Positions 1 to 64,000 of a stretch of 64,000 bases of DNA are shown one piece after another. The notes under the pieces were generated by a model that did no database searches, was not told the origin of the DNA, and saw only the letters and a program-made list of their open reading frames with translations. Location: positions 32,001 through 96,000 of the forward strand of contig CBDCWC010000003.1 of the NCBI GenBank assembly GCA_965223295.1, read 5' to 3'. Origin of the DNA: Nitrospirales bacterium. GTDB lineage: Bacteria; Nitrospirota; Nitrospiria; Nitrospirales; UBA8639. Each line of letters starts with the position of its first letter. Position 1 is the first letter of the stretch. The translations under genes were made by a program, and so were the position numbers.

Positions 1-462
1 GTTCGCCATTTTGTCGAACTCGGGAAAAAAGATGGACAGTGCATCTTGGATCGACAAGTCATGGGCCCAGGCTACTTCCAAGGGCCGGTCATTCTGACAA
101 ACCTTCCGCCTTCCCACCCCGTCGTTCAAGAAGAACTATTTGGACCTGTCATGGTGGTGTTTCAAGTTCAGACAATTCAAGAAGCCTTAACACTCGCCAA
201 CGATTCTCCATTTGCCCTGACAGGAGGGATTTACTCCCGTAGTCCTGCTAACCTTCAAACGGTTCGTGAAACGTTTGATGTGGGAAACCTCTACATCAAT
301 CGACCCATAACTGGATCACTAGTGAGTCGACAACCATTTGGAGGTCATCGACTCTCTGGGATTGGGAAGAAAGCCGGGGGGCACGGATATCTTGAACAAT
401 TCATGGTCGAAAAGATCACCACAGAAAATACTCTCCGCCGAGGTTTTGCTCCAACCTCATAA
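1..462 (+). CDS. putA: C-terminal part of aldehyde dehydrogenase-family protein, most likely P5C dehydrogenase domain of PutA (5' truncated by window)
   Basis: Frame open from base 1; EELFGPV, ALTGGIYSRS, GNLYINRPITG and QPFGGHRLSG motifs typical of P5CDH; end ENTLRRGFAP. Confidence 0.75.
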   Translation, partial: VRHFVELGKKDGQCILDRQVMGPGYFQGPVILTNLPPSHPVVQEELFGPVMVVFQVQTIQEALTLANDSPFALTGGIYSRSPANLQTVRETFDVGNLYINRPITGSLVSRQPFGGHRLSGIGKKAGGHGYLEQFMVEKITTENTLRRGFAPTS

Positions 463-644
463 GACATAATCTATCCGAAAACAACCAGTTTCAGGTTCAC
501 CTTCTCTGTCTCAAAACCTTCATTGTACAAATGAGAACTTTTCAACATGCGACCAGAACTCTCAAAACCTCAATAAAATCCACAACCTAGATACAGGTCA
601 AATGGATACAAAAAAGGGAACACTGTTCTCAAAGATTCGCCTCA

Positions 645-673
645 TTGACATTTTTTCTACAGAGGCATAACAT
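645..673 (+). promoter_or_regulatory. sigma70-type promoter of orphan transcript
   Basis: TTGACA (645-650), 17 nt spacer, TAACAT (668-673). Confidence 0.65.
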
Positions 674-679
674 TCTACA

Positions 680-1150
680 CGGTAGAGGTTTATAGACCTG
701 GGAACGGGGAGATACGACGTACTTTCCCGCCCCAGATTTCAATATGAGGAGGTTGCAATATGAACGACCTCAGTCCACCAAAAAAGTAAGGCCCGTGGCG
801 GGCGCAAGTATGATCTCCTCTACTCTGGAGGACGACTCTAGAAAGGATATCTCATCAACAACACCGATGCTGTAGGCATGTGATAGGTCTGAAGGCCTTA
901 AGATATGTTCAAGTGAGATCCACTTTCTACGGTCAAAGAATTTGTGGGGTACGTCATTGACAAGTCAACACATATTAAAAGGTTCAAGAGGAACCCAACC
1001 ACAATAGTCTACTCTCCAAGGGCCTAGATGCCGACGGCGAAAAGGAAGGGGAGATTTCGCAGCCATCGGGTTACAGACAATTGAATTTCCGGCACATCAT
1101 GTGCCTATTGAACGAGGGCCCTCTTTTCTATGAAAAGAGGGCCCTCGTTT
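680..1150 (+). ncRNA. candidate structured non-coding/dual-function RNA of unknown family
   Basis: Bounded by a consensus promoter and an 18-bp hairpin; no ORF of 60 aa or more in the track; about ten consecutive short stem-loops. Confidence 0.45.
1111..1150 (+). terminator. intrinsic terminator-like hairpin
   Basis: AACGAGGGCCCTCTTTTC-tat-GAAAAGAGGGCCCTCGTT perfect 18-bp stem ending in a short T run. Confidence 0.75.
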
Positions 1151-1514
1151 GTGAACCAGCAAAAAAACGAAAATAATTTCTGTTAAAATCTATTCCTGTG
1201 ATCTCCAGTTCCCTAAGATCTACTCTCCGCAAGTCCCAACTTGCGAGGTTAGGTTTTTACCTTCCTTGAACAAGGCGATGAATTGAGTAATCCTCGCATC
1301 TTCAGGTAACTGACACACAGGATCTGTTGGAATCTTTCGCTCCACAGATTGTACCCTTTTCCTCTATTCGTGCTCTCCAGCCAGAACCTCTGATAAAAAC
1401 TTCCTTTAGGTTTTTTCTTATCCAGTAGACATCCTTTGGCATAGAGAGGCACAAAAGGCCAATTTGAGTCAAATGCAGGTCAATCGGTTTTTGCCATTTT
1501 TTAGGTTCAACCCC

Positions 1515-1541
1515 TAAATTCTGTCTTGTATTTACCGATTG
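1515..1541 (+). promoter_or_regulatory. sigma28 (FliA)-like promoter of motAB
   Basis: TAAA-N15-ACCGATTG versus consensus TAAA-N15-GCCGATAA, upstream of stator genes. Confidence 0.5.
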
Positions 1542-1727
1542 ATAGTAGTTAAGAAGCTGCAGAAGACGAGAAAACTCCGATGCCTCAACAAATGGTGTAT
1601 GACGGAAAGCTCAGAAGTCTCGCTGTTTGAAAGTTCTGACCCAGGACCCTACACGCAGGTGACTAATGTCCCGTTCTTACCCACTCGCTCGAGAGTTTCA
1701 CTTAACTAAGTACTGGGAGTTTTTATC

Positions 1728-2585
1728 ATGCTAGTTATCGTTGGATACATTATCATTATTATTTCTGTATTTGGCGGCTTTGCACTCGCTGGTGGACATA
1801 TCGCCTCACTTTGGCAACCAGTTGAAGTACTCATGATCGCTGGCGGTGCAATCGGAGCATTTGTGGTCGGGAACTCAAACAAAGCCATTAAGGCCACACT
1901 GAAAAACTTGCCCGGCGTGTTTAAAGAAACTCCATATAATAAAGCCATGTACATGCAACTCATGTCATTACTCTACCTGATCTTAAATAAAATCAAAAAA
2001 GAAGGCTTGTTATCAATTGAAGCTGACGTTGACAATCCAAAACAAAGCGACATATTCAAAAAGTTCCCCAAAATTCTTGAAGATCATCATGCGACTGAAT
2101 TTTTGACTGATTATTTAAGACTGATGGTTGGAGGCAACCTCAATTCGATGGAAATTGAGAATTTGATGGATTGTGAATTGGAAACACACCATCAGGAAGG
2201 AGAAGTGCCCATTCATACTCTTTCCAAGCTTGGGGATGGATTGCCAGCATTTGGTATTATTGCTGCCGTTATGGGCGTTGTCCATACGATGGAATCAGTG
2301 CATCTCCCTCCCTCTGAATTAGGCGTGCTGATTGCTGCTGCATTAGTGGGAACCTTTTTAGGTATTCTCCTTGCCTATGGATTTATCAGTCCCCTAGCCG
2401 GCAAGCTTGAACATCGACTCCATGAATCGAGCAAATTATTTGAATGTATAAAAATCACACTGTTAGCAAATCTTAACGGGTACTCTCCCGTGCTGGCTTG
2501 TGAGTTTGGCAGGAAAGCCTTATTTACAAGTGAAAGGCCATCATTTTTGGAATTGGAAAAGCATATAAAGGGAAGTAAAGGCTGA
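1728..2585 (+). CDS. motA: flagellar motor stator protein MotA
   Basis: N-terminal TM pair, GLLSIEADV, LPAFGIIAAVMGVV, AALVGTFLGILLAYGF, EFGRK motifs. Confidence 0.95.
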   Translation: MLVIVGYIIIIISVFGGFALAGGHIASLWQPVEVLMIAGGAIGAFVVGNSNKAIKATLKNLPGVFKETPYNKAMYMQLMSLLYLILNKIKKEGLLSIEADVDNPKQSDIFKKFPKILEDHHATEFLTDYLRLMVGGNLNSMEIENLMDCELETHHQEGEVPIHTLSKLGDGLPAFGIIAAVMGVVHTMESVHLPPSELGVLIAAALVGTFLGILLAYGFISPLAGKLEHRLHESSKLFECIKITLLANLNGYSPVLACEFGRKALFTSERPSFLELEKHIKGSKG

Positions 2586-2627
2586 CAATCATACTCATTA
2601 ATGATATCCCGCTACTGAAGGTAACAT

Positions 2628-3515
2628 ATGGCTGAAAAAGCGTCCCAACAACCTATTGTCGTAAAAAAAGTCAAGAAAGTTGTAAGTGGCGGGCATGGCG
2701 GAGCTTGGAAAATTGCCTACGCTGACTTTGTGACCGCTATGATGGCCTTTTTTCTATTGATGTGGTTATTGGGATCAGTAGATGGGGGGAAACTAGTAGG
2801 AATTGCCGAGTATTTTAAAACCCCATTACAAGTGGCAATGGGAAAGCCTGGGACTGGTGATGCATCAAGTGTTGTAGAAGGTGGAGGAAAAGATCTGACA
2901 CGCGATACGGGTCAAGTGCAAAAAGGCGCGGCACAGAGCCCTATAGACAGTACTGCCCGAGCGGCACGTGCACGCGAAGAGGTTATTCGCCTGAAGCAAT
3001 TAAAAAGCAAAATCGAAAAAGCCATTGAAGTCAATCCGGCATTACGAAAATTTAAAGACCAGCTACTGTTGGATATCACTACAGATGGTCTGCGTATCCA
3101 AATTGTTGATGCACGAAATCGCCCCATGTTTGCAAGTGGACGAGCAGACGTGCAGCCCTATACACGAGCGATACTCCGTGAGATTGGCGAGACTCTCAAT
3201 AATGTTCCCAATAAGATTAGTCTTTCAGGACATACTGATGCCACACCATTCCCTTCTGGGAACAACGGATATAGTAACTGGGAACTGTCTGCAGATCGTG
3301 CAAATGCCTCAAGAAGAGAACTAGTTGCAGGCGGTATGGACACGAACAAAGTGTTACGAGTCGTAGGGTTATCGTCTGCAGTTTTATTTGACAAAAATGA
3401 GCCACATAACCCCATCAATCGTCGTATTTCTATTACAGTGATGAACCAAAAGGCTGAAAACGCAGTGACAAAAGATGTTGGCGGCAACCAACTAACTTTC
3501 AATTCAGGCCTTTAA
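2628..3515 (+). CDS. motB: flagellar motor stator protein MotB
   Basis: HGGAWKIAYADFVTAMMAFF with conserved Asp; OmpA-like PG-binding domain (GHTD, NWELSADRA, NRRI). Confidence 0.95.
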   Translation: MAEKASQQPIVVKKVKKVVSGGHGGAWKIAYADFVTAMMAFFLLMWLLGSVDGGKLVGIAEYFKTPLQVAMGKPGTGDASSVVEGGGKDLTRDTGQVQKGAAQSPIDSTARAARAREEVIRLKQLKSKIEKAIEVNPALRKFKDQLLLDITTDGLRIQIVDARNRPMFASGRADVQPYTRAILREIGETLNNVPNKISLSGHTDATPFPSGNNGYSNWELSADRANASRRELVAGGMDTNKVLRVVGLSSAVLFDKNEPHNPINRRISITVMNQKAENAVTKDVGGNQLTFNSGL

Positions 3516-3551
3516 TCTGAATTCGATATTTTCGTAGTATCGAGTACTGTC

Positions 3552-4319
3552 ATGTTATTACACACTTCAACTAGCCGCTCTCCTGCATGCGTCGCACTAC
3601 TCACACAAGTCGGTTCTTCGCTCACGATCCTTCTCCTAATCATCATTTTTCCTGACCACAAACTCAGCATATTTCAATGGGCCATGACGCAAGGGGTTCT
3701 CGCTGCCATGATGGGTCTTCGATTGCAAATGGCGAAATGGTGGATAATCATACACTTGCTATTTATGCCTACACTCATCGCAACTTTAACGTTAGACCTG
3801 CCTCCGATCTGGTTTTTCATAGGATTTCTGGTATTAATGTTGATTTATGGAAAAACCTATCAGACTCAAGTCCCACTCTATCTTTCAAGTCAAGAAGTGA
3901 CGAAGGCACTAGTTTCATTTCTTCCTCAGCAGAGCAATTTTTCGTTTATTGATCTGGGCTGTGGATGCGGTGGACTCCTAAAAAACCTCAGTCAAATGCA
4001 GTCGAATGGCATCTACTATGGGATTGAAGCTGCACCTCTACCATACTTAGTGAGCAAGCTACGAAATCTAGTTTCTGCACCCAACAATAGAATTAGATGG
4101 GGAAATTTTTGGAAAAATAACCTCACGCATTATGATGTGGTCTATGCCTACCTCTCTCCTGTACCCATGAAATCACTGTGGGAAAAGGCACAACAGGAAA
4201 TGCAACCTGGCAGTATTTTTATCAGTAACAGTTTTAGCATCCCAGGCGTTTTGCCCGAGAAAGTCTTAACAATCAATGATTGTTCTGGTTCAACTTTATA
4301 TATGTGGCGGATAGAATGA
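3552..4319 (+). CDS. membrane-anchored class I SAM-dependent methyltransferase
   Basis: Hydrophobic N-terminal ~100 aa; VPLYLS, FIDLGCGCGG (motif I), YDVVYAYLSP. Confidence 0.8.
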   Translation: MLLHTSTSRSPACVALLTQVGSSLTILLLIIIFPDHKLSIFQWAMTQGVLAAMMGLRLQMAKWWIIIHLLFMPTLIATLTLDLPPIWFFIGFLVLMLIYGKTYQTQVPLYLSSQEVTKALVSFLPQQSNFSFIDLGCGCGGLLKNLSQMQSNGIYYGIEAAPLPYLVSKLRNLVSAPNNRIRWGNFWKNNLTHYDVVYAYLSPVPMKSLWEKAQQEMQPGSIFISNSFSIPGVLPEKVLTINDCSGSTLYMWRIE

Positions 4320-4364
4320 GAGCTTGCTGAAGAAATCGCCACGACAGGATTTAGAAGGAAAAAA

Positions 4365-4410
4365 TGGTTGGGGGAAAAGGATTCGAACCCTCACAATCAG
4401 AACCAGAATC
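4365..4410 (-). repeat. duplicated 3' part of tRNA-Gln (att-like direct repeat)
   Basis: 46 nt matching 5386-5431 with 2 mismatches, from the anticodon loop to CCA. Confidence 0.9.
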
Positions 4411-4746
4411 CTATACCACCAACTTGTGATCCAGGGTGATTAGGTGAGATGGAATGCCACAACCCTTGCACCAAGACAAGGCGTTCAAGCGTTTTGGTTG
4501 TGATCTAGTGTGATTGAGATAGATCTTGAACTGGGAGTATTTTTTTAAACGGTTCATGATAGCAAACGAAATTCACAGCTATCGAATCAGGTAGGACTCA
4601 GGCAAGCAGATAGAGTTACTGAAACTAAAACGCTTCTGAGAAATATAGGGTTTCGATTTCTTGGTTCATATGAAGTGCTTCGGTTTTCATGTAGCTCGAT
4701 CTGGCAAAAGCCGGTTGCCTTGACAATAAAAAATACCCTTTCAAGG

Positions 4747-4779
4747 AAAAGGAGGAGGCCCCATAGCACCTCCCCCTTC
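4747..4779 (-). terminator. intrinsic terminator after His-repeat gene
   Basis: Minus strand AAGGGGGAGG-tgctatgggg-CCTCCTCCTT followed by further T. Confidence 0.55.
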
Positions 4780-4791
4780 AAATGCTAAGAA

Positions 4792-5086
4792 TTAGTGGGC
4801 TTTCTTGGCATGCCCTTTCTTTTTCCCATGGTCATCTCCGGCCTTCCCGTGCTCGTCACCGGCTTTTCCATGGTCTTGTCCTGCTTGACCATGTTCGCTC
4901 CCCTTACCATGCTCACCGGCTTTTCGATGACTATCACCGGCCTTCCCGTGTTTCTCACCAGCTTTACCCTTAGCAATCATGATGGGTGACCCCTGGGGGG
5001 ATAATTCGACGGCTTGTGCCGCACCGAATCCTATAAAGGAAATACCAAAGACCCCCAACAATTAGAAACGAAAAAGTTTTAGCCAT
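4792..5086 (-). pseudogene. small secreted His/Gly/Lys-repeat protein, interrupted by a 1-nt frameshift (real lesion or sequencing error)
   Basis: AGGAGG RBS before ATG at 5086; removing one G from the G5 run (5052-5056) gives MAKTFSFLIVGVFGISFIGFGAAQA signal peptide followed by about 8 HGKAG(D/E)x-type repeats. Confidence 0.7.
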
Positions 5087-5210
5087 TCTGGCCGTCCTCC
5101 TGTTAAGGGAAAAGATTGGATCCTCGAGTGTCCCAAGCTGGAGCACTTTCTTGAGGACCACTCGTAACACTCGATAAATCTTATCAGGCCATAGACTAAT
5201 TACAAGGGCC

Positions 5211-5338
5211 AATAATTGATCCCCGCCGCAAGCAGACGGGGTATTCAATGGAAGCATTATCGGTTGAGAAACCACGGTTTCTCAAACTCTCCCCTTGGTT
5301 AGGCATCCCCATAGCAAGCTATGGGGAATACTTTGATT
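5211..5338. repeat. three-hairpin non-autonomous element (IS200/IS605-end or REP-like, PATE-like)
   Basis: Hairpins CCCCG..GCAAGC..CGGGG (5219-5244), TTGAGAAACC-ac-GGTTTCTCAA (5264-5285), TCCCCATAGC-aa-GCTATGGGGA (5306-5327). Confidence 0.55.
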
Positions 5339-5385
5339 CAAATGGTTTTGGTAAACTCTAGCCGGAATCTAATGGGGAGAAAAGC

Positions 5386-5459
5386 TGGCTGGGGGAGAAG
5401 GATTCGAACCCTCACAATCAGAACCAGAATCTGACGTCCTACCCTTAGACGATCCCCCA
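5386..5459 (-). tRNA. tRNA-Gln(CUG)
   Basis: 74-nt cloverleaf; acceptor TGGGGGA/TCCCCCA, anticodon arm TCAGA-TT-CTG-GT-TCTGA, GGTTCGAATCC T-arm, encoded CCA. Confidence 0.95.
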
Positions 5460-5469
5460 ACGTAGAATG

Positions 5470-5498
5470 AGCTTAATTCAGGATTGACATGCAGTCAA
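5470..5498 (-). promoter_or_regulatory. sigma70-type promoter of tRNA-Gln
   Basis: Minus strand TTGACT-N17-TAAGCT about 10 nt upstream of the tRNA 5' end. Confidence 0.55.
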
Positions 5499-5620
5499 GA
5501 CGAAGAAGGGAACTTCTGTAACGATTCCTTCAGACACTTTTCCTGCCGAGCATTTTCCCCTCACCCCACCCTCTTCCCCAAGGGCCAGGGATCAGAAAGA
5601 AAAATAGCCGCTCTAGAAGA

Positions 5621-7036
5621 TTAAATTCTTAGGGCATGTTCAACGCCAGCACGGATTCGTTGGACGGTGCGGTCTTTTCCTAGTAAAGCCATGACTTCAT
5701 AAATGCCTGGGCTGACGGTTCGCCCTGTGAGGGCAACACGCAAAGGTTGTGCGACTTTTCCCATTTTTAACCCATGACGTTCAATCAAACCCTTTAACAT
5801 AGTTTCAAGCGTTTCCTTGGAAAAATCCTGCTCCCTTTCAACCAAATCAGCAAATTCCTTTAAAGCGGGAGCAATGGCCGCATTCAAATGTTTGGTGGCA
5901 GCAGCTTCATCCATTGTGACAGATTCCATAAGATAGGGCGCGGCACCTTCCACCATATCTAACAGGGTCTCTGAACGTTCCCGCAATGGAGGAATTAAGG
6001 CCTCAACCCCTCCAGGAATTCTGCTTATTGCAGCCTGATCATATCCAGCCTTTTGTAAAAATGGCATGAGAGCTTCGGCAACCTGTTTTGACTCATTGTT
6101 TCGAATATATTGTGCATTGACCCATTTCAATTTTTCCGGATTGAAGACTGCGGCCGACGACTGGACATGCTTAAAATCAAAATATTCCACCATTTCTGAA
6201 AGTGAAAAAATTTCCTGATCTCCGTGTGACCACCCCAATCGTACAAGATAGTTGACTAAAGCCTCGGGGAGATAGCCCATTTCCTGATAAGCCAAAACTG
6301 ACGTGGCCCCGTGCCGCTTGGAAAGCCTCGCTTTATCTGAACCCAAAATCATCGGGAGGTGGGCAAATTGAGGAACAGCAAAATCCAAAGCCTCAAAAAG
6401 TGGGACCTGACGTGGAGTATTGTTCACATGATCATCTCCCCGAATCACATGAGAAATATTCATCAGCGCATCATCCACCACAACCGAAAAGTTATAGGTG
6501 GCATACCCGTTCGACCGCAAAATAATGAGATCATCTAAAACACTATTCTCAAAAATAATGTCCCCTTTAATAAGATCATGCACAATCGTTTGCCCCTCTT
6601 GAGGAGCGAGGAACCGTAGAGCTGCAGGTTCAGTGGGTTCAGATATGCCACGGTTTCGACAACGTCCATCGTACTTGACGGATTCACCCCGAGCCTGAGC
6701 CTCTTTCCTCCTCGCCTCTAAGTCTTCTGACGTGCACACACACCAGTAGGCTAACCCACGACCGAACAAATCCATTGCTTTTTCTCGATACAGGGCTAAA
6801 CGATCTGTTTGACGGATAGGCCCTTCATCCCAATCTAATCCTGTCCATTTCATCCCATCAAGAATCGCCTGTATTGCCTCATCTGTGGACCGATCCCGAT
6901 CAGTATCCTCTATACGAAGCACGAAGGTTCCTCCCGAATGTCGCGCAAACAGCCAGTTAAACAAAGCCGTCCGCACACCACCAATATGCAGATACCCTGT
7001 GGGGCTTGGGGCAAATCGTACACGTATATCTTTCAT
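5621..7036 (-). CDS. gltX: glutamate--tRNA ligase
   Basis: RVRFAPSPTGYLHIGG, RIEDTD, IRGDDH, LSKRHGA; anticodon-binding domain. Confidence 0.97.
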   Translation of the reverse strand: MKDIRVRFAPSPTGYLHIGGVRTALFNWLFARHSGGTFVLRIEDTDRDRSTDEAIQAILDGMKWTGLDWDEGPIRQTDRLALYREKAMDLFGRGLAYWCVCTSEDLEARRKEAQARGESVKYDGRCRNRGISEPTEPAALRFLAPQEGQTIVHDLIKGDIIFENSVLDDLIILRSNGYATYNFSVVVDDALMNISHVIRGDDHVNNTPRQVPLFEALDFAVPQFAHLPMILGSDKARLSKRHGATSVLAYQEMGYLPEALVNYLVRLGWSHGDQEIFSLSEMVEYFDFKHVQSSAAVFNPEKLKWVNAQYIRNNESKQVAEALMPFLQKAGYDQAAISRIPGGVEALIPPLRERSETLLDMVEGAAPYLMESVTMDEAAATKHLNAAIAPALKEFADLVEREQDFSKETLETMLKGLIERHGLKMGKVAQPLRVALTGRTVSPGIYEVMALLGKDRTVQRIRAGVEHALRI

Positions 7037-7326
7037 CGTAGTTTACGTCTCCTTTTTCCTCGCTATTTCAGAGTAGTTTCACTGCCAACTGAAGCTTTCA
7101 CCCTCATCCTTCTCTTCTCCCTGAAAGCAGTAGGAATATTGAAATCTACCATCAGCAAGATAGGTTACGATACTACCCTTTTTATGCCTTCATTGAATTC
7201 GTTGTTACCACTCCCTATCCCGGTTGGAAAGCAGTAACAGCCCTAGGCTTGTGCTTGCCTTTCTTGGGCCCGAGCCGTAAAATTTCGACTGCTCTAAATA
7301 TTGATCGCTGTGAAGGAGACACACAC

Positions 7327-8028
7327 ATGATCCGGCTGATTCGAGAAGGCTCTTCCAAGTACCCCTGGATTCTCAAATTAATTGTGTTGGGGATTGCCAT
7401 CACCTTCATTGGCGGCATGGGCTGGTACGGGTACGAAGCCTCACAACCCAATGCCGTGGCATCTGTTGGGCCCTACACCGTCACCAAGCAAGAATACCTT
7501 CGGGCCAAACAACGCCTCCACCGCTTCTATCGCGACCAACTCAAACAAGAAGACATTAAAGATGAAACAGTACAACAGTTGGCTATAGATGGACTCGTCA
7601 CAAACAAATCCTGGTTAATCCTGGCTGATGAATTCGATCTTTCGGTTTCACCCAAAGAACTCCATGACGCTATCGTGAATCAAAAGGACTTCCAGAAAGA
7701 CGGAGTCTTTGATCCCCAATATTATCAGCGACTTCTCGCCACCAATCATATCAAGCCTCATGACTATGAGCAGCAACGCCGGAATGAACTTCTGATAGAA
7801 AAGGCCAGACTGTTGGTATCAGAGGCCACAACTCTCACCCCATCCGAACTTCAGGAAGTCAAAGACCTTCATGCTCGACAAACATTGGAGGGCGCAGAAC
7901 CTGATATGACCATGTTTGAACAAATCAAAATGCAATTCGTTATGCAAAAGAAGCAACGAGCCATGCAAGCGTTTCAAGCCGCGCTGCGAGCCCGAGGCAA
8001 CATCACCATTCACGATGAATTACTGTAG
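7327..8028 (+). CDS. SurA/PpiD N-terminal-domain chaperone-like membrane protein
   Basis: AAGGAG RBS; N-terminal TM; AVASVG and FQKDGVFD..YY..LL motifs of the SurA_N domain. Confidence 0.75.
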   Translation: MIRLIREGSSKYPWILKLIVLGIAITFIGGMGWYGYEASQPNAVASVGPYTVTKQEYLRAKQRLHRFYRDQLKQEDIKDETVQQLAIDGLVTNKSWLILADEFDLSVSPKELHDAIVNQKDFQKDGVFDPQYYQRLLATNHIKPHDYEQQRRNELLIEKARLLVSEATTLTPSELQEVKDLHARQTLEGAEPDMTMFEQIKMQFVMQKKQRAMQAFQAALRARGNITIHDELL

Positions 8029-8154
8029 CAGCAAGGCATGAATTGAAAAGGAAAAAATGAAAAGAGATACGTTCGACACAAAGATTCTTGACCCTTAATT
8101 TTCCGCTATTTTCTTTTTCTTTCAACTTACTTCTCACTTTTATCTTTTCCCTTT

Positions 8155-9174
8155 TTACTGAATCAACATAGTATCGCCATAACTATACATGCGATATCGT
8201 TCTCGCACCGCATGGGCATAGGCTTCGCGAACAATTTCCACTCCGGCAAAGGCAGACACTAACATAAGCAAGGTGGTCTCTGGAAAATGAAAATTGGTCA
8301 TTAAAATATCCACGACTTTAAATTGAAAGCCTGGCAAGATAAAGAGTTGTGTTTCCCCAGAACTTGCTTGTATTTCTCCTTGTTTATTCGCGATTGATTC
8401 CAACGTCCGTGCCACAGTTGTTCCGACGGCCACAAGTCGCCCACCATGGTCCCGAACGTTCTGGATTTGTTGAACGACCTCTTCAGACACCTCAAACCAT
8501 TCAGCATGCATTTTATGCTCTTCAACCACATCGGTTTTGACGGGTTGAAAGGTGCCTGGCCCCACATGCAAGGTGACCTTCGCACAAGCGATGTTGTTGT
8601 CAGACAAGGCTTGCAGGAGCCTAGGGGTAAAATGCAAGCTAGCCGTCGGTGCGGCCACCGCGCCTTCTGCTTGTGCAAAGATTGTTTGATAGTCTTCACA
8701 GTCTTGGAGGACGGGTTCTCTCTTGAGATAGGGCGGAAGGGGCATCTCACCATGTTGGCGCAAATACATTTGTAACGTTCCCGGCCCAAGCCAATGGATC
8801 ACCGTCCCTCCGGGTTGTTTTTCGACAACCTTCGCCTGGCCCGTTTCCTGAAATTCTATCAACTGCCCCACCCCTACACGGCCTTTCAGAAGCACGAGTG
8901 CATGTGTGGTATCGATCTCTTTGACAAACAACATGTCAATTTGTCCGCCACTGGGAACTTTTCTCCCCGAAAGACGAGCCGGAATCACTTTGGTGTCGTT
9001 CACCACCAGCAAATCACCCGGTCGAAGAATTTCTGGCAGGTCTTTGACTTGGCGGTCAGCAATCTCACCGTGTTTTCGATCGAGCACGAGCAAACGTGCG
9101 TGATCCCTCGGAGCAATGGGATGCTTCGCAATGAGGGATGGATCAAACGGAAAATTAAAATCTGAAAGATTCAT
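8155..9174 (-). CDS. queA: S-adenosylmethionine:tRNA ribosyltransferase-isomerase
   Basis: NDTKVIPARL, PLPPY, YQTIFA, AAPTASLHFT, LHVGPGTF, TNFH. Confidence 0.95.
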   Translation of the reverse strand: MNLSDFNFPFDPSLIAKHPIAPRDHARLLVLDRKHGEIADRQVKDLPEILRPGDLLVVNDTKVIPARLSGRKVPSGGQIDMLFVKEIDTTHALVLLKGRVGVGQLIEFQETGQAKVVEKQPGGTVIHWLGPGTLQMYLRQHGEMPLPPYLKREPVLQDCEDYQTIFAQAEGAVAAPTASLHFTPRLLQALSDNNIACAKVTLHVGPGTFQPVKTDVVEEHKMHAEWFEVSEEVVQQIQNVRDHGGRLVAVGTTVARTLESIANKQGEIQASSGETQLFILPGFQFKVVDILMTNFHFPETTLLMLVSAFAGVEIVREAYAHAVRERYRMYSYGDTMLIQ

Positions 9175-9195
9175 GACCAACCAATGGGAAATGCT

Positions 9196-10482
9196 TCAAG
9201 GTTGGTTCGCTGGAGTAAGATCTACACGGCTTAAAGAAAGAAGTCTGGTGTCGGGATAATAATGACGTAAGATGGATTGATAATCGTACCCTAACTGAGC
9301 CATTTCCCGCATACCCCATTGACACATACCCACGGCATGTCCAGCTCCATGGCCAACCACTTGCACCTGAGATCCAACTGATGTAATAGAAAAATTGGTG
9401 CTGAAGATTTTGGAATATCCCACAATGCGTCGCAAATCTTGCCCTCGCACAATAATTTCTCCGAGAGAATGCAGTAGACGTATGCGATCAACCCGGCCAG
9501 AAGGGGTAAACGTATATGGCGTCAACGTCGCAATGGCCCCAACTTGATACCCTTCGTTTCTCAGCTGAAACTCTAAATACTCTAATGTAAATGAGGTCTG
9601 CCACTCATAACGAGGCGCTTGCTCATCAAAGGGGCAATCCACACCTTTCAAATACGGAAGGTCCAAAGCCCATACATACAATGCGTCTTCTGTGGGCCCG
9701 GCTGTCGTTGAAGAATAGGCTGCATAAATAGGACGACGCTCAAATGTCACGACCTGTCCCCTGGTCTCGGATACGGCTTGAAGCACGGATTCCTGACGAG
9801 CCGCATGGCCATGATACACCTGGTCTTGAACACTGGCGACCACATCAAAGAGTTGATCCTGATTCTCGATTTGTTTATACAACACATAAGTACGAGCCGC
9901 GACGGCTTGAGCTTTGAGTGCCTCAAGCGGCCACTTTGGGCTGACTTCCCCTGAAACCACACCTGCTACATAGGTTTCCAGATTAATTCGATTGATGATC
10001 GCAAGGCCCGATGGGGTCTGTTGAATATCTACAGACCCTCGAACAGTCCATTTATTTTTGGTTTTCTGGGTTGAAGAGTTGCTACCACTAGCCAGCACTC
10101 TGACATGGTAGACATCTTCACCTCCCTCTACCAAAAGGGATGAAGCAGAAATCGCTCGGTTATTCAAGAGAAAAGCTTCGCCTTTCCGTGCAATAGTGAC
10201 TCTTGCGGAGATTTTGAAGCGCCTGCCCGAGGGAAACTTCACAAAAAATGGAGACGATGAAGAAATAGCAAGAGACCGCGCCGAATCGGTTAACCCCAGC
10301 CGGATTGCATGTTCAGATGCACCGAAACTCGAAGAGGGAAAGATACATACGGACAAGAAAAGAAGGACAACACTGCAACCAAAACTCAACGACACTTTTT
10401 CACATTTTTCCCCTGGTATGCAGGTGGACTTGGTAAAAGAACCAGGGAGATAAGACGGGAGAAGCCGGAACAATTCGATCAT
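9196..10482 (-). CDS. SpoIID/LytB-domain peptidoglycan lytic transglycosylase
   Basis: LETYVAGVVSGE, EALKAQAVAARTY, DQVY, GHAVGMCQWG, ILRHYY; start codon uncertain. Confidence 0.85.
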   Translation of the reverse strand: MIELFRLLPSYLPGSFTKSTCIPGEKCEKVSLSFGCSVVLLFLSVCIFPSSSFGASEHAIRLGLTDSARSLAISSSSPFFVKFPSGRRFKISARVTIARKGEAFLLNNRAISASSLLVEGGEDVYHVRVLASGSNSSTQKTKNKWTVRGSVDIQQTPSGLAIINRINLETYVAGVVSGEVSPKWPLEALKAQAVAARTYVLYKQIENQDQLFDVVASVQDQVYHGHAARQESVLQAVSETRGQVVTFERRPIYAAYSSTTAGPTEDALYVWALDLPYLKGVDCPFDEQAPRYEWQTSFTLEYLEFQLRNEGYQVGAIATLTPYTFTPSGRVDRIRLLHSLGEIIVRGQDLRRIVGYSKIFSTNFSITSVGSQVQVVGHGAGHAVGMCQWGMREMAQLGYDYQSILRHYYPDTRLLSLSRVDLTPANQP

Positions 10483-10521
10483 GGGTACAGACAGAGCATG
10501 AATCTCAAATGAGTACGCCTT

Positions 10522-11535
10522 TCATTTTAGAAGCGTCTCTGCGATCTGCACAGCATTCAACGCCGCTCCTTTCCGCAAATTGTCCGCCACCACCCAGAGG
10601 TTCAAGCCATTGGGAATTGATTCATCCTCTCGTACTCGGCCCACATACACATCATCCGTTCCTACGACATCGATCGGGAGAGGATACAGGCTTCGACTCG
10701 GATCATCATACACTTGGATACCCGGTGCCGCGGCCAATAACGCTCTGGCCTCATTCGCAACCAGTTTTCGTTCAGTTTCAATATTGATCGATTCGGAATG
10801 GCAGACAAAGACAGGGACGCGAACGGTTGTGGCCGTCACCTGAATGGAAGAATCTCCAAATATTTTTTGGGTTTCATTCACCATTTTCATTTCTTCTTTG
10901 GAATAGCCGGTGGGCAGAAAGTCGTCGATATGCGGCAAGCAATTAAACGCAATCTGATGAGGATAGACTTCCGTCTTGACCTCACTCATTCCCAAAAGTT
11001 TTCGTGTTTGCTCCGCTAATTCTTCCATGGCTTCTTTCCCTGTCCCCGACACCGATTGAAAAGTCGTCACAATAATTCGTTTGATCTTCACCGCATCATG
11101 CAGGGGTTTGAGCGCGACCACCATTTGAATGGTGGAACAGTTGGGGTTTGCAATGAGCCCTTGATGTGTATCAAGCGCTAGAGCATTCACTTCAGGAACC
11201 ACAAGCGGGACTTTCGGGTCCATCCGCCATGCTGAACTATTATCGACCACCACTGCACCAGCTTTGACGGCAATTGGCCCAAACTCTTTACTAATACCTG
11301 CCCCAGCTGAAAATAAGGCCAGGTCGACCCCTTTAAAAGAATCAGATTGAAGAACTTTTACCGGGAGGTCTTGATTGCGGAACGTGACTTCATGGCCCTC
11401 TGATCGAGCAGATGCCAATGGGATTAAATCTCCGACAGGGAACTTCCGTTCTTCTAGAACCTGAATCATCTCTGTCCCGACAGCTCCAGTTGCCCCCACC
11501 ACGGCTACGGTATAGGCTATTTTTTTCGTGTTCAT
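10522..11535 (-). CDS. asd: aspartate-semialdehyde dehydrogenase
   Basis: GATGAVG, DNSSAWR, ANPNCST, DNLRKGAALN. Confidence 0.97.
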   Translation of the reverse strand: MNTKKIAYTVAVVGATGAVGTEMIQVLEERKFPVGDLIPLASARSEGHEVTFRNQDLPVKVLQSDSFKGVDLALFSAGAGISKEFGPIAVKAGAVVVDNSSAWRMDPKVPLVVPEVNALALDTHQGLIANPNCSTIQMVVALKPLHDAVKIKRIIVTTFQSVSGTGKEAMEELAEQTRKLLGMSEVKTEVYPHQIAFNCLPHIDDFLPTGYSKEEMKMVNETQKIFGDSSIQVTATTVRVPVFVCHSESINIETERKLVANEARALLAAAPGIQVYDDPSRSLYPLPIDVVGTDDVYVGRVREDESIPNGLNLWVVADNLRKGAALNAVQIAETLLK

Positions 11536-11544
11536 GTCTGACTA

Positions 11545-12753
11545 TCAGACCGCAATAAATCGAATGCGGTGATTAAAGGTATCAGCGATTGCAATATTTC
11601 CTGAAGCATCGATAGTTACGCCAAAAGGAAAATTCAAAGCACTGTCGGAAGGTCTCATATCGTCACTTGAAAATGCCGCCTGTCCAGACCCCGCGACAAC
11701 ACTCATCTCTTTTTCTTGAGGATTCCATCGCCTGAGCAGATGGTTATCTGAATCAGTAATCAGTACATGTCCTTCCGACGTGACGGCAATCCCATAGGGC
11801 CGCGATAACGCCGTGGCCCGTTCATTGGCACCTCGTTCATAACGGAACTCCTCACCATTTCCGGCGAACGTTGAAATGACTCCTGAATCGTTGTCAATCC
11901 TTCGAATACGCCCATTAAACGTATCAGCCACATAGAGATTGCCTTCTCTATCAAGAGCCAGTCCACTTGGACCAGCCAAACCAGCTTCAACGGCTGGCAT
12001 GCCATCTCCGTTGTAACCCGAATCCCCGGTACCCGCATATGTGGTCACAATCTGCGTTTCAAGATTCAACAGACGAATACGATTATTGCTTTGATCTGCA
12101 ATGTATAAGCTAGACCCATAGATAGCCAATGCAACCGGTTCATTCAGGGAAGTTGTGTTACCTAGACCACCATCCCCGCTCCATTTGGTCTGTCCGGTTC
12201 CAACCACGGTCTGAATAGTTCCAGTGTGAGCATCAACAGAACGAATACGATGATTCAGGGTATCAGCAATATACAACGTTCCATGTTCATCGATCACGAC
12301 AGCCGAAGGAAAATTTAATAACGCCTGCGTAGCCAATCCCCCGTCTCCCGCAAAGCGGTCTCGTCCCATCCCCTGTCCGACTACATAGCGAACGGTCCCA
12401 CTTAAATCAGGTGTTTGCGTGTAGGCTTTATCTGGACTATCGTCGACATCAGCCAAAGGATCGATTTCTTCTACTGGCTGCTCAGATGCAACCTGAGAAG
12501 GAGCCTGTTGAGCTCTCATAGATGATTGAGGAGAGGATCCTGCTACTGTTTCAATAATACCTGATGCCCGCAAGACACGACGGATGACATGATTTTCAGA
12601 ATCAGCAATGTACAGGTTTCCCTCAGCATCAAAACAGAGGTTTTTCGGCTCGTTCAAGCACGCCAGGGTCGCCAAAGCCCCATCTCCAGCGTAACCCGGC
12701 TCACCATTTCCAGCCACCGTGGATAATAGTCCCTTTGGGCATTGATCGATCAT
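11545..12753 (-). CDS. NHL-repeat beta-propeller protein
   Basis: Repeated AGxG..GDGG.A..A.L..P..(D..G.LYIAD..NHRIR) units; start overlaps leuB stop. Confidence 0.85.
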
Positions 12754-13832
12754 GCAACCAGCTCTTTTAACTGCTTCACGATTTGATCGCCCATTTCTTT
12801 GGTGCCAAGAAGTGTCGTTCCGGGACCTTCGATATCCTTTGTCCGATAACCCTGCTCCAGCGTTTTTTGAATTGCTTTCTCAATCAATTGCGCCTCTTTT
12901 GGCAAATCACACGCATAGGTCAACATCATCGCCACAGATGCCATCATGCCAATAGGATTCGCCATATTTTTCCCCGCAATGTCTGGAGCACTCCCGTGAA
13001 TCGGTTCAAACATGCCGACCGTAGCTCCAACACTGGCTGAAGGCAGCATTCCAATTGAGCCGGTCAGCATAGCCGCTTCATCACTTAAAATATCGCCAAA
13101 TAAATTTGTTGTCACAATGACATCAAACTGTTTCGGATACCGCACCAACTGCATCGCGCAATTATCCACGTACATATGACGTAATTCCACATCTGAAAAA
13201 TCTTTATGTACGTTGATGACTTCCCGGCGCCAAAGTTCTGAAGACTCCAACACATTCGCCTTATCAATTGAATGCACCAATCCTCGACGTTTTCGAGCAG
13301 CCTCGAACGCCACCTTCGCAATCCGGTGAATTTCCTCCGTCGAATAGACTTCAGTATTAAATCCTCGATGCCCAGTTGCCGTTTCTTCAATGCCTTTGGG
13401 TTTTCCAAAATAAATTCCGCCAGTTAATTCACGAACTACCAGAACATCAATGCCATCGACAACCTCCGGCTTCAAGCTTGACGCTTCAATTAACGGAGAA
13501 TACATTTTGGCGGGGCGAAGATTTGCAAAGAGCCCCAATTGTTCGCGCAAACCCAGTAAGGCTCGTTCGGGACGGCGCTCATAGTCTAAACCTTCCCATT
13601 TCGGACCCCCAACAGCCCCAAGGAGTACAGCATCGCTTGACTTGGCCAACTCCAAGGTTTCCGCTGGCAAAGGAAAGCCTGTGGCGTCAATAGCCGCCCC
13701 GCCAACTTGTGCCGTCGTCAATGTAAACGTCCGGCCACAGACCTCTCCAATCGTCTCCAAGACCCGTACTGCTTGTGGCATAATTTCAGGGCCGATGCCA
13801 TCACCCGGCAACACCGCAATTTGTGTGTTCAT
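12750..13832 (-). CDS. leuB: 3-isopropylmalate dehydrogenase
   Basis: [45 protein letters not shown]. Confidence 0.97.
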
Positions 13833-13983
13833 GACTCCTCCAGCAAACTCAATTCTATGAAAATATGAAAGTCGCCTAAGCTATCGCTATGAATTTCTTG
13901 ACCACAATCAGACCTATTGCGTGATGAGAGATAACGTAAAGACAGGACTTATCGTTGAGGCTTATGTGTGAGGCTCTTTTTGG

Positions 13984-15531
13984 TTAACACAATCCAATTT
14001 TTTGTTCGGCTCTCGCATGACGTTCTATTAAGTCTGCCAATTTATTCAGCGCGTTCAGATACGCTTGTGCAGATGCAATAATGATATCGGTATCAGAACC
14101 ATGTCCGGTCACCACTTCTCCACCTTCTTCAACCCTCACAGATACTTCTCCCTGGGCATCGGTGCCTCCAGTGATAGCTTTCACAATATAGGCCCGCAGA
14201 TGACTTTTCGTTTCTGTCAACGACGCGATCGTATGATAGACAGCATCGACCGGCCCATCACCTGTTCCCGTTTGACTCTTCAACTCTCCATTGATAAGTA
14301 GTTGGACAGTAGCGGATGGGCGTTCGGCCAATCCACTTTCTACCTTTAACCCTTTTAAGGAAAAGCGTTCAGGCACTTTGGTCACGGCCTTATTTACAAT
14401 GGTTTCCAAATCCTCCTCAAACAACTCCTTTTTCTGATCAGCTAGCCGTTTAAATCGTTCAAACGCTTCTTGCAACTCCCCATCTGACAAAGTATAGCCT
14501 AACTTCACAAGCTCTTCCCGGAAGGCATGACGTCCCGACAGCTTTCCCATAACCAGGCGGCTCTGAGTTAAGCCGATCGATTCAGGGCGAATAATTTCAT
14601 AGGTGTTTTTATCCTTGAGCAACCCATCTTGATGAATGCCCGAGGTATGGGCAAACGCATTGGTTCCCACAATCGCTTTATTGGGCTGCACCACCATCCC
14701 AGTAATATTGCTCACCAAACGGCTGGACTTCGAGATTTCTTCGGTTTGAATTTGCGTGTCGGCTTGATAAAAATCTTTGCGTGTGCGCAACCCCATCGCA
14801 ATTTCTTCTAGTGACGCATTCCCTGCCCGTTCCCCAATTCCATTCACCGTACATTCCACTTGCCCGGCACCTGCATGGATGGCCGCCATTGAATTGGCCA
14901 CCGCCAAACCTAAATCATTGTGACAATGCACTGAAATAATCGCCTGATCCACGCCTCGGACTTTCGTACACAACGTCTTGATGATCTCCCCAAACTCTTG
15001 CGGCGTGGTATAGCCCACCGTATCGGGAATATTGACCGTACCTGCCCCTGCCTCAACAACCGCTTCGACCACTTCACAAAGATAGGAGAGAGCTGAGCGC
15101 GTGGCATCCATCGGCGAGTATTCAACGTCGTCCACATAACTTCTTGCATGACGAACCATTTCGACGGCTCGCTTTAAAGCTTGGTCACGAGTCATTCGAA
15201 ACTGGTGTTTCAAATGAATATCCGACGATGATAAAAATGTATGGATACGGCATTTGGGTGCGCCCTTCAACGCTTCCCACGCCCGGTCAATATCTTCAGG
15301 CTTAGCCCGAGCCAAACTACAAATCACCGGACCCTCGACTTCTTGTGCAATACGATGCACGGCTTCAAAGTCCCCCGGTGAGCTGAAGGCAAACCCTGCT
15401 TCAATAATATCCACGTTCAAACGGGCCAATTGTTTTGCCACAAGGAGTTTTTCTTCGATATTCATGCTGGCACCCGGAGATTGCTCTCCATCCCGCAACG
15501 TTGTATCAAAGATCCGAATCATTCGTGTCAT
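13984..15531 (-). CDS. leuA: 2-isopropylmalate synthase
   Basis: DTTLRDGEQ, HCHND, GERAGN, C-terminal regulatory domain GPVDA. Confidence 0.95.
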   Translation of the reverse strand: MTRMIRIFDTTLRDGEQSPGASMNIEEKLLVAKQLARLNVDIIEAGFAFSSPGDFEAVHRIAQEVEGPVICSLARAKPEDIDRAWEALKGAPKCRIHTFLSSSDIHLKHQFRMTRDQALKRAVEMVRHARSYVDDVEYSPMDATRSALSYLCEVVEAVVEAGAGTVNIPDTVGYTTPQEFGEIIKTLCTKVRGVDQAIISVHCHNDLGLAVANSMAAIHAGAGQVECTVNGIGERAGNASLEEIAMGLRTRKDFYQADTQIQTEEISKSSRLVSNITGMVVQPNKAIVGTNAFAHTSGIHQDGLLKDKNTYEIIRPESIGLTQSRLVMGKLSGRHAFREELVKLGYTLSDGELQEAFERFKRLADQKKELFEEDLETIVNKAVTKVPERFSLKGLKVESGLAERPSATVQLLINGELKSQTGTGDGPVDAVYHTIASLTETKSHLRAYIVKAITGGTDAQGEVSVRVEEGGEVVTGHGSDTDIIIASAQAYLNALNKLADLIERHARAEQKIGLC

Positions 15532-15592
15532 GATTTGGGTCCTCCTTGGTGAAATGGCCTATCGTGCTTTCCCGATTCTATTCTCATATTCG

Positions 15593-16378
15593 CTACTTGG
15601 GGAATTCATCTGATTGAACATCAACTTTTGATTTTTCCTCGCTCATTCCTGCAACCCATTTCCATCCCTGCTCAACCACCCCGGACAACGTATAGGAGGC
15701 AAAGACCACAAATAACATGGCTTGAGGATAGGCCAACACAGCCATAAAAATAAGGACGGCATAGACCAAGTAATTAAAGTGATGATGTTCTTGCGCTTTT
15801 AACTCTTTTAGGCTGCGATATCGAAACGTACTCACCATTAAAAATGCCAGAGACAGAGTTAGGATAATTCCCAAAATCGGTTTTATACTTTCGCCTAATG
15901 CCACTACATGATGATCAAAAATTACTAACGTCGCAATTACGCCCGCGGCACCGGGAATAGGCAGACCAGTGAATGGCTTATCATTGTTGCTCGTCGTGGC
16001 CAAGACATTATGCCGCGCCAAACGCAACGCACCACAGGCTACAAATGCAAACATCACAGCTGCGCCCAACATTTTGGGCGTGCTGAGAGCCCAAACATAC
16101 ATCAACAAACCTGGGGCCACACCAAATGAGACCACATCGCCCAATGAATCATATTGCAAGCCAAAGTCACTCGTACTTTTCATCAAACGAGCTGTCGTCC
16201 CATCCAGCACATCAAAGACAATGGCAACCAGGATCGCAACCGCTGCAGCCTCAAAGTTTCCCCCAAACACAAAAAGAATCGCGGCAAGTCCACTAAATAA
16301 ATTGCCAGTAGTCAGAATATTGGGAATCAGCGAGACCACCCGACGTCTTCGTGGCTGCTTCATGAAATTTCCGCGCAT
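15593..16378 (-). CDS. pssA: CDP-diacylglycerol--serine O-phosphatidyltransferase
   Basis: IPNILT; DVLDGTTAR..FGLQYDSLGDVVSFGVAP CDP-alcohol phosphotransferase motif. Confidence 0.92.
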   Translation of the reverse strand: MRGNFMKQPRRRRVVSLIPNILTTGNLFSGLAAILFVFGGNFEAAAVAILVAIVFDVLDGTTARLMKSTSDFGLQYDSLGDVVSFGVAPGLLMYVWALSTPKMLGAAVMFAFVACGALRLARHNVLATTSNNDKPFTGLPIPGAAGVIATLVIFDHHVVALGESIKPILGIILTLSLAFLMVSTFRYRSLKELKAQEHHHFNYLVYAVLIFMAVLAYPQAMLFVVFASYTLSGVVEQGWKWVAGMSEEKSKVDVQSDEFPK

Positions 16379-17025
16379 GGCACCTCCGCTAACACTGACG
16401 ACCCGCCTTTCACTTTGGAGCCAACACCAACCCGAACCGTACTGGCTTCGGGAAGATACACATCCATCCGTGACCCAAATCGAATCAAGCCGAACCGTTC
16501 ACCCTTTTCCACTTGCTCTCCCGGGACCACCCAAGAGACAATGCGCCTCGCAACCAACCCCGCGATTTGCACACACAGTATCTTGACACCATCGGAACGA
16601 CGCAACATTAGGGCATTCTGTTCATTCATATCAGACGCCTCTGGCTGATTCGCCATCACGAATTTCCCTGGTTGATAGACCATATCCTGCACCGTACCCC
16701 CAACAGGCATTCTGTTGATATGCACATCAAATACATTGAGAAAGATACTAATACGAATGCTCTGTTCTTTCAAAAATCGATGTTCAAACTCTGACTCCAC
16801 AGCAACAACCGTCCCATCACCTGGCGAGACCACAACCTGCTCCTCTACAGGGATCGTTCGGGCAGGGTTTCGAAAAAACCATGTGACAAAGAGGGTAACC
16901 AGTCCGAAAAAGAAAGCCACCCACGTTGCTCCCATTGCCCAGGTTCCTAGAGTCAACCCTGCGCCAATGAGAATAAAGGGAACACCTTCTTTGGCGACGG
17001 GAATGCCTTGAGCCCGATCAGCCAT
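16360..17025 (-). CDS. psd: phosphatidylserine decarboxylase proenzyme
   Basis: FFRNPAR, SPGDG, IFLNVFDVH, QIAGLVARRI, FGSR cleavage motif. Confidence 0.92.
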   Translation of the reverse strand: MADRAQGIPVAKEGVPFILIGAGLTLGTWAMGATWVAFFFGLVTLFVTWFFRNPARTIPVEEQVVVSPGDGTVVAVESEFEHRFLKEQSIRISIFLNVFDVHINRMPVGGTVQDMVYQPGKFVMANQPEASDMNEQNALMLRRSDGVKILCVQIAGLVARRIVSWVVPGEQVEKGERFGLIRFGSRMDVYLPEASTVRVGVGSKVKGGSSVLAEVPCAEIS

Positions 17026-17040
17026 ACGTGTGATATCTCA

Positions 17041-18075
<1,035 letters not shown>

Positions 18076-18151
18076 TTAGAAATACGTTTTGGGCCCTGTC
18101 TTCAACAGAGACAGAACACAGACGTTATTTGGTTAAAATGAGGCGATCTGA

Positions 18152-18673
18152 TTAGTTCGCTTTCGCAAGCGGTCGGGGCTGGGCCTGCGCGGGGCGCGTG
18201 GGGTCTCGTCCGATAGCAATCCGGCCGGTCCGCACCAATTCTTTAATCCCAAGCGGTTGGAGTAAATGAATAATGGCTTGGACTTTCCTTACATCTCCTG
18301 TCACTTCAATCGTATAGCTCGTCGGAGAGGAATCCAGAACATTGGCTCGAAAAATATCGGCAATACGCAGGGCCTCGGCACGATCTTCAGGCCGCGTATG
18401 CACCTTAATCAAGGCCGTCTCACGTTCCACAAACTCGCTCTCACTGATGTCCACCACCTTGATGACATCAATAAGTTTATTGAGCTGCTTCATAATCTGT
18501 TCAATAATGCGGTCATCTCCACTCGTGACAAGGGTCATCATCGAAACCGAAGGGTCCAATGTGGGAGCCACCGACAGACTTTCGATATTAAACCCCCGGC
18601 CACTGAACAAACCTGCCACACGAGATAACGAGCCAAATTTATTTTCTAACGTTAGCGAGATAATATGTTCCAT
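18152..18673 (-). CDS. ilvN: acetolactate synthase small subunit
   Basis: ACT domain ENKFGSLSRVAGLFSGRGFNIESL; KQLNKLIDV. Confidence 0.95.
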   Translation of the reverse strand: MEHIISLTLENKFGSLSRVAGLFSGRGFNIESLSVAPTLDPSVSMMTLVTSGDDRIIEQIMKQLNKLIDVIKVVDISESEFVERETALIKVHTRPEDRAEALRIADIFRANVLDSSPTSYTIEVTGDVRKVQAIIHLLQPLGIKELVRTGRIAIGRDPTRPAQAQPRPLAKAN

Positions 18674-18686
18674 AATACTGATGTCT

Positions 18687-20462
18687 CTAGGCAGTGAGCA
18701 CTGTATCCGAACCCGCCTGGGTCGCTTTCTTATGTGTGGATTGCGGTTTCTTTAGATCTTCAGGATCTTCTAACAACATCTCATGATTGCACCCTCCAGC
18801 GGGGATCATGGGATAACAATTTTCATATTGATAGACAGGCACATCGACAAACACTGGCCGATCAATTGCGAGAGCTTCTTGAATCCCTGCATCCACATCT
18901 CCAACCGTTTCGATGCGAAGACCCGCGGCCCCATACGCCTCTGCTAATTTGACAAAGTCCGGCACTGCACCAAGATTACTTGAAGCATAACGCCCTTCAT
19001 AGAATAAATCTTGCCATTGGCGAACCATGCCATGGAAACGATTATTAATCACAAACACCTTAACCGGCAATTTTTCTATCACAGCCGTGGCGAGCTCTTG
19101 AGTATTCATTTGAATACTGCCATCTCCCGCCACACACAACACCAACCGGTCAGGAAACGCCGCTTGTGCACCCATGGCCGCAGGCAACCCAAATCCCATT
19201 GTTCCCAAGCCACCAGATGTTAACCATGTCCGTGGGTTTTTGAGTTTGAAATATTGCGCGGCCCACATTTGATGCTGACCGACATCAGTGGCCAAAATTG
19301 GATCGCGATCTGCCGTCATTTCATATAACCGGTCAATCAGATACTGTGGTTTAATTTGAGCCTCCGGTTCTTGGGTATAGGCTAAGGGATGCTCTTGTTG
19401 CCAAGCGGTAAGCTGATCCCACCAAGGCTTCCGTTGCTCCTTTTGATTGCCATTCACCGTCGCCCGAAGAATATTATTCAACTCAGTCACGACACGTTTA
19501 CAGTCACCGACAATCGGAATATCCACGTGAATATTTTTCCGAATTGACGTGGGATCAATGTCAATGTGAATAATTTTTGCGGTCGGACAAAATTCCGAAA
19601 CTTTTCCCGTCACGCGATCATCAAACCGCGCCCCCACTGCAATGACCAAATCCGAGTAATGCATAGCCATGTTCGCGACATAGGTTCCATGCATGCCTAA
19701 CATACCCAAGGACAATGGATGAGTTCCCGGGAAAGACCCTAAAGCCATCAGGGTCATATCCACAGGAATTTGTGTCATTTCCGCGAGTTCCTGGACTTCA
19801 GCCGACGCTCCTGAAAACTGCACTCCGCCCCCAATATACAAAATCGGCCGTTTGGACTTCATAATTGCATCAGCCGCCTGTTTAATCTTCCATTTACTCC
19901 CATCATACGTTGGGTTATACCCACGAATCGCAACCGATTTTGGATAATGGAACTCTCCAGTATCCATAGAAATATCTTTTGGAATATCGACTAACACGGG
20001 ACCAGGCCGCCCTGTCGATGCGATATAAAACGCCTCCTTAATGGTCTGAGCTAAATCATTCACATCTTTGACCAAAAAATTATATTTGGTACAAGGACGG
20101 CTCAAGCCGGTATTGTCAGCTTCCTGAAAGGCATCATTCCCAATCATTCCGCTAGGAACCTGGCCGGAAAAACACACCATCGGCACAGAATCCATATAGG
20201 CATCGGCCAAGGCCGTAATCACATTGGTCATCCCAGGGCCAGATGTAATTAAGGCAACACCAGGTCTCCCAGTCGCTTTGGCATACCCTTCTGCCATGTG
20301 CCCGGCCCCTTGCTCATGGCGAGTCAAAATGACGCGAATATCTTTTTGCTGATGCAGCACATCAAAAATTTTTAGGACCACACCACCTGGCAACGCAAAA
20401 ATCGTATCGACACCTTCACGTTTTAACGATTCTAGAAAAATTTCTGCACCAGTCAGTTGCAT
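18687..20462 (-). CDS. ilvB: acetolactate synthase large subunit, biosynthetic
   Basis: [36 protein letters not shown]-binding motif. Confidence 0.96.
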
Positions 20463-20600
20463 GATCCTCACCTTTTGTTTAAAAGACTGTTGAATGGTAT
20501 GCCCAAAATTCTCGTACTCAAGCTACTCCTCGTACAACCTTCATGTCGTGCTGGTGAGGAACCCTTCTTATAGACGGAATCCCTCAAAAATAAATACGTA

Positions 20601-20630
20601 ATCGTAATCCTTGCTGTTTTTTTAAGTCAA
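20601..20630 (-). promoter_or_regulatory. possible sigma70 promoter of ilv-leu cluster
   Basis: Minus strand TTGACT-N18-TACGAT. Confidence 0.4.
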
Positions 20631-20722
20631 CAAGTATTGTAGCAGGATTTTTGTCATTACGGAATATACGCGAGAAGACCCTTCAGCACCCACCCCACAC
20701 CCAAAAAGGAACCTGTCCATTC

Positions 20723-21886
20723 ATGTGGGAGGCAAAACTCAGACAGTTATCCCAAGATCACTTATTGCGAGAACTATCCGTTACCTACTCGGCATGTGGT
20801 CCGGTTGTCTCAGTAGATGGAGAAAAAACTCTTCTTTTCGCCTCAAATGATTACCTAGGGCTGGCCAATCACCACGAAGTCAAACTTGCAGCCATTGGGG
20901 CCATCAAGCAATTTGGCGTGGGTACTGGTTCTTCTCGATTAATTTCTGGAACACGAACCTCCCATCACTTGCTCGAACAAGACTTAGCACAATTCACCAA
21001 AAGCGAAGCGGCACTCACGTTTTCGTCAGGATACACCACAAATCTAGGAGTTCTTCCTCGTGTTGCCAATGCAGAGGGACTGATCCTTGTCGACCGGTTG
21101 TGTCATGCCAGCCTGATTGATGCCTGCCGTCTGAGCCAAGCCACGCTTCGAGTGTTTCATCACAACGATATCGAGCATCTTCGAACTCTTTTAGGCAAAC
21201 GTCCAATTCGTCAACCAACCGTACTCGTCACCGAAGGAGTCTTCAGTATGGATGGTGATCTTGCGCCCCTGCCTGAACTCGTGACATTGGCGGAAGAATT
21301 CGAGGCAACTCTGCTCATTGATGATGCTCACGGAACGGGCGTTTTCGGCGCAACCGGAGGCGGAACGCTAGAACATTTTGGAATAGAAGAAGCCTCACAT
21401 ATTCTTCATATGGGGACCCTGAGTAAAGCCGTAGGCACTAGTGGTGGATTCATTACCGGGAACAAAAATTTTATTTCCTATCTTATTAATACGTCACGAT
21501 CTTTCATCTATAGTACCGCCCCTCCTCCAGCCATCACCGCCGCAGCAAGGACAGCCATACAGCTGATTCAGCAAGAACCCGAAAGACGTACTAAGCTTTG
21601 GAACAATCGGAACCACATGTATCACGGCTTACAAGCCATGGGCTGCCGAATGCCTCCAACACAAAGCCCCATACTCCCGATCATTGTGAATGATCCTGAA
21701 CTCGCCGTGGATATGAGCCGCCAGTTACGCGAAAAAGGCCTCTACATTCCTGCTATCCGTCCTCCTACGGTTCCCAAAGGCACTAGCCGCCTCCGAGTGA
21801 CCGTCACAGCCGAACATTCTCAGGAACATATCGATTCTGCTCTTCAAATCATCCAACAACTTGGTCATTCCCTCAAAATCTTCTAA
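20723..21886 (+). CDS. bioF: 8-amino-7-oxononanoate synthase
   Basis: SNDYLGLA, EGVFSMDGD, DDAHG, GTLSKA (PLP Lys), AIRPPTVP. Confidence 0.92.
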   Translation: MWEAKLRQLSQDHLLRELSVTYSACGPVVSVDGEKTLLFASNDYLGLANHHEVKLAAIGAIKQFGVGTGSSRLISGTRTSHHLLEQDLAQFTKSEAALTFSSGYTTNLGVLPRVANAEGLILVDRLCHASLIDACRLSQATLRVFHHNDIEHLRTLLGKRPIRQPTVLVTEGVFSMDGDLAPLPELVTLAEEFEATLLIDDAHGTGVFGATGGGTLEHFGIEEASHILHMGTLSKAVGTSGGFITGNKNFISYLINTSRSFIYSTAPPPAITAAARTAIQLIQQEPERRTKLWNNRNHMYHGLQAMGCRMPPTQSPILPIIVNDPELAVDMSRQLREKGLYIPAIRPPTVPKGTSRLRVTVTAEHSQEHIDSALQIIQQLGHSLKIF

Positions 21887-22125
21887 ATCTCTCCCTTACA
21901 TCCTCATCAACAGCGATTTTTTGAGGTTTCTTCTTCTGAACAGCCGCAAATTTGCTTAAATTTTAACTAGTCAACAAACAAAAAAGCTTCTCATTCAAGA
22001 AAATCCTGTTCTATTCCGACAAGATGAGCAGGAATGCTACAGGTCCCCAGTCAATGTCCAGGAACAATTCGCCTCAGGGAGGTCATGGCTACCCCCTTAT
22101 CATCAGCGAGAGATAGAGATCTATT

Positions 22126-24126
22126 GTGAAAGCTCAAATATCAAAACAGCTTTTTGCAGGAAAGTTTGAAATACAGGGAGAAATTGCCAAGGGTCAAACC
22201 GGAACAATTTTGTATGGCTATGACCTTGGATTGCGACAGGAAGTGGCCATCAAAGTCTATCATTCCCATATCAACGGCCGATTGGTTCGAGGCAAAACCT
22301 TTATCGAAAAATCAAAGCCCCTTCTCCTGATCGATCACCCAAACCTCATTAAAATTTTTAATGTCGAAGAACTAGAAGATAACCCTGTCGTCTTCATGGA
22401 ATTCTTCGATGCTCCCAGTCTCCAGCACATCATTCAGGAGCAGGGTCGGCTTTCAGTCCAAAACATGCTCATGCTGGCTCGAGAGATCGCGGATGTTCTC
22501 GTTCATACGCACTTTCAAGGCATTATCCATGGAACCCTCCATCCAGGCCATGTGTTGGTTGGTCCTCAAGGTCAGGTTAAGGTCACGGACCTGGGTTTAT
22601 CCTGGATCCTGATGGATATTTTACCCAATTGCGAGCCAGAGCTTCTTAGACCCTTGCCATACTTCCCTCCGGAAATTGCGAAGGGAGAACTACTGAATGT
22701 CAGTAGTGATCTATATTGCCTGGGCTTCATGATGTACGAAATGTTAACCGGCACCGTGCCTTACGCCGGACTGCCAAAAACTTCGATCATGGGCAAATTA
22801 GCTTTTGATCAGACTGACCCTGCATTTGACTTTCCCGATACAGTCCCAGAAGTCGTTTGCGACCTCATTCGGGATATGAGTCGGAACAACGCACATGAGC
22901 GGATACAAGATGCGACTCAGGTCCTCACCATTATCAATCAACAATTAGCTAAACTCACACAGACCGAGGAACTCTCCTCTTCGCAGCCTGAAGAAACGAC
23001 TGCAACATCAACAGCACAGACCCTCCCTCCGACAGCTATTGAAGCACACAATAGCCCGGAAGCACCAAAAACCGTTACACCACCAGCCCCAGATAGACCA
23101 TCGCCAAAAAAATCGCCCACAGTTCAACGCCCAAAAAGCTTAGTGGACTATGGCAAAGCCCAAAAAGCTGAAAAGTCACGTAAAATTGGAATTGCCATTG
23201 TCGTTATCTTGTTACTTGGAATAGCCGGTTCACTCGGATACTGGTATCGCGACTATCTAGAAACTCAGCTCTCAGCTTTCCAAGTACAGCTAGAACCTGC
23301 ATCGCCAGCCGCAGGGTCACCCCAACGCACACCAAACGAAAATGAGATGACGATCATTCCAACTCAAGATGCGGTACATGGTCAGGAGGCCCAGACAGGA
23401 GGAGACGCCCTCACGCAAGAAACCTCTCAGGATCCATCAGAGTCATCTCGTCTTCCAACAAAGGAACAGCCTGCTTCCATAGAGCCTTCAACCCCTGTCC
23501 AAACCCTGCCACCTAAGCGGATTCCTACAAGTTCAGTTGTGGTGACTCCGCCATCTGAGAAAGGCACTAAGAACATACTACCTCCTCAACCAGCAACATC
23601 CAAAGTGCCACCGCCACAATCTGTGATGCCCGTGACAAAACCACCAAGCTCCAAACCGGTGTCACCACCTGTGCCACAACAACTGCCAGCAAAGACTCCT
23701 GCTGCTTCAGACTTAGTGCCTCCTCCCTCAGAAAAAAGCGCAAAGAATATACCACCACGTCAGCCAACAACACCCAAAGCATTACCGCAACAATCTGTGA
23801 CGCCAAAGACTAAAGCCCCTATCACTAAACCGACGCCACCACCCGTTCAACAACACTTGCCGACCAGTGCCCCGCCAGCTTCAGATGTCGTCGTCCCACC
23901 AATTACGAAACCTTTAACAGACGAAACGACAAAAAAACCTGCTTCGATAGAGCCCCCCACAGAAACGATCAGTCAAAAAAAAGAATCTACTAGTTCGACA
24001 CCGCCATCCATAGATGAGACTCCCCCACCCATTCTCAACGAAACTAAAAAAATACTCGAACCCATCGATCCCTCGGCCACACAACGTTCCTCAGCCACCA
24101 AGAAACCTCCCGTTGAAAAACCTTAA
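22126..24126 (+). CDS. Hanks-type kinase-fold membrane protein (probable pseudokinase) with Pro-rich C-terminal region
   Basis: VAIK, MEF, DLG, PPE, SDLYCLG..YEMLTG.PY; catalytic loop reads HGTLHPGH; one TM (IGIAIVVILLLGIAGSLGYWY); Pro/Thr/Ser-rich tail. Confidence 0.8.
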   Translation: MKAQISKQLFAGKFEIQGEIAKGQTGTILYGYDLGLRQEVAIKVYHSHINGRLVRGKTFIEKSKPLLLIDHPNLIKIFNVEELEDNPVVFMEFFDAPSLQHIIQEQGRLSVQNMLMLAREIADVLVHTHFQGIIHGTLHPGHVLVGPQGQVKVTDLGLSWILMDILPNCEPELLRPLPYFPPEIAKGELLNVSSDLYCLGFMMYEMLTGTVPYAGLPKTSIMGKLAFDQTDPAFDFPDTVPEVVCDLIRDMSRNNAHERIQDATQVLTIINQQLAKLTQTEELSSSQPEETTATSTAQTLPPTAIEAHNSPEAPKTVTPPAPDRPSPKKSPTVQRPKSLVDYGKAQKAEKSRKIGIAIVVILLLGIAGSLGYWYRDYLETQLSAFQVQLEPASPAAGSPQRTPNENEMTIIPTQDAVHGQEAQTGGDALTQETSQDPSESSRLPTKEQPASIEPSTPVQTLPPKRIPTSSVVVTPPSEKGTKNILPPQPATSKVPPPQSVMPVTKPPSSKPVSPPVPQQLPAKTPAASDLVPPPSEKSAKNIPPRQPTTPKALPQQSVTPKTKAPITKPTPPPVQQHLPTSAPPASDVVVPPITKPLTDETTKKPASIEPPTETISQKKESTSSTPPSIDETPPPILNETKKILEPIDPSATQRSSATKKPPVEKP

Positions 24127-24203
24127 ATGCATCCTCACTGGAAACACTGAATCCTCTCGATTCATGCTCTTTTCTCTGGAAAACTGTCCACCAAAACAAT
24201 AAA

Positions 24204-24389
24204 GGGACTGTTGAATAATTCAATTTCAAGTTACGAAAACGTGTGCAGTGGAGACTTCGATGCGACGGGAATGGTCAAAAAATTCCATCCAGCAAGGCCG
24301 CAGCCATTTTTGCGCGCGGAGCGTACTGGTCTTACGTGAGCACGGAACAATGGCGAGAACGCCGCTGGCGGCTTTTTTTCAACGTTCCC
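24204..24389 (+). repeat. MITE-like dispersed repeat, copy A
   Basis: GGGACTGTTGAATAAT left end; core 24267-24389 with CCAGCAAGGCCGCAG, GCGTAC..TACGTGAG, GAACGCCGCTGGCGG and TTTTTCAAC. Confidence 0.85.
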
Positions 24390-24491
24390 ATAAGGTGAAC
24401 CCTAAATGCATTGTCCCGTCTTTCAATCATCTCCTATAATTGAATGAAATCTCCTCAAGAATTTGTTTATGTCTCATGATCGAAGTTATTC

Positions 24492-26019
24492 GTGCTAGCC
24501 AAAGTCCATAGCTTGGGATTAGTCGGGCTGGAAGCCAACCCCATTGAAATTGAGGTGGACATTGGTGGAGGGTTGCCACAATTTTCCATTGTCGGATTAC
24601 CCGATACCACCGTACGCGAGAGTCGGGATCGAGTCCGGTCCGCGCTCAAAAATACCGGCTTTCGGTTCCCTCCCAAAAAAATTACGATCAATTTAGCGCC
24701 GGCTGGAATCAAGAAAGAGGGCGCAGGATTAGAGTTGGGCATTGCCATCGGTCTTCTGGTCGCAGAGGGCATTCTCACTCAAGAATCAGTCGAAACCTAC
24801 CTGTTCGTCGGTGAATTAGCTCTGGATGGGCGCATCAAGGCAGTACCTGGGGCGCTCTCCATGGCTATTGCGACCCATGCTCCACAGGCTCTCATTTTGC
24901 CTCAGGAATAGTGCTCTACAGGCCAGCATGGTCGAGCATGCCACTGTTTTTGGCGTACACACACTGCCTCAAGTTGTTGAATTTCTCCAAGGGGCGCTTG
25001 CGCTAACGCCCATCACCACCCATGCAGAAGCCTTTGAACGACAATCCCTGCCCATTGACGAGAATTTTGCTGATGTTGTGAGCCAATTCCAAGCTAAACG
25101 TGCGATGGAAGTGGCTGCGGCTGGTGGACACAATCTCCTGATGGTTGGACCTCCCGGCTCAGGGAAAACCATGTTAGCTCAACGGCTTACAGGGATCCTG
25201 CCGCCCATGAGTTTTCAGGAATGCCTAGAAGCCAGTCAGGTCCATAGCGTGGCCGGGCATCTACCAACCACATTGCCCCTCCTAACTACCCGACCGTTTC
25301 GTGCCCCACATCACACCATTTCCGAAGCCGGCTTGGTGGGAGGAGGCTCTATCCCTAAACCTGGCGAAGTGTCTCTTGCTCATCATGGCGTCCTCTTTCT
25401 GGATGAAGCTTTAGAATTTAGCCGTCCCCTACTGGATAGTTTGCGACAACCACTAGAAAATGGCACAGTGACACTTACGCGCGCGCAAGCCAGTTTGACT
25501 TATCCGGCTAAGCTCATGTTGGTTGTCGCCATGAACCCATGTCCTTGCGGCTACTGCGGGGATCCCACACATGAATGTGTCTGTACACCCCACCAGATTC
25601 GTCGATATCGTAGCCGCCTGTCAGGCCCGCTCCTTGATCGACTGGATATTCATATTGAAGTACCCGCTGTTCCGGTCAAGGAACTCTCAGGCACCACTTT
25701 GGGAGAAAACTCCACCCACATTCGGGAACGAGTTGTTCAGGCCCGCCAACGCCAACTCGCGCGTTACCATGATGACCAGACGCTCAATAATGCACAACTG
25801 AAGCCTCGACTCGTGAAAAAATATTGTGCGTTAGATGCAGAGGGAAAAACCTTATTAGAACAAGCCGTCACCCAACTAGGGCTGTCGGCTCGCGCCTATG
25901 GCCGAATTTTACGGGTTTCCCGAACGATTGCTGATCTGGCACAATCCGAAGTCATTCAACCACCTCATGTCGCCGAGGCCATCCTCTACCGCAATTTGGA
26001 CCGTCCTCTAACGTCCTGA
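24492..26019 (+). pseudogene. comM: ComM/YifB Mg-chelatase-related AAA+ ATPase, split by a +1 frameshift near 24905
   Basis: N-part (IVGLPD..VRESRDRV..ITINLAPA) ends at TAG 24909-24911; C-part (GPPGSGKT, PFRAPHH, LFLDE, LSGPLLDR) continues in the next frame. Confidence 0.85.
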
Positions 26020-26029
26020 GACCTATCCA

Positions 26030-26248
26030 ATGGAATCTTTTAGAATATTTCGCTGGTGGTTTATGATTGGGGCTTTGATGGCGCTGGCCGTTATCATGAT
26101 TCAAGGTGGTGTCCGAGACTTAATGTTGGCCAAAGAACCCTTCTGGGAAATACAAATGGTCGAACTCATTCCTCCGATTTTTGGTGGCGGACTGTTGGGG
26201 GGCTGCATTGCGTTAATCCTGAATCGCATTAAGAAATCATCTCCTTGA
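26030..26248 (+). CDS. small two-TM hypothetical membrane protein
   Basis: ATG 10 nt after comM; two hydrophobic segments. Confidence 0.6.
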   Translation: MESFRIFRWWFMIGALMALAVIMIQGGVRDLMLAKEPFWEIQMVELIPPIFGGGLLGGCIALILNRIKKSSP

Positions 26249-26369
26249 TGCTTGGCTCACTTAAAATTTTCCAGGAAATTTCCTCTAGCCAGCAATTGCA
26301 CCTGGCCAGTACAATAGTAAGCTTATTAAGCCAAATTTCATAAATTATGGGTTCTCAGAAGGAGGCATT

Positions 26370-26807
26370 GTGGGGATGGATGTGAAAGTAGGGCCGCATT
26401 GGTATCGTAATTCAAATGGGACGGTGGAAATTGAAGGGCTTCCCCAAATTGAAATGGAACTCCGGAAAACCGGCGAGGTCCCAATCAGAGTTAACTTTGC
26501 CATTTTTGATTCTGGTGGAAAACTGCATGCCAAAATTGAATCGAATTCTCTTGTGATTAATGAACAAGGCGCGTATCAATTAGAACGCTCCGCCAAGGGT
26601 CTCGCCTTAACCAAAACCAGCGACCAAACACGCGTACTCGCTATTAATGTAGGCGAAAATGACCAGGTGGAAATTCCGGAGGGTGAGTTTTATACCCTGA
26701 AGGGCCACATCATCAAGATCACCCCTCGAGAATGGTCCGTGGAAAAAACCACGGAAACGGCAGGCGAAACGGATATGCAAGGACAACCCGTTGCCGTTGG
26801 GGCGTAA
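26370..26807 (+). CDS. hypothetical protein
   Basis: AAGGAGG RBS before GTG; 145 aa with beta-strand-like composition. Confidence 0.7.
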   Translation: MGMDVKVGPHWYRNSNGTVEIEGLPQIEMELRKTGEVPIRVNFAIFDSGGKLHAKIESNSLVINEQGAYQLERSAKGLALTKTSDQTRVLAINVGENDQVEIPEGEFYTLKGHIIKITPREWSVEKTTETAGETDMQGQPVAVGA

Positions 26808-26871
26808 CCCTTAGAAACTGTATCCGAAACGGATAGCGAAGTTACCGCCTCGACTCTATCAATCTATTACA

Positions 26872-27078
26872 TTAAATCTCTGCTGCCGGAGCATGACAAC
26901 GGCCTTCGCATATCGCACACATTCGCGAAGTCACTCCTTCACCAACACTGGCTGGCCCTAACGAACAATTTAAGTCTAACGCCACGACATCTGTGCCTTG
27001 GAACGTCCACAAACGGCCGCATTTCTGGCAACAATACCAGAGAGTATAGCCTGGCCATTCTCGATCACGTACTGCCAT
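26872..27078 (-). CDS. small Cys-rich putative metal-binding protein
   Basis: CCQKC, central C, CAICEGRCH in 68 aa; co-oriented with upstream genes. Confidence 0.5.
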   Translation of the reverse strand: MAVRDREWPGYTLWYCCQKCGRLWTFQGTDVVALDLNCSLGPASVGEGVTSRMCAICEGRCHAPAAEI

Positions 27079-27121
27079 CAGTCATATTTCTTTCTGAAAG
27101 GCCAATGGGCTTCTCCAATAT

Positions 27122-27367
27122 TTACTCAGAAGCTGAATCCCTTGCCAGCAAAACTTGCACTTTCTGAGGGACCGTCTGCAGCCATTCTTCGAAAGGCTCA
27201 TCCGCATCCACCACAATCTCAATCTTGCCATTGGCTAACCGCCGCACAACTCCTGGCCGTTCAGGGGAAAGGGGAATTTCCACCGCTTCACGTGAGATCT
27301 CTAATTGATCAGTCAACTCCAATATCTGTGAAATCTGTTGAAATGAAACGGCTGGGAAAGCACTCAC
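27122..27367 (-). CDS. small hypothetical protein
   Basis: GGAG RBS before GTG at 27367; 81 aa. Confidence 0.55.
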   Translation of the reverse strand: MSAFPAVSFQQISQILELTDQLEISREAVEIPLSPERPGVVRRLANGKIEIVVDADEPFEEWLQTVPQKVQVLLARDSASE

Positions 27368-27452
27368 GGTATCTCCGCTATCCTCAATAGACCAAAAATT
27401 GTAGAAAGGTCCTGGCTTCCTGTCAACGAACCTCAATTCGTCGAACCATGTA

Positions 27453-28487
27453 TCAATCCGCAAACACCTTGGCAAACACGTGACCGGCTCGATTCATATC
27501 TTCCTGGCTGACATCTAAATGTGTCACAGCCCGAAACGCCCGCTCACCTACCGCATTCAGCAATACTCCGGAATGACGACAATCCTCGAGCAATTGTTCT
27601 GTGGACTTTATTGACTGGGGGACTTGAAACAGCACCATATTGGTTTCGACGGCATCCACATCAACTGTGACAGCAGAAATCTCTTGAAGCAGGTGGGCTA
27701 AATGTTTGGCATGTTCATGGTCTTCAGCCAAGCGCGTCACATGATGCTCCAACGCATAAAGACCCGCCGCGGCTAAAATCCCGACCTGCCGCATCCCGCC
27801 ACCAAACATTTTCCGCAACCGACGGAGGCGTTCAATACGTGTGGCATCCGACAATACCAACGATCCCACAGGCGCCCCCAACCCTTTCGACAAACAAAAT
27901 GACACCGTATCAAATGGAGCCGCATACTCTGCAACCAACATCCCTGTTTTTGCGGAGGCATTAAATAACCGGGCCCCATCCAAATGCAGCGCCAGATCAT
28001 ATCTGCGTGCAAGAGCCGTCAACTGCTGAATAGTCTCCATGGGATAGATCGATCCCCCACCCACATTATGCGTCTGTTCCAAACACAAGAGAGTCGTAGG
28101 CGGTGTATGTAAATCCGGGCGGCGTATGGCTCGTTCAACCGCTTCAGGCGATAACACTCCTCGGCTTCCTAAAACAGGACACAATTGGACTCCCGACATG
28201 GTCGAAGCCGACCCACCCTCATAACGGAGAATATGTGCGGAACTTTCAACAATCACTTCATCCCCAGGTTGTGTATGCAATCGAATGCACAATTGATTGC
28301 CCATGACCCCAGTCGGCACAAACAGCCCAGCTTCTTTCCCTAACAATTTGGCAGCCATCGTTTCCAAACGATTGACAGTAGGATCTTCCCCATAGACATC
28401 ATCACCCACATCCGCAGCGGCCATGGCCTGCCGCATGCCAGCGGTGGGTTTCGTCACAGTATCGCTTCGTAAATCAATCACGTTCAT
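27453..28487 (-). CDS. ltaE: low-specificity L-threonine aldolase
   Basis: [40 protein letters not shown]. Confidence 0.95.
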
Positions 28488-28589
28488 TGGCGCTCTCCCT
28501 AAACTACCTCCTCTGAAAGAGCTATATTCTAGGCAACCGCTCGCAAACACACAAGATTTTACGATCACCTTGCTTTACAATGCGTATTC

Positions 28590-29453
28590 ATGAAGCCAAG
28601 ACTGTTAGTCACGGGCGGAGCGGGGTTTTTAGGATCCCACCTCTTAAAAAAGGCAACAAATTTTACAGCGGCCGGAACATTACACCAGACGGCCTCTACA
28701 GCCATACCGAACACGACATTTCACGTCTGCGACCTTCAACAACCCGGAAATGTCCGTACCCTACTAGATCGAGTAGCACCCGAAATTATCATTCATACCG
28801 CCTGCTCTGACCAAGGCGGCAATTTGACTGCAATTGCTCCTGTTGCCGGACTTCTGGCCATGCATTCTGCGGAACGACACATTCGATTCATTCATCTATC
28901 AACCGATCAAGTCTTTGACGGGACGGCAGCACCCTATACCGAATCCAGCCCAACAACACCCATCCATCCCTATGGCACAGCCAAGGCCGAAGCAGAAACG
29001 CTGGTTCAGACTCTGTACCCCCAAGCGACCATTGTTCGCACCTCTTTGCTGTACGATTTACAGGCCCCAGACCGTCACACCCGGCAGTTAATTCAGACAA
29101 CCCAAACCAGTCAACCTTACCGCCTCTTTATCGATGAATGGCGCAGCCCACTGTGGGTCGAAAATCTCACTGATGCCTTACTGGAACTATCTCGTATTGA
29201 GAGCCCAGGACTCTTACATCTGGGTGGGCCTCAACCGATAAACCGATGGGATCTAGGCATGCAACTACTGCAACACTTTGAGGTCCAACCAACACCTAAT
29301 ATCCAGCAAGGCCTCATCGAAGAATCCGGTCTTGTGCGGCCAAAAGATCTTACTCTGAACTCCACACCTGCCCAATGCCTTCTCCACACTCCATTCCTCT
29401 CGTTTGCAGAATCTTGCGAAAAATTCTGCAACCAGCACCCTCACGCCCAATAG
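28590..29453 (+). CDS. dTDP-4-dehydrorhamnose reductase-like (RmlD-family) SDR oxidoreductase
   Basis: TGGAGFLG, HLSTDQVFDG, PYTE, YGTAK (YxxxK). Confidence 0.85.
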   Translation: MKPRLLVTGGAGFLGSHLLKKATNFTAAGTLHQTASTAIPNTTFHVCDLQQPGNVRTLLDRVAPEIIIHTACSDQGGNLTAIAPVAGLLAMHSAERHIRFIHLSTDQVFDGTAAPYTESSPTTPIHPYGTAKAEAETLVQTLYPQATIVRTSLLYDLQAPDRHTRQLIQTTQTSQPYRLFIDEWRSPLWVENLTDALLELSRIESPGLLHLGGPQPINRWDLGMQLLQHFEVQPTPNIQQGLIEESGLVRPKDLTLNSTPAQCLLHTPFLSFAESCEKFCNQHPHAQ

Positions 29454-29642
29454 GGCGTCAGGATAACCCTCACTACAAGCAAAAACTAATCTCAAAGATT
29501 CAAGATCTAAGTATGAGAACCGAAAAGAAGAGTGGCATGTGATTGGCCATCTCGACTGAGGACGTGAAGAAAACTTCCTCACCAAACATAGGCAGTCAGA
29601 TGGCCCATTATTATCAACCTCAGTTCAATTGAGGATCAATCT

Positions 29643-30620
29643 ATGAACTCTGAAAAATTTCGATTAGTCACCCGCAGTGATTTTGACGGACTCGTGTGCG
29701 CAGTGCTCCTGAAGAAAGTTGGTATCATTGAGGACATCTTGTTTGTCCACCCCAAGGACATGCAAGACGGCATCATTGCAGTATCCGAGAATGATATTAC
29801 GACCAATCTTCCCTATGTTGAAGGCGTACATTTGGCCTTTGATCATCACACGAGCGAAACCATTCGCAATACGGGCGAGCGCAGCAATCACATCATCGAC
29901 CCAGACGCCCCGTCAGCCGCACGAGTGGTTTATCGGCACTATGGAGGGGAACAGACCTTCCCTGCTGAATGGAATGAAATGATGGCAGCCGTGGATAAAG
30001 CCGACTCTGCTCAATATGATATCGACGAAGTCCTCAACCCCAGCGGTTGGGCATTGATGAATTTCCTCATGGACGCACGGACAGGACTTGGCCGCTTTCG
30101 AGAATTTCGAATCTCTAATTACCAATTGATGATGGAACTCATTGAAAAATGTATCACTCTCACCATTGATGAAATCATTGCCCTGCCGGATGTTCAAGAA
30201 CGGGTGAAGCTCTTCCAAGAACATGCCGAATTGGCCAAAAAACAAATCCAGAAATGCTCGAAGGTGTATGAAAATGTCGTCGTCCTGGATCTGCGGAACG
30301 AAGAGACCATTTATGCCGCCAACCGGTTTATGATTTATGCGCTTCATCCGGAGTGCAATCTATCAATACATGTCATGTGGGGACTCAAAAAACAAAATAC
30401 GGTTTTTGCCATTGGAAAATCGATTGTCAACCGCAGCTCAGCCATGAATATTGGCGAACTTTGTCTGGCCTACGGCGGCGGAGGGCACCATAATGCCGGA
30501 ACCTGCCAGATCGGAAATGACGTGGCAAATAACACACTCAATGAAATCATTGAAAAGATTCACGCACAGAGCCTTACCCCAGTTGCAGCTGCTCCGACAT
30601 CCTGTGCCATAAGCAATTAG
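29643..30620 (+). CDS. DHH/DHHA1-family phosphoesterase (often labelled exopolyphosphatase-related)
   Basis: RSDFDG, AFDHH, GGGGHHNAG motifs. Confidence 0.85.
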   Translation: MNSEKFRLVTRSDFDGLVCAVLLKKVGIIEDILFVHPKDMQDGIIAVSENDITTNLPYVEGVHLAFDHHTSETIRNTGERSNHIIDPDAPSAARVVYRHYGGEQTFPAEWNEMMAAVDKADSAQYDIDEVLNPSGWALMNFLMDARTGLGRFREFRISNYQLMMELIEKCITLTIDEIIALPDVQERVKLFQEHAELAKKQIQKCSKVYENVVVLDLRNEETIYAANRFMIYALHPECNLSIHVMWGLKKQNTVFAIGKSIVNRSSAMNIGELCLAYGGGGHHNAGTCQIGNDVANNTLNEIIEKIHAQSLTPVAAAPTSCAISN

Positions 30621-30642
30621 CAGACCAAGCCGTTAATCTCAC

Positions 30643-30669
30643 GGGAGGGCTTTTTTAAAAAGCCCTCCC
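30643..30669 (+). terminator. terminator-like hairpin
   Basis: GGGAGGGCTTTTT..AAAAAGCCCTCCC directly after the DHH gene. Confidence 0.6.
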
Positions 30670-30822
30670 ACCCTTCCTTAAAATACAAACGTTCAGCTAT
30701 GAAGTCCTTCTGATATTCGATGCGCCGAGTGACGATCCAACTAGGTCCTCGCAATTTTTCTTGAAATAGCAACACATAAAGGTCCCTGGCCTATCAAAGT
30801 ATCATTAACAACCCATTGCCAA

Positions 30823-30861
30823 TTGACATAAACCCATATCTAATGATACATCTATATGTAT
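30823..30861 (+). promoter_or_regulatory. possible vapBC promoter with palindromic operator
   Basis: TTGACA at 30823; ATACAT-ctat-ATGTAT palindrome at 30846-30861 touching the start codon; no SD, so possibly leaderless. Confidence 0.4.
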
Positions 30862-31105
30862 GAAGACAACTGTCGATATACCTCAATCGCTGTTAGACGA
30901 AGCAAAAAAACTCGCTACTGCTCACCGAACCACTGTAAAGGCTTTGATTGAAGAAGGGTTACGCCATGTCATCAGCGAGTATCAACATTCAAGAAAATTC
31001 CGTCTCCGTAAAGCAAGTTTTAAAGGGAGCGGTCTTCAGCCAGAGATAGAAGGAGCATCCTGGGAAACCCTGCGAGAACGTGCCTATGAAGGTCACGGAG
31101 GGTGA
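30860..31105 (+). CDS. vapB: VapB-type antitoxin (RHH)
   Basis: MKTTVDIPQSLLDEAKKLA..LIEEGLR; overlaps downstream PIN gene. Confidence 0.85.
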   Translation: MKTTVDIPQSLLDEAKKLATAHRTTVKALIEEGLRHVISEYQHSRKFRLRKASFKGSGLQPEIEGASWETLRERAYEGHGG

Positions 31106-31536
31106 TTGCTGTTGATACCAACATCTTGATCTATGCCCACAGAGAAGATTCACCATGGCATGAGTCCGCCAGCCGGCAGCTCATTGGGCTCGCAGAAGGG
31201 GCAACACCATGGGCCATTCCCTGGCCTTGCCTGCACGAATTTCTTGCAATTGTGACACACCCACGAATCTTTCAGCCCCCCACACCCTTGCAGGCCGCCT
31301 GCGAGCAAGTGGATGCGTGGCTCGAATCACCACGAGCCTTACTCCTCACCGAAACACCGGGTTACTGGACAGTACTACGACAGACGGCAATTGAGGGAAA
31401 AATCCAAGGTCCCATTATCCATGATGCACGTATTGCCGCTCTGTGCCAGCATCACGGCATTCAAGAGTTATGGACAGCGGACCGCGACTTCAGCCGTTTT
31501 CCTGCCCTCACTCCTCGAAACCCTCTTTTACAATAA
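31102..31536 (+). CDS. vapC: VapC PIN-domain ribonuclease toxin
   Basis: AVDTNILIYA, HEF, HDARIAA, TADRDF acidic catalytic residues. Confidence 0.92.
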   Translation: MIAVDTNILIYAHREDSPWHESASRQLIGLAEGATPWAIPWPCLHEFLAIVTHPRIFQPPTPLQAACEQVDAWLESPRALLLTETPGYWTVLRQTAIEGKIQGPIIHDARIAALCQHHGIQELWTADRDFSRFPALTPRNPLLQ

Positions 31537-31626
31537 ATACAAGCCAGCCGTTTGGCGTCTATGTCAAAAACCTACGGGGTCTGGCTAGTTTCCTTGATAT
31601 AAGGTTCCAGACACCTATTTTCGCTA

Positions 31627-32268
31627 TCAACCCAACAATATCTTCTTTTCTACAATATTCTGAATCATGGACAACGGGATTTTTCCTTTTCGGAGAATGC
31701 GGAGTTCTGGTTCGACTTGTAGCACAGTGGAAGGTTGAGCTCCTGGGGTCACGCCACCATCTAAAATTAGGTCAACTTCTGACCCGAGGTTTTGTTGTAC
31801 TTCTAAAGTTGATTGCGCAGGAGGTTGCTCTGAACGATTGGCACTGGTTCCCGTGACAGGGCCCGTTTGTCTTAAAAGTTCGCAGACCCGTGTATCATTG
31901 GGTTGACGCACGCCTATAGCTCCCATGTCACTCACTAAGCTGGCTGATAGATGTGGTTTGGCTTTAAGGACAAGCGTTAACAGTCCAGGCCAGAATTGGT
32001 GCATGAGTTTTTGAGCGATTTCAGGAACGTCCTCAACCAATTGATCAAGCTGGGAGAGGTCACCAATTAAGACAGGAAAAGGTTTATGGTCTCGATCACC
32101 TTTGATAGCGTGTAATTTTTTTAACCCGGCAGGTTGAAAGACACTAACAGCCAACGCGTAGTAACTGTCCGTTGGGATGACTAAAACACCGCCTTCTTGG
32201 AGACAGGATTCGGCTTGTTCGATGATGTCGGGAGATAAAGGGGATTGAAAAGGAACGACTAAAGCCAT
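31627..32268 (-). CDS. tsaC: L-threonylcarbamoyladenylate synthase (Sua5/YrdC)
   Basis: PTDSYYAL, KGDR..KP, FWPGLLT, GVRQP, TSANRS, PSTV. Confidence 0.88.
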   Translation of the reverse strand: MALVVPFQSPLSPDIIEQAESCLQEGGVLVIPTDSYYALAVSVFQPAGLKKLHAIKGDRDHKPFPVLIGDLSQLDQLVEDVPEIAQKLMHQFWPGLLTLVLKAKPHLSASLVSDMGAIGVRQPNDTRVCELLRQTGPVTGTSANRSEQPPAQSTLEVQQNLGSEVDLILDGGVTPGAQPSTVLQVEPELRILRKGKIPLSMIQNIVEKKILLG

Positions 32269-32425
32269 ACTTATAGTACCAATTTGAACTCGCGTATTGA
32301 TCAATCAATCGGAAGGAGCTTTTTGAGAATCAACCGATCACGTTCAAGCTATTTCATGGGCTTTCGTCCTTCCCCTATCTTTTGCCCTCCTTGGAAGGAG
32401 GTCTCAAAGGCCAGGGAATTGATGG

Positions 32426-33688
32426 CTAAAGTACGCGGTGGGCAATATCCGAGCGGTAATAGCAACCTTCAAACTGGATTGGTTCCAGTGCGGCGTAGGC
32501 ATGCGTTTGAGCGTTCCGTATCGTCTCAGCCAAGGCGGTCACACCAAGAACTCGACCACCACTCGTCACGACCGCCTGATCTTTTTTCGCTGTTCCGGCA
32601 TGAAACACGACAGTGTCTTCAACGGATGACTGAGGCAACCCCGTGATTGGCAATCCAGTCTGATACGAACCCGGATAGCCTTTAGAGGTAAGCACCACGC
32701 AGACCGCAGATTGATCGTGCCACGCTACCTGAATTTGATCTAAACGATGCTCTACCACCGCTTCAATAATATCCAAGAGATCTGCTTGCAACAATGGCAA
32801 GACGACCTGGGTTTCCGGGTCGCCAAATCTTGCATTAAATTCCAGTGTATACGGTTTTCCGTCTTTGATCATCAGCCCCGCATACAGCACGCCATAAAAT
32901 GGACTTCCCAAACGGGAGAGCCCTGTCACCGCGGGATACAGGACTTCCTCCAAAATACGTTTTTGTAGTTCAGGCGTAGCGAGAGGTGCCGGGGCATAGG
33001 CACCCATACCGCCAGTATTCAACCCGGTATCACCTTCACCAATTCGCTTGTGATCTTGGGCCGGAATCATGGGAATCACAGTCCGCCCATCGGCAAATGC
33101 CATCACCGTCAGCTCTTCTCCATCTAAGAATTCTTCTAGGACCACTTTTGCGCCTGCCTCACCAAACTGCTGTTCTCCTAACATACTCTTAACAGCCTCT
33201 TGGGCTTCAGCTTTCGTGGCACAAATGATGACCCCTTTCCCTTGCGCTAGGCCATCTGCTTTGACCACGATGGGCATCGGACAGGATTCCAACCATGTCA
33301 AGGCTGCCTCTACGCTATCAAAGGACCGGGATGCAGCGGTGGGAATCTGTTCCCGCACCATCAATTCTTTGGCAAAGGATTTACTGGATTCTATGCGAGC
33401 AGCTTGACGTGTTGGACCAAATATTCGCAACTTGGCTTTTCGAAATTCGTCGGCAACCCCCAATGACAAAGGCAATTCTGGCCCCACGATTGTCAGGTCA
33501 ATCGCGTTCTCCTTGGCAAACGATTGAAGACCGGACAGGTCATCGACTTTTATCGACACACATTCGGCTAATTGTGCAATTCCCGCATTTCCGGGTGCAC
33601 AATAGATTTTTGACACGCGTGGCGATTGCGCTAACTTCCAGACCAGGGCATGTTCGCGCCCACCATTACCAATGACGAGCAGTTTCAT
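32426..33688 (-). CDS. purD: phosphoribosylamine--glycine ligase
   Basis: GNGGREHAL, KADGLAQGKGV, QDHKR, NTGGMGAY, EFNARFGDPE. Confidence 0.97.
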   Translation of the reverse strand: MKLLVIGNGGREHALVWKLAQSPRVSKIYCAPGNAGIAQLAECVSIKVDDLSGLQSFAKENAIDLTIVGPELPLSLGVADEFRKAKLRIFGPTRQAARIESSKSFAKELMVREQIPTAASRSFDSVEAALTWLESCPMPIVVKADGLAQGKGVIICATKAEAQEAVKSMLGEQQFGEAGAKVVLEEFLDGEELTVMAFADGRTVIPMIPAQDHKRIGEGDTGLNTGGMGAYAPAPLATPELQKRILEEVLYPAVTGLSRLGSPFYGVLYAGLMIKDGKPYTLEFNARFGDPETQVVLPLLQADLLDIIEAVVEHRLDQIQVAWHDQSAVCVVLTSKGYPGSYQTGLPITGLPQSSVEDTVVFHAGTAKKDQAVVTSGGRVLGVTALAETIRNAQTHAYAALEPIQFEGCYYRSDIAHRVL

Positions 33689-33780
33689 GATTTTCTAGAC
33701 TTGAAGGAAAGGAAGTAATTCAGAGAATTTCTGTACACTGGAGTTAATGTACGCACAGAGAATGTTGAAATGAGTTGTAG

Positions 33781-35337
33781 CTAGTGACGGAAGTGTCGCA
33801 TACCGGTCAGAATCATCGCCACTTGTTGTTCATCCACCGCTTGAATAATTTCTTTATCTCGAATGGAACCTCCAGGCTGAATGACCGCCGTGACTCCTGC
33901 ACTGACCGCCGCATCAATGCCGTCTCTAAAAGGGAAAAAGGCATCTGAGGCCATTACACAGCCTTTGATAGGAAGATTGGCTTTCATCGTTGCCAACTTT
34001 ACGGAATCCACCCGACTCATTTGTCCGGCACCTATCCCCACCGTTTGCTGAGAAGTGGCAAACACAATGGCATTGGACTTCACATGCTTACATACTTTCC
34101 ACGCAAAATCGCAGGCTTGATATTCTTCATTAGTAGGCTGACGTTGAGAAGGAATAGTGAGGTCACCCACGTCTCGCAACGATCCTAAATCCCGATCTTG
34201 CACCAAGAGACCACCCACAATTTTTTTCATATCCAGAGTATCTTGGTTGGTTGACTCTAGAGAACCCACAGCTAACAAGCGCAAATCTTTTTTGCGTTGT
34301 AATTCAGTCAAAGCTTCTTCTGAAAATGACGGTGCGATTAGCACTTCCACAAACGTGGATGTGACTTCTTTAGCCATAGCCAAATCCACATCGCGATTAC
34401 AGGCAATGACGCCACCAAATGCCGAAACCGGATCGGTTTCCCGAGCCCGCACATAGGCTTCTACCGGGACATCTCCCAAGGCCACTCCACAAGGATTATT
34501 GTGTTTGACGATGACGACCGCAGTTTCATCAAATTCCTTCGCTAACTCCAATGCCGAATTGGCATCCAGGTAATTATTATAAGACATGGCCTTACCATGC
34601 AGTTGTTTGGCCTGGCAGACTGAGGCCTCTTTGGCCTGTTTATCTTGATAGACTGCCCCGGATTGGTGTGGATTTTCTCCATACCGCAGGTCATCAACCT
34701 TTTCATACATCATCGACAGCAAAGTAGGAAATTTTTGCTCAGTGGATTCCGCCAATTGTGCATGAAGATAGTTCGCAATCAAACTGTCGTACCGCGCGGT
34801 ATGAAAGAAGACTTTTTTAGCGAGTTCACGACGCAGACTCAAAGACACCGTACCAGACTGTAACGCCTCAAGTACTCTGGGGTAGTCTGTTGGATCAACC
34901 ACCACAAGGACACCTTCATGATTTTTTGCCGCCGAGCGCAGCATCGATGGTCCGCCAATATCAATATTTTCAATGGCTTCTTCAAACGTACAACCTGGCT
35001 TGGCAATCGTGGATTCAAATGGATAGAGATTCACGACCACCACATCAATAGGCGCGATACCTTGTTCTTTCATTTGCTGTATATGGGCCTCAACCGATCG
35101 CCGTCCCAGCAGTCCGCCATGAATTTTGGGGTGGAGGGTTTTCACCCGTCCATTCATGATTTCTGGGAACCCGGTATAACTGGCCACTTCAGTGACCTCC
35201 ACACCGGCATCTATCAACATTTTGGCCGTTCCTCCGGTTGAGAGAATATCTGCCCCCAGCCCAACCAGGCCTTTTGCGATCGTTTCAACCCCGGTCTTAT
35301 CCGAAACGCTAATCAGCGCTTTCCCCAACTGTGCCAT
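33781..35337 (-). CDS. purH: bifunctional AICAR transformylase/IMP cyclohydrolase
   Basis: ALISVSDKTG, GRVKTLHP, LRYGENPHQ, ASDAFFPF, RHFRH. Confidence 0.97.
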   Translation of the reverse strand: MAQLGKALISVSDKTGVETIAKGLVGLGADILSTGGTAKMLIDAGVEVTEVASYTGFPEIMNGRVKTLHPKIHGGLLGRRSVEAHIQQMKEQGIAPIDVVVVNLYPFESTIAKPGCTFEEAIENIDIGGPSMLRSAAKNHEGVLVVVDPTDYPRVLEALQSGTVSLSLRRELAKKVFFHTARYDSLIANYLHAQLAESTEQKFPTLLSMMYEKVDDLRYGENPHQSGAVYQDKQAKEASVCQAKQLHGKAMSYNNYLDANSALELAKEFDETAVVIVKHNNPCGVALGDVPVEAYVRARETDPVSAFGGVIACNRDVDLAMAKEVTSTFVEVLIAPSFSEEALTELQRKKDLRLLAVGSLESTNQDTLDMKKIVGGLLVQDRDLGSLRDVGDLTIPSQRQPTNEEYQACDFAWKVCKHVKSNAIVFATSQQTVGIGAGQMSRVDSVKLATMKANLPIKGCVMASDAFFPFRDGIDAAVSAGVTAVIQPGGSIRDKEIIQAVDEQQVAMILTGMRHFRH

Positions 35338-35873
35338 GATTTCCCCTATCGCTGTATCGTGAAAAAAGTGATGAAAAACAGGAGGTGCAGCTTACCAAAC
35401 GTCCCTGGGAAACTTCAACGAATAGCCTCTATCAAAAAGAAAGGAGCTGATTCTTCTCATTTCGAATGCTCATTTAAGAAAAGAATAGTTTTTTAGGTTT
35501 TTGATAAAAGTAAACCAAGAAAAACCCTTAATGAGACACCAGATTTCCGCAATAACTCTTTTTTGTGGGGAATAAATTCTTATGCGATATCGGTAAAGGG
35601 TCTCTCTTCAGTGACCGAATAGTATAGCAATACAATTAAAAATTTTCGTGCAGAAGTCCAACAACAACGCCGTACTGACCTAGCAATTCACATTCATAAA
35701 ACTATTGCGAGAAAACTCTGATAACAGGGAGAGCCAAGGACCATCCTTCCTGAACGATCAGAAGGAAATTGATGACGTAAAAACGATCGTTCGCATTTTT
35801 CATTTTTTTGCGATGCAACGCAATCTCATCTCCACCTCATGCATGTAAAGCGGAAAGGATTGTTCTAATTTTT

Positions 35874-36503
35874 ATGGATGCCATATTTCTACTTGGGGTG
35901 CTCGTCATTGCCATAGCCATTGGAGGGTTGGTTCTCATCTTAGGACACAATCCCCAAAGACCACAGACATCTGAGGAAAAGATCGAAGGGACCGATTTCA
36001 TTCCTTCACAAATGTTTATGGGAACCGATGGCCAGAACGGATTGGCTGTCAATGAACGTACTCAGCTCATTTGCTTACTTACATCACCGACCACTTCGCC
36101 ACGTTTGCTCCCCTCCACCGATTTACTTGGTTCATACTTAATGAAAAACGGCGAACTATTAGGTGAAGGGAAACGTAGCTACCCCAAAGAAATCGTCACG
36201 TTTACCAACGAGCTTCAGCGGCAGAAGGAATCTCTAGTTGCCGGTTTACACATGGATTCGACCAATGGATCGACTCAACGTATAAATCTACTCATTGTCG
36301 TTCATGATGAGGAGGACCCTTTCCATGTGGTCAATTTTCTTGACATGGAAACAAAAGAAGGAGGTATCCTGTATGAAAAAGCTCTCAGTACCGCGACACA
36401 TTGGCATTACATTTTAGATGGACTCATTCTCGAAGCCGACAAACTGTCTCGGCTTCAACCCGACATGGCTCAAGAAAAAGAAATGGCTGGAGCCGCCCCG
36501 TAA
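35874..36503 (+). CDS. single-TM hypothetical protein
   Basis: N-terminal hydrophobic anchor followed by a soluble domain; fills the intergenic gap. Confidence 0.65.
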   Translation: MDAIFLLGVLVIAIAIGGLVLILGHNPQRPQTSEEKIEGTDFIPSQMFMGTDGQNGLAVNERTQLICLLTSPTTSPRLLPSTDLLGSYLMKNGELLGEGKRSYPKEIVTFTNELQRQKESLVAGLHMDSTNGSTQRINLLIVVHDEEDPFHVVNFLDMETKEGGILYEKALSTATHWHYILDGLILEADKLSRLQPDMAQEKEMAGAAP

Positions 36504-36786
36504 TCCAGCCAATTTCTTCAACGCTCATTTCTCCTCCTTCTCTAACAGTACCTCATCTCACCTGCTATTCGTTACAGTTCTTTGTTATCGCTCTCCGTAG
36601 CCTTTTTTTCCTGTTCGTCAGGTCATCACTCATCACCTAACATTACGTCTCTCTACTGCCAGACCGGTTCCCCACCAAACGGGGAATAGCCCCTCCACGC
36701 CCAATCCTGTTTCCTCAACCCATGCCTTACTTCTTTTTCCTGTCAAAACACAAGGAACGACGTTACCTATTTTGTAGGGGGAAACT

Positions 36787-37569
36787 ATGAGCATCACACA
36801 AACACGTGGATTTAAAATTATCAAATATGTGGCACTAGGGATTGGAATACTTCTTTCCTACACCCTTACTTCCGGATGGAATAGTTCTCCTTCCCAAGAT
36901 CTCATTCAGGCTATCGAATCACGGGATATTTCCCTGGTCCGTCAACTGATTTCACAAGGTGCCGATGTCAATCAACCCACATCTCAAGGCGCAACACCCT
37001 TACATTTTGCTACTCGCTTTGGACAAATCCCGATGACTCAACTCCTATTGGAGGAAGGCGCTGATATTCATGCCATCTACGATACACGATGGACACCCTT
37101 ACACTTAGCTGCTAAAGGCGGGCACGTCGATGTCGCGAAGCTCCTACTGGACAATGGCGCAGACGTCAATGAAACGAAAGAGATGGTCACTCCTCTCCAT
37201 ATTGCCGTGCAAGAAGGCCATCAACGCATGGTGAGCTTTCTATTAGCCCATGGCGCAACAGTTCAGACACCCTTCCAAGAAGGATGGACAGCCCTTCATA
37301 TTGCAGCACAAGCTGGAGACAGAGACATTACCCGGTTACTCCTTTATGCTGGGGCCCCAATCGATGCAACAAATGCTATCGGCTTAACACCGCTTCATTC
37401 GGCCGCCCTATCAGGTCACGTAGGCCTCACCCGTTACCTCATTTCCCAGGGCGCCAGGTGCTCCTCCCCGACTCAATCACTTCAAGGCATTCAACCGCAA
37501 ACCATACAAACCGTAATCACAGCCCTTCAGGAAATTCTTCAACATTGTCCGAAAGCTCAAATCTCATAA
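36787..37569 (+). CDS. ankyrin-repeat protein, probably exported
   Basis: Five to six TPLH.A...G repeats; N-terminal hydrophobic segment. Confidence 0.92.
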   Translation: MSITQTRGFKIIKYVALGIGILLSYTLTSGWNSSPSQDLIQAIESRDISLVRQLISQGADVNQPTSQGATPLHFATRFGQIPMTQLLLEEGADIHAIYDTRWTPLHLAAKGGHVDVAKLLLDNGADVNETKEMVTPLHIAVQEGHQRMVSFLLAHGATVQTPFQEGWTALHIAAQAGDRDITRLLLYAGAPIDATNAIGLTPLHSAALSGHVGLTRYLISQGARCSSPTQSLQGIQPQTIQTVITALQEILQHCPKAQIS

Positions 37570-37759
37570 AAAACATCATACGCTTCTGACAGTCTTTTCC
37601 TCGAAACCTTCTCTCACTCATTTGCCAATACCCGTATCATTTGGATGAATTCATTCAATCCTTGTATGATCGACAAGAAGTCTCTTCAAAATCTAGAGTC
37701 TATTGCGTTGCTCAAAAATTGAGCCTTGCTTTTCTTAATTCACATTAAGCGGTTTACCC

Positions 37760-38638
37760 ATGCATTGGATATTTTTCGGCCTTCTCGCCGCATTGAGCGA
37801 ATCCTTCAAGGACCTAACCAGCAAACATAGCCTACGCGAAATTTCACCATTGCATGCTGGACTGGCGGCATCTGCGATACCCATCCCCTTGCTGCTGGGT
37901 TTCTTGTTTGTCGGTGATGGATTACCTGCACTTGGACCTTCCTACCATTTGGCGCTGGCTATCGGAGGCACACTGAACATTCTGGCCTTATGGCAATTCA
38001 TGAGAGCTCTTCAGGCTTCGGACTTGTCTCTTGCTGTTCCCTTCATCTCCTTTACTCCAGTTTTTTTAATGTTTACCTCGCCACTGCTCGTCGGAGACAT
38101 GATAACGATTCAGGACATAGCTGGCATTCTCTGTATTGTGGGAGGAGCCTACCTACTCCAGGCTCAGGGAAACGAGGAAGGATGGTTGGCGCCTTTCAGC
38201 GCCCTGACCTCACGGCCGGGCCCACGACGTATGTTATCAGTGGCTCTCATATATAGCGTAACCTCAAATTTCGATAAAATTGGCACCCAACATTCTTCAC
38301 CAATTTTCTGGAGTCTTTCGTTGACCACCGTCATGGCAATAGGATTTGCGTTACTGCTACTTCTCAGTCCCCGACAACATGGGAATAGGACCAGTCCCGG
38401 AGGCAAGACTGGACTCCCTCTTTTCTTAATCGGCTTCTTTCAAGCTGCTGGCCTCATCTTTCACAACACAGCACTCAGTCTTGGACCAGTCCCTTCAGTC
38501 ATCGCCATCAAACGAACCAGTATTTTATTCGCTGTCATCTGGGGCATTATCTTCCTACGAGAACCACAAGCAAAAGAAAGGCTTGCAGGGGCAACTTTGA
38601 TGATCGTCGGAATGACCATAATAGCTCTGAGTGTCTAA
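37760..38638 (+). CDS. EamA/DMT-family transporter
   Basis: About 10 TM in two repeats; DLSLAVPF..FTPVF, IKRTSILF, LRE motifs. Confidence 0.85.
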   Translation: MHWIFFGLLAALSESFKDLTSKHSLREISPLHAGLAASAIPIPLLLGFLFVGDGLPALGPSYHLALAIGGTLNILALWQFMRALQASDLSLAVPFISFTPVFLMFTSPLLVGDMITIQDIAGILCIVGGAYLLQAQGNEEGWLAPFSALTSRPGPRRMLSVALIYSVTSNFDKIGTQHSSPIFWSLSLTTVMAIGFALLLLLSPRQHGNRTSPGGKTGLPLFLIGFFQAAGLIFHNTALSLGPVPSVIAIKRTSILFAVIWGIIFLREPQAKERLAGATLMIVGMTIIALSV

Positions 38639-38682
38639 ACTCTCGAATTTGGGGAGCATAGAAAATTTAAAACTCTGCTTTC

Positions 38683-39549
38683 CTACCGCCTTTTTGCGGA
38701 AACAGATTCATATGAAGCTATGACATCATTCAATTTATCCATCCAATATGAATTGCATTCACCAGGTTTAAGACTCTGTTGTCTTTTCAATGCTCGAGAA
38801 TGTAAATCCCTTAGTGCGGGAAGTACTTTCGGATTACCAACCTCCTCTGCTGCCTCAACTACTAAATAAGTTATTGGCTTCCGCCTCTGTAGCTCTTTAA
38901 TAATAGTGGAAATTATTCCTGGAACTCTTCTTTTTGCTAAACCCAGAAGAGCCTCACCTCGAATTTCATCATCCTTTTCATTCAAGCGAGATCTTAGGGC
39001 CCGACGAATAGCTGGGGTATCTAAATCAATTTGCGATCCCAATCCAAAAGTTGCCCAATCTCGCACTTCTCTACTGACATCTCCTGACAATTTAATCAAG
39101 GTCTTGATAGCTAATGACTGCTCGCAGCCCGAAAGTGCATACACTGCACCAAAACGAACTTGCGAAGAGTTGTGATTGGCTAAAGACACAATTTCGCGAA
39201 CAACCTGATGTTCATCTAAGTCAATAAGATAGCCAAAGACTATCCCAACAGCACTTAGGACGATAGGAGACTTTTCATTTTTCATGAAACCCAACAAATA
39301 ATGAATAGTTTTTCTAGGAAAAGCTCTCTCTGGAACCCCTAATTGAGATAAAATATTGACTCCGAGTTCCCTCTCTACAACTCTCCTACTTTTGGTTAAT
39401 TGAATAGACGAATCAAAAACATCATGAGTCCCACGATAATGAAGGGCCACAACATAATCCCAAGCCTTTTCATCATCGGATTCAGCAAGATTTCGACGGA
39501 TGAGAGTCTTTGTAGAAAGGTGAGAGAATGACCGATCTTTGGCTTTCAT
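38683..39549 (-). CDS. HEAT/PBS-lyase-like repeat protein
   Basis: Repeats VRFGAVYALS, VRDWATFGLG, IRGEALLGLA; visibly AT-rich. Confidence 0.8.
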   Translation of the reverse strand: MKAKDRSFSHLSTKTLIRRNLAESDDEKAWDYVVALHYRGTHDVFDSSIQLTKSRRVVERELGVNILSQLGVPERAFPRKTIHYLLGFMKNEKSPIVLSAVGIVFGYLIDLDEHQVVREIVSLANHNSSQVRFGAVYALSGCEQSLAIKTLIKLSGDVSREVRDWATFGLGSQIDLDTPAIRRALRSRLNEKDDEIRGEALLGLAKRRVPGIISTIIKELQRRKPITYLVVEAAEEVGNPKVLPALRDLHSRALKRQQSLKPGECNSYWMDKLNDVIASYESVSAKRR

Positions 39550-39553
39550 TGTT

Positions 39554-39744
39554 GGGCGTGTTGAATAATGAAGATATCAAAAGCCATATTTCGACATGAA
39601 GCCCTTGGCGATCAACAACCTCGGGGCCGTTCAAAAAAGTCCGTCCAGCAAGGCCACAGTCATTTTTGCGCGCAGAGCGTACTGACACTACGTGAACACA
39701 GGAAAATGGCGAGAACGCTGCTGGCGGCTTTTTTCAACAGACCC
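39554..39744 (+). repeat. MITE-like dispersed repeat, copy B
   Basis: GGGCGTGTTGAATAATGA left end; core from 39623; TTTTTTCAACAGACCC right end. Confidence 0.85.
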
Positions 39745-40011
39745 TTGTCTTACGCCTATGTTCTACCCATGTCACTTTGATCAGAAATTTGAACGTTCTG
39801 AAGGACCGGTATTCCAAGGGAACTTCGAAATATCCTTTTAGAGGCACCCACGCCTCGGACAGATGCCTGACACCAGATCACATAGGTTGACGCTCTCATG
39901 AACCGACAGACCCTCTTTGATAAAACAAGTTGGTCAACCCATCAACATAATATAGAAATAGTGGACGCCCGATTGGACAGCCAATAGCTAGAGACTGCTC
40001 GAAGAATCACC

Positions 40012-40350
40012 TTAGCTAGGAAGACTAGAAAGAATGATTTTTACAGCTTTAGCGAGTTTTGGAAGATCTTTTTGCGTGATATCCCATACGGCATCAAGGT
40101 CGATCCCCAAACAATCATGAACCAGCACATTTCGAAAGGCGGCGATTTCCGACCATTGGACATCTGGCTGTATTGCCTTGGCTGAATCAGAGAGATGTTG
40201 TGTTGATTCGGCAAGCACTTGCAAATTTCGAAGCACGGCATCTTGTAGGGTATGTGATGTGACAAACTTGTCATGTCCTTGCGCGGTATTCTCTTGAATT
40301 TTTTCGATGCAGTCTACGATATAGTTCAAGTAGACGGCATCATCCTTCAT
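40012..40350 (-). CDS. hepT: HepT-like (DUF86/HEPN) ribonuclease toxin
   Basis: DAVLRNLQVLAE, W..IAAFRNVLVHD (RX4H), ID...VW. Confidence 0.9.
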   Translation of the reverse strand: MKDDAVYLNYIVDCIEKIQENTAQGHDKFVTSHTLQDAVLRNLQVLAESTQHLSDSAKAIQPDVQWSEIAAFRNVLVHDCLGIDLDAVWDITQKDLPKLAKAVKIILSSLPS

Positions 40351-40640
40351 AAGGCTACAGCCTCACGAAGCACACGATCGCGAAGATGTGGATTAAGTCC
40401 TTTTTCCGTCACCACGTCTACTCGTCGTCCTAAACTCTCCTCCAGCTCTAAAACCAAACCAGCAGGAAACCAGGGAGTCGTAATCGGCCCTTTTTCTATG
40501 AGAAAATCAATATCACTATCAGACGTAGCTTCCCCTCGTGCGACAGATCCGAAAATACGGACATTGTACGCACCATGCTTCGCTGCGATTCGCAAAACAT
40601 CTTCTCGCTTATCGGTCAAGAAGGCCTGTAGGTCACTCAC
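40347..40640 (-). CDS. mntA: MntA-like minimal nucleotidyltransferase antitoxin
   Basis: FGSVARGEATSDSDID (GSX10DXD), LGRRVDVV; overlaps hepT start. Confidence 0.9.
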   Translation of the reverse strand: MSDLQAFLTDKREDVLRIAAKHGAYNVRIFGSVARGEATSDSDIDFLIEKGPITTPWFPAGLVLELEESLGRRVDVVTEKGLNPHLRDRVLREAVAL

Positions 40641-40755
40641 AGCTTCTCCTGTAGATTGGGAAATAGGTCCACAATATCACCTATATAGAACCATGAGACT
40701 TCAATCAAATCAACCGTGACCCCGAACTTTAGGACTGAGACCTGCCTTATCAAAA

Positions 40756-40980
40756 GGGTCTGCTGAAAAAATCCACCAGCGGCGTTTTCACCATTTTTCC
40801 ATGCTCACGTAGGACCAGTATGCTCCGCACGCGAAAATGGCTGTGGCCTTGCTGGACCTGCCCTCGCCAGAGCGGCTTCGCGCAGGCAAGCGGACTTTTT
40901 TGAACAGACCCGGGGTCTCTGACATGTTAAGTCGTAGAGACTAGATAGAGCCGTTGCTATCATCATTATTCAACAGTCTC
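40756..40980 (-). repeat. MITE-like dispersed repeat, copy C (inverted, with nested REP-like insert)
   Basis: Reverse complement of the family; core 40756-40911; end TCATTATTCAACAGTCTC at 40980. Confidence 0.85.
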
Positions 40981-41096
40981 CAAAAGCGAAGGTGGATCAC
41001 AATGCCCTGCCCCAACACTTTGATGTTCCGCAAAACCCATGGTTACGAAACAACTCGACTTTCAATGTGCGAATGAGATAGAACCTCGAAGGAGAA

Positions 41097-42575
41097 TCAC
41101 TTGATAGGAAGCACGGAGAGGTCGGCGACAGAAACAAGAGGGCCAGGGAAAATTCCTAGTAAGACGACTCCAAAAACGGCACAAGCGAGAACGACGGAAA
41201 CTTGTGGGGAAAGGGCTAAACGCCTGCTCAGTTCTTGTTCTGATGATGGCTCACGCATATACATCACCATCACGATGCGCAAATAATAAAAAGCGGAAAT
41301 AGCCGCAAAGATTAGCCCAAAAATAGCCAGCCAGGCCAAGCCCGCATTGACGGCTGCCATAAACAGATAAAATTTTCCGATAAAGCCTGCCGTTGGGGGA
41401 ATGCCTGCCAGGGAGACCATGAAAACCAGCATAAGAAATGCGCCGCCTTTATGGCGTTTGGCTAATCCCGTAAAGTCTTCAATATCTTCACCTTCTAGCC
41501 CCCCGTTTCTGAGAATAGCAACCATTGCAAACGCACCGATCGTCATAAACGAATAAATCGCGAGATACAGCATCAGACTCGATACGCCACGATTGGAAAT
41601 GTCTGGTTCGCCCATCCACCCCGCAACCACAACCCCAACGAGCGCATATCCGGCATGAGCGATACTCGAATAGGCCAACATTCTCTTGACGTTGGTTTGC
41701 ACGATTGCCACAAGGTTCCCTAACGCCACAGTAATTAGACAGACCGTCAAAATCAGCACATTCCAGTTAGGCTTCACACCTCCGAATGCCTCCAGCAACA
41801 CTCGAAGAAACGCCGCAAAGCTTGCGGCCTTTGAGGCCACCGCCATAAAGGCCGTTACCGATGTTGGAGCGCCTTCATAGACATCCGGTGTCCACATATG
41901 AAACGGCACAGCCGCCACCTTAAATCCAAACCCAACAAGAATGAGCATGAGCGCGAGAAGGATAATGGGATCATCTAACCCTTGCCCGTTGACCACTGCC
42001 GAAATTTCGGCCAATCGAGTGCTGCTTGTCACCCCAAACAACAAGGAAATGCCGTACAGCAAAATACCTGAAGAAAACGCCCCTAACACAAAGTACTTTG
42101 CCGAGGATTCGATCGAGCGAGCTTCAAAACGTTTGAACCCTGCCATGATGTACAGCGTAATGGACATCAACTCAATGCCGAGATAAATCGTCAGAAGATC
42201 GGCTCCCGAGACCATCACCATCATGCCGACCAACGCTAACAACACAAAGGCGTAATATTCGGCAAGTTCAATTTTCTCTTCTTTGAGATAGCTCATAGAT
42301 AAGAGGATCGTGAGCCCACTCACCAGGTACAACAGCATCTTCCAAAAAGCGGCATAGGAATCCAGGACCACTAAACCACTGAAGGCAGATACCGGCTCGC
42401 CAAAATCTGTCATCGTGATAAGACTACAGACCACTAAAGACCCTAAACACATCCAAGCCAGAAAATCTTTTTTTGCTCGTGGCGTGATCGGATCCAACAC
42501 CAGCAGAATGCAGGCAATTCCCACAAGAATTAACTCTGGAAGAATCACGCCTAAATCAGCGAGAGGAAGACTCAT
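41097..42575 (-). CDS. nuoN: NADH-quinone oxidoreductase subunit N
   Basis: ESSAKYF, GFKVAAVPFHMWTPDVYEGAP, KRMLAYSSIAHAGY. Confidence 0.96.
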   Translation of the reverse strand: MSLPLADLGVILPELILVGIACILLVLDPITPRAKKDFLAWMCLGSLVVCSLITMTDFGEPVSAFSGLVVLDSYAAFWKMLLYLVSGLTILLSMSYLKEEKIELAEYYAFVLLALVGMMVMVSGADLLTIYLGIELMSITLYIMAGFKRFEARSIESSAKYFVLGAFSSGILLYGISLLFGVTSSTRLAEISAVVNGQGLDDPIILLALMLILVGFGFKVAAVPFHMWTPDVYEGAPTSVTAFMAVASKAASFAAFLRVLLEAFGGVKPNWNVLILTVCLITVALGNLVAIVQTNVKRMLAYSSIAHAGYALVGVVVAGWMGEPDISNRGVSSLMLYLAIYSFMTIGAFAMVAILRNGGLEGEDIEDFTGLAKRHKGGAFLMLVFMVSLAGIPPTAGFIGKFYLFMAAVNAGLAWLAIFGLIFAAISAFYYLRIVMVMYMREPSSEQELSRRLALSPQVSVVLACAVFGVVLLGIFPGPLVSVADLSVLPIK

Positions 42576-44149
42576 GGGCTACCCTTCAAACCAAGATGGG
42601 CCATAATCTTCAATGCCTTAGCTGTTTTTGCTAGAGGCTCAGATAAAGATTCTTGTTGGACAATGACAGATGCCGATTGTGTAGCCACGACCCTCTCCAC
42701 ACTGCTATGCATCACATCTAAAAGAGGCTTAGGATAGAGCCCAATCCAAAGTACCAGCACTACAAGTGGCACTAACATGGCAAACTCACGAGAATTAAGA
42801 TCCGTGAGTTTAGGAAGCATCTGTGGCGAGGCAGGTCCATAAACAATCCGCTGCACTAAGTACAAAATATACACGGCCGCTAAAATAATCCCCAATGCGG
42901 CTAAAGTCGCCGTCAACTTGTCCCAAGCAAAGACACCGACGAGGACTAAAAATTCACCCACGAAACTATTCATCCCAGGAAGCCCAACTGAAGATAATGC
43001 AAAAATCACCAAGAAGGTCGCGTACTTTGGCATGGCATGAGCGAGTCCCCCGTTCTCAGAAATCTCTCGGCTATGCGTCCGTTCATAAATGATACCTACA
43101 CACATAAAGAGTGCGCCTGTTGTAATCCCGTGATTAATCATTTGAAGCACCGCACCTTCGATTCCTTGAGCATTGAAGGCAAAAATTCCCAACGTCACAA
43201 AACCCATATGACTCACACTGGAATAGGCAATCAGCTTTTTAATGTCACTTTGAGCCAGCGCCATATAGGCACCATAAATAATGGCAATAACCGACAAGGC
43301 CATAATCATAGGAGTGAAGGTGACCGACGCATCAGGCAACATCGGCAACGAAAATCGTAAGAACCCATACGTGCCTAACTTCAACAAGACACTCGCCAGA
43401 ATGACGCTTCCCGCTGTAGGAGCTTGTACGTGGGCATCTGGTAGCCACGTATGAAACGGGAACATGGGCACCTTGACGGCAAACGCTGCAAAGAAAGCCC
43501 AAAACAACAGGGCTTGCAGACTTGGAGCATATGAGGCATGCGTCAAGGCCAAAATATCAAAGGTTCGCCCGCCTTCAAAGTACAACACTAAAATCGCAAC
43601 CAGCAGAAGAATGCTCCCGGCCAAGGTATAGAGGAAAAACTTGATGGCCGCATACACGCGATTCGGTCCACCCCACACCCCAATTAACAAATACATGGGG
43701 ATTAACATGGTTTCCCAAAAGATATAAAAGAGCACAAAATCTAAGGCCACAAACACACCAATTGTCGCAGTCTCCATGACAAGCAAGCTGATCAAAAACT
43801 CTTTCATCCGTGTTTCAATCGCCGTCCAGGACACCAGAATACACAGGGGCGTCAAAAAGGTTGTCAGCAGCACTAGCGGCATACTGATGCCATCAACTCC
43901 CAAGGCATAATGAATAGCAGGCGAATCAATCCACAAATGTTTCTCAACGAATTGCATGCCGGCTGCCCCATTGTCGAACGCAAACCACAGAGGCAATGAC
44001 ACGACAAGCGTGATGACTGAAGTGGCTAAGGCAATTTGCCGAGATAACACTTCATGCGCAAGCAAAGTCGCCACGACGCCTAGCAGCGGGAGAAGAAGAA
44101 TCAGCGTGAGCCAGGGTGTGCCCCCTGTTGCGACTACCACTTCAGTCAT
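42572..44149 (-). CDS. nuoM: NADH-quinone oxidoreductase subunit M
   Basis: DGIS, FYIFWE, VKVPMFPFHTWLPDAH, KKLIAYSSVSHMG. Confidence 0.96.
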   Translation of the reverse strand: MTEVVVATGGTPWLTLILLLPLLGVVATLLAHEVLSRQIALATSVITLVVSLPLWFAFDNGAAGMQFVEKHLWIDSPAIHYALGVDGISMPLVLLTTFLTPLCILVSWTAIETRMKEFLISLLVMETATIGVFVALDFVLFYIFWETMLIPMYLLIGVWGGPNRVYAAIKFFLYTLAGSILLLVAILVLYFEGGRTFDILALTHASYAPSLQALLFWAFFAAFAVKVPMFPFHTWLPDAHVQAPTAGSVILASVLLKLGTYGFLRFSLPMLPDASVTFTPMIMALSVIAIIYGAYMALAQSDIKKLIAYSSVSHMGFVTLGIFAFNAQGIEGAVLQMINHGITTGALFMCVGIIYERTHSREISENGGLAHAMPKYATFLVIFALSSVGLPGMNSFVGEFLVLVGVFAWDKLTATLAALGIILAAVYILYLVQRIVYGPASPQMLPKLTDLNSREFAMLVPLVVLVLWIGLYPKPLLDVMHSSVERVVATQSASVIVQQESLSEPLAKTAKALKIMAHLGLKGSP

Positions 44150-44178
44150 GAGAGTCCGTTTCTCCTACGCCCAACACA

Positions 44179-44325
44179 TCTACCTCCCCTAGCCCTTCCT
44201 TACAAAGGAGGGGTAAAGAAGACGGGAAATACTGCGTAAACCTAACATCTATTATTTGAAACCATTTCATGAGAAAAGCACCTACGCATTCCTCCCCTTT
44301 GTAAGGGGAGGCTAGGTGGGGTAGA
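44179..44325. repeat. inverted pair of REP-like palindromes (REPIN-like)
   Basis: TCTACCTCCCCTAGCCCTTCCTTACAAAGGAGGGG (from 44179) and its near reverse complement CCTCCCCTTTGTAAGGGGAGGCTAGGTGGGGTAGA (to 44325). Confidence 0.8.
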
Positions 44326-44378
44326 ACATCATTCATGTATCAATCAACTGACCTAAAACTCCTTCACATCTCAGCCTT

Positions 44379-46277
44379 TTAAAAAAAGATCAATGCCCCC
44401 AGTATCACTACGGCGCCGACCGTCATGGCCAGCGCGTAGTTTTGTGCTTGTCCACTTTGAAGTACCCGCGTCACCCATCCTCCCCAGGCCACGGCACGCG
44501 CAACTCCATTGACCGCTCCATCAATGATTGCCACATCCACCTGCTTCCATAAACTATCCGCCATTTTTAACGTCGGCTTTGTCACCGTCTGTTCATACGC
44601 TTCATCAACAAACCATTTATTCAACGATAGTTGATACAGCGATTGCCATTGCGCGGCAAGACGATCCGGCAAGCCTGGCGACATCACATACACAAAATAT
44701 GCACCAGCAATCCCTAAAAGCCCCATCGCTGTTGCCGCCACCATGATTCCTGTTGCCGCCGCTCCTTCATGATGTCCCCCACTCTCACTCCCGGGGAACG
44801 CTGGAGCCAGGAATTCAGGAATGCCAATATATCCAGCGAGAATACTCAACACGGCAAGAATGAGCAGCGGAACCGTCATGGTCTTCGATGGTTCATGAAT
44901 ATGACCAGCATGGGCAGGGTCCACCTTAGATTCCCCCCAAAATGTCACAAACACTAAACGAAAACTGTAGAAGGCGGTCATCAAGGCTGTTAGTAACCCC
45001 AAGACAGTCAGCGCTTGCCCCAGCCCACCTGACATCCACGACGACAGCAACAATTCATCCTTACTAAAAAATCCCGCGGTTAACGGAAAGCCTGCAAGCG
45101 CCAGGGAACCGATCACAAAGGTCCAATAGGTCACAGGCAATTTATCCTTAAGACCGCCCATCTTTCGAAAATCTTGCTCATGATGCAACGCAATAATGAC
45201 CGCACCACACCCTAAGAACAGCAGCGCTTTAAATGCTCCATGCGTGAGCAAATGATACATGCCGGAGACATAGGCTCCCAATCCACAGGCCATCATCATG
45301 TATCCCAATTGGCTCAACGTGGAATAGGCCACCACACGTTTGATATCTGTTTGCGTCAATGCAATGGTCGCCCCAAGAAACATGGTGACTCCCCCAACGA
45401 TGGCCACGACATCCATGGCAACTGGAGACAAGTTATACAGCGGAGCCAAACGCGCCACCATAAAGACGCCAGCCGTCACCATCGTCGCAGCATGAATCAG
45501 CGCAGAAATGGGCGTGGGGCCTTCCATAGCATCCGGCAACCAAACATGCAGGGGAACTTGGGCGGACTTCCCAACCGCTCCAACAAAGAGGAATAGGCAA
45601 ATCAGCGTCATCACCGAAATTTCCCAATTGCCCCCAATCGTTGCCAGCAAATTTACTGTTCCTCCAGCTAGGTTCTCTAACTGCGAAAACACCTCTTGAT
45701 ATTGCAAGCTGCCGAATGTCACAAATACGAGTAAGATACCCAGCATGAAACCAAAATCACCAACCCGATTGACTAAGAAAGCTTTGGTGGCCGCAGCGCG
45801 AGCTGATTGGCGTTCGTACCAATGTCCAATCAGCAGATAAGAACACAGTCCCACCGCTTCCCAAAAAACAAAGAGCTGTAAGAAATTATCAGACATGACG
45901 AGCATCAACATGGAAAAGGTAAAGAGCGCAATATTACTGAAAAAACGAGCATAGCCCGGCTCACCATGCATATAGCCAATGGTGTACACATGCACAAGAG
46001 AACTAACGATCGTGACCAGCATCAACATCGCTGCCGTTAATTGATCGATAAACAGTCCTAAGGTAATGGTGAGATTACCTGAATCCGCCCAGGTATAGAG
46101 TGGAATGCGCAACACCGTTCCACCGGCAACTTCAGTCAAAGCCATTATGGAAAGAAGAAAGGAGCCAACAACGGCAGGAACAGCAATGAAATGCGCCCGT
46201 TCCTTGATGACATGGCCACCTAGACCAAGAGTCACAAAGACAAGCAATGGAAGAAGAGGGATGAAGGCGTAAATCAT
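44379..46277 (-). CDS. nuoL: NADH-quinone oxidoreductase subunit L
   Basis: GKSAQVPLHVWLPDAMEGPTP, AATMVTAG, THGAFKALLF. Confidence 0.96.
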   Translation of the reverse strand: MIYAFIPLLPLLVFVTLGLGGHVIKERAHFIAVPAVVGSFLLSIMALTEVAGGTVLRIPLYTWADSGNLTITLGLFIDQLTAAMLMLVTIVSSLVHVYTIGYMHGEPGYARFFSNIALFTFSMLMLVMSDNFLQLFVFWEAVGLCSYLLIGHWYERQSARAAATKAFLVNRVGDFGFMLGILLVFVTFGSLQYQEVFSQLENLAGGTVNLLATIGGNWEISVMTLICLFLFVGAVGKSAQVPLHVWLPDAMEGPTPISALIHAATMVTAGVFMVARLAPLYNLSPVAMDVVAIVGGVTMFLGATIALTQTDIKRVVAYSTLSQLGYMMMACGLGAYVSGMYHLLTHGAFKALLFLGCGAVIIALHHEQDFRKMGGLKDKLPVTYWTFVIGSLALAGFPLTAGFFSKDELLLSSWMSGGLGQALTVLGLLTALMTAFYSFRLVFVTFWGESKVDPAHAGHIHEPSKTMTVPLLILAVLSILAGYIGIPEFLAPAFPGSESGGHHEGAAATGIMVAATAMGLLGIAGAYFVYVMSPGLPDRLAAQWQSLYQLSLNKWFVDEAYEQTVTKPTLKMADSLWKQVDVAIIDGAVNGVARAVAWGGWVTRVLQSGQAQNYALAMTVGAVVILGALIFF

Positions 46278-46281
46278 CGCC

Positions 46282-46587
46282 CTACCACTTCAACAGCCGG
46301 AAATCATCGATATTGATGCTAGCCGAATGTCGATACAGCGCAATAATAATCGCGAGCCCAACCGCGACTTCTGCCGCAGCGACCGTCAGCGCGAAAAAGA
46401 CAAACACTTGGCCGGATAAATTTCCCAGATAGGAGGAGAATGCCACAAAGTTAATATTTGTGGCATTCAGCATCAGCTCGACAGACAGCAGAATGATAAT
46501 AATATTTCGGCGAATGAGCACACCCACTAATCCTATCGAAAACACGATACCGCTTAAGACAAGATAGTAGGTGACGGGAACTTCCAT
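46282..46587 (-). CDS. nuoK: NADH-quinone oxidoreductase subunit K
   Basis: [22 protein letters not shown]. Confidence 0.95.
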
Positions 46588-47105
46588 TAATCTTTGACCT
46601 TCAAAATACCTTTTTTGGTGAGGATCACGGCTCCAACCATCGCAACCAATAAGATGAGGGACGCGACTTCAAATGGAAAGAGATACGTGGAATACAGAAG
46701 CTCACCGATCGATTCGGTATTCCCTTTGGTGAGTTCAATGGGGGCCTGAGAAGCCGGGAGGGTGTCGCCAAGCCTCGTCTCCCCCTTTACCACCAGGAGA
46801 ACGGCTTCCGCGAACAACATACATCCAAGAAATAACCCGACGACAAACTGGCTATGAAAATGTTCTTCTCTTTTTAAATTCAGCAGCATGACCACAAAGA
46901 GATAGAGCACAAGAATAGCCCCCGCATACACGAGTATCTGTATCACGGCCAAAAATTCGGCATGCAAGGTGACGAACAGACCAGCCACGTGAAAGAACAT
47001 GACCAAAAGAGCCAACGCACTGTACACCGGATTTTTGAGTGCCACGACTATTCCGGCGGCAGCGACAATCACGCTGGCAAAATAAAAAAAGACAAAGGTT
47101 TCCAT
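46587..47105 (-). CDS. nuoJ: NADH-quinone oxidoreductase subunit J
   Basis: [26 protein letters not shown]. Confidence 0.95.
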
Positions 47106-47182
47106 GATTAGGCAGAGGAAATTAAGAATGCTGAGTTAGCAGATTTTCAAGACAAGTCTTCCAACAATCGTTCCTAAGTTTC

Positions 47183-47722
47183 CTAGGCGTCTTTCTGAGG
47201 AATTTCTTTAAACCCAACATTAAAGTAGGCCACATTCGGATGTTGAAACTCTAACCGTTTTTCCCGAACCGGAAAATTCCGGTCACCCATGGCCAGTAAT
47301 TGCTGTTTATTCAAGTGTAACTGCCGTTTATCGTAGACAGCCCATTCATATTCTTGAGTCATCCCCAGCGCATCCACCGGGCAGGCTTTGACACAGAGAC
47401 CACAAAATAAACAGCGAGTCATATCCATGTAATATTCCTTGGAATACCGCTTCGCGGGTTCTTTAGGGACTTCAGCACTCACCACCCGTATCACGCGAGA
47501 TGGGCACGCCGCTTCACACAGATCACACCCCACACATTTTTCCGTTCCATCGTCGTACCGCAACAACGCTAACATTCCTCGGTAATTCGAAGGCAAGGGC
47601 TTTTTCTCATGAGGGTACTGCAGCGTAATCGGCCGATACTTCAATAGATGCGCCATCGTGGCCTTCATACCTAACAACAGTTCATAGAAGGTGAGAGTCT
47701 TCACCCATTCTTTGATATTCAT
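47183..47722 (-). CDS. nuoI: NADH-quinone oxidoreductase subunit I
   Basis: Two CxxCxxCxxxCP 4Fe-4S motifs; TLQYPHEK. Confidence 0.95.
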   Translation of the reverse strand: MNIKEWVKTLTFYELLLGMKATMAHLLKYRPITLQYPHEKKPLPSNYRGMLALLRYDDGTEKCVGCDLCEAACPSRVIRVVSAEVPKEPAKRYSKEYYMDMTRCLFCGLCVKACPVDALGMTQEYEWAVYDKRQLHLNKQQLLAMGDRNFPVREKRLEFQHPNVAYFNVGFKEIPQKDA

Positions 47723-47744
47723 CGTTCTTTCATCACCCTCATCA

Positions 47745-48800
47745 TTACGGGAAAAGATAGGCAATAATAGACGTCACAACGATATTCCCCAGCGCAATTG
47801 GTAACAGCACCTTCCATCCGAACCGCATCAATTGGTCATAGCGCAACCGAGGCAAGGTGGCTCGCAACCAGAAAAACAAAAAGAGAAACCCTGCCACTTT
47901 AGAAACAAACCAAAAAATTCCCGTTAACCAATGAAGAGATTCAGGGCCTTGCAACACTTCCAAGGGAGCATGCCACCCGCCAAAAAATAAGACGGTCGCC
48001 ATACATGACACCAAAATCATGTTGCCGTATTCAGCCAAGAAAAAGAATGCGAACCGCATACCGCTATATTCGGTAAAAAACCCAGCGACGAGTTCACTTT
48101 CTGCTTCCGGCAAATCAAATGGAGTCCGGTTAGTTTCTGCCACGGACGAAATCAAAAACACTACAAAGGCAATGGCTTGCGGAAAACCTCCTCCCCCAAA
48201 AAAGTACCAATTCCAAAATCCACCAGCTTGGGCATTCGTAATGGTGACCAGGCTCAAGGAACTGGAAAGCAACAGAATCCCCACGATCGACAGACCGACG
48301 TTCAATTCGTAACTAATTAATTGTGCAGCCGAACGCAGACCGCCCAACAAGGAATATTTGCTATTCGAGGACCAGCCTCCCAGAATGATGCCGTAGGCCC
48401 CAATAGAGGCAAAAGCCAAAATATAGAGCACCCCAATATTAATATCGGAAATGACAAACGGCTTAAAATTCACGCCGTTCACATCAACGGTCCAATCCGG
48501 ACCAAAAGGAATGACGGCAAACCCTATCAATGCAGGAACCAATGATAAGATCGGCGCCATGCTAAACATTAACTTGTTCGCGCCGGCTGGAATGATGTCT
48601 TCTTTAAAAAAGAGTTTTAAGCCATCCGCCACCGGTTGCAAAATACCATAGGGACCCACTTCCATCGGCCCCATTCGATCCTGCATCCACCCCAGCACCT
48701 TGCGTTCCAGCAGCGTGAGCAGGGCCACAGTCAGGAGCACCGCCATCATCACTGCGCCTATTTGGCCTAACGTTAGCCCTAACCGAATAACCGTTTCCAT
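47745..48800 (-). CDS. nuoH: NADH-quinone oxidoreductase subunit H
   Basis: [45 protein letters not shown]. Confidence 0.96.
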
Positions 48801-48842
48801 AACGGATTCACTCCTCTCCTCTCTTTGGCAACACGCAAGCAG

Positions 48843-51533
48843 TCAACCGCCTTGGCCCCCTGCTACTTTTTCTAAGTAGACATGAGCGACCTTGAAGTAC
48901 GGCACTTGAGTTTCCGGATCAACCATATAAGGCAACAATTGCCGAATCTCTTCATCAAAATGCTCAGGAAAGACCGCAACACCTTGGGGAATGCGTTCAC
49001 GCAATCCAATTGGTGTCACCACTTCACCTAAGCGATTGCGAACCTTTACTTTATCGCCTTCAGAAAGGCCATGCCGAACGGCCTCTTCAGGATGTAGATA
49101 GAGCTTGCCAGTGGATTCAACCTGTAACAATCCTTTGGCTTTTCGGGAAAATTTCCCCGAATGGAATAATGATTGAGCAACCTGCAAAACAATTTCATGG
49201 GCCTCCGCTGCCTTGCCAGACAATTGATAGCGTGCAGCGATATCTCTTTGATAATCAGTTGTGATATATCGGGCAATCGCAGAGGATTGTGGTTGCGCCG
49301 GTAATGGAGCGGGCCCCAAGGTGCGGGCGCCAGGGAGAAGATTACGAATTTCTTTTCCGATTTCTTTCACCTCACCATATTCCATCGGGTCATCCATCAT
49401 CACCGAAAGCGCCGAGAAAACTTCCCAGTCCGGCCGACTTTCACCAACCAAATCCATGGCTTTTCGCACGGGTTGGATATGCCCTTCTGTATTGGTAAAA
49501 GTCCCGTCTTTTTCAGCATAAGAACAGGCAGGAAGCACCGCATGCGCATGCTGAGCCGTTTCAGTCAGAAATAATTCTTGACAGATTAGCAATTCGAGCT
49601 TCTCCAATGCCGTGTGAATACCTGATGAAGGCGGTAAGGAGGCTAACGGATTTTCACCTACGACCAATAGAGCTTTCAATTTTCCTTGCTGCGCATCTTC
49701 AATCATCTGTGGCAACGACGAACCAGGCGTATCGGGAATTGTTCGACCCCATGCTTGCGAGATGTTTTTGCGCACTTCTGGATCCCCCAACGATTGTCCG
49801 CCAGGCAAGACAGCTCCAGTTCCACCCATTTCATATGCGCCTTGATCATTATTTTCTTCAGCCATGGGAGCCAATCCACAACCAGGCTGTGTGAGTTTTC
49901 CAGTCACCAGCAACAGGTCCAAAAGATTCATGGTCATCCCAAATCCACCTGAAGATCTCAGCACACTAGGCCCGACAAGAATGACGACTCTTTTCCCTTC
50001 ACCAAATACCTTGGCTGTCTGAAGGAACGTTTCCGAAGAAATTCCAACCTGCGCATAAATAGCATCCCATGTCAGCGCTTCAAGTTTAGCCGTGACATCA
50101 CTGAAAAACGACTGGGCCTTGGCCTGTAATTCTGTATCGAGAATTGACTGGGTCAACGCGGCTTTCAGAAAACCTAAAATTGCCGCCGCATAGTCTGTTG
50201 GCTTCACCTCAAGATGATGCTGCGCCAGATTGGCAATATTACTGACATTCTCAATAGCGGCTTTTAACGCCTCAATCGTGATTAACGTTGCACCGCGCCG
50301 TTTCACCGCGTTTTTCACTTTCAACCCGGTGATGGGATTTGTCTCCGTAATATTCGTGCCGACGAGTAACAACACATCAGCTGATTCAATGTCTTCAAAG
50401 CTGACTGACCATCGATGAGTCCCTTGCACTCGTTGCAGGGCATGCACACCGTTCAGATGACCATACCGCGCACTCGTATCAATGCGATTCGACCCAATCA
50501 CTCCACGCATGAATTTCTGGAACACATAAATATCTTCATTGGTGCAACGTCCAGAAATAAGCCCGCCAATTGCATCAGCACCGTACTTCGCCTTGACATC
50601 CAACAAACGCTTGGACACTGCTTCCAAGGCTTCTTCCCAAGGCACCGGCCTAAAACTCGCTCCCTCACGCAGTAAAGGAGAAGTGACTCGATCAGGATGT
50701 TCACTGACGTGATAGCCAAAAAATCCTCGTGCGCACAGATCCCCATTATTTCGACCAGACCCTTGGGTAGAATTAATTTCGATCAGCGCATTGTTTTTTG
50801 TTTGAAACGTCACCTGGCATCCATCGCCGCAATACCCACAGACTGAATCGGTGCGCTTAAGCATCCAGGGACGAAATTCATACATTGAAAGGCGACTAGT
50901 AATTGCGCCAACCGGACAAATCTGGACACAGCCTCCACAAAATTCGCAGTCCAACTCATGCGACGCGAAGCTCTTGATTTCCGTCAACGTTCCCCGTCCC
51001 ATGGGGGCAAGAGCTTTCACATCCATGACCTCATCGCAATAGCGCACACACCGCATACATTGCACACAACGATTCATTTGCGTTTCGATCAGCGGACTAA
51101 AATATTCTTTTTTAAAGACTCGCTTTAGTTCCGTAAAGCGGCTCTTCGTGGCTGTATATTCATGCGAAAAATCTTGGAGATCACAGCGCCCACCTTGATC
51201 GCACACCGGACAATCCAAGGGATGATTGGCCAGAATGAAATCTAACACCGACTTCCGGGCATCTTTGGCTTGAGTTGAAGATGAGGATTTGACCACCATC
51301 CCCTCCGCCACTGGTGTGCTACAGGATGTTTGCAGACGCGGCATCTTTTCAATTTCGACAAGACACATACGGCAATTCGCATCGGGCGCTAACTTGGGGT
51401 GGTAACAAAAATGTGGAACCATCACACCTACTTGGCGAGCCGCTTCAATCACCAGCGTCCCTTTGGGCACCGTGGCTGTTTGGCCGTCGATCGTGAGAGT
51501 CACCATCTCAGTTGTTGTTGATGAAACCGCCAT
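48843..51533 (-). CDS. nuoG: NADH-quinone oxidoreductase subunit G
   Basis: PHFCYHP..CRMCLV, HPLDCPVCDQGGRC, multiple Fe-S motifs, long molybdopterin-oxidoreductase-like C-terminus. Confidence 0.93.
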   Translation of the reverse strand: MAVSSTTTEMVTLTIDGQTATVPKGTLVIEAARQVGVMVPHFCYHPKLAPDANCRMCLVEIEKMPRLQTSCSTPVAEGMVVKSSSSTQAKDARKSVLDFILANHPLDCPVCDQGGRCDLQDFSHEYTATKSRFTELKRVFKKEYFSPLIETQMNRCVQCMRCVRYCDEVMDVKALAPMGRGTLTEIKSFASHELDCEFCGGCVQICPVGAITSRLSMYEFRPWMLKRTDSVCGYCGDGCQVTFQTKNNALIEINSTQGSGRNNGDLCARGFFGYHVSEHPDRVTSPLLREGASFRPVPWEEALEAVSKRLLDVKAKYGADAIGGLISGRCTNEDIYVFQKFMRGVIGSNRIDTSARYGHLNGVHALQRVQGTHRWSVSFEDIESADVLLLVGTNITETNPITGLKVKNAVKRRGATLITIEALKAAIENVSNIANLAQHHLEVKPTDYAAAILGFLKAALTQSILDTELQAKAQSFFSDVTAKLEALTWDAIYAQVGISSETFLQTAKVFGEGKRVVILVGPSVLRSSGGFGMTMNLLDLLLVTGKLTQPGCGLAPMAEENNDQGAYEMGGTGAVLPGGQSLGDPEVRKNISQAWGRTIPDTPGSSLPQMIEDAQQGKLKALLVVGENPLASLPPSSGIHTALEKLELLICQELFLTETAQHAHAVLPACSYAEKDGTFTNTEGHIQPVRKAMDLVGESRPDWEVFSALSVMMDDPMEYGEVKEIGKEIRNLLPGARTLGPAPLPAQPQSSAIARYITTDYQRDIAARYQLSGKAAEAHEIVLQVAQSLFHSGKFSRKAKGLLQVESTGKLYLHPEEAVRHGLSEGDKVKVRNRLGEVVTPIGLRERIPQGVAVFPEHFDEEIRQLLPYMVDPETQVPYFKVAHVYLEKVAGGQGG

Positions 51534-51544
51534 ACGTTCAGGAC

Positions 51545-52852
51545 CTATCGTGACAAAACCGGAATCTCTTTCGTGCGAGGCATCGTCGCTTCTGCCTCTT
51601 TGATTAAGGCCTCATATTCATGACGAAAATGCTTCAAGCTACTCTGAACAGGTCCAACTTCCGCTTCGCCAAAGGCACAGACGGTGCGTCCGGCAATATT
51701 TCCACACAGCTCGTCCAACATTTCAAGATCGCCAGCTCGCCCTCGTTTATCCCAAATGCGCTGAAGAATTTGCGTCAACCAAGAACTGCCTTCACGACAT
51801 GGCGTACATTTCCCGCAAGATTCATGGTAGAAAAATTCCATGAGCCGCAGAGCTGCCCACACCATGCTCGTGCCCTCTTCCATGACGGTCACACCACCGG
51901 AGCCTAACATGGATCCAGCCATGGCGACCGCTTCAAAATCCATTTTGACATCTAAATGCTCAGGGGTCAGAATCGGGGCTGAAGCTCCGCCAGGGATAAA
52001 CGATTTGAGCGGTTTATCAGACCGCATCCCTCCACCCACATCATAAATAAATTCACGAAAGGGAATGCCCATCGGGACTTCATAGTTGCCCGGACGCTTG
52101 ACATGGCCGCTCAAACAAAACACGCGAGTGCCACAACTCTTTGGGGGAGAACCAATCCCTGCAAACCATTCGCCGCCACGATTAATGATCGATGGAACGT
52201 TCGCCATCGTTTCAACATTATTGACCACAGTAGGCTTCTGATAGAGGCCATGCGTCGCGGGAAACGGCGGCTTGAAGCGAGGCATGCCCCGTTTGCCTTC
52301 TAAGGATTCCAACAAGGCCGTTTCTTCTCCGCAAATATACGCACCGGCACCGGAATGCACATAGATATTAAACGTCTTTCCGCTTCCTAACACATTCTGA
52401 CCTAAATATCCCCCGGCATAGGCTTCTTGAACTGCTCTTTCCAGAATTTTTGCACCAAGGCGAAACTCGCCTCGAATATATATGTAGGCCGTCTCCGCAC
52501 CAATGGCAAAACAGGTAATCGCCATGCCTTCCAACATTTGGTGAGGATCACGCTCCATCAATTGCCGGTCTTTAAAGGTGCCTGGCTCGCTTTCATCGGC
52601 ATTGCAACACAGATATTTGGGACCAGGATGATCTTTGGGAATAAACCCCCACTTCACACCAGTTGGAAAACCTGCTCCTCCTCGTCCCCGCAAACCGGAT
52701 TTCTTGACTTCTTCAATGACCTGATCCGGCTGCATCTCTTTCAATACTTTGCGAAGAGCTTGATACCCGCCAGCTTTCTCATAGTCAGCCAACAACCCCG
52801 TATAGCCTGGCTGTTCCATATTTTTGAGAAGGATTTTTTCGTACTGCGCCAT
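51545..52852 (-). CDS. nuoF: NADH-quinone oxidoreductase subunit F
   Basis: GLRGRGGAGFP, NADESEPG, GAYICGEETAL, ESCGKCTPCREG. Confidence 0.97.
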   Translation of the reverse strand: MAQYEKILLKNMEQPGYTGLLADYEKAGGYQALRKVLKEMQPDQVIEEVKKSGLRGRGGAGFPTGVKWGFIPKDHPGPKYLCCNADESEPGTFKDRQLMERDPHQMLEGMAITCFAIGAETAYIYIRGEFRLGAKILERAVQEAYAGGYLGQNVLGSGKTFNIYVHSGAGAYICGEETALLESLEGKRGMPRFKPPFPATHGLYQKPTVVNNVETMANVPSIINRGGEWFAGIGSPPKSCGTRVFCLSGHVKRPGNYEVPMGIPFREFIYDVGGGMRSDKPLKSFIPGGASAPILTPEHLDVKMDFEAVAMAGSMLGSGGVTVMEEGTSMVWAALRLMEFFYHESCGKCTPCREGSSWLTQILQRIWDKRGRAGDLEMLDELCGNIAGRTVCAFGEAEVGPVQSSLKHFRHEYEALIKEAEATMPRTKEIPVLSR

Positions 52853-52874
52853 TAGATTGTCTAACCGTTATGAC

Positions 52875-53402
52875 TTAAGATTTTGCCAAAGGCACTGGAT
52901 ACATAAACGGCCCACTTTTTAAAGGGCAGTCTCCATCCCGAGCAAGATCATCTAAAACCCGTCCCACCTTTTCTTCCGTTAATTGCTCATAATAATCATC
53001 ATTCACTTGCATCATGGGTCCCGTGCCGCAAGAACCTAAACATTCTACGACGCTAAGCGTGAAGATATTATCTTTCGTGGTTTCCCCCGGAATAATATTG
53101 AGCTTTTTCGAAATCCAACCCACCAAGACGTCCGAGCCTACCAACGCACACATAAGGGATTTGCAGACCTGCAGATGAAACTTCCCAATCGGCTTGAGAT
53201 TGAACATCGTATAAAACGTGACCGTCTCAAACACCTGCGGTGGAGTCAAATCTAAAACTTTGGCAATATCTCGCATCGCTGGCTCACTCACATAGCCTTC
53301 CTCCCGTTGTGCCAAATTGAGCAACGGCAGCAATGCCGATCGTTTCACCGGATAACGGGAAAGAATATCTTCAATCTCGTCTTTGAATTTCGTCAGCAGC
53401 AT
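52875..53402 (-). CDS. nuoE: NADH-quinone oxidoreductase subunit E
   Basis: VTFYTMF, VCKSLMC, ECLGSC 2Fe-2S ligands. Confidence 0.95.
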   Translation of the reverse strand: MLLTKFKDEIEDILSRYPVKRSALLPLLNLAQREEGYVSEPAMRDIAKVLDLTPPQVFETVTFYTMFNLKPIGKFHLQVCKSLMCALVGSDVLVGWISKKLNIIPGETTKDNIFTLSVVECLGSCGTGPMMQVNDDYYEQLTEEKVGRVLDDLARDGDCPLKSGPFMYPVPLAKS

Positions 53403-53421
53403 ATCCTGATATTCTTCATTT

Positions 53422-53458
53422 CCTCCCCTTTGTAAGGGGAGGATAAAGGTGGGGTAGA
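53422..53458. repeat. REP-like palindrome, same family as 44179-44325
   Basis: CCTCCCCTTTGTAAGGGGAGGATAAAGGTGGGGTAGA in the nuoCD-nuoE spacer. Confidence 0.75.
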
Positions 53459-53538
53459 AGTACCAACTCTTCCACCGATCTAATAATTACAACCCCTTAA
53501 CCTTTTCTACCTTTCACTTCTCGCGTTTGACGTCTTCA

Positions 53539-55290
53539 CTATCGATCACATTCACCCATGACAACATCATAAGTCCCAAAGATCGTGATGATATCAGAAA
53601 TCAGATAGCCTCGAGCCATATGGTCAAAAGCTCCCATATGCACAAACGATGGAGAACGAATTTTTAACCGATAAGGCCGAGAGCTGCCATCACCAATAAG
53701 GAAAAAGCCGAGTTCACCCTTAGGGACTTCCGTCCCGCAATAGGTTTCTGCCTTGGGAGCTTTGAACCCCTGAGTAAAAATAATGAAATGATGAATCAAG
53801 CTCTGCATATCTCGCATCACTTCAGGTTTTGGTGGCGGAATAACCTTGGCATCCTCAGCCAGAATTGGCCCCTCAGGCAACTGATCTAAACATTGTTCGA
53901 CAATTCGCGCACTCTGCCACATTTCCTCCATGCGCACCCAATACCGGTCATAGGTATCCCCGTCCTTACCCAACGGCACTTCCCATTCCACCCGATCATA
54001 GACCCCATAGGGCTCGAGCTTGCGAATATCATATGACACACCTGACCCTCGTAGCACTGGTCCGGTCAGCCCGAAGTTAATCGCATCCTCTCCTGAGATA
54101 ACCGCGACTCCTTTCGTCCGGGCCACCCAAATACGGTTTTTTTGGAGCAGCGTGTCATATTCACGGATATGGTCGGGAAAGGTTTTCAAGAATTCCCGTA
54201 GCGTCGCGATAATTTCTGGAGTGAGATCCGCATCGACACCCCCGATCCGGTAATAATTTAGCGTCAAACGCGCCCCGCAAAGTTTCTCAAAGAGATCCAA
54301 CAAGACTTCCCGTTCGCGGAATGTCCAAAAAAACACCGTCATCGCGCCAATGTCCAACGCTTGGGTCCCTAACCAAAATAAGTGACCCACAATTCGTTGC
54401 ACTTCAGCAATGATTGTTCGCACATATTCAGCCCGTTCAGGAACTTTCATGCCAATGAGTTTTTCCACAGCCCGCACATAAGCATAGTTATTCGTCATCG
54501 CGCAGACATAATCCAGGCGATCCGTATGCGGCAGCACTTGCATGTAGGTGAGCCCTTCGGCCAATTTTTCTACACCTCGATGCAAATACCCCAAATCCGG
54601 CACGGCCTTGGTTACCCGTTCACCATCTAACTCCAACACGACCCGTAACACCCCATGCGTACTGGGATGCTGCGGCCCCATATTCAAAAGCATTTCAGTC
54701 GTACGTTTGGAATCACCAGGCCGGTCATCCGCCATAAACTGATGCCGCTGATCATTAGGCACTTCCGCCTCAGACCATTCCCCAACGGGCTCGTCAAGCT
54801 TAGGCAAAAAATCAAACCGACTTCGCCACCCGCGGCCTTCAGCCGGAAAATCTTTTCGCAATGGATGCCCTTCGTCATAATCTTCCGGCATGAGAATACG
54901 CCGTAAATCCGGATGGCCCAGAAAACGAATGCCCATCAGGTCATAAACTTCGCGCTCTAAAAAATTGGCGCCGCGCCAAATATCGCTCACCGATGCTATT
55001 TCCGGCGACTCTTCAGTCACTCGAGACTTAATGCGGATCCGAGTCCCATGAGGCAATGAGAGAAATTGATAAATCACTTCAAACCGTTGCGCATCATCGG
55101 GATAATCGGCGGAACAAATATCAGTAATATGATCAAATGCCAAGGTCGGCTCATCATGGAGAAATGTGGCGACTTCCCGCCAATGCTGTGGAGTCACTTG
55201 TGCCCAGAGGTCACCACGGGTTGGGTCTTGTTCAGCCGAAAGCACGGCCTGGGGAAACTTGGCAACAATGGTTTCGAGGAAAGGGTGCAT
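53539..55290 (-). CDS. nuoCD: NADH-quinone oxidoreductase fused subunit C/D
   Basis: EREVYDLMGI..GHPLRKDFP (C) fused to GPQHPSTHGVLR, GYLHRG, GECDR (D). Confidence 0.96.
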   Translation of the reverse strand: MHPFLETIVAKFPQAVLSAEQDPTRGDLWAQVTPQHWREVATFLHDEPTLAFDHITDICSADYPDDAQRFEVIYQFLSLPHGTRIRIKSRVTEESPEIASVSDIWRGANFLEREVYDLMGIRFLGHPDLRRILMPEDYDEGHPLRKDFPAEGRGWRSRFDFLPKLDEPVGEWSEAEVPNDQRHQFMADDRPGDSKRTTEMLLNMGPQHPSTHGVLRVVLELDGERVTKAVPDLGYLHRGVEKLAEGLTYMQVLPHTDRLDYVCAMTNNYAYVRAVEKLIGMKVPERAEYVRTIIAEVQRIVGHLFWLGTQALDIGAMTVFFWTFREREVLLDLFEKLCGARLTLNYYRIGGVDADLTPEIIATLREFLKTFPDHIREYDTLLQKNRIWVARTKGVAVISGEDAINFGLTGPVLRGSGVSYDIRKLEPYGVYDRVEWEVPLGKDGDTYDRYWVRMEEMWQSARIVEQCLDQLPEGPILAEDAKVIPPPKPEVMRDMQSLIHHFIIFTQGFKAPKAETYCGTEVPKGELGFFLIGDGSSRPYRLKIRSPSFVHMGAFDHMARGYLISDIITIFGTYDVVMGECDR

Positions 55291-55352
55291 TCACTCACAC
55301 TTTGTTGGGAATTAATGAAATTCAGGACAGGAACAACAACACGAGTGACAAC

Positions 55353-55832
55353 CTATTTGACAAAATACTTTTCTTGTTGAATTTTCTCCTGAAGCTTAAT
55401 CAGACCATCCAGTAGAGCTTCAGGCCGGGGAGGACAACCGGCAATATATACATCGACAGGCACAATTTGATCCACCCCTTGCACCACACTATAGCTATTG
55501 TAATGGTTGCCGGATGTTGCACAGGACCCCATGGAAATGACATACCGCGGTTCAGCCATTTGATCATAAATTCGACGAATCACGGGAGCCATTTTTCGGC
55601 AAACGGTGCCGGCGACGATCATCAGATCCGATTGCCGTGGCGAGGCTCGAAAGACTCCCGCCCCAAACCGGTCAATATCATAGCGAGACGACACGGATGC
55701 GATCATTTCAATGGCACAACAGGCCAGGCCAAAGGTCATAGGCCATACCGCCGACTTCCGACACCAATTAATGAAATAATCTAAATTGGTGGTAACAATA
55801 TTGGGTTCGAATTGTCGTTCAAGAATGCTCAT
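55353..55832 (-). CDS. nuoB: NADH-quinone oxidoreductase subunit B
   Basis: [27 protein letters not shown]. Confidence 0.97.
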
Positions 55833-55909
55833 AGATTATTGTCCAAGAGGACGGGCGGGATATTGTACTGCCTGACACCGGATATTTCTAGGCCTAAAGA
55901 CCTATTTCT

Positions 55910-56281
55910 TTAATCCCAATCCAATGCGCCTTTTTTCCAGGCATACCAAAAACCAACGATTAAGATAGCTAAAAATAGACCCATCTCAATTAACCCCAGT
56001 AATCCTAGCTTTTTAAAGACCACCGCCCAGGGGAAGAGAAACACGACTTCAATATCAAAAATCACAAACAGCATCGCAATAATGTAGTACCGCATGGGAA
56101 ATTGCACACGCGCATCCATAAAGAGCGGACTCCCGCTTTCATACGGCAACAGTTTTTCCCGGTAGGGCCGGCTTGGTCGCAGAAGCCAACCTGCTAATAT
56201 AGAACCAACCCCAAAGAGGGTGCCTATCACCATAAAGATGATGATAGGAAGATAATTAAAGGGAACCGGCTCATTACCCAT
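55910..56281 (-). CDS. nuoA: NADH-quinone oxidoreductase subunit A
   Basis: PYESG, FVIFDIEVVFLFPWA, KKGALDW. Confidence 0.96.
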   Translation of the reverse strand: MGNEPVPFNYLPIIIFMVIGTLFGVGSILAGWLLRPSRPYREKLLPYESGSPLFMDARVQFPMRYYIIAMLFVIFDIEVVFLFPWAVVFKKLGLLGLIEMGLFLAILIVGFWYAWKKGALDWD

Positions 56282-56365
56282 CTATTGACTCTCCATAAAA
56301 CTCATGATCCACACCGACAGATGCTTGAACTCATATCTCGTTCAATGATCTATTCAGTAAGAACT

Positions 56366-56485
56366 GGGAATGGTCAAAAAAGTCAGCCAGCAAGGCCGCA
56401 GCCAGGTTGACGCGCGGAGCGTACTCCCAGTACGTGAGCGCGGCAAAATGGCCAGAACGCCGCTGGTGGCTTTTTTCACCATTCC
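56366..56485 (+). repeat. MITE-like dispersed repeat, copy D (core only)
   Basis: GGAATGGTCAAAAAAG...CTTTTTTCACCATTCC terminal inverted repeats; shared core motifs. Confidence 0.85.
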
Positions 56486-56487
56486 GC

Positions 56488-57684
56488 TTAGAGCACATCA
56501 TCAAAAAATGCACGATAGCGTAACCCTTGGAGCGGTCTTTCCTCAATCCCCTTCCGTTGTACTAAAATTTTGAAGGTCGTGCCCATCCCGTGAGGACGTA
56601 AGAGCTGGCTCAACGCTTGAACCTCCTTTGCTTCCTGCTTCAGATCCATCACCATCTCTTCAACACCTAAGCCCATCAGCCAATTCGCCAACGTCGTAAA
56701 ACCCAGAGGTTCAAGTCCGTGCTCTTTCCCCGACTGGGCCAACACTGAAAAATTTACGTGGGCCGTCATATCTTGCTCGCCCACACGACAAAAGGGATTC
56801 GTTGACACGGCATGGCGATGGTAACATAAGAGCGTGCCATTTTTTCGATGAGGTGCGTAATAATCGTCCCGAGTATGACCATAGTCGATGGTGATCACCA
56901 TACCCTGACGCAGAGCCTGCGCCACATGCCTCATCCATTGTTCGCTCTCGACATGGAGTTCAGAGGTTTGCCCCTCCGCTAACACCACACGATGACGCTG
57001 CATATAGTCATCCAATGTTGTGGAAGTGAGTGGACGGGCTCGTTCCACAAACGTTCCATCTTCAAAATCTACGAGCAGCTCTTGGATTTCCTGGTTGTCA
57101 CAGCGAAGACGGTGGACAGGAAGAGCATCCACCAGTTCATTCGAGAACATGACGCCAGTGACGGAGTCTTTGCTGAGTTGCCCAATAGAGGACTTCCACG
57201 AAACATGTGTCTCCACCCACACACGGCTCATCTCCTTTCCGATGTAAGCCTCTTGACGTGACCGAAGGTGAGGACTCTGTTCGACAATGCGGTAGCGCAG
57301 ACGATTGAACAAATCAGGTGCAATGTCCTGGCAGTGTTGGAGAAAGTCTGCGGCAAATGTGCCATTTCCTCCACCCATTTCAACAAAGGTAAAAGGATCG
57401 GGACGACCTAATTGTTCGTCAATCTCTAGGACTTGGCGCAGTAAAGTCTTGGCCAGAATAGGCGATAGTTCTGGCGCAGTATAAAAATCGCCGTCCCAAC
57501 CAATACGGTCTTTCGGCGACTCATCCTGAGCAAGATTCTTCGTCATGTAATATCCATATTCGTCATCGTACAGCGCCAGTTCCATAAAGCGGGCAAAGGT
57601 GAGGGGGCCATGTAACTCAATTTCCTCCACGATTTTCTGGATAAACTTTTGGGAGCCTGTAAAATGTGACGATTCAGATGGCAC
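56488..57684 (-). CDS. MidA/NDUFAF7-family SAM-dependent methyltransferase
   Basis: FARFMELALY..YGYY, GDFYTAPE, VEMGGGNG, SNELVDALP, IDYG, QDMTAHVNF. Confidence 0.88.
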   Translation of the reverse strand: MPSESSHFTGSQKFIQKIVEEIELHGPLTFARFMELALYDDEYGYYMTKNLAQDESPKDRIGWDGDFYTAPELSPILAKTLLRQVLEIDEQLGRPDPFTFVEMGGGNGTFAADFLQHCQDIAPDLFNRLRYRIVEQSPHLRSRQEAYIGKEMSRVWVETHVSWKSSIGQLSKDSVTGVMFSNELVDALPVHRLRCDNQEIQELLVDFEDGTFVERARPLTSTTLDDYMQRHRVVLAEGQTSELHVESEQWMRHVAQALRQGMVITIDYGHTRDDYYAPHRKNGTLLCYHRHAVSTNPFCRVGEQDMTAHVNFSVLAQSGKEHGLEPLGFTTLANWLMGLGVEEMVMDLKQEAKEVQALSQLLRPHGMGTTFKILVQRKGIEERPLQGLRYRAFFDDVL

Positions 57685-58070
57685 GAATGGACTAGAGTCA
57701 CTCCTTCAATATGCCTATAGGAAGTCGGCTACGATACCCATCCGTAGCGATCGAAGTCAAGCAAAACTGGCAAACACGACCTAACATTATCTAATACTTT
57801 CAAGCATTTAGAAAAAGTTCCATAGGACTCAACATGGCGTTCGTGGGCTTTCTTCATTCCAGCAGCTTGAACAACCGGTCTTTGGGGAAGTAGCAACATT
57901 CATAGAATCTATTTCCATCACTGAATTGATTGACCTCTATTTTTTGAGAACAGAAACGTTCGAAGCCGTTGAATATGTCGGTCAGAGAAATAGACGCATT
58001 GCGGCCCTCCCTTTACTGAAGTCTGCAACGGGTCATGAAGGCAAAATGATGATAGCGCCATTTCTTTGAG

Positions 58071-58240
58071 GGGAGTGTTGAATAATGAAGATAGCAAAGG
58101 CCATATTTCGCAACGGAGCCCTTGGCGATCAACAGCGTCGGGTCGGTTCAAAATCCGCTCGTCCGCACGAAGCCGCTTTTAGCCTTCGTAGCCCATCGAG
58201 TTACTCAGGCGGAGTAGGCGGCGGCTTTTTTCAACAGACC
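58071..58240 (+). repeat. MITE-like dispersed repeat, copy E (diverged core)
   Basis: First ~70 nt closely match copy B; ends TTTTTTCAACAGACC; centre replaced by another palindromic sequence. Confidence 0.75.
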
Positions 58241-58601
58241 TTTGAGAAAAAGACCGAAATACTAGAAAACAGCCTGCCAGGGCAACGACTCTTTCGCTTT
58301 TGAATAATCATGATGAAAAGGACAAACAATTATGGAGAATTTCCTTAAGTTCCCGACAGTATTTCCGAAATATATCAATAAAAATGAGCAAGGCCCCTGA
58401 TAGCTCCTAGGGGAAAAACTTTCATAAGAAAAAAAGATAACACACCTTAAAACGCGACGAGATTATTACTGAAATATAAATAGCACCTAACGAGATGGAA
58501 TGCGTAGGCATGTCCATTCAGTTGTTGGCGCAATCACAGATCCTAGAAATCTTGATTGCGTTTTTTTTTGCCTTGGGCTTCATGAGGAGAAAAAGAGTCA
58601 C

Positions 58602-58925
58602 ATGGAAATTACCAAAAAACTGGCTAGACCTGGAGAAATCGTCCTTGCCCTTTCAGGAAGACTGGATTTTACCGTTCGAAAAACATTTCAAAGCACGATC
58701 AAAGAAGCCCAAACCGAAGAAACGCAACAGATCGTTCTGGACCTCACCAAAGTGTCATTTGTTGATTGCTCTGCCCTGGGGATTTTTATTCGAACCTATC
58801 AAACTCTAGCCCAGCAGCAGATCGCGTTCTCTATCATAGCCTCTCCGGGCCGAGTCTTGGATACCTTGCAAACCACTCACCTGGACAAAATGATCCCCGT
58901 CAACTCCATACAACATACGGCCTAG
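58602..58925 (+). CDS. STAS-domain anti-sigma-factor antagonist
   Basis: LSGRLDF, VLDLTKVSFVDCSALG. Confidence 0.85.
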   Translation: MEITKKLARPGEIVLALSGRLDFTVRKTFQSTIKEAQTEETQQIVLDLTKVSFVDCSALGIFIRTYQTLAQQQIAFSIIASPGRVLDTLQTTHLDKMIPVNSIQHTA

Positions 58926-58990
58926 CCAGAACACATCATCAGGTATCAAAAGATAGAACACAAAACATTATGGTTCCTGACACCTTATTT

Positions 58991-59023
58991 GGGAGGCTCC
59001 CCGCAATACATCGGGAGCCTCCC
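58991..59023. terminator. hairpin between convergent genes
   Basis: GGGAGGCTCCC...GGGAGCCTCCC 11-bp stem. Confidence 0.65.
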
Positions 59024-59045
59024 TTACACACAAATTCTTGAATTA

Positions 59046-59858
59046 TCAGGGATTGGGACCGATCGGATAGTTCGTTGGAAGGTCAGGAATAATAGCATCT
59101 TCCCCAAACCCACAAACTGGATGCCCGAAACCTCCGGCGCTCACCGTATGTCCAGTGGTTAGATCAACAGTAGTGTCTAAAATCATATTATCATCATTGG
59201 TAGGAGAGACCCCGACCGGCACATGATCCAAACCAAGAGCATCGCGCACTTTCCATGCTACAATGTGGTCCGTACAAGACGTGTCTCCGCTCACTCCGAG
59301 CCCTCCTAACGCAGCCCCATTGCTACCATACAGAGTCAGCCCACCGCCGAACACGTTGACACCACCTATCTTCCTCCCCCTCATAGGATCATTCCGTTTT
59401 CCATAATTTTGGGAAGGCCCTTTGTAAGCGACTTGTGTGTCAACAGGGTTGCTGAGTTGCAAACCGAATAGCGAGCCGCCTGGTTGTACCGCTGAATAGA
59501 GATTAGCGGTTGACAATGAAAGTCCAGGTAAAACTCCTATACTTCCGGCAGGAAGGCTAAAGGCATTGGCAGTGTTCGCTTTTTGAGCAGAAATCACACG
59601 ACTTCCAGGCCATTGATCTCCACGATCTGCACCGGACTTCGCAATCTGACAGACAATCCCATCCCGATCCACAATGGCACCCCACATGTCATTGGCAAGC
59701 CCGCCGTTGCCTCCGGCAGCTACAACAGATTGAAGAGCTGCAGTGAGTGCGGCATGAGACGGGAGATCCTCACAGTCCCTGCTATGAGCTTCAGCAACAT
59801 TACCTGCCAACACGCCTGTCATGACGAAAATCGCAACTAACAGATTCGTTGCCTTCAT
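59046..59858 (-). CDS. exported GlcG/HbpS-family heme-binding-like protein
   Basis: Signal peptide (..AEA); AIVDRDG, SAQKANTA, FGGGL, GGLGVSG..D; AAGGAGG RBS. Confidence 0.75.
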   Translation of the reverse strand: MKATNLLVAIFVMTGVLAGNVAEAHSRDCEDLPSHAALTAALQSVVAAGGNGGLANDMWGAIVDRDGIVCQIAKSGADRGDQWPGSRVISAQKANTANAFSLPAGSIGVLPGLSLSTANLYSAVQPGGSLFGLQLSNPVDTQVAYKGPSQNYGKRNDPMRGRKIGGVNVFGGGLTLYGSNGAALGGLGVSGDTSCTDHIVAWKVRDALGLDHVPVGVSPTNDDNMILDTTVDLTTGHTVSAGGFGHPVCGFGEDAIIPDLPTNYPIGPNP

Positions 59859-60072
59859 GACTACCTCCTTGTTAAATGAAATGAGAAAGAGAAACCTTGC
59901 GACCGACCACTAACTGATATGGGAACAGCAATTCCTTAAGAGCACGCAATGCTACCAACCCAATGGTTGAAGCTTCTCAAAAATCTTGCGCGATCATTTT
60001 GAGAAATCCGTTCCCCTGCCACAGCTAGAAATGGATAAGGAAAGAAAAGAATGACATTTCAGTAAATGGCCG

Positions 60073-62787
60073 TCACATTCCATGGCACTTTTTGAATTTC
60101 TTGCCGCTGCCACAGGGGCAGGGGTCGTTGCGACCGACTTTTTCTTCTGTACGGTGAACGGGTTGCTTTGGAGCAGTGGCGGATTCTCCCCGGTTGAGGC
60201 TCATTTGGGGAGGACGCGGGGCCTCCACTTCGGCTTCTGGCCGTTCACCACGCACTAGTTGGAACTTGAACAGGCGTTCGAGCGTATCGCCTTTGATGCG
60301 CTCCATCATGCCAGCAAACATGTCGTAGCCTTCACGTTTATATTCAGCCAACGGATCTTTTTGACCATATCCACGAAGACCAATACCATCCTTGAGTTGA
60401 TCCATCCCCCATAAATGATCTTTCCATTGCTGATCAATCATTTGTAATAATATCGTCCGCTCGATATAGTGAATCAATTCCTCCGTTGCCCCATGTTCCT
60501 CTATTAAATTTTTGACTTTATCGCGATAGGCTTGCTTGAGCTTCTCTGGAATATCTTCTAGAAGCGCATCTCGTCCCAATTCTTTCAGTTCATCAACTTT
60601 GAACGACTCTATGCCATATTGCCCATGCACCGATTCGACCAATCCCGCAAAATCCCATTCTTCTGAATACTGCTCTTCCGGACAGTAGGTCACCACTAGC
60701 CCCTCGCCAATCTCATCAAGCATATCAAGGACTTCTTCACGGACATCGGTGGCTCGCAGAACATTTTGACGATGCTTGTAGATCACTTCGCGCTGTTTGT
60801 TCATCACATCATCATATTCCAGAAGATGTTTGCGAATTTCAAAATTATGACCTTCAACTTTCTTTTGCGCATTTTCTATGGATTTCGTCACCATACGATG
60901 TTCGATCGGGACTCCCTCCTCCATCCCCAATTTCAGCATGAGATTGGAGACACGCTCAGAGGCAAAAATACGCAAAAGATCATCTTCCAATGATAGGAAA
61001 AAACGAGAAGACCCAGGATCACCTTGTCGACCAGCCCGACCTCGCAATTGGTTATCGATTCGACGACTTTCATGGCGCTCTGTTCCAACAATATGCAGTC
61101 CACCCGCCGCCAAGACCTCTTCCTTATTAGCTTCGCAGAACGTCTTGAGCATCTCGAATTCTTTGGCTTTCTGCTCTTCACTCAGGTCCTCACCTTTATA
61201 GATAAATTGCTGCTTGAAGAGTGCCTCAAAATTTCCACCTAATAGAATATCAGTTCCACGGCCAGCCATATTGGTGGCAATCGTCACGGCACCTTTTTGG
61301 CCCGCTTGCGCGACAATTTCTGCCTCCTTCTCATGAAATTTGGCATTCAAGACATTGTGTTTCACACCTCGTTGTTTCAGAAGGGTCGCAAGCCGTTCTG
61401 ATTTTTCAATAGACACAGTACCAATTAAGACAGGTTGGCCTTTTTCATGATGCTCTTTGATATCATCGGCAATCGCCTCGAACTTTTCTTTTTCCGTCCG
61501 GTAAACCACATCAGGATGATCAAGACGAATCATTGCCCGGTTAGTGGGAATCACATTCACTTCTAAGTTGTAGATCTTGGCAAACTCGGCCGCTTCAGTA
61601 TCCGCTGTGCCGGTCATGCCTCCAAGCTTATTGTACATCCGGAAATAATTTTGAAAAGTGACCGAGGCCAATGTTTGATTTTCATTGGCAATTTTTACGC
61701 CCTCTTTGGCTTCCACGGCTTGATGCAGCCCATCACTCCATCGTCGACCAGGCATCATTCTTCCGGTGAATTCATCAACAATCACCACTTCTCCATCTTT
61801 CACCACATATTCTACATCTCGTTTATACAACGCATGCGCTTGTAAGGCTTTCACCACATGATGAACCAGACTTAAATGCTTCAAATCATAGAGGTTGTCT
61901 ACACCAAGAAGCTTTTCAACTTTGGCATTTCCTTCATCGGTGAGGGAAACGGTCTTGGTTTTTTCTTCAATCGTAAAATCTTCTTCTCGCTTCAATTTCG
62001 GAATAATATGATCGATTTGATAATACAAATCGGTGCTCTGTTCGGTAGGACCAGAAATGATGAGTGGGGTCCGCGCTTCATCGATGAGAATACTGTCGAC
62101 TTCATCCACAATGGCGTAATTAAGTTCACGCTGAACGCCTTGCTCCGCGTCAGTCACCACTAAATTATCCCGCAGATAATCAAAACCAAACTCATTATTT
62201 GTGCCATACGTAATATCCGCAGCATAGGCTTCTTGCCTGGAACAGGGTCGGAGAAACTGCAGACGCTTATCTGGGGCATCGTACGTAGGATCAAAGAGAA
62301 AGGAGACTTCATGCTGAATGATGCCGACGGACAGTCCTAAACTATGATAGAGAGGGCCCATCCATTGCGCATCACGCTTGGCTAGATAGTCATTGACCGT
62401 GACCAGATGAACCCCTCGACCATCCAACGCATTTAGGTAAATGGGCAGAGTAGCCACCAGGGTTTTCCCTTCACCCGTCCGCATCTCAGCAATTCGCCCC
62501 TGGTGCAAAACCATGCCACCCAGTAATTGCACATCAAAATGGCGCATTCCCAATTTTCGTTTCGACATTTCCCGACAGACGGCAAAGGCTTCTGGCAGAA
62601 TATCATCCAAGGTCTCACCCGCTTCCAAGCGTTTTATGAAAGCCTCCGTCTTCTCTGCCAAGGCATGGTCTTCCAAGGACCGCAAGGAAGCTTCAAACTC
62701 ATTGGCCTTCTCCACTTGCGGTTTAAGCCGCTTCAGCTCTCGCTCATTGTTACTGCCAAACAAGCTGTTCAAAAGACGTACTAACAT
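60073..62787 (-). CDS. secA: preprotein translocase ATPase SecA
   Basis: [38 protein letters not shown] motif [12 protein letters not shown]. Confidence 0.98.
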
Positions 62788-62910
62788 AAGACAATGCTAC
62801 CTTGAAAAAAATAGATGTAGAAACGACGCAATTAAAGAGATAGGATTGCTGAATAACTACCTTCTCCATGGGCAAACAAGCCCACAGTACCCTTGAACAT
62901 GAAAAGCTTC

Positions 62911-63052
62911 GGGTCGGTTCAAAAAAGTCCGCTCGCCTGCGCGAAGCCAGGTCCAGCAAGACGACAACCAAACTCAGGCGCAGAGCGTACCGTTCGTACG
63001 TGAGCACCGGAACTTGGTGAGTACGCCGCTGGCGGCTTTTTTCAACAGACCC
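62911..63052 (+). repeat. MITE-like dispersed repeat, copy F (partial nested insert)
   Basis: GGGTCGGTTCAAAAAAG...CTTTTTTCAACAGACCC. Confidence 0.85.
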
Positions 63053-63455
63053 GGTAGGGATTGTTGGCTGGAAAGCTTTCTGCTCTCTTGAATGTTCTAG
63101 TATACCGAAATATCAATGGGAATCAACTCAGACTGGACCCTAACATGAGGAAATGATGGCAATACACCCGCAACACCATGACCTCAAGCTTACGATACCC
63201 GCCTTAATAGGATCACGAAGAGTTCCATGGATTTCTCACTAGATTTTCATCTTGATAATGAATCCTCGCACTTCAGTCAACGAAGAACTTGCTTCTCTCG
63301 AGATTGTATTCTGATGAGTCATTTTCACCATCTCGGCCTTGTATAACCTATTGACCCGAATGGTATTCTATGAGTTGTTGAAGGAAGACCTGCACTCCAG
63401 ATCTAATTAATATTAGTATCATGTTTAAACACTTATGCCTATTGATAATTGCTTC

Positions 63456-64000
63456 ATGATGTCGCCCAGGAACATCGATCGATATCAATGCAAATTTTTT
63501 TCTCCGGCATTCATGTTTATGAGCGTCTGTCTACTTCCCATACTGGCCATAGCCCAAGACATGCCCCCCCAGGAAGAAGACGAAATCGAAATGCTTGAGG
63601 TCATCGAGATTACGGGAACCGTTGTGGAGGATACTCCTCGAAACATGATCTTCCCCACTCCACAAATCCCAGCCCAGCTTCATATCATGGTGACGGATCA
63701 ACTGGCACTTCCCAAATTTGAATTGATCAAGCCATTTGAAAAACCATCGACGATCTTGTTGGATGAAACTGCCAAGAACCGCAATATCCATACGCCTGTT
63801 AAGCCATTAAAAACTGATCATCCTCCTTTTCCCAGACGCGCACGAGAACAGGGCTGGCATGGACGAGTGATCTTACGCTTGGCTATTTCGTCTCAAGGCC
63901 AAGTACAATCAGCCAATATTCACCAAAGTTCTGGACACCCGCTCTTGGATGACAGTGCCGTCAAGGCTGCCACCCAATGGCAGTTTCAACCTGCGAAAAA
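63456..64000 (+). CDS. TonB C-terminal-domain protein (3' truncated; not in ORF track; start could be 63435-63513)
   Basis: Open frame to window end: PPFPRRAREQGWHGRVILRLAISSQGQV..SSGHPLLDDSAVKAATQWQFQPA. Confidence 0.85.
   Translation, partial: MMSPRNIDRYQCKFFSPAFMFMSVCLLPILAIAQDMPPQEEDEIEMLEVIEITGTVVEDTPRNMIFPTPQIPAQLHIMVTDQLALPKFELIKPFEKPSTILLDETAKNRNIHTPVKPLKTDHPPFPRRAREQGWHGRVILRLAISSQGQVQSANIHQSSGHPLLDDSAVKAATQWQFQPAK

Follow-up and report, generated by a model that had tools for sequence, protein, structure and literature searches.

A new family of structured RNA genes with a conserved nine-codon reading frame in the Nitrospirales

The question raised by this locus is what fills the 1265-nt intergenic gap (463-1727) that separates an aldehyde-dehydrogenase-type gene from motA in a 64,000-nt stretch of a Nitrospirales genome (hereafter the window). 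The gene 5' of the gap encodes a 995-aa PutA-like protein, a bifunctional proline dehydrogenase/P5C dehydrogenase, for which the top NCBIfam model is L-glutamate gamma-semialdehyde dehydrogenase and whose frame is open to ~1000 aa. An earlier note on the same DNA had proposed that the gap harbors an orphan transcription unit built from consecutive hairpins and lacking any sizeable open reading frame. Our analysis confirms that positions 645-1152 of the + strand form a real stand-alone structured RNA gene, which belongs to a new family and carries a conserved nine-codon frame. This frame, preceded by a Shine-Dalgarno (SD) sequence and beginning with ATG, was overlooked in the earlier reading and is the most conserved element of the RNA. 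The features of the locus are collected in Table 1.

Table 1. Positions of the features of the RNA gene and of its neighbors in the window
Feature	Position	Strand	Remarks
Aldehyde-dehydrogenase-type gene, 3' end	1-462	+	5' neighbor of the gap
Promoter	645-673	+	-35 TTGACA at 645-650, spacer of 17 nt, -10 TAACAT at 668-673; 10 of 12 consensus matches
Predicted RNA, ~470 nt	680-1152	+	Ends deduced: 5' from the -10 box, 3' from the terminator
P1, 5' hairpin CCUGGG...CCCAG with inner stem	698-735	+	A2 helix 1
Shine-Dalgarno GAGGAGG	746-752	+	7 nt 5' of the ATG
P2 hairpin	746-774	+	SD paired with codons 3-5 (GAC CUC AG); AUG in the loop
Mini-ORF	760-789	+	ATG AAC GAC CTC AGT CCA CCA AAA AAG TAA = MNDLSPPKK*
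Segment X (GGCCCGUGGCGGGCGC)	790-805	+	5' strand of P3; begins GGCCCGUGGCG
Local X hairpin GCCCG-UGG-CGGGC	791-803	+	Alternative to P3 in the window
Inner hairpin AUGC..GCAU	~866-880	+	A2 helix 9; two-sided changes in 3 of 6 pairs
Inner hairpin AGGUC..GGCCU	885-898	+	A2 helix 10; two-sided changes in 3 of 4 pairs
Segment D (CGCAGCCAUCGGGUU)	1058-1072	+	3' strand of P3; conserved A-rich linker (ACAGA...) next
Hairpin GGCACA-UCA-UGUGCC	1091-1105	+	Before the terminator; A2 helix 13, two-sided changes in 4 of 8 pairs
Intrinsic terminator	1111-1152	+	19-bp stem (1111-1129 with 1131-1149), then UUUGUG
motA	1728-2585		3' of the gap
motB	2628-3515		3' of motA

The transcription unit, its distribution and its neighbors

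The near-consensus sigma70 promoter described in the earlier note is indeed present, and the interval 400-1800 contains four promoter-like sites compared with 2.0±1.5 in shuffles. The sequence AGAGGCATA (661-669) inside the promoter is kept across genera, and the pattern TTGACA-N17-TAnnAT with AGAGGCATA appears in the alignments of genera g1, g8 and g9. At the other end, the terminator-like stem, which had been given as 18 bp, folds with one more pair; it was missing from a simple terminator scan of the + strand because its T run is short, the T run of the relatives' terminators being GUGUUUUUU. In our alignment A2 (see next section) the terminator corresponds to helix 14, for which 17 pairs were counted, seven of them with two-sided changes and 98.6% of the cells paired, and its equivalent in the g8 alignment A5 is helix 16. 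A terminator stem of 14-19 bp was found in all copies. Since both promoter and terminator are conserved, and are kept in every genomic context examined, the claim of a self-contained transcription unit is supported. The relatives' units are 350-500 nt long, with those in g8 at ~350 nt. No open reading frame of at least 60 aa exists on either strand of 645-1150, as had been stated, the longest being 43 aa (+) and 37 aa (-).

The word orphan has to be abandoned, since the RNA family occurs in four genera of one family of the Nitrospirales. Using the gap as a BLAST query, we found the unit in 14 of 41 relatives' genomes (G000 included); within the genus, 13 of 24 other genomes contained it, its two ends standing out as conserved blocks. 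A second BLAST query found it in 21 of 50 genomes of the genus. A covariance model of the 5' module (R1) matched 22 of these 50 genomes, and one of the 3' module (R2) matched 21, namely, the R1 set without G044, where the contig is cut. As the two models match the same genomes, both halves travel together. The exception is a second copy in G064, which is 5'-truncated and begins in the middle of the mini-ORF directly behind another gene; it has no promoter, SD or ATG, and its 3' domain is kept at 149.8 bits. Neither model had a match in 28 of the 50 genomes, and in the 13 of these RNA-less genomes that we inspected there is no gap for the RNA, because a convergent gene (~276-309 aa) lies directly after putA.

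We then scanned a sample of 151 Nitrospirales genomes with R1. The model matched 35 of 62 genomes of the window's family f1, distributed over g1 (7 of 16), g8 (25 of 34), g9 (2 of 3) and g11 (1 of 4), and none in five other f1 genera (0 of 1 each) or in families f2, f3 and f4 (0/62, 0/21 and 0/5, thus 0 of 88 genomes). The exact SD+ORF pattern, searched in 185,579 species genomes, was found in 19 records; one of these is titled only 'uncultured bacterium', and the titles of all others name Nitrospirota, Nitrospirae or Nitrospirales. A metagenome scan anchored solely on the flanks of the frame returned 59 matches, consisting of 21 homologues, all of which contain a frame of 8-9 codons, and 38 unrelated genes; 13 of the 21 homologues were aligned, after removal of one truncated unit and of seven with 98-100% identity to another row. 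These results indicate that the RNA family is restricted to one family of the Nitrospirales.

No Rfam family matches the unit, in agreement with the earlier statement that it is not a tmRNA, RNase P, 6S, SRP RNA or riboswitch. When positions 1-3000 of the window were searched against Rfam 15 (E <= 10), the best overlapping matches all fell on the terminator hairpin with 15.9-21.9 bits against gathering thresholds of 48-100, and the best match of the units of four relatives reached 19.8 bits against a threshold of 57. This latter, weak match, to RsmY at the 3' end of a g8 copy (E = 0.13), speaks for the suggestion that the RNA is a CsrA/RsmA-type protein sponge, as do the presence of a CsrA gene in the genome and a multi-hairpin, terminated anatomy with a strong promoter like that of CsrB, RsmY and RsmZ. 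However, GGA occurs 7.9 times per unit versus 11.0 expected in g1, and 7.0 versus 7.9 expected in g8, so that in contrast to these sponges the GGA loops are not enriched; nor are GGA sites conserved between genera, most SDs being GAGGGGG without GGA, and the sole match is below threshold. We therefore consider a sponge highly improbable. The RNA also has something in common with tmRNA, which is 350-400 nt long, structured, and contains a short internal frame, but differs from it in having no tRNA-like domain and no Rfam match, and in that its frame has both SD and ATG, which the tmRNA frame is not known to have. A tmRNA is encoded elsewhere in the genome (RF00023, 187 bits, at C3:1021200-1021550). 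With its SD, its ORF and its 470 nt, the RNA is also unlike 6S RNA in anatomy; a search of the genome with RF00013 did not find a 6S RNA.

The gene putA adjoins the RNA in 18 of the 21 g1 genome copies with enough upstream DNA, but in only 6 of the 13 metagenome units, and it does not adjoin the RNA in G004, G012 or G043. The neighbors in g8 and g9 are presumably a divergent Zn-alcohol-dehydrogenase-like gene and often dapF, as judged from recognised N-terminal motifs. Since the neighbors differ between lineages, the RNA unit is autonomous; for the same reason, a link to proline catabolism through the adjacency to putA was considered and dropped. On the downstream side, a same-strand TPR lipoprotein gene follows ~115 nt past the terminator in most g1 genomes, while motAB is ~580 nt away in the window and other genes follow in G004, G043 and the M074 clade. 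In G012, the sequence upstream of motA matches 1167-1727 of the window, so a rearrangement has put the RNA and motAB side by side.

This arrangement also speaks to the possibility that the unit acts in cis, as a leader or attenuator of the genes that follow, the 'terminator' being a regulated attenuator. The anatomy of the RNA is leader-peptide-like, and the TPR gene of most g1 genomes lies on the same strand at a short distance. However, attenuators of the trpL or mgtP/mgtL type control a downstream cistron of the same operon, and here the downstream gene changes from motAB in the window to the TPR gene in most g1 genomes and to dapF or others in g8; all copies have the strong terminator stem, no conserved antiterminator was found, and the reading frame lies ~320 nt (250-350 nt across genera) 5' of the terminator. 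We consider this explanation very unlikely.

The fold and the long-range helix

The region 678-1150 folds with -163.4 kcal/mol, compared with -131.9±6.3 kcal/mol in shuffles (z = -5.0). This comparison had been suggested in the earlier note as a check, and the unit does fold better than its shuffles; however, the reverse strand of the same region scores nearly as well (z = -4.7), so that energy by itself is proof of neither a structure nor a particular strand. We therefore rely on base pairs with changes on both sides. In alignment A1 (21 genome units), for which RNAalifold predicted 83 pairs, 24 pairs show two-sided changes, compared with 7.9±2.2 in shuffles (0 of 500 reach 24) and 10-14 when the structure was slid along the alignment. 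In A2 (34 units, 113 predicted pairs) there are 43 such pairs, compared with 17.2±3.2 in shuffles (0 of 500 reach 43) and 21-29 in slid controls, and 92.4% of the cells are paired versus 38-47% in the slid controls. The alignment A5, which consists of 20 units of genus g8 (97 predicted pairs), gives 15 such pairs, compared with 8.2±1.8 in shuffles (0 of 500) and 4-8 in slid controls. Since the structures were predicted on the same alignments that were used for counting pairs, the comparison with the slid controls is tilted in favour of these structures, and the shuffles and the replication in a second genus carry more weight. Two-sided changes thus exceed the shuffles in all three alignments, and compensatory base changes in the aligned sequences support the predicted fold in both g1 and g8. 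Furthermore, the commonest pair is G.U or U.G at 11 of the 113 A2 pairs, which would be C.A mismatches if read on the other strand; together with the promoter and the T tract, these pairs place the RNA on the + strand.

The units share a common architecture, in which a 5' hairpin, the hairpin P2, the mini-ORF and segment X are followed by a multi-helix core with a conserved GUUGC/GCAAC helix, segment D, an A-rich linker, a hairpin and the terminator. The motifs GGCAAC and CGGGUYAA..ACAG are common to different genera. Two-sided changes occur in 3 of the 7 pairs of P1, 95% of whose cells are paired in A2, and this 5' hairpin is long in g1 and short in g8. P2 has 9 pairs with 95% paired in A2 (helix 2) and 6 pairs with 100% paired in g8 (A5 helix 3), and shows little covariation because it is almost invariant. 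The hairpin before the terminator has a g8 counterpart at the same place, GCGCA..UGCGC.

Several of the hairpins that had been drawn by eye in the window are features of the family, namely those at 698-735, 749-771, 885-898 and 1091-1105, which are conserved with covariation (little of it in 749-771). At 791-803, a conserved segment adopts one of its two alternative pairings, and the hairpin at 981-995 is present in the window's close relatives G064b and G063 only. Of the other two, 816-832 differs in sequence in most relatives, and 1031-1069 draws on a strand whose partner in the family is 790-805. Instead of consecutive hairpins, then, the RNA has a domain closed by a long-range helix, P3, formed by 790-805 with 1058-1072.

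Segment X (GGCCCGUG), the 5' strand of P3, begins one base past the stop codon of the mini-ORF, and its partner lies ~270 nt downstream in the window and 215-320 nt overall, so that P3 closes the entire 3' domain. The helix is present in the minimum-energy fold of the window and in the consensus folds of g1, where it has 13 pairs (A2 helix 3) with 96% of the cells paired; in g8 the value is 97%. It shows few double changes because both of its strands are nearly invariant, and the changes seen are a G-C to A-U exchange between g1 (UGG/CCA) and g8 (UAG/CUA), one U-A to C-G exchange in G098, and a P3 rebuilt as CCAGCUGCC/GGCAGUUGG in the g11 genome G155, where it is found in both the minimum-energy and the centroid fold. 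The alternative partner of X is a local CGGGC 10-40 nt downstream, which in g8 forms 6 pairs with 100% paired. Minimum-energy folds select the distal partner in g1 and g11, and the local one in g8 and g9; both are 97-100% paired, and are too invariant to be ranked. When a ribosome was simulated on the stretch from the SD to 13 nt past the stop, the consensus fold lost P2 and P3 and gained no new conserved helix.

The nine-codon reading frame

We compiled 64 copies of the mini-ORF, comprising the 34 rows of A2, 29 copies from other genera and that of G044. The SD takes the form GAGGAGG or GAGGGGG in g1, and AGAGGGG in g8, g9 and g11; the spacer is free in sequence, with the purine block ~5-9 nt away from the ATG. 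All 64 copies have the ATG, and the peptide consensus is M-[N 61, E 2, T 1]-[D 63, Y 1]-L-[S 59, N 3, G 1, T 1]-P-P-[K 60, N 4]-x, that is, M-N-D-L-S-P-P-K-x, with twelve different residues at the free codon 9. The two prolines are invariant in 64 of 64 copies, and D-L-x-P-P is found in 63 of them, across four genera. A stop stands at codon 10 in 59 copies, one of which has another at codon 9, and in the five remaining copies, all from g8 genomes, the stop is mutated to TCA or CAA and the frame closes three codons on at a TAG within segment X. Every copy therefore has an in-frame stop within 13 codons. We also considered a dnaX-type -1 frameshift site, which calls for a conserved slippery heptamer X_XXY_YYZ before a stem, and rejected it since A_AAA_AAG occurs only in the window and a minority of copies; 19 of the 64 copies have AAG as codon 9, the others CAG, GCG, TTC and further codons.

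Within the conserved codons D, L, P, P and K/N, variation is found at 4 of the 5 third positions compared with 1 of the 10 first and second positions, for which the hypergeometric probability by our own arithmetic is 51/3003 = 0.017. The synonymous pairs are AGT/AGC, CCA/CCG at both proline codons, AAC/AAT, CTC/CTT and AAA/AAG. Together with the SD and the ATG, this is, as far as sequence can tell, how a translation start followed by a short translated frame would look. On the other hand, GAC is found in 63 of the 64 copies, and so is the first CCA; the nucleotides of the frame are conserved far above ordinary synonymous sites, which points to an additional constraint at the RNA level. Such a constraint, whether from SD pairing or from a seed, may account for much of the conservation of the frame.

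Since an antisense frame uses the same third positions, the third-position bias by itself does not pick a strand. In all of the first 13 units examined, this antisense frame (..ARHGPxFFGGLRSF..) runs open across the ORF region, which raises the question whether the unit is a protein gene, either antisense or decayed. However, the frame varies from 30 to 247 aa with shifting ends, is frameshifted by a 1-nt indel in the spacer, and in G101, G068 and G122b runs into stops immediately next to the conserved part; the five longest translations have no Pfam match at E <= 0.1; the units are not similar to the gene after putA in RNA-less species; and both the T tract and the G.U pairs agree with the + strand. 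A protein gene is therefore scarcely credible, and we rejected it. The earlier note had named a decayed protein gene as one possible refutation; we found neither a conserved open frame of useful length nor a family match.

A more serious alternative is that the RNA is a non-coding, trans-acting sRNA, in which the SD/AUG stretch is a hairpin plus a seed or protein-binding site and the frame is incidental. The stretch is almost invariant, including most synonymous sites, GAC CUC is the pairing partner of the SD-like purines, codon 10 is not a stop in five copies, and the truncated copy in G064 has kept its 3' domain without a translation start, all as this explanation would have it. Against it stand an ATG and a nearby in-frame stop in every copy, a spacer that is free in sequence and limited in length, the excess of variation at third positions, and codons 3, 4, 6 and 7 being fixed as amino acids while codon 9 is free. 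We regard this explanation as possible, although doubtful.

Conversely, the unit might be a small mRNA, whose nonapeptide MNDLSPPKx is the effector and whose 3' domain is merely a stabilising or regulatory UTR. The retention of D-L-x-P-P over four genera and the strong promoter and SD are in line with this, and a Pro-Pro bond would resist many peptidases. However, conservation and covarying helices extend to the 300-400 nt of the 3' domain as well, and the GGCAAC and CGGGUYAA..ACAG motifs are common to different genera. Moreover, the smallest peptides among the published dual-function RNAs that we compared have 14-15 aa. We thus consider a small mRNA unlikely. The remaining combination, a translated mini-ORF on a functional RNA, has in our estimate about an even chance of being correct.

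A putative translation-dependent fold and its relation to known systems

We consider it most likely that the RNA, whether it acts in trans or regulates itself, has a fold that depends on translation. As the SD is half buried in the hairpin with codons 3-5, and segment X lies directly past the stop, the ribosome would decide the choice of helices. Judging by ribosome footprints in general, a ribosome at the stop codon would cover X, and one held at the Pro-Pro codons would leave it uncovered. The mini-ORF would thus be translated and its translation would act in cis on the RNA: segment X would be either the 5' strand of the domain-closing helix or part of the short local hairpin, a ribosome terminating at the stop or paused at the two invariant proline codons would decide which of these helices forms, and translation would thereby be reflected in how the 3' domain is shaped, how stable it is or how it acts in trans. 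In this way, the shape of the RNA may be set by the ribosome reading the mini-ORF. Whether the unit is a dual-function-type RNA whose fold depends in cis on translation of the mini-ORF is, in our judgment, evenly balanced between yes and no. Among the functions offered in the earlier note, a dual-function RNA fits best, with translation predicted from the substitution pattern, and a protein sponge is unsupported as GGA is not enriched.

A more specific proposal is that of a stand-alone ribosome-sensor RNA, in which a pause toggles X between its local and distal partners. Here the nascent M-N-D-L-S-P-P-K or the proline codons would pause the ribosome, the cue being prolyl-tRNA, EF-P activity or a small ligand, and the toggle would switch the trans activity or stability of the 300-400-nt RNA domain. 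The RNA would then be a leader-peptide switch turned into a free-standing regulatory RNA without a cistron of its own to control. The Pro-Pro codons beside two conserved, mutually exclusive partners of the post-stop segment are a feature of leader-peptide switches that is found in this family. We put this proposal forward tentatively, and deem it rather doubtful as a whole.

The nearest analogues of a translation-dependent RNA of this kind are the dual-function sRNAs and the leader-peptide switches (rnTrpL/peTrpL, mgtP, mgtL), from which it differs by a shorter frame, the lack of a downstream cistron and a stop that abuts a long-range closing helix. Among the dual-function sRNAs compared, the longest peptide has 43 aa. 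SgrS/SgrT, Spot 42/SpfP, AzuCR and VcdRP are described as small terminated transcripts that combine a structured RNA with a short translated frame, the other peptides being of 15, 28 and 29 aa. Like them, the RNA is a structured, terminated and predicted stand-alone transcript with a short frame, for which translation is predicted from sequence features. However, the frame has nine codons, compared with peptides of 15-43 aa in these sRNAs, on an RNA of 350-500 nt, its stop lies next to the helix that closes the RNA domain, and a search of the genome with the Pfam model found no Hfq.

The trp attenuator RNA rnTrpL is released as an sRNA and also encodes the 14-aa leader peptide peTrpL; it is ~140 nt long, forms the 5' leader of a trp operon with the classical 1:2/2:3/3:4 hairpins, and has a tiny ORF whose translation depends on amino-acid supply, the RNA then acting in trans (PMC12612679). 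The RNA described here resembles it in having a tiny ORF on a terminated RNA, whose translation and trans action we infer, and differs in lacking an operon behind it, in a helix partner 215-320 nt away, and in its putative regulatory codons, which are Pro-Pro. Consecutive proline codons are found in the leader ORFs mgtP and mgtL of Salmonella mgtCBR and mgtA, for which it is reported that the speed of translation, through prolyl-tRNA and EF-P, selects between alternative stem-loops (PMC3641672, PMC5299641, PMC6460261). Our RNA likewise has a short ORF with consecutive proline codons next to alternative helices, and a dependence on EF-P or proline may be supposed by analogy. However, mgtP and mgtL are 5' leaders that control elongation into a coding region, whereas the RNA ends at its own terminator everywhere.

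We also looked for partners and for traces of expression. A BLAST search of the RNA against its own genome gave, beyond the RNA itself, only chance-level matches of at most 16 nt (E >= 0.35). When four conserved segments were scored with RNAduplex against 3761 crudely called start regions, putA ranked 438-2518 and motA 1665-3159, so that the neighboring genes are not outstanding among these regions. This ranking is crude and carries little weight in either direction; neither search yielded a target. A contig of 312 nt from a metatranscriptomic library lies on 705-1021; such contigs carry no ends, strand or level, and as DNA can occur in RNA libraries, they are weak evidence for expression. A further contig, from X2, whose library kind we guessed, lies on 849-1029 and ends in adapter-like letters. 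X1 and X7 (RNA libraries) and X2 have no contigs on putA, and X1 has none on motAB, gaps that prove nothing. Among the papers listed in our literature searches, none deals with this RNA.

To our knowledge, almost no regulatory RNAs have been described in the Nitrospirales. The family presented here is well supported, as it occurs in four genera, its helices covary independently in two of them, and its anatomy is testable. If the frame is untranslated, the RNA would still be a new large structured sRNA of moderate interest. If, however, the mini-ORF is translated, it would be shorter than the 14-15-aa peptides of the dual-function RNAs compared here, and would represent a leader-peptide-like switch on a free-standing RNA, providing a testable link between translation status and RNA regulation in an ecologically important group.

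Variation at the end of the nine-codon reading frame

In the window, codons 7-9 of the putative nine-codon mini-ORF of the RNA contain, at positions 780-786, a dnaX-type slippery heptamer (A_AAA_AAG) located 4 nt upstream of a strong helix, and the frame that would be reached by a -1 shift at this site ends at position 875, giving 38 aa in total. The heptamer is missing in most relatives' copies of the RNA and is therefore probably not a feature of the RNA family. In five genomes of g8, another genus of the same bacterial family (loci L189, L190, L194, L195 and L196), a mutation has turned the mini-ORF's stop codon into TCA or CAA, and the frame in these copies closes at an in-frame TAG within GGCCCGTAG, for a length of 12 codons; the predicted products are MNDLSPPKASGP or MNDLSPPKFQGP.

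Promoter 9-mer and RNA-related genes of the genome

The 9-mer AGAGGCATA in the promoter of the RNA (see table) shows no enrichment in the genome carrying the window (G000), with 22 occurrences genome-wide. Its occurrences there are unevenly distributed between the strands, with all nine of those on contig C2 lying on the - strand, and those on contig C3 comprising 10 on the + strand vs 3 on the - strand. Neither Hfq (PF17209) nor 6S RNA (RF00013) was found in the whole of this genome, which is rated 100% complete; CsrA and tmRNA are both present.

Features located in the window and in the genomes G000 and G064
Feature	Location	Remarks
PutA-like fusion, ~995 aa	window 1-462 and upstream (C3:29478-32462)	proline dehydrogenase + P5C dehydrogenase; cut by window start
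9-mer AGAGGCATA	window 661-669	within the RNA's promoter; conserved across genera
CsrA	C2:1139902-1140057	G000
tmRNA	C3:1021200-1021550	G000
Second RNA copy, 5'-truncated	G064:C1:3561092-3561547	locus L031

Genomic neighborhood of the RNA

The second copy in G064, a genome of the same genus, starts midway through the mini-ORF, about 50 nt past the stop codon of another gene. It lacks the promoter, the Shine-Dalgarno sequence and the ATG, whereas its 3' module is recognized with a score of 149.8 bits. The copy could represent a pseudogene or, alternatively, a version of the RNA carried in a 3' UTR.

The PutA-like protein shares 79-97% identity with the window's copy in RNA-carrying species where the RNA adjoins putA, 71-74% in G004 and G043, which carry the RNA away from putA, and 68-78% in species without the RNA. 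On the other side of the RNA, the interval from its terminator to motA in the window spans about 580 nt and contains no long ORF. Positions 1167-1365 and 1679-1725 of the window align at 72-79% identity with sequence lying upstream of motA in G012, which belongs to the same genus (G012:C15:2144777.., locus L004). Judging from this similarity, the putA and RNA block in G000 appears to have been fused to the native upstream region of motAB through a rearrangement.
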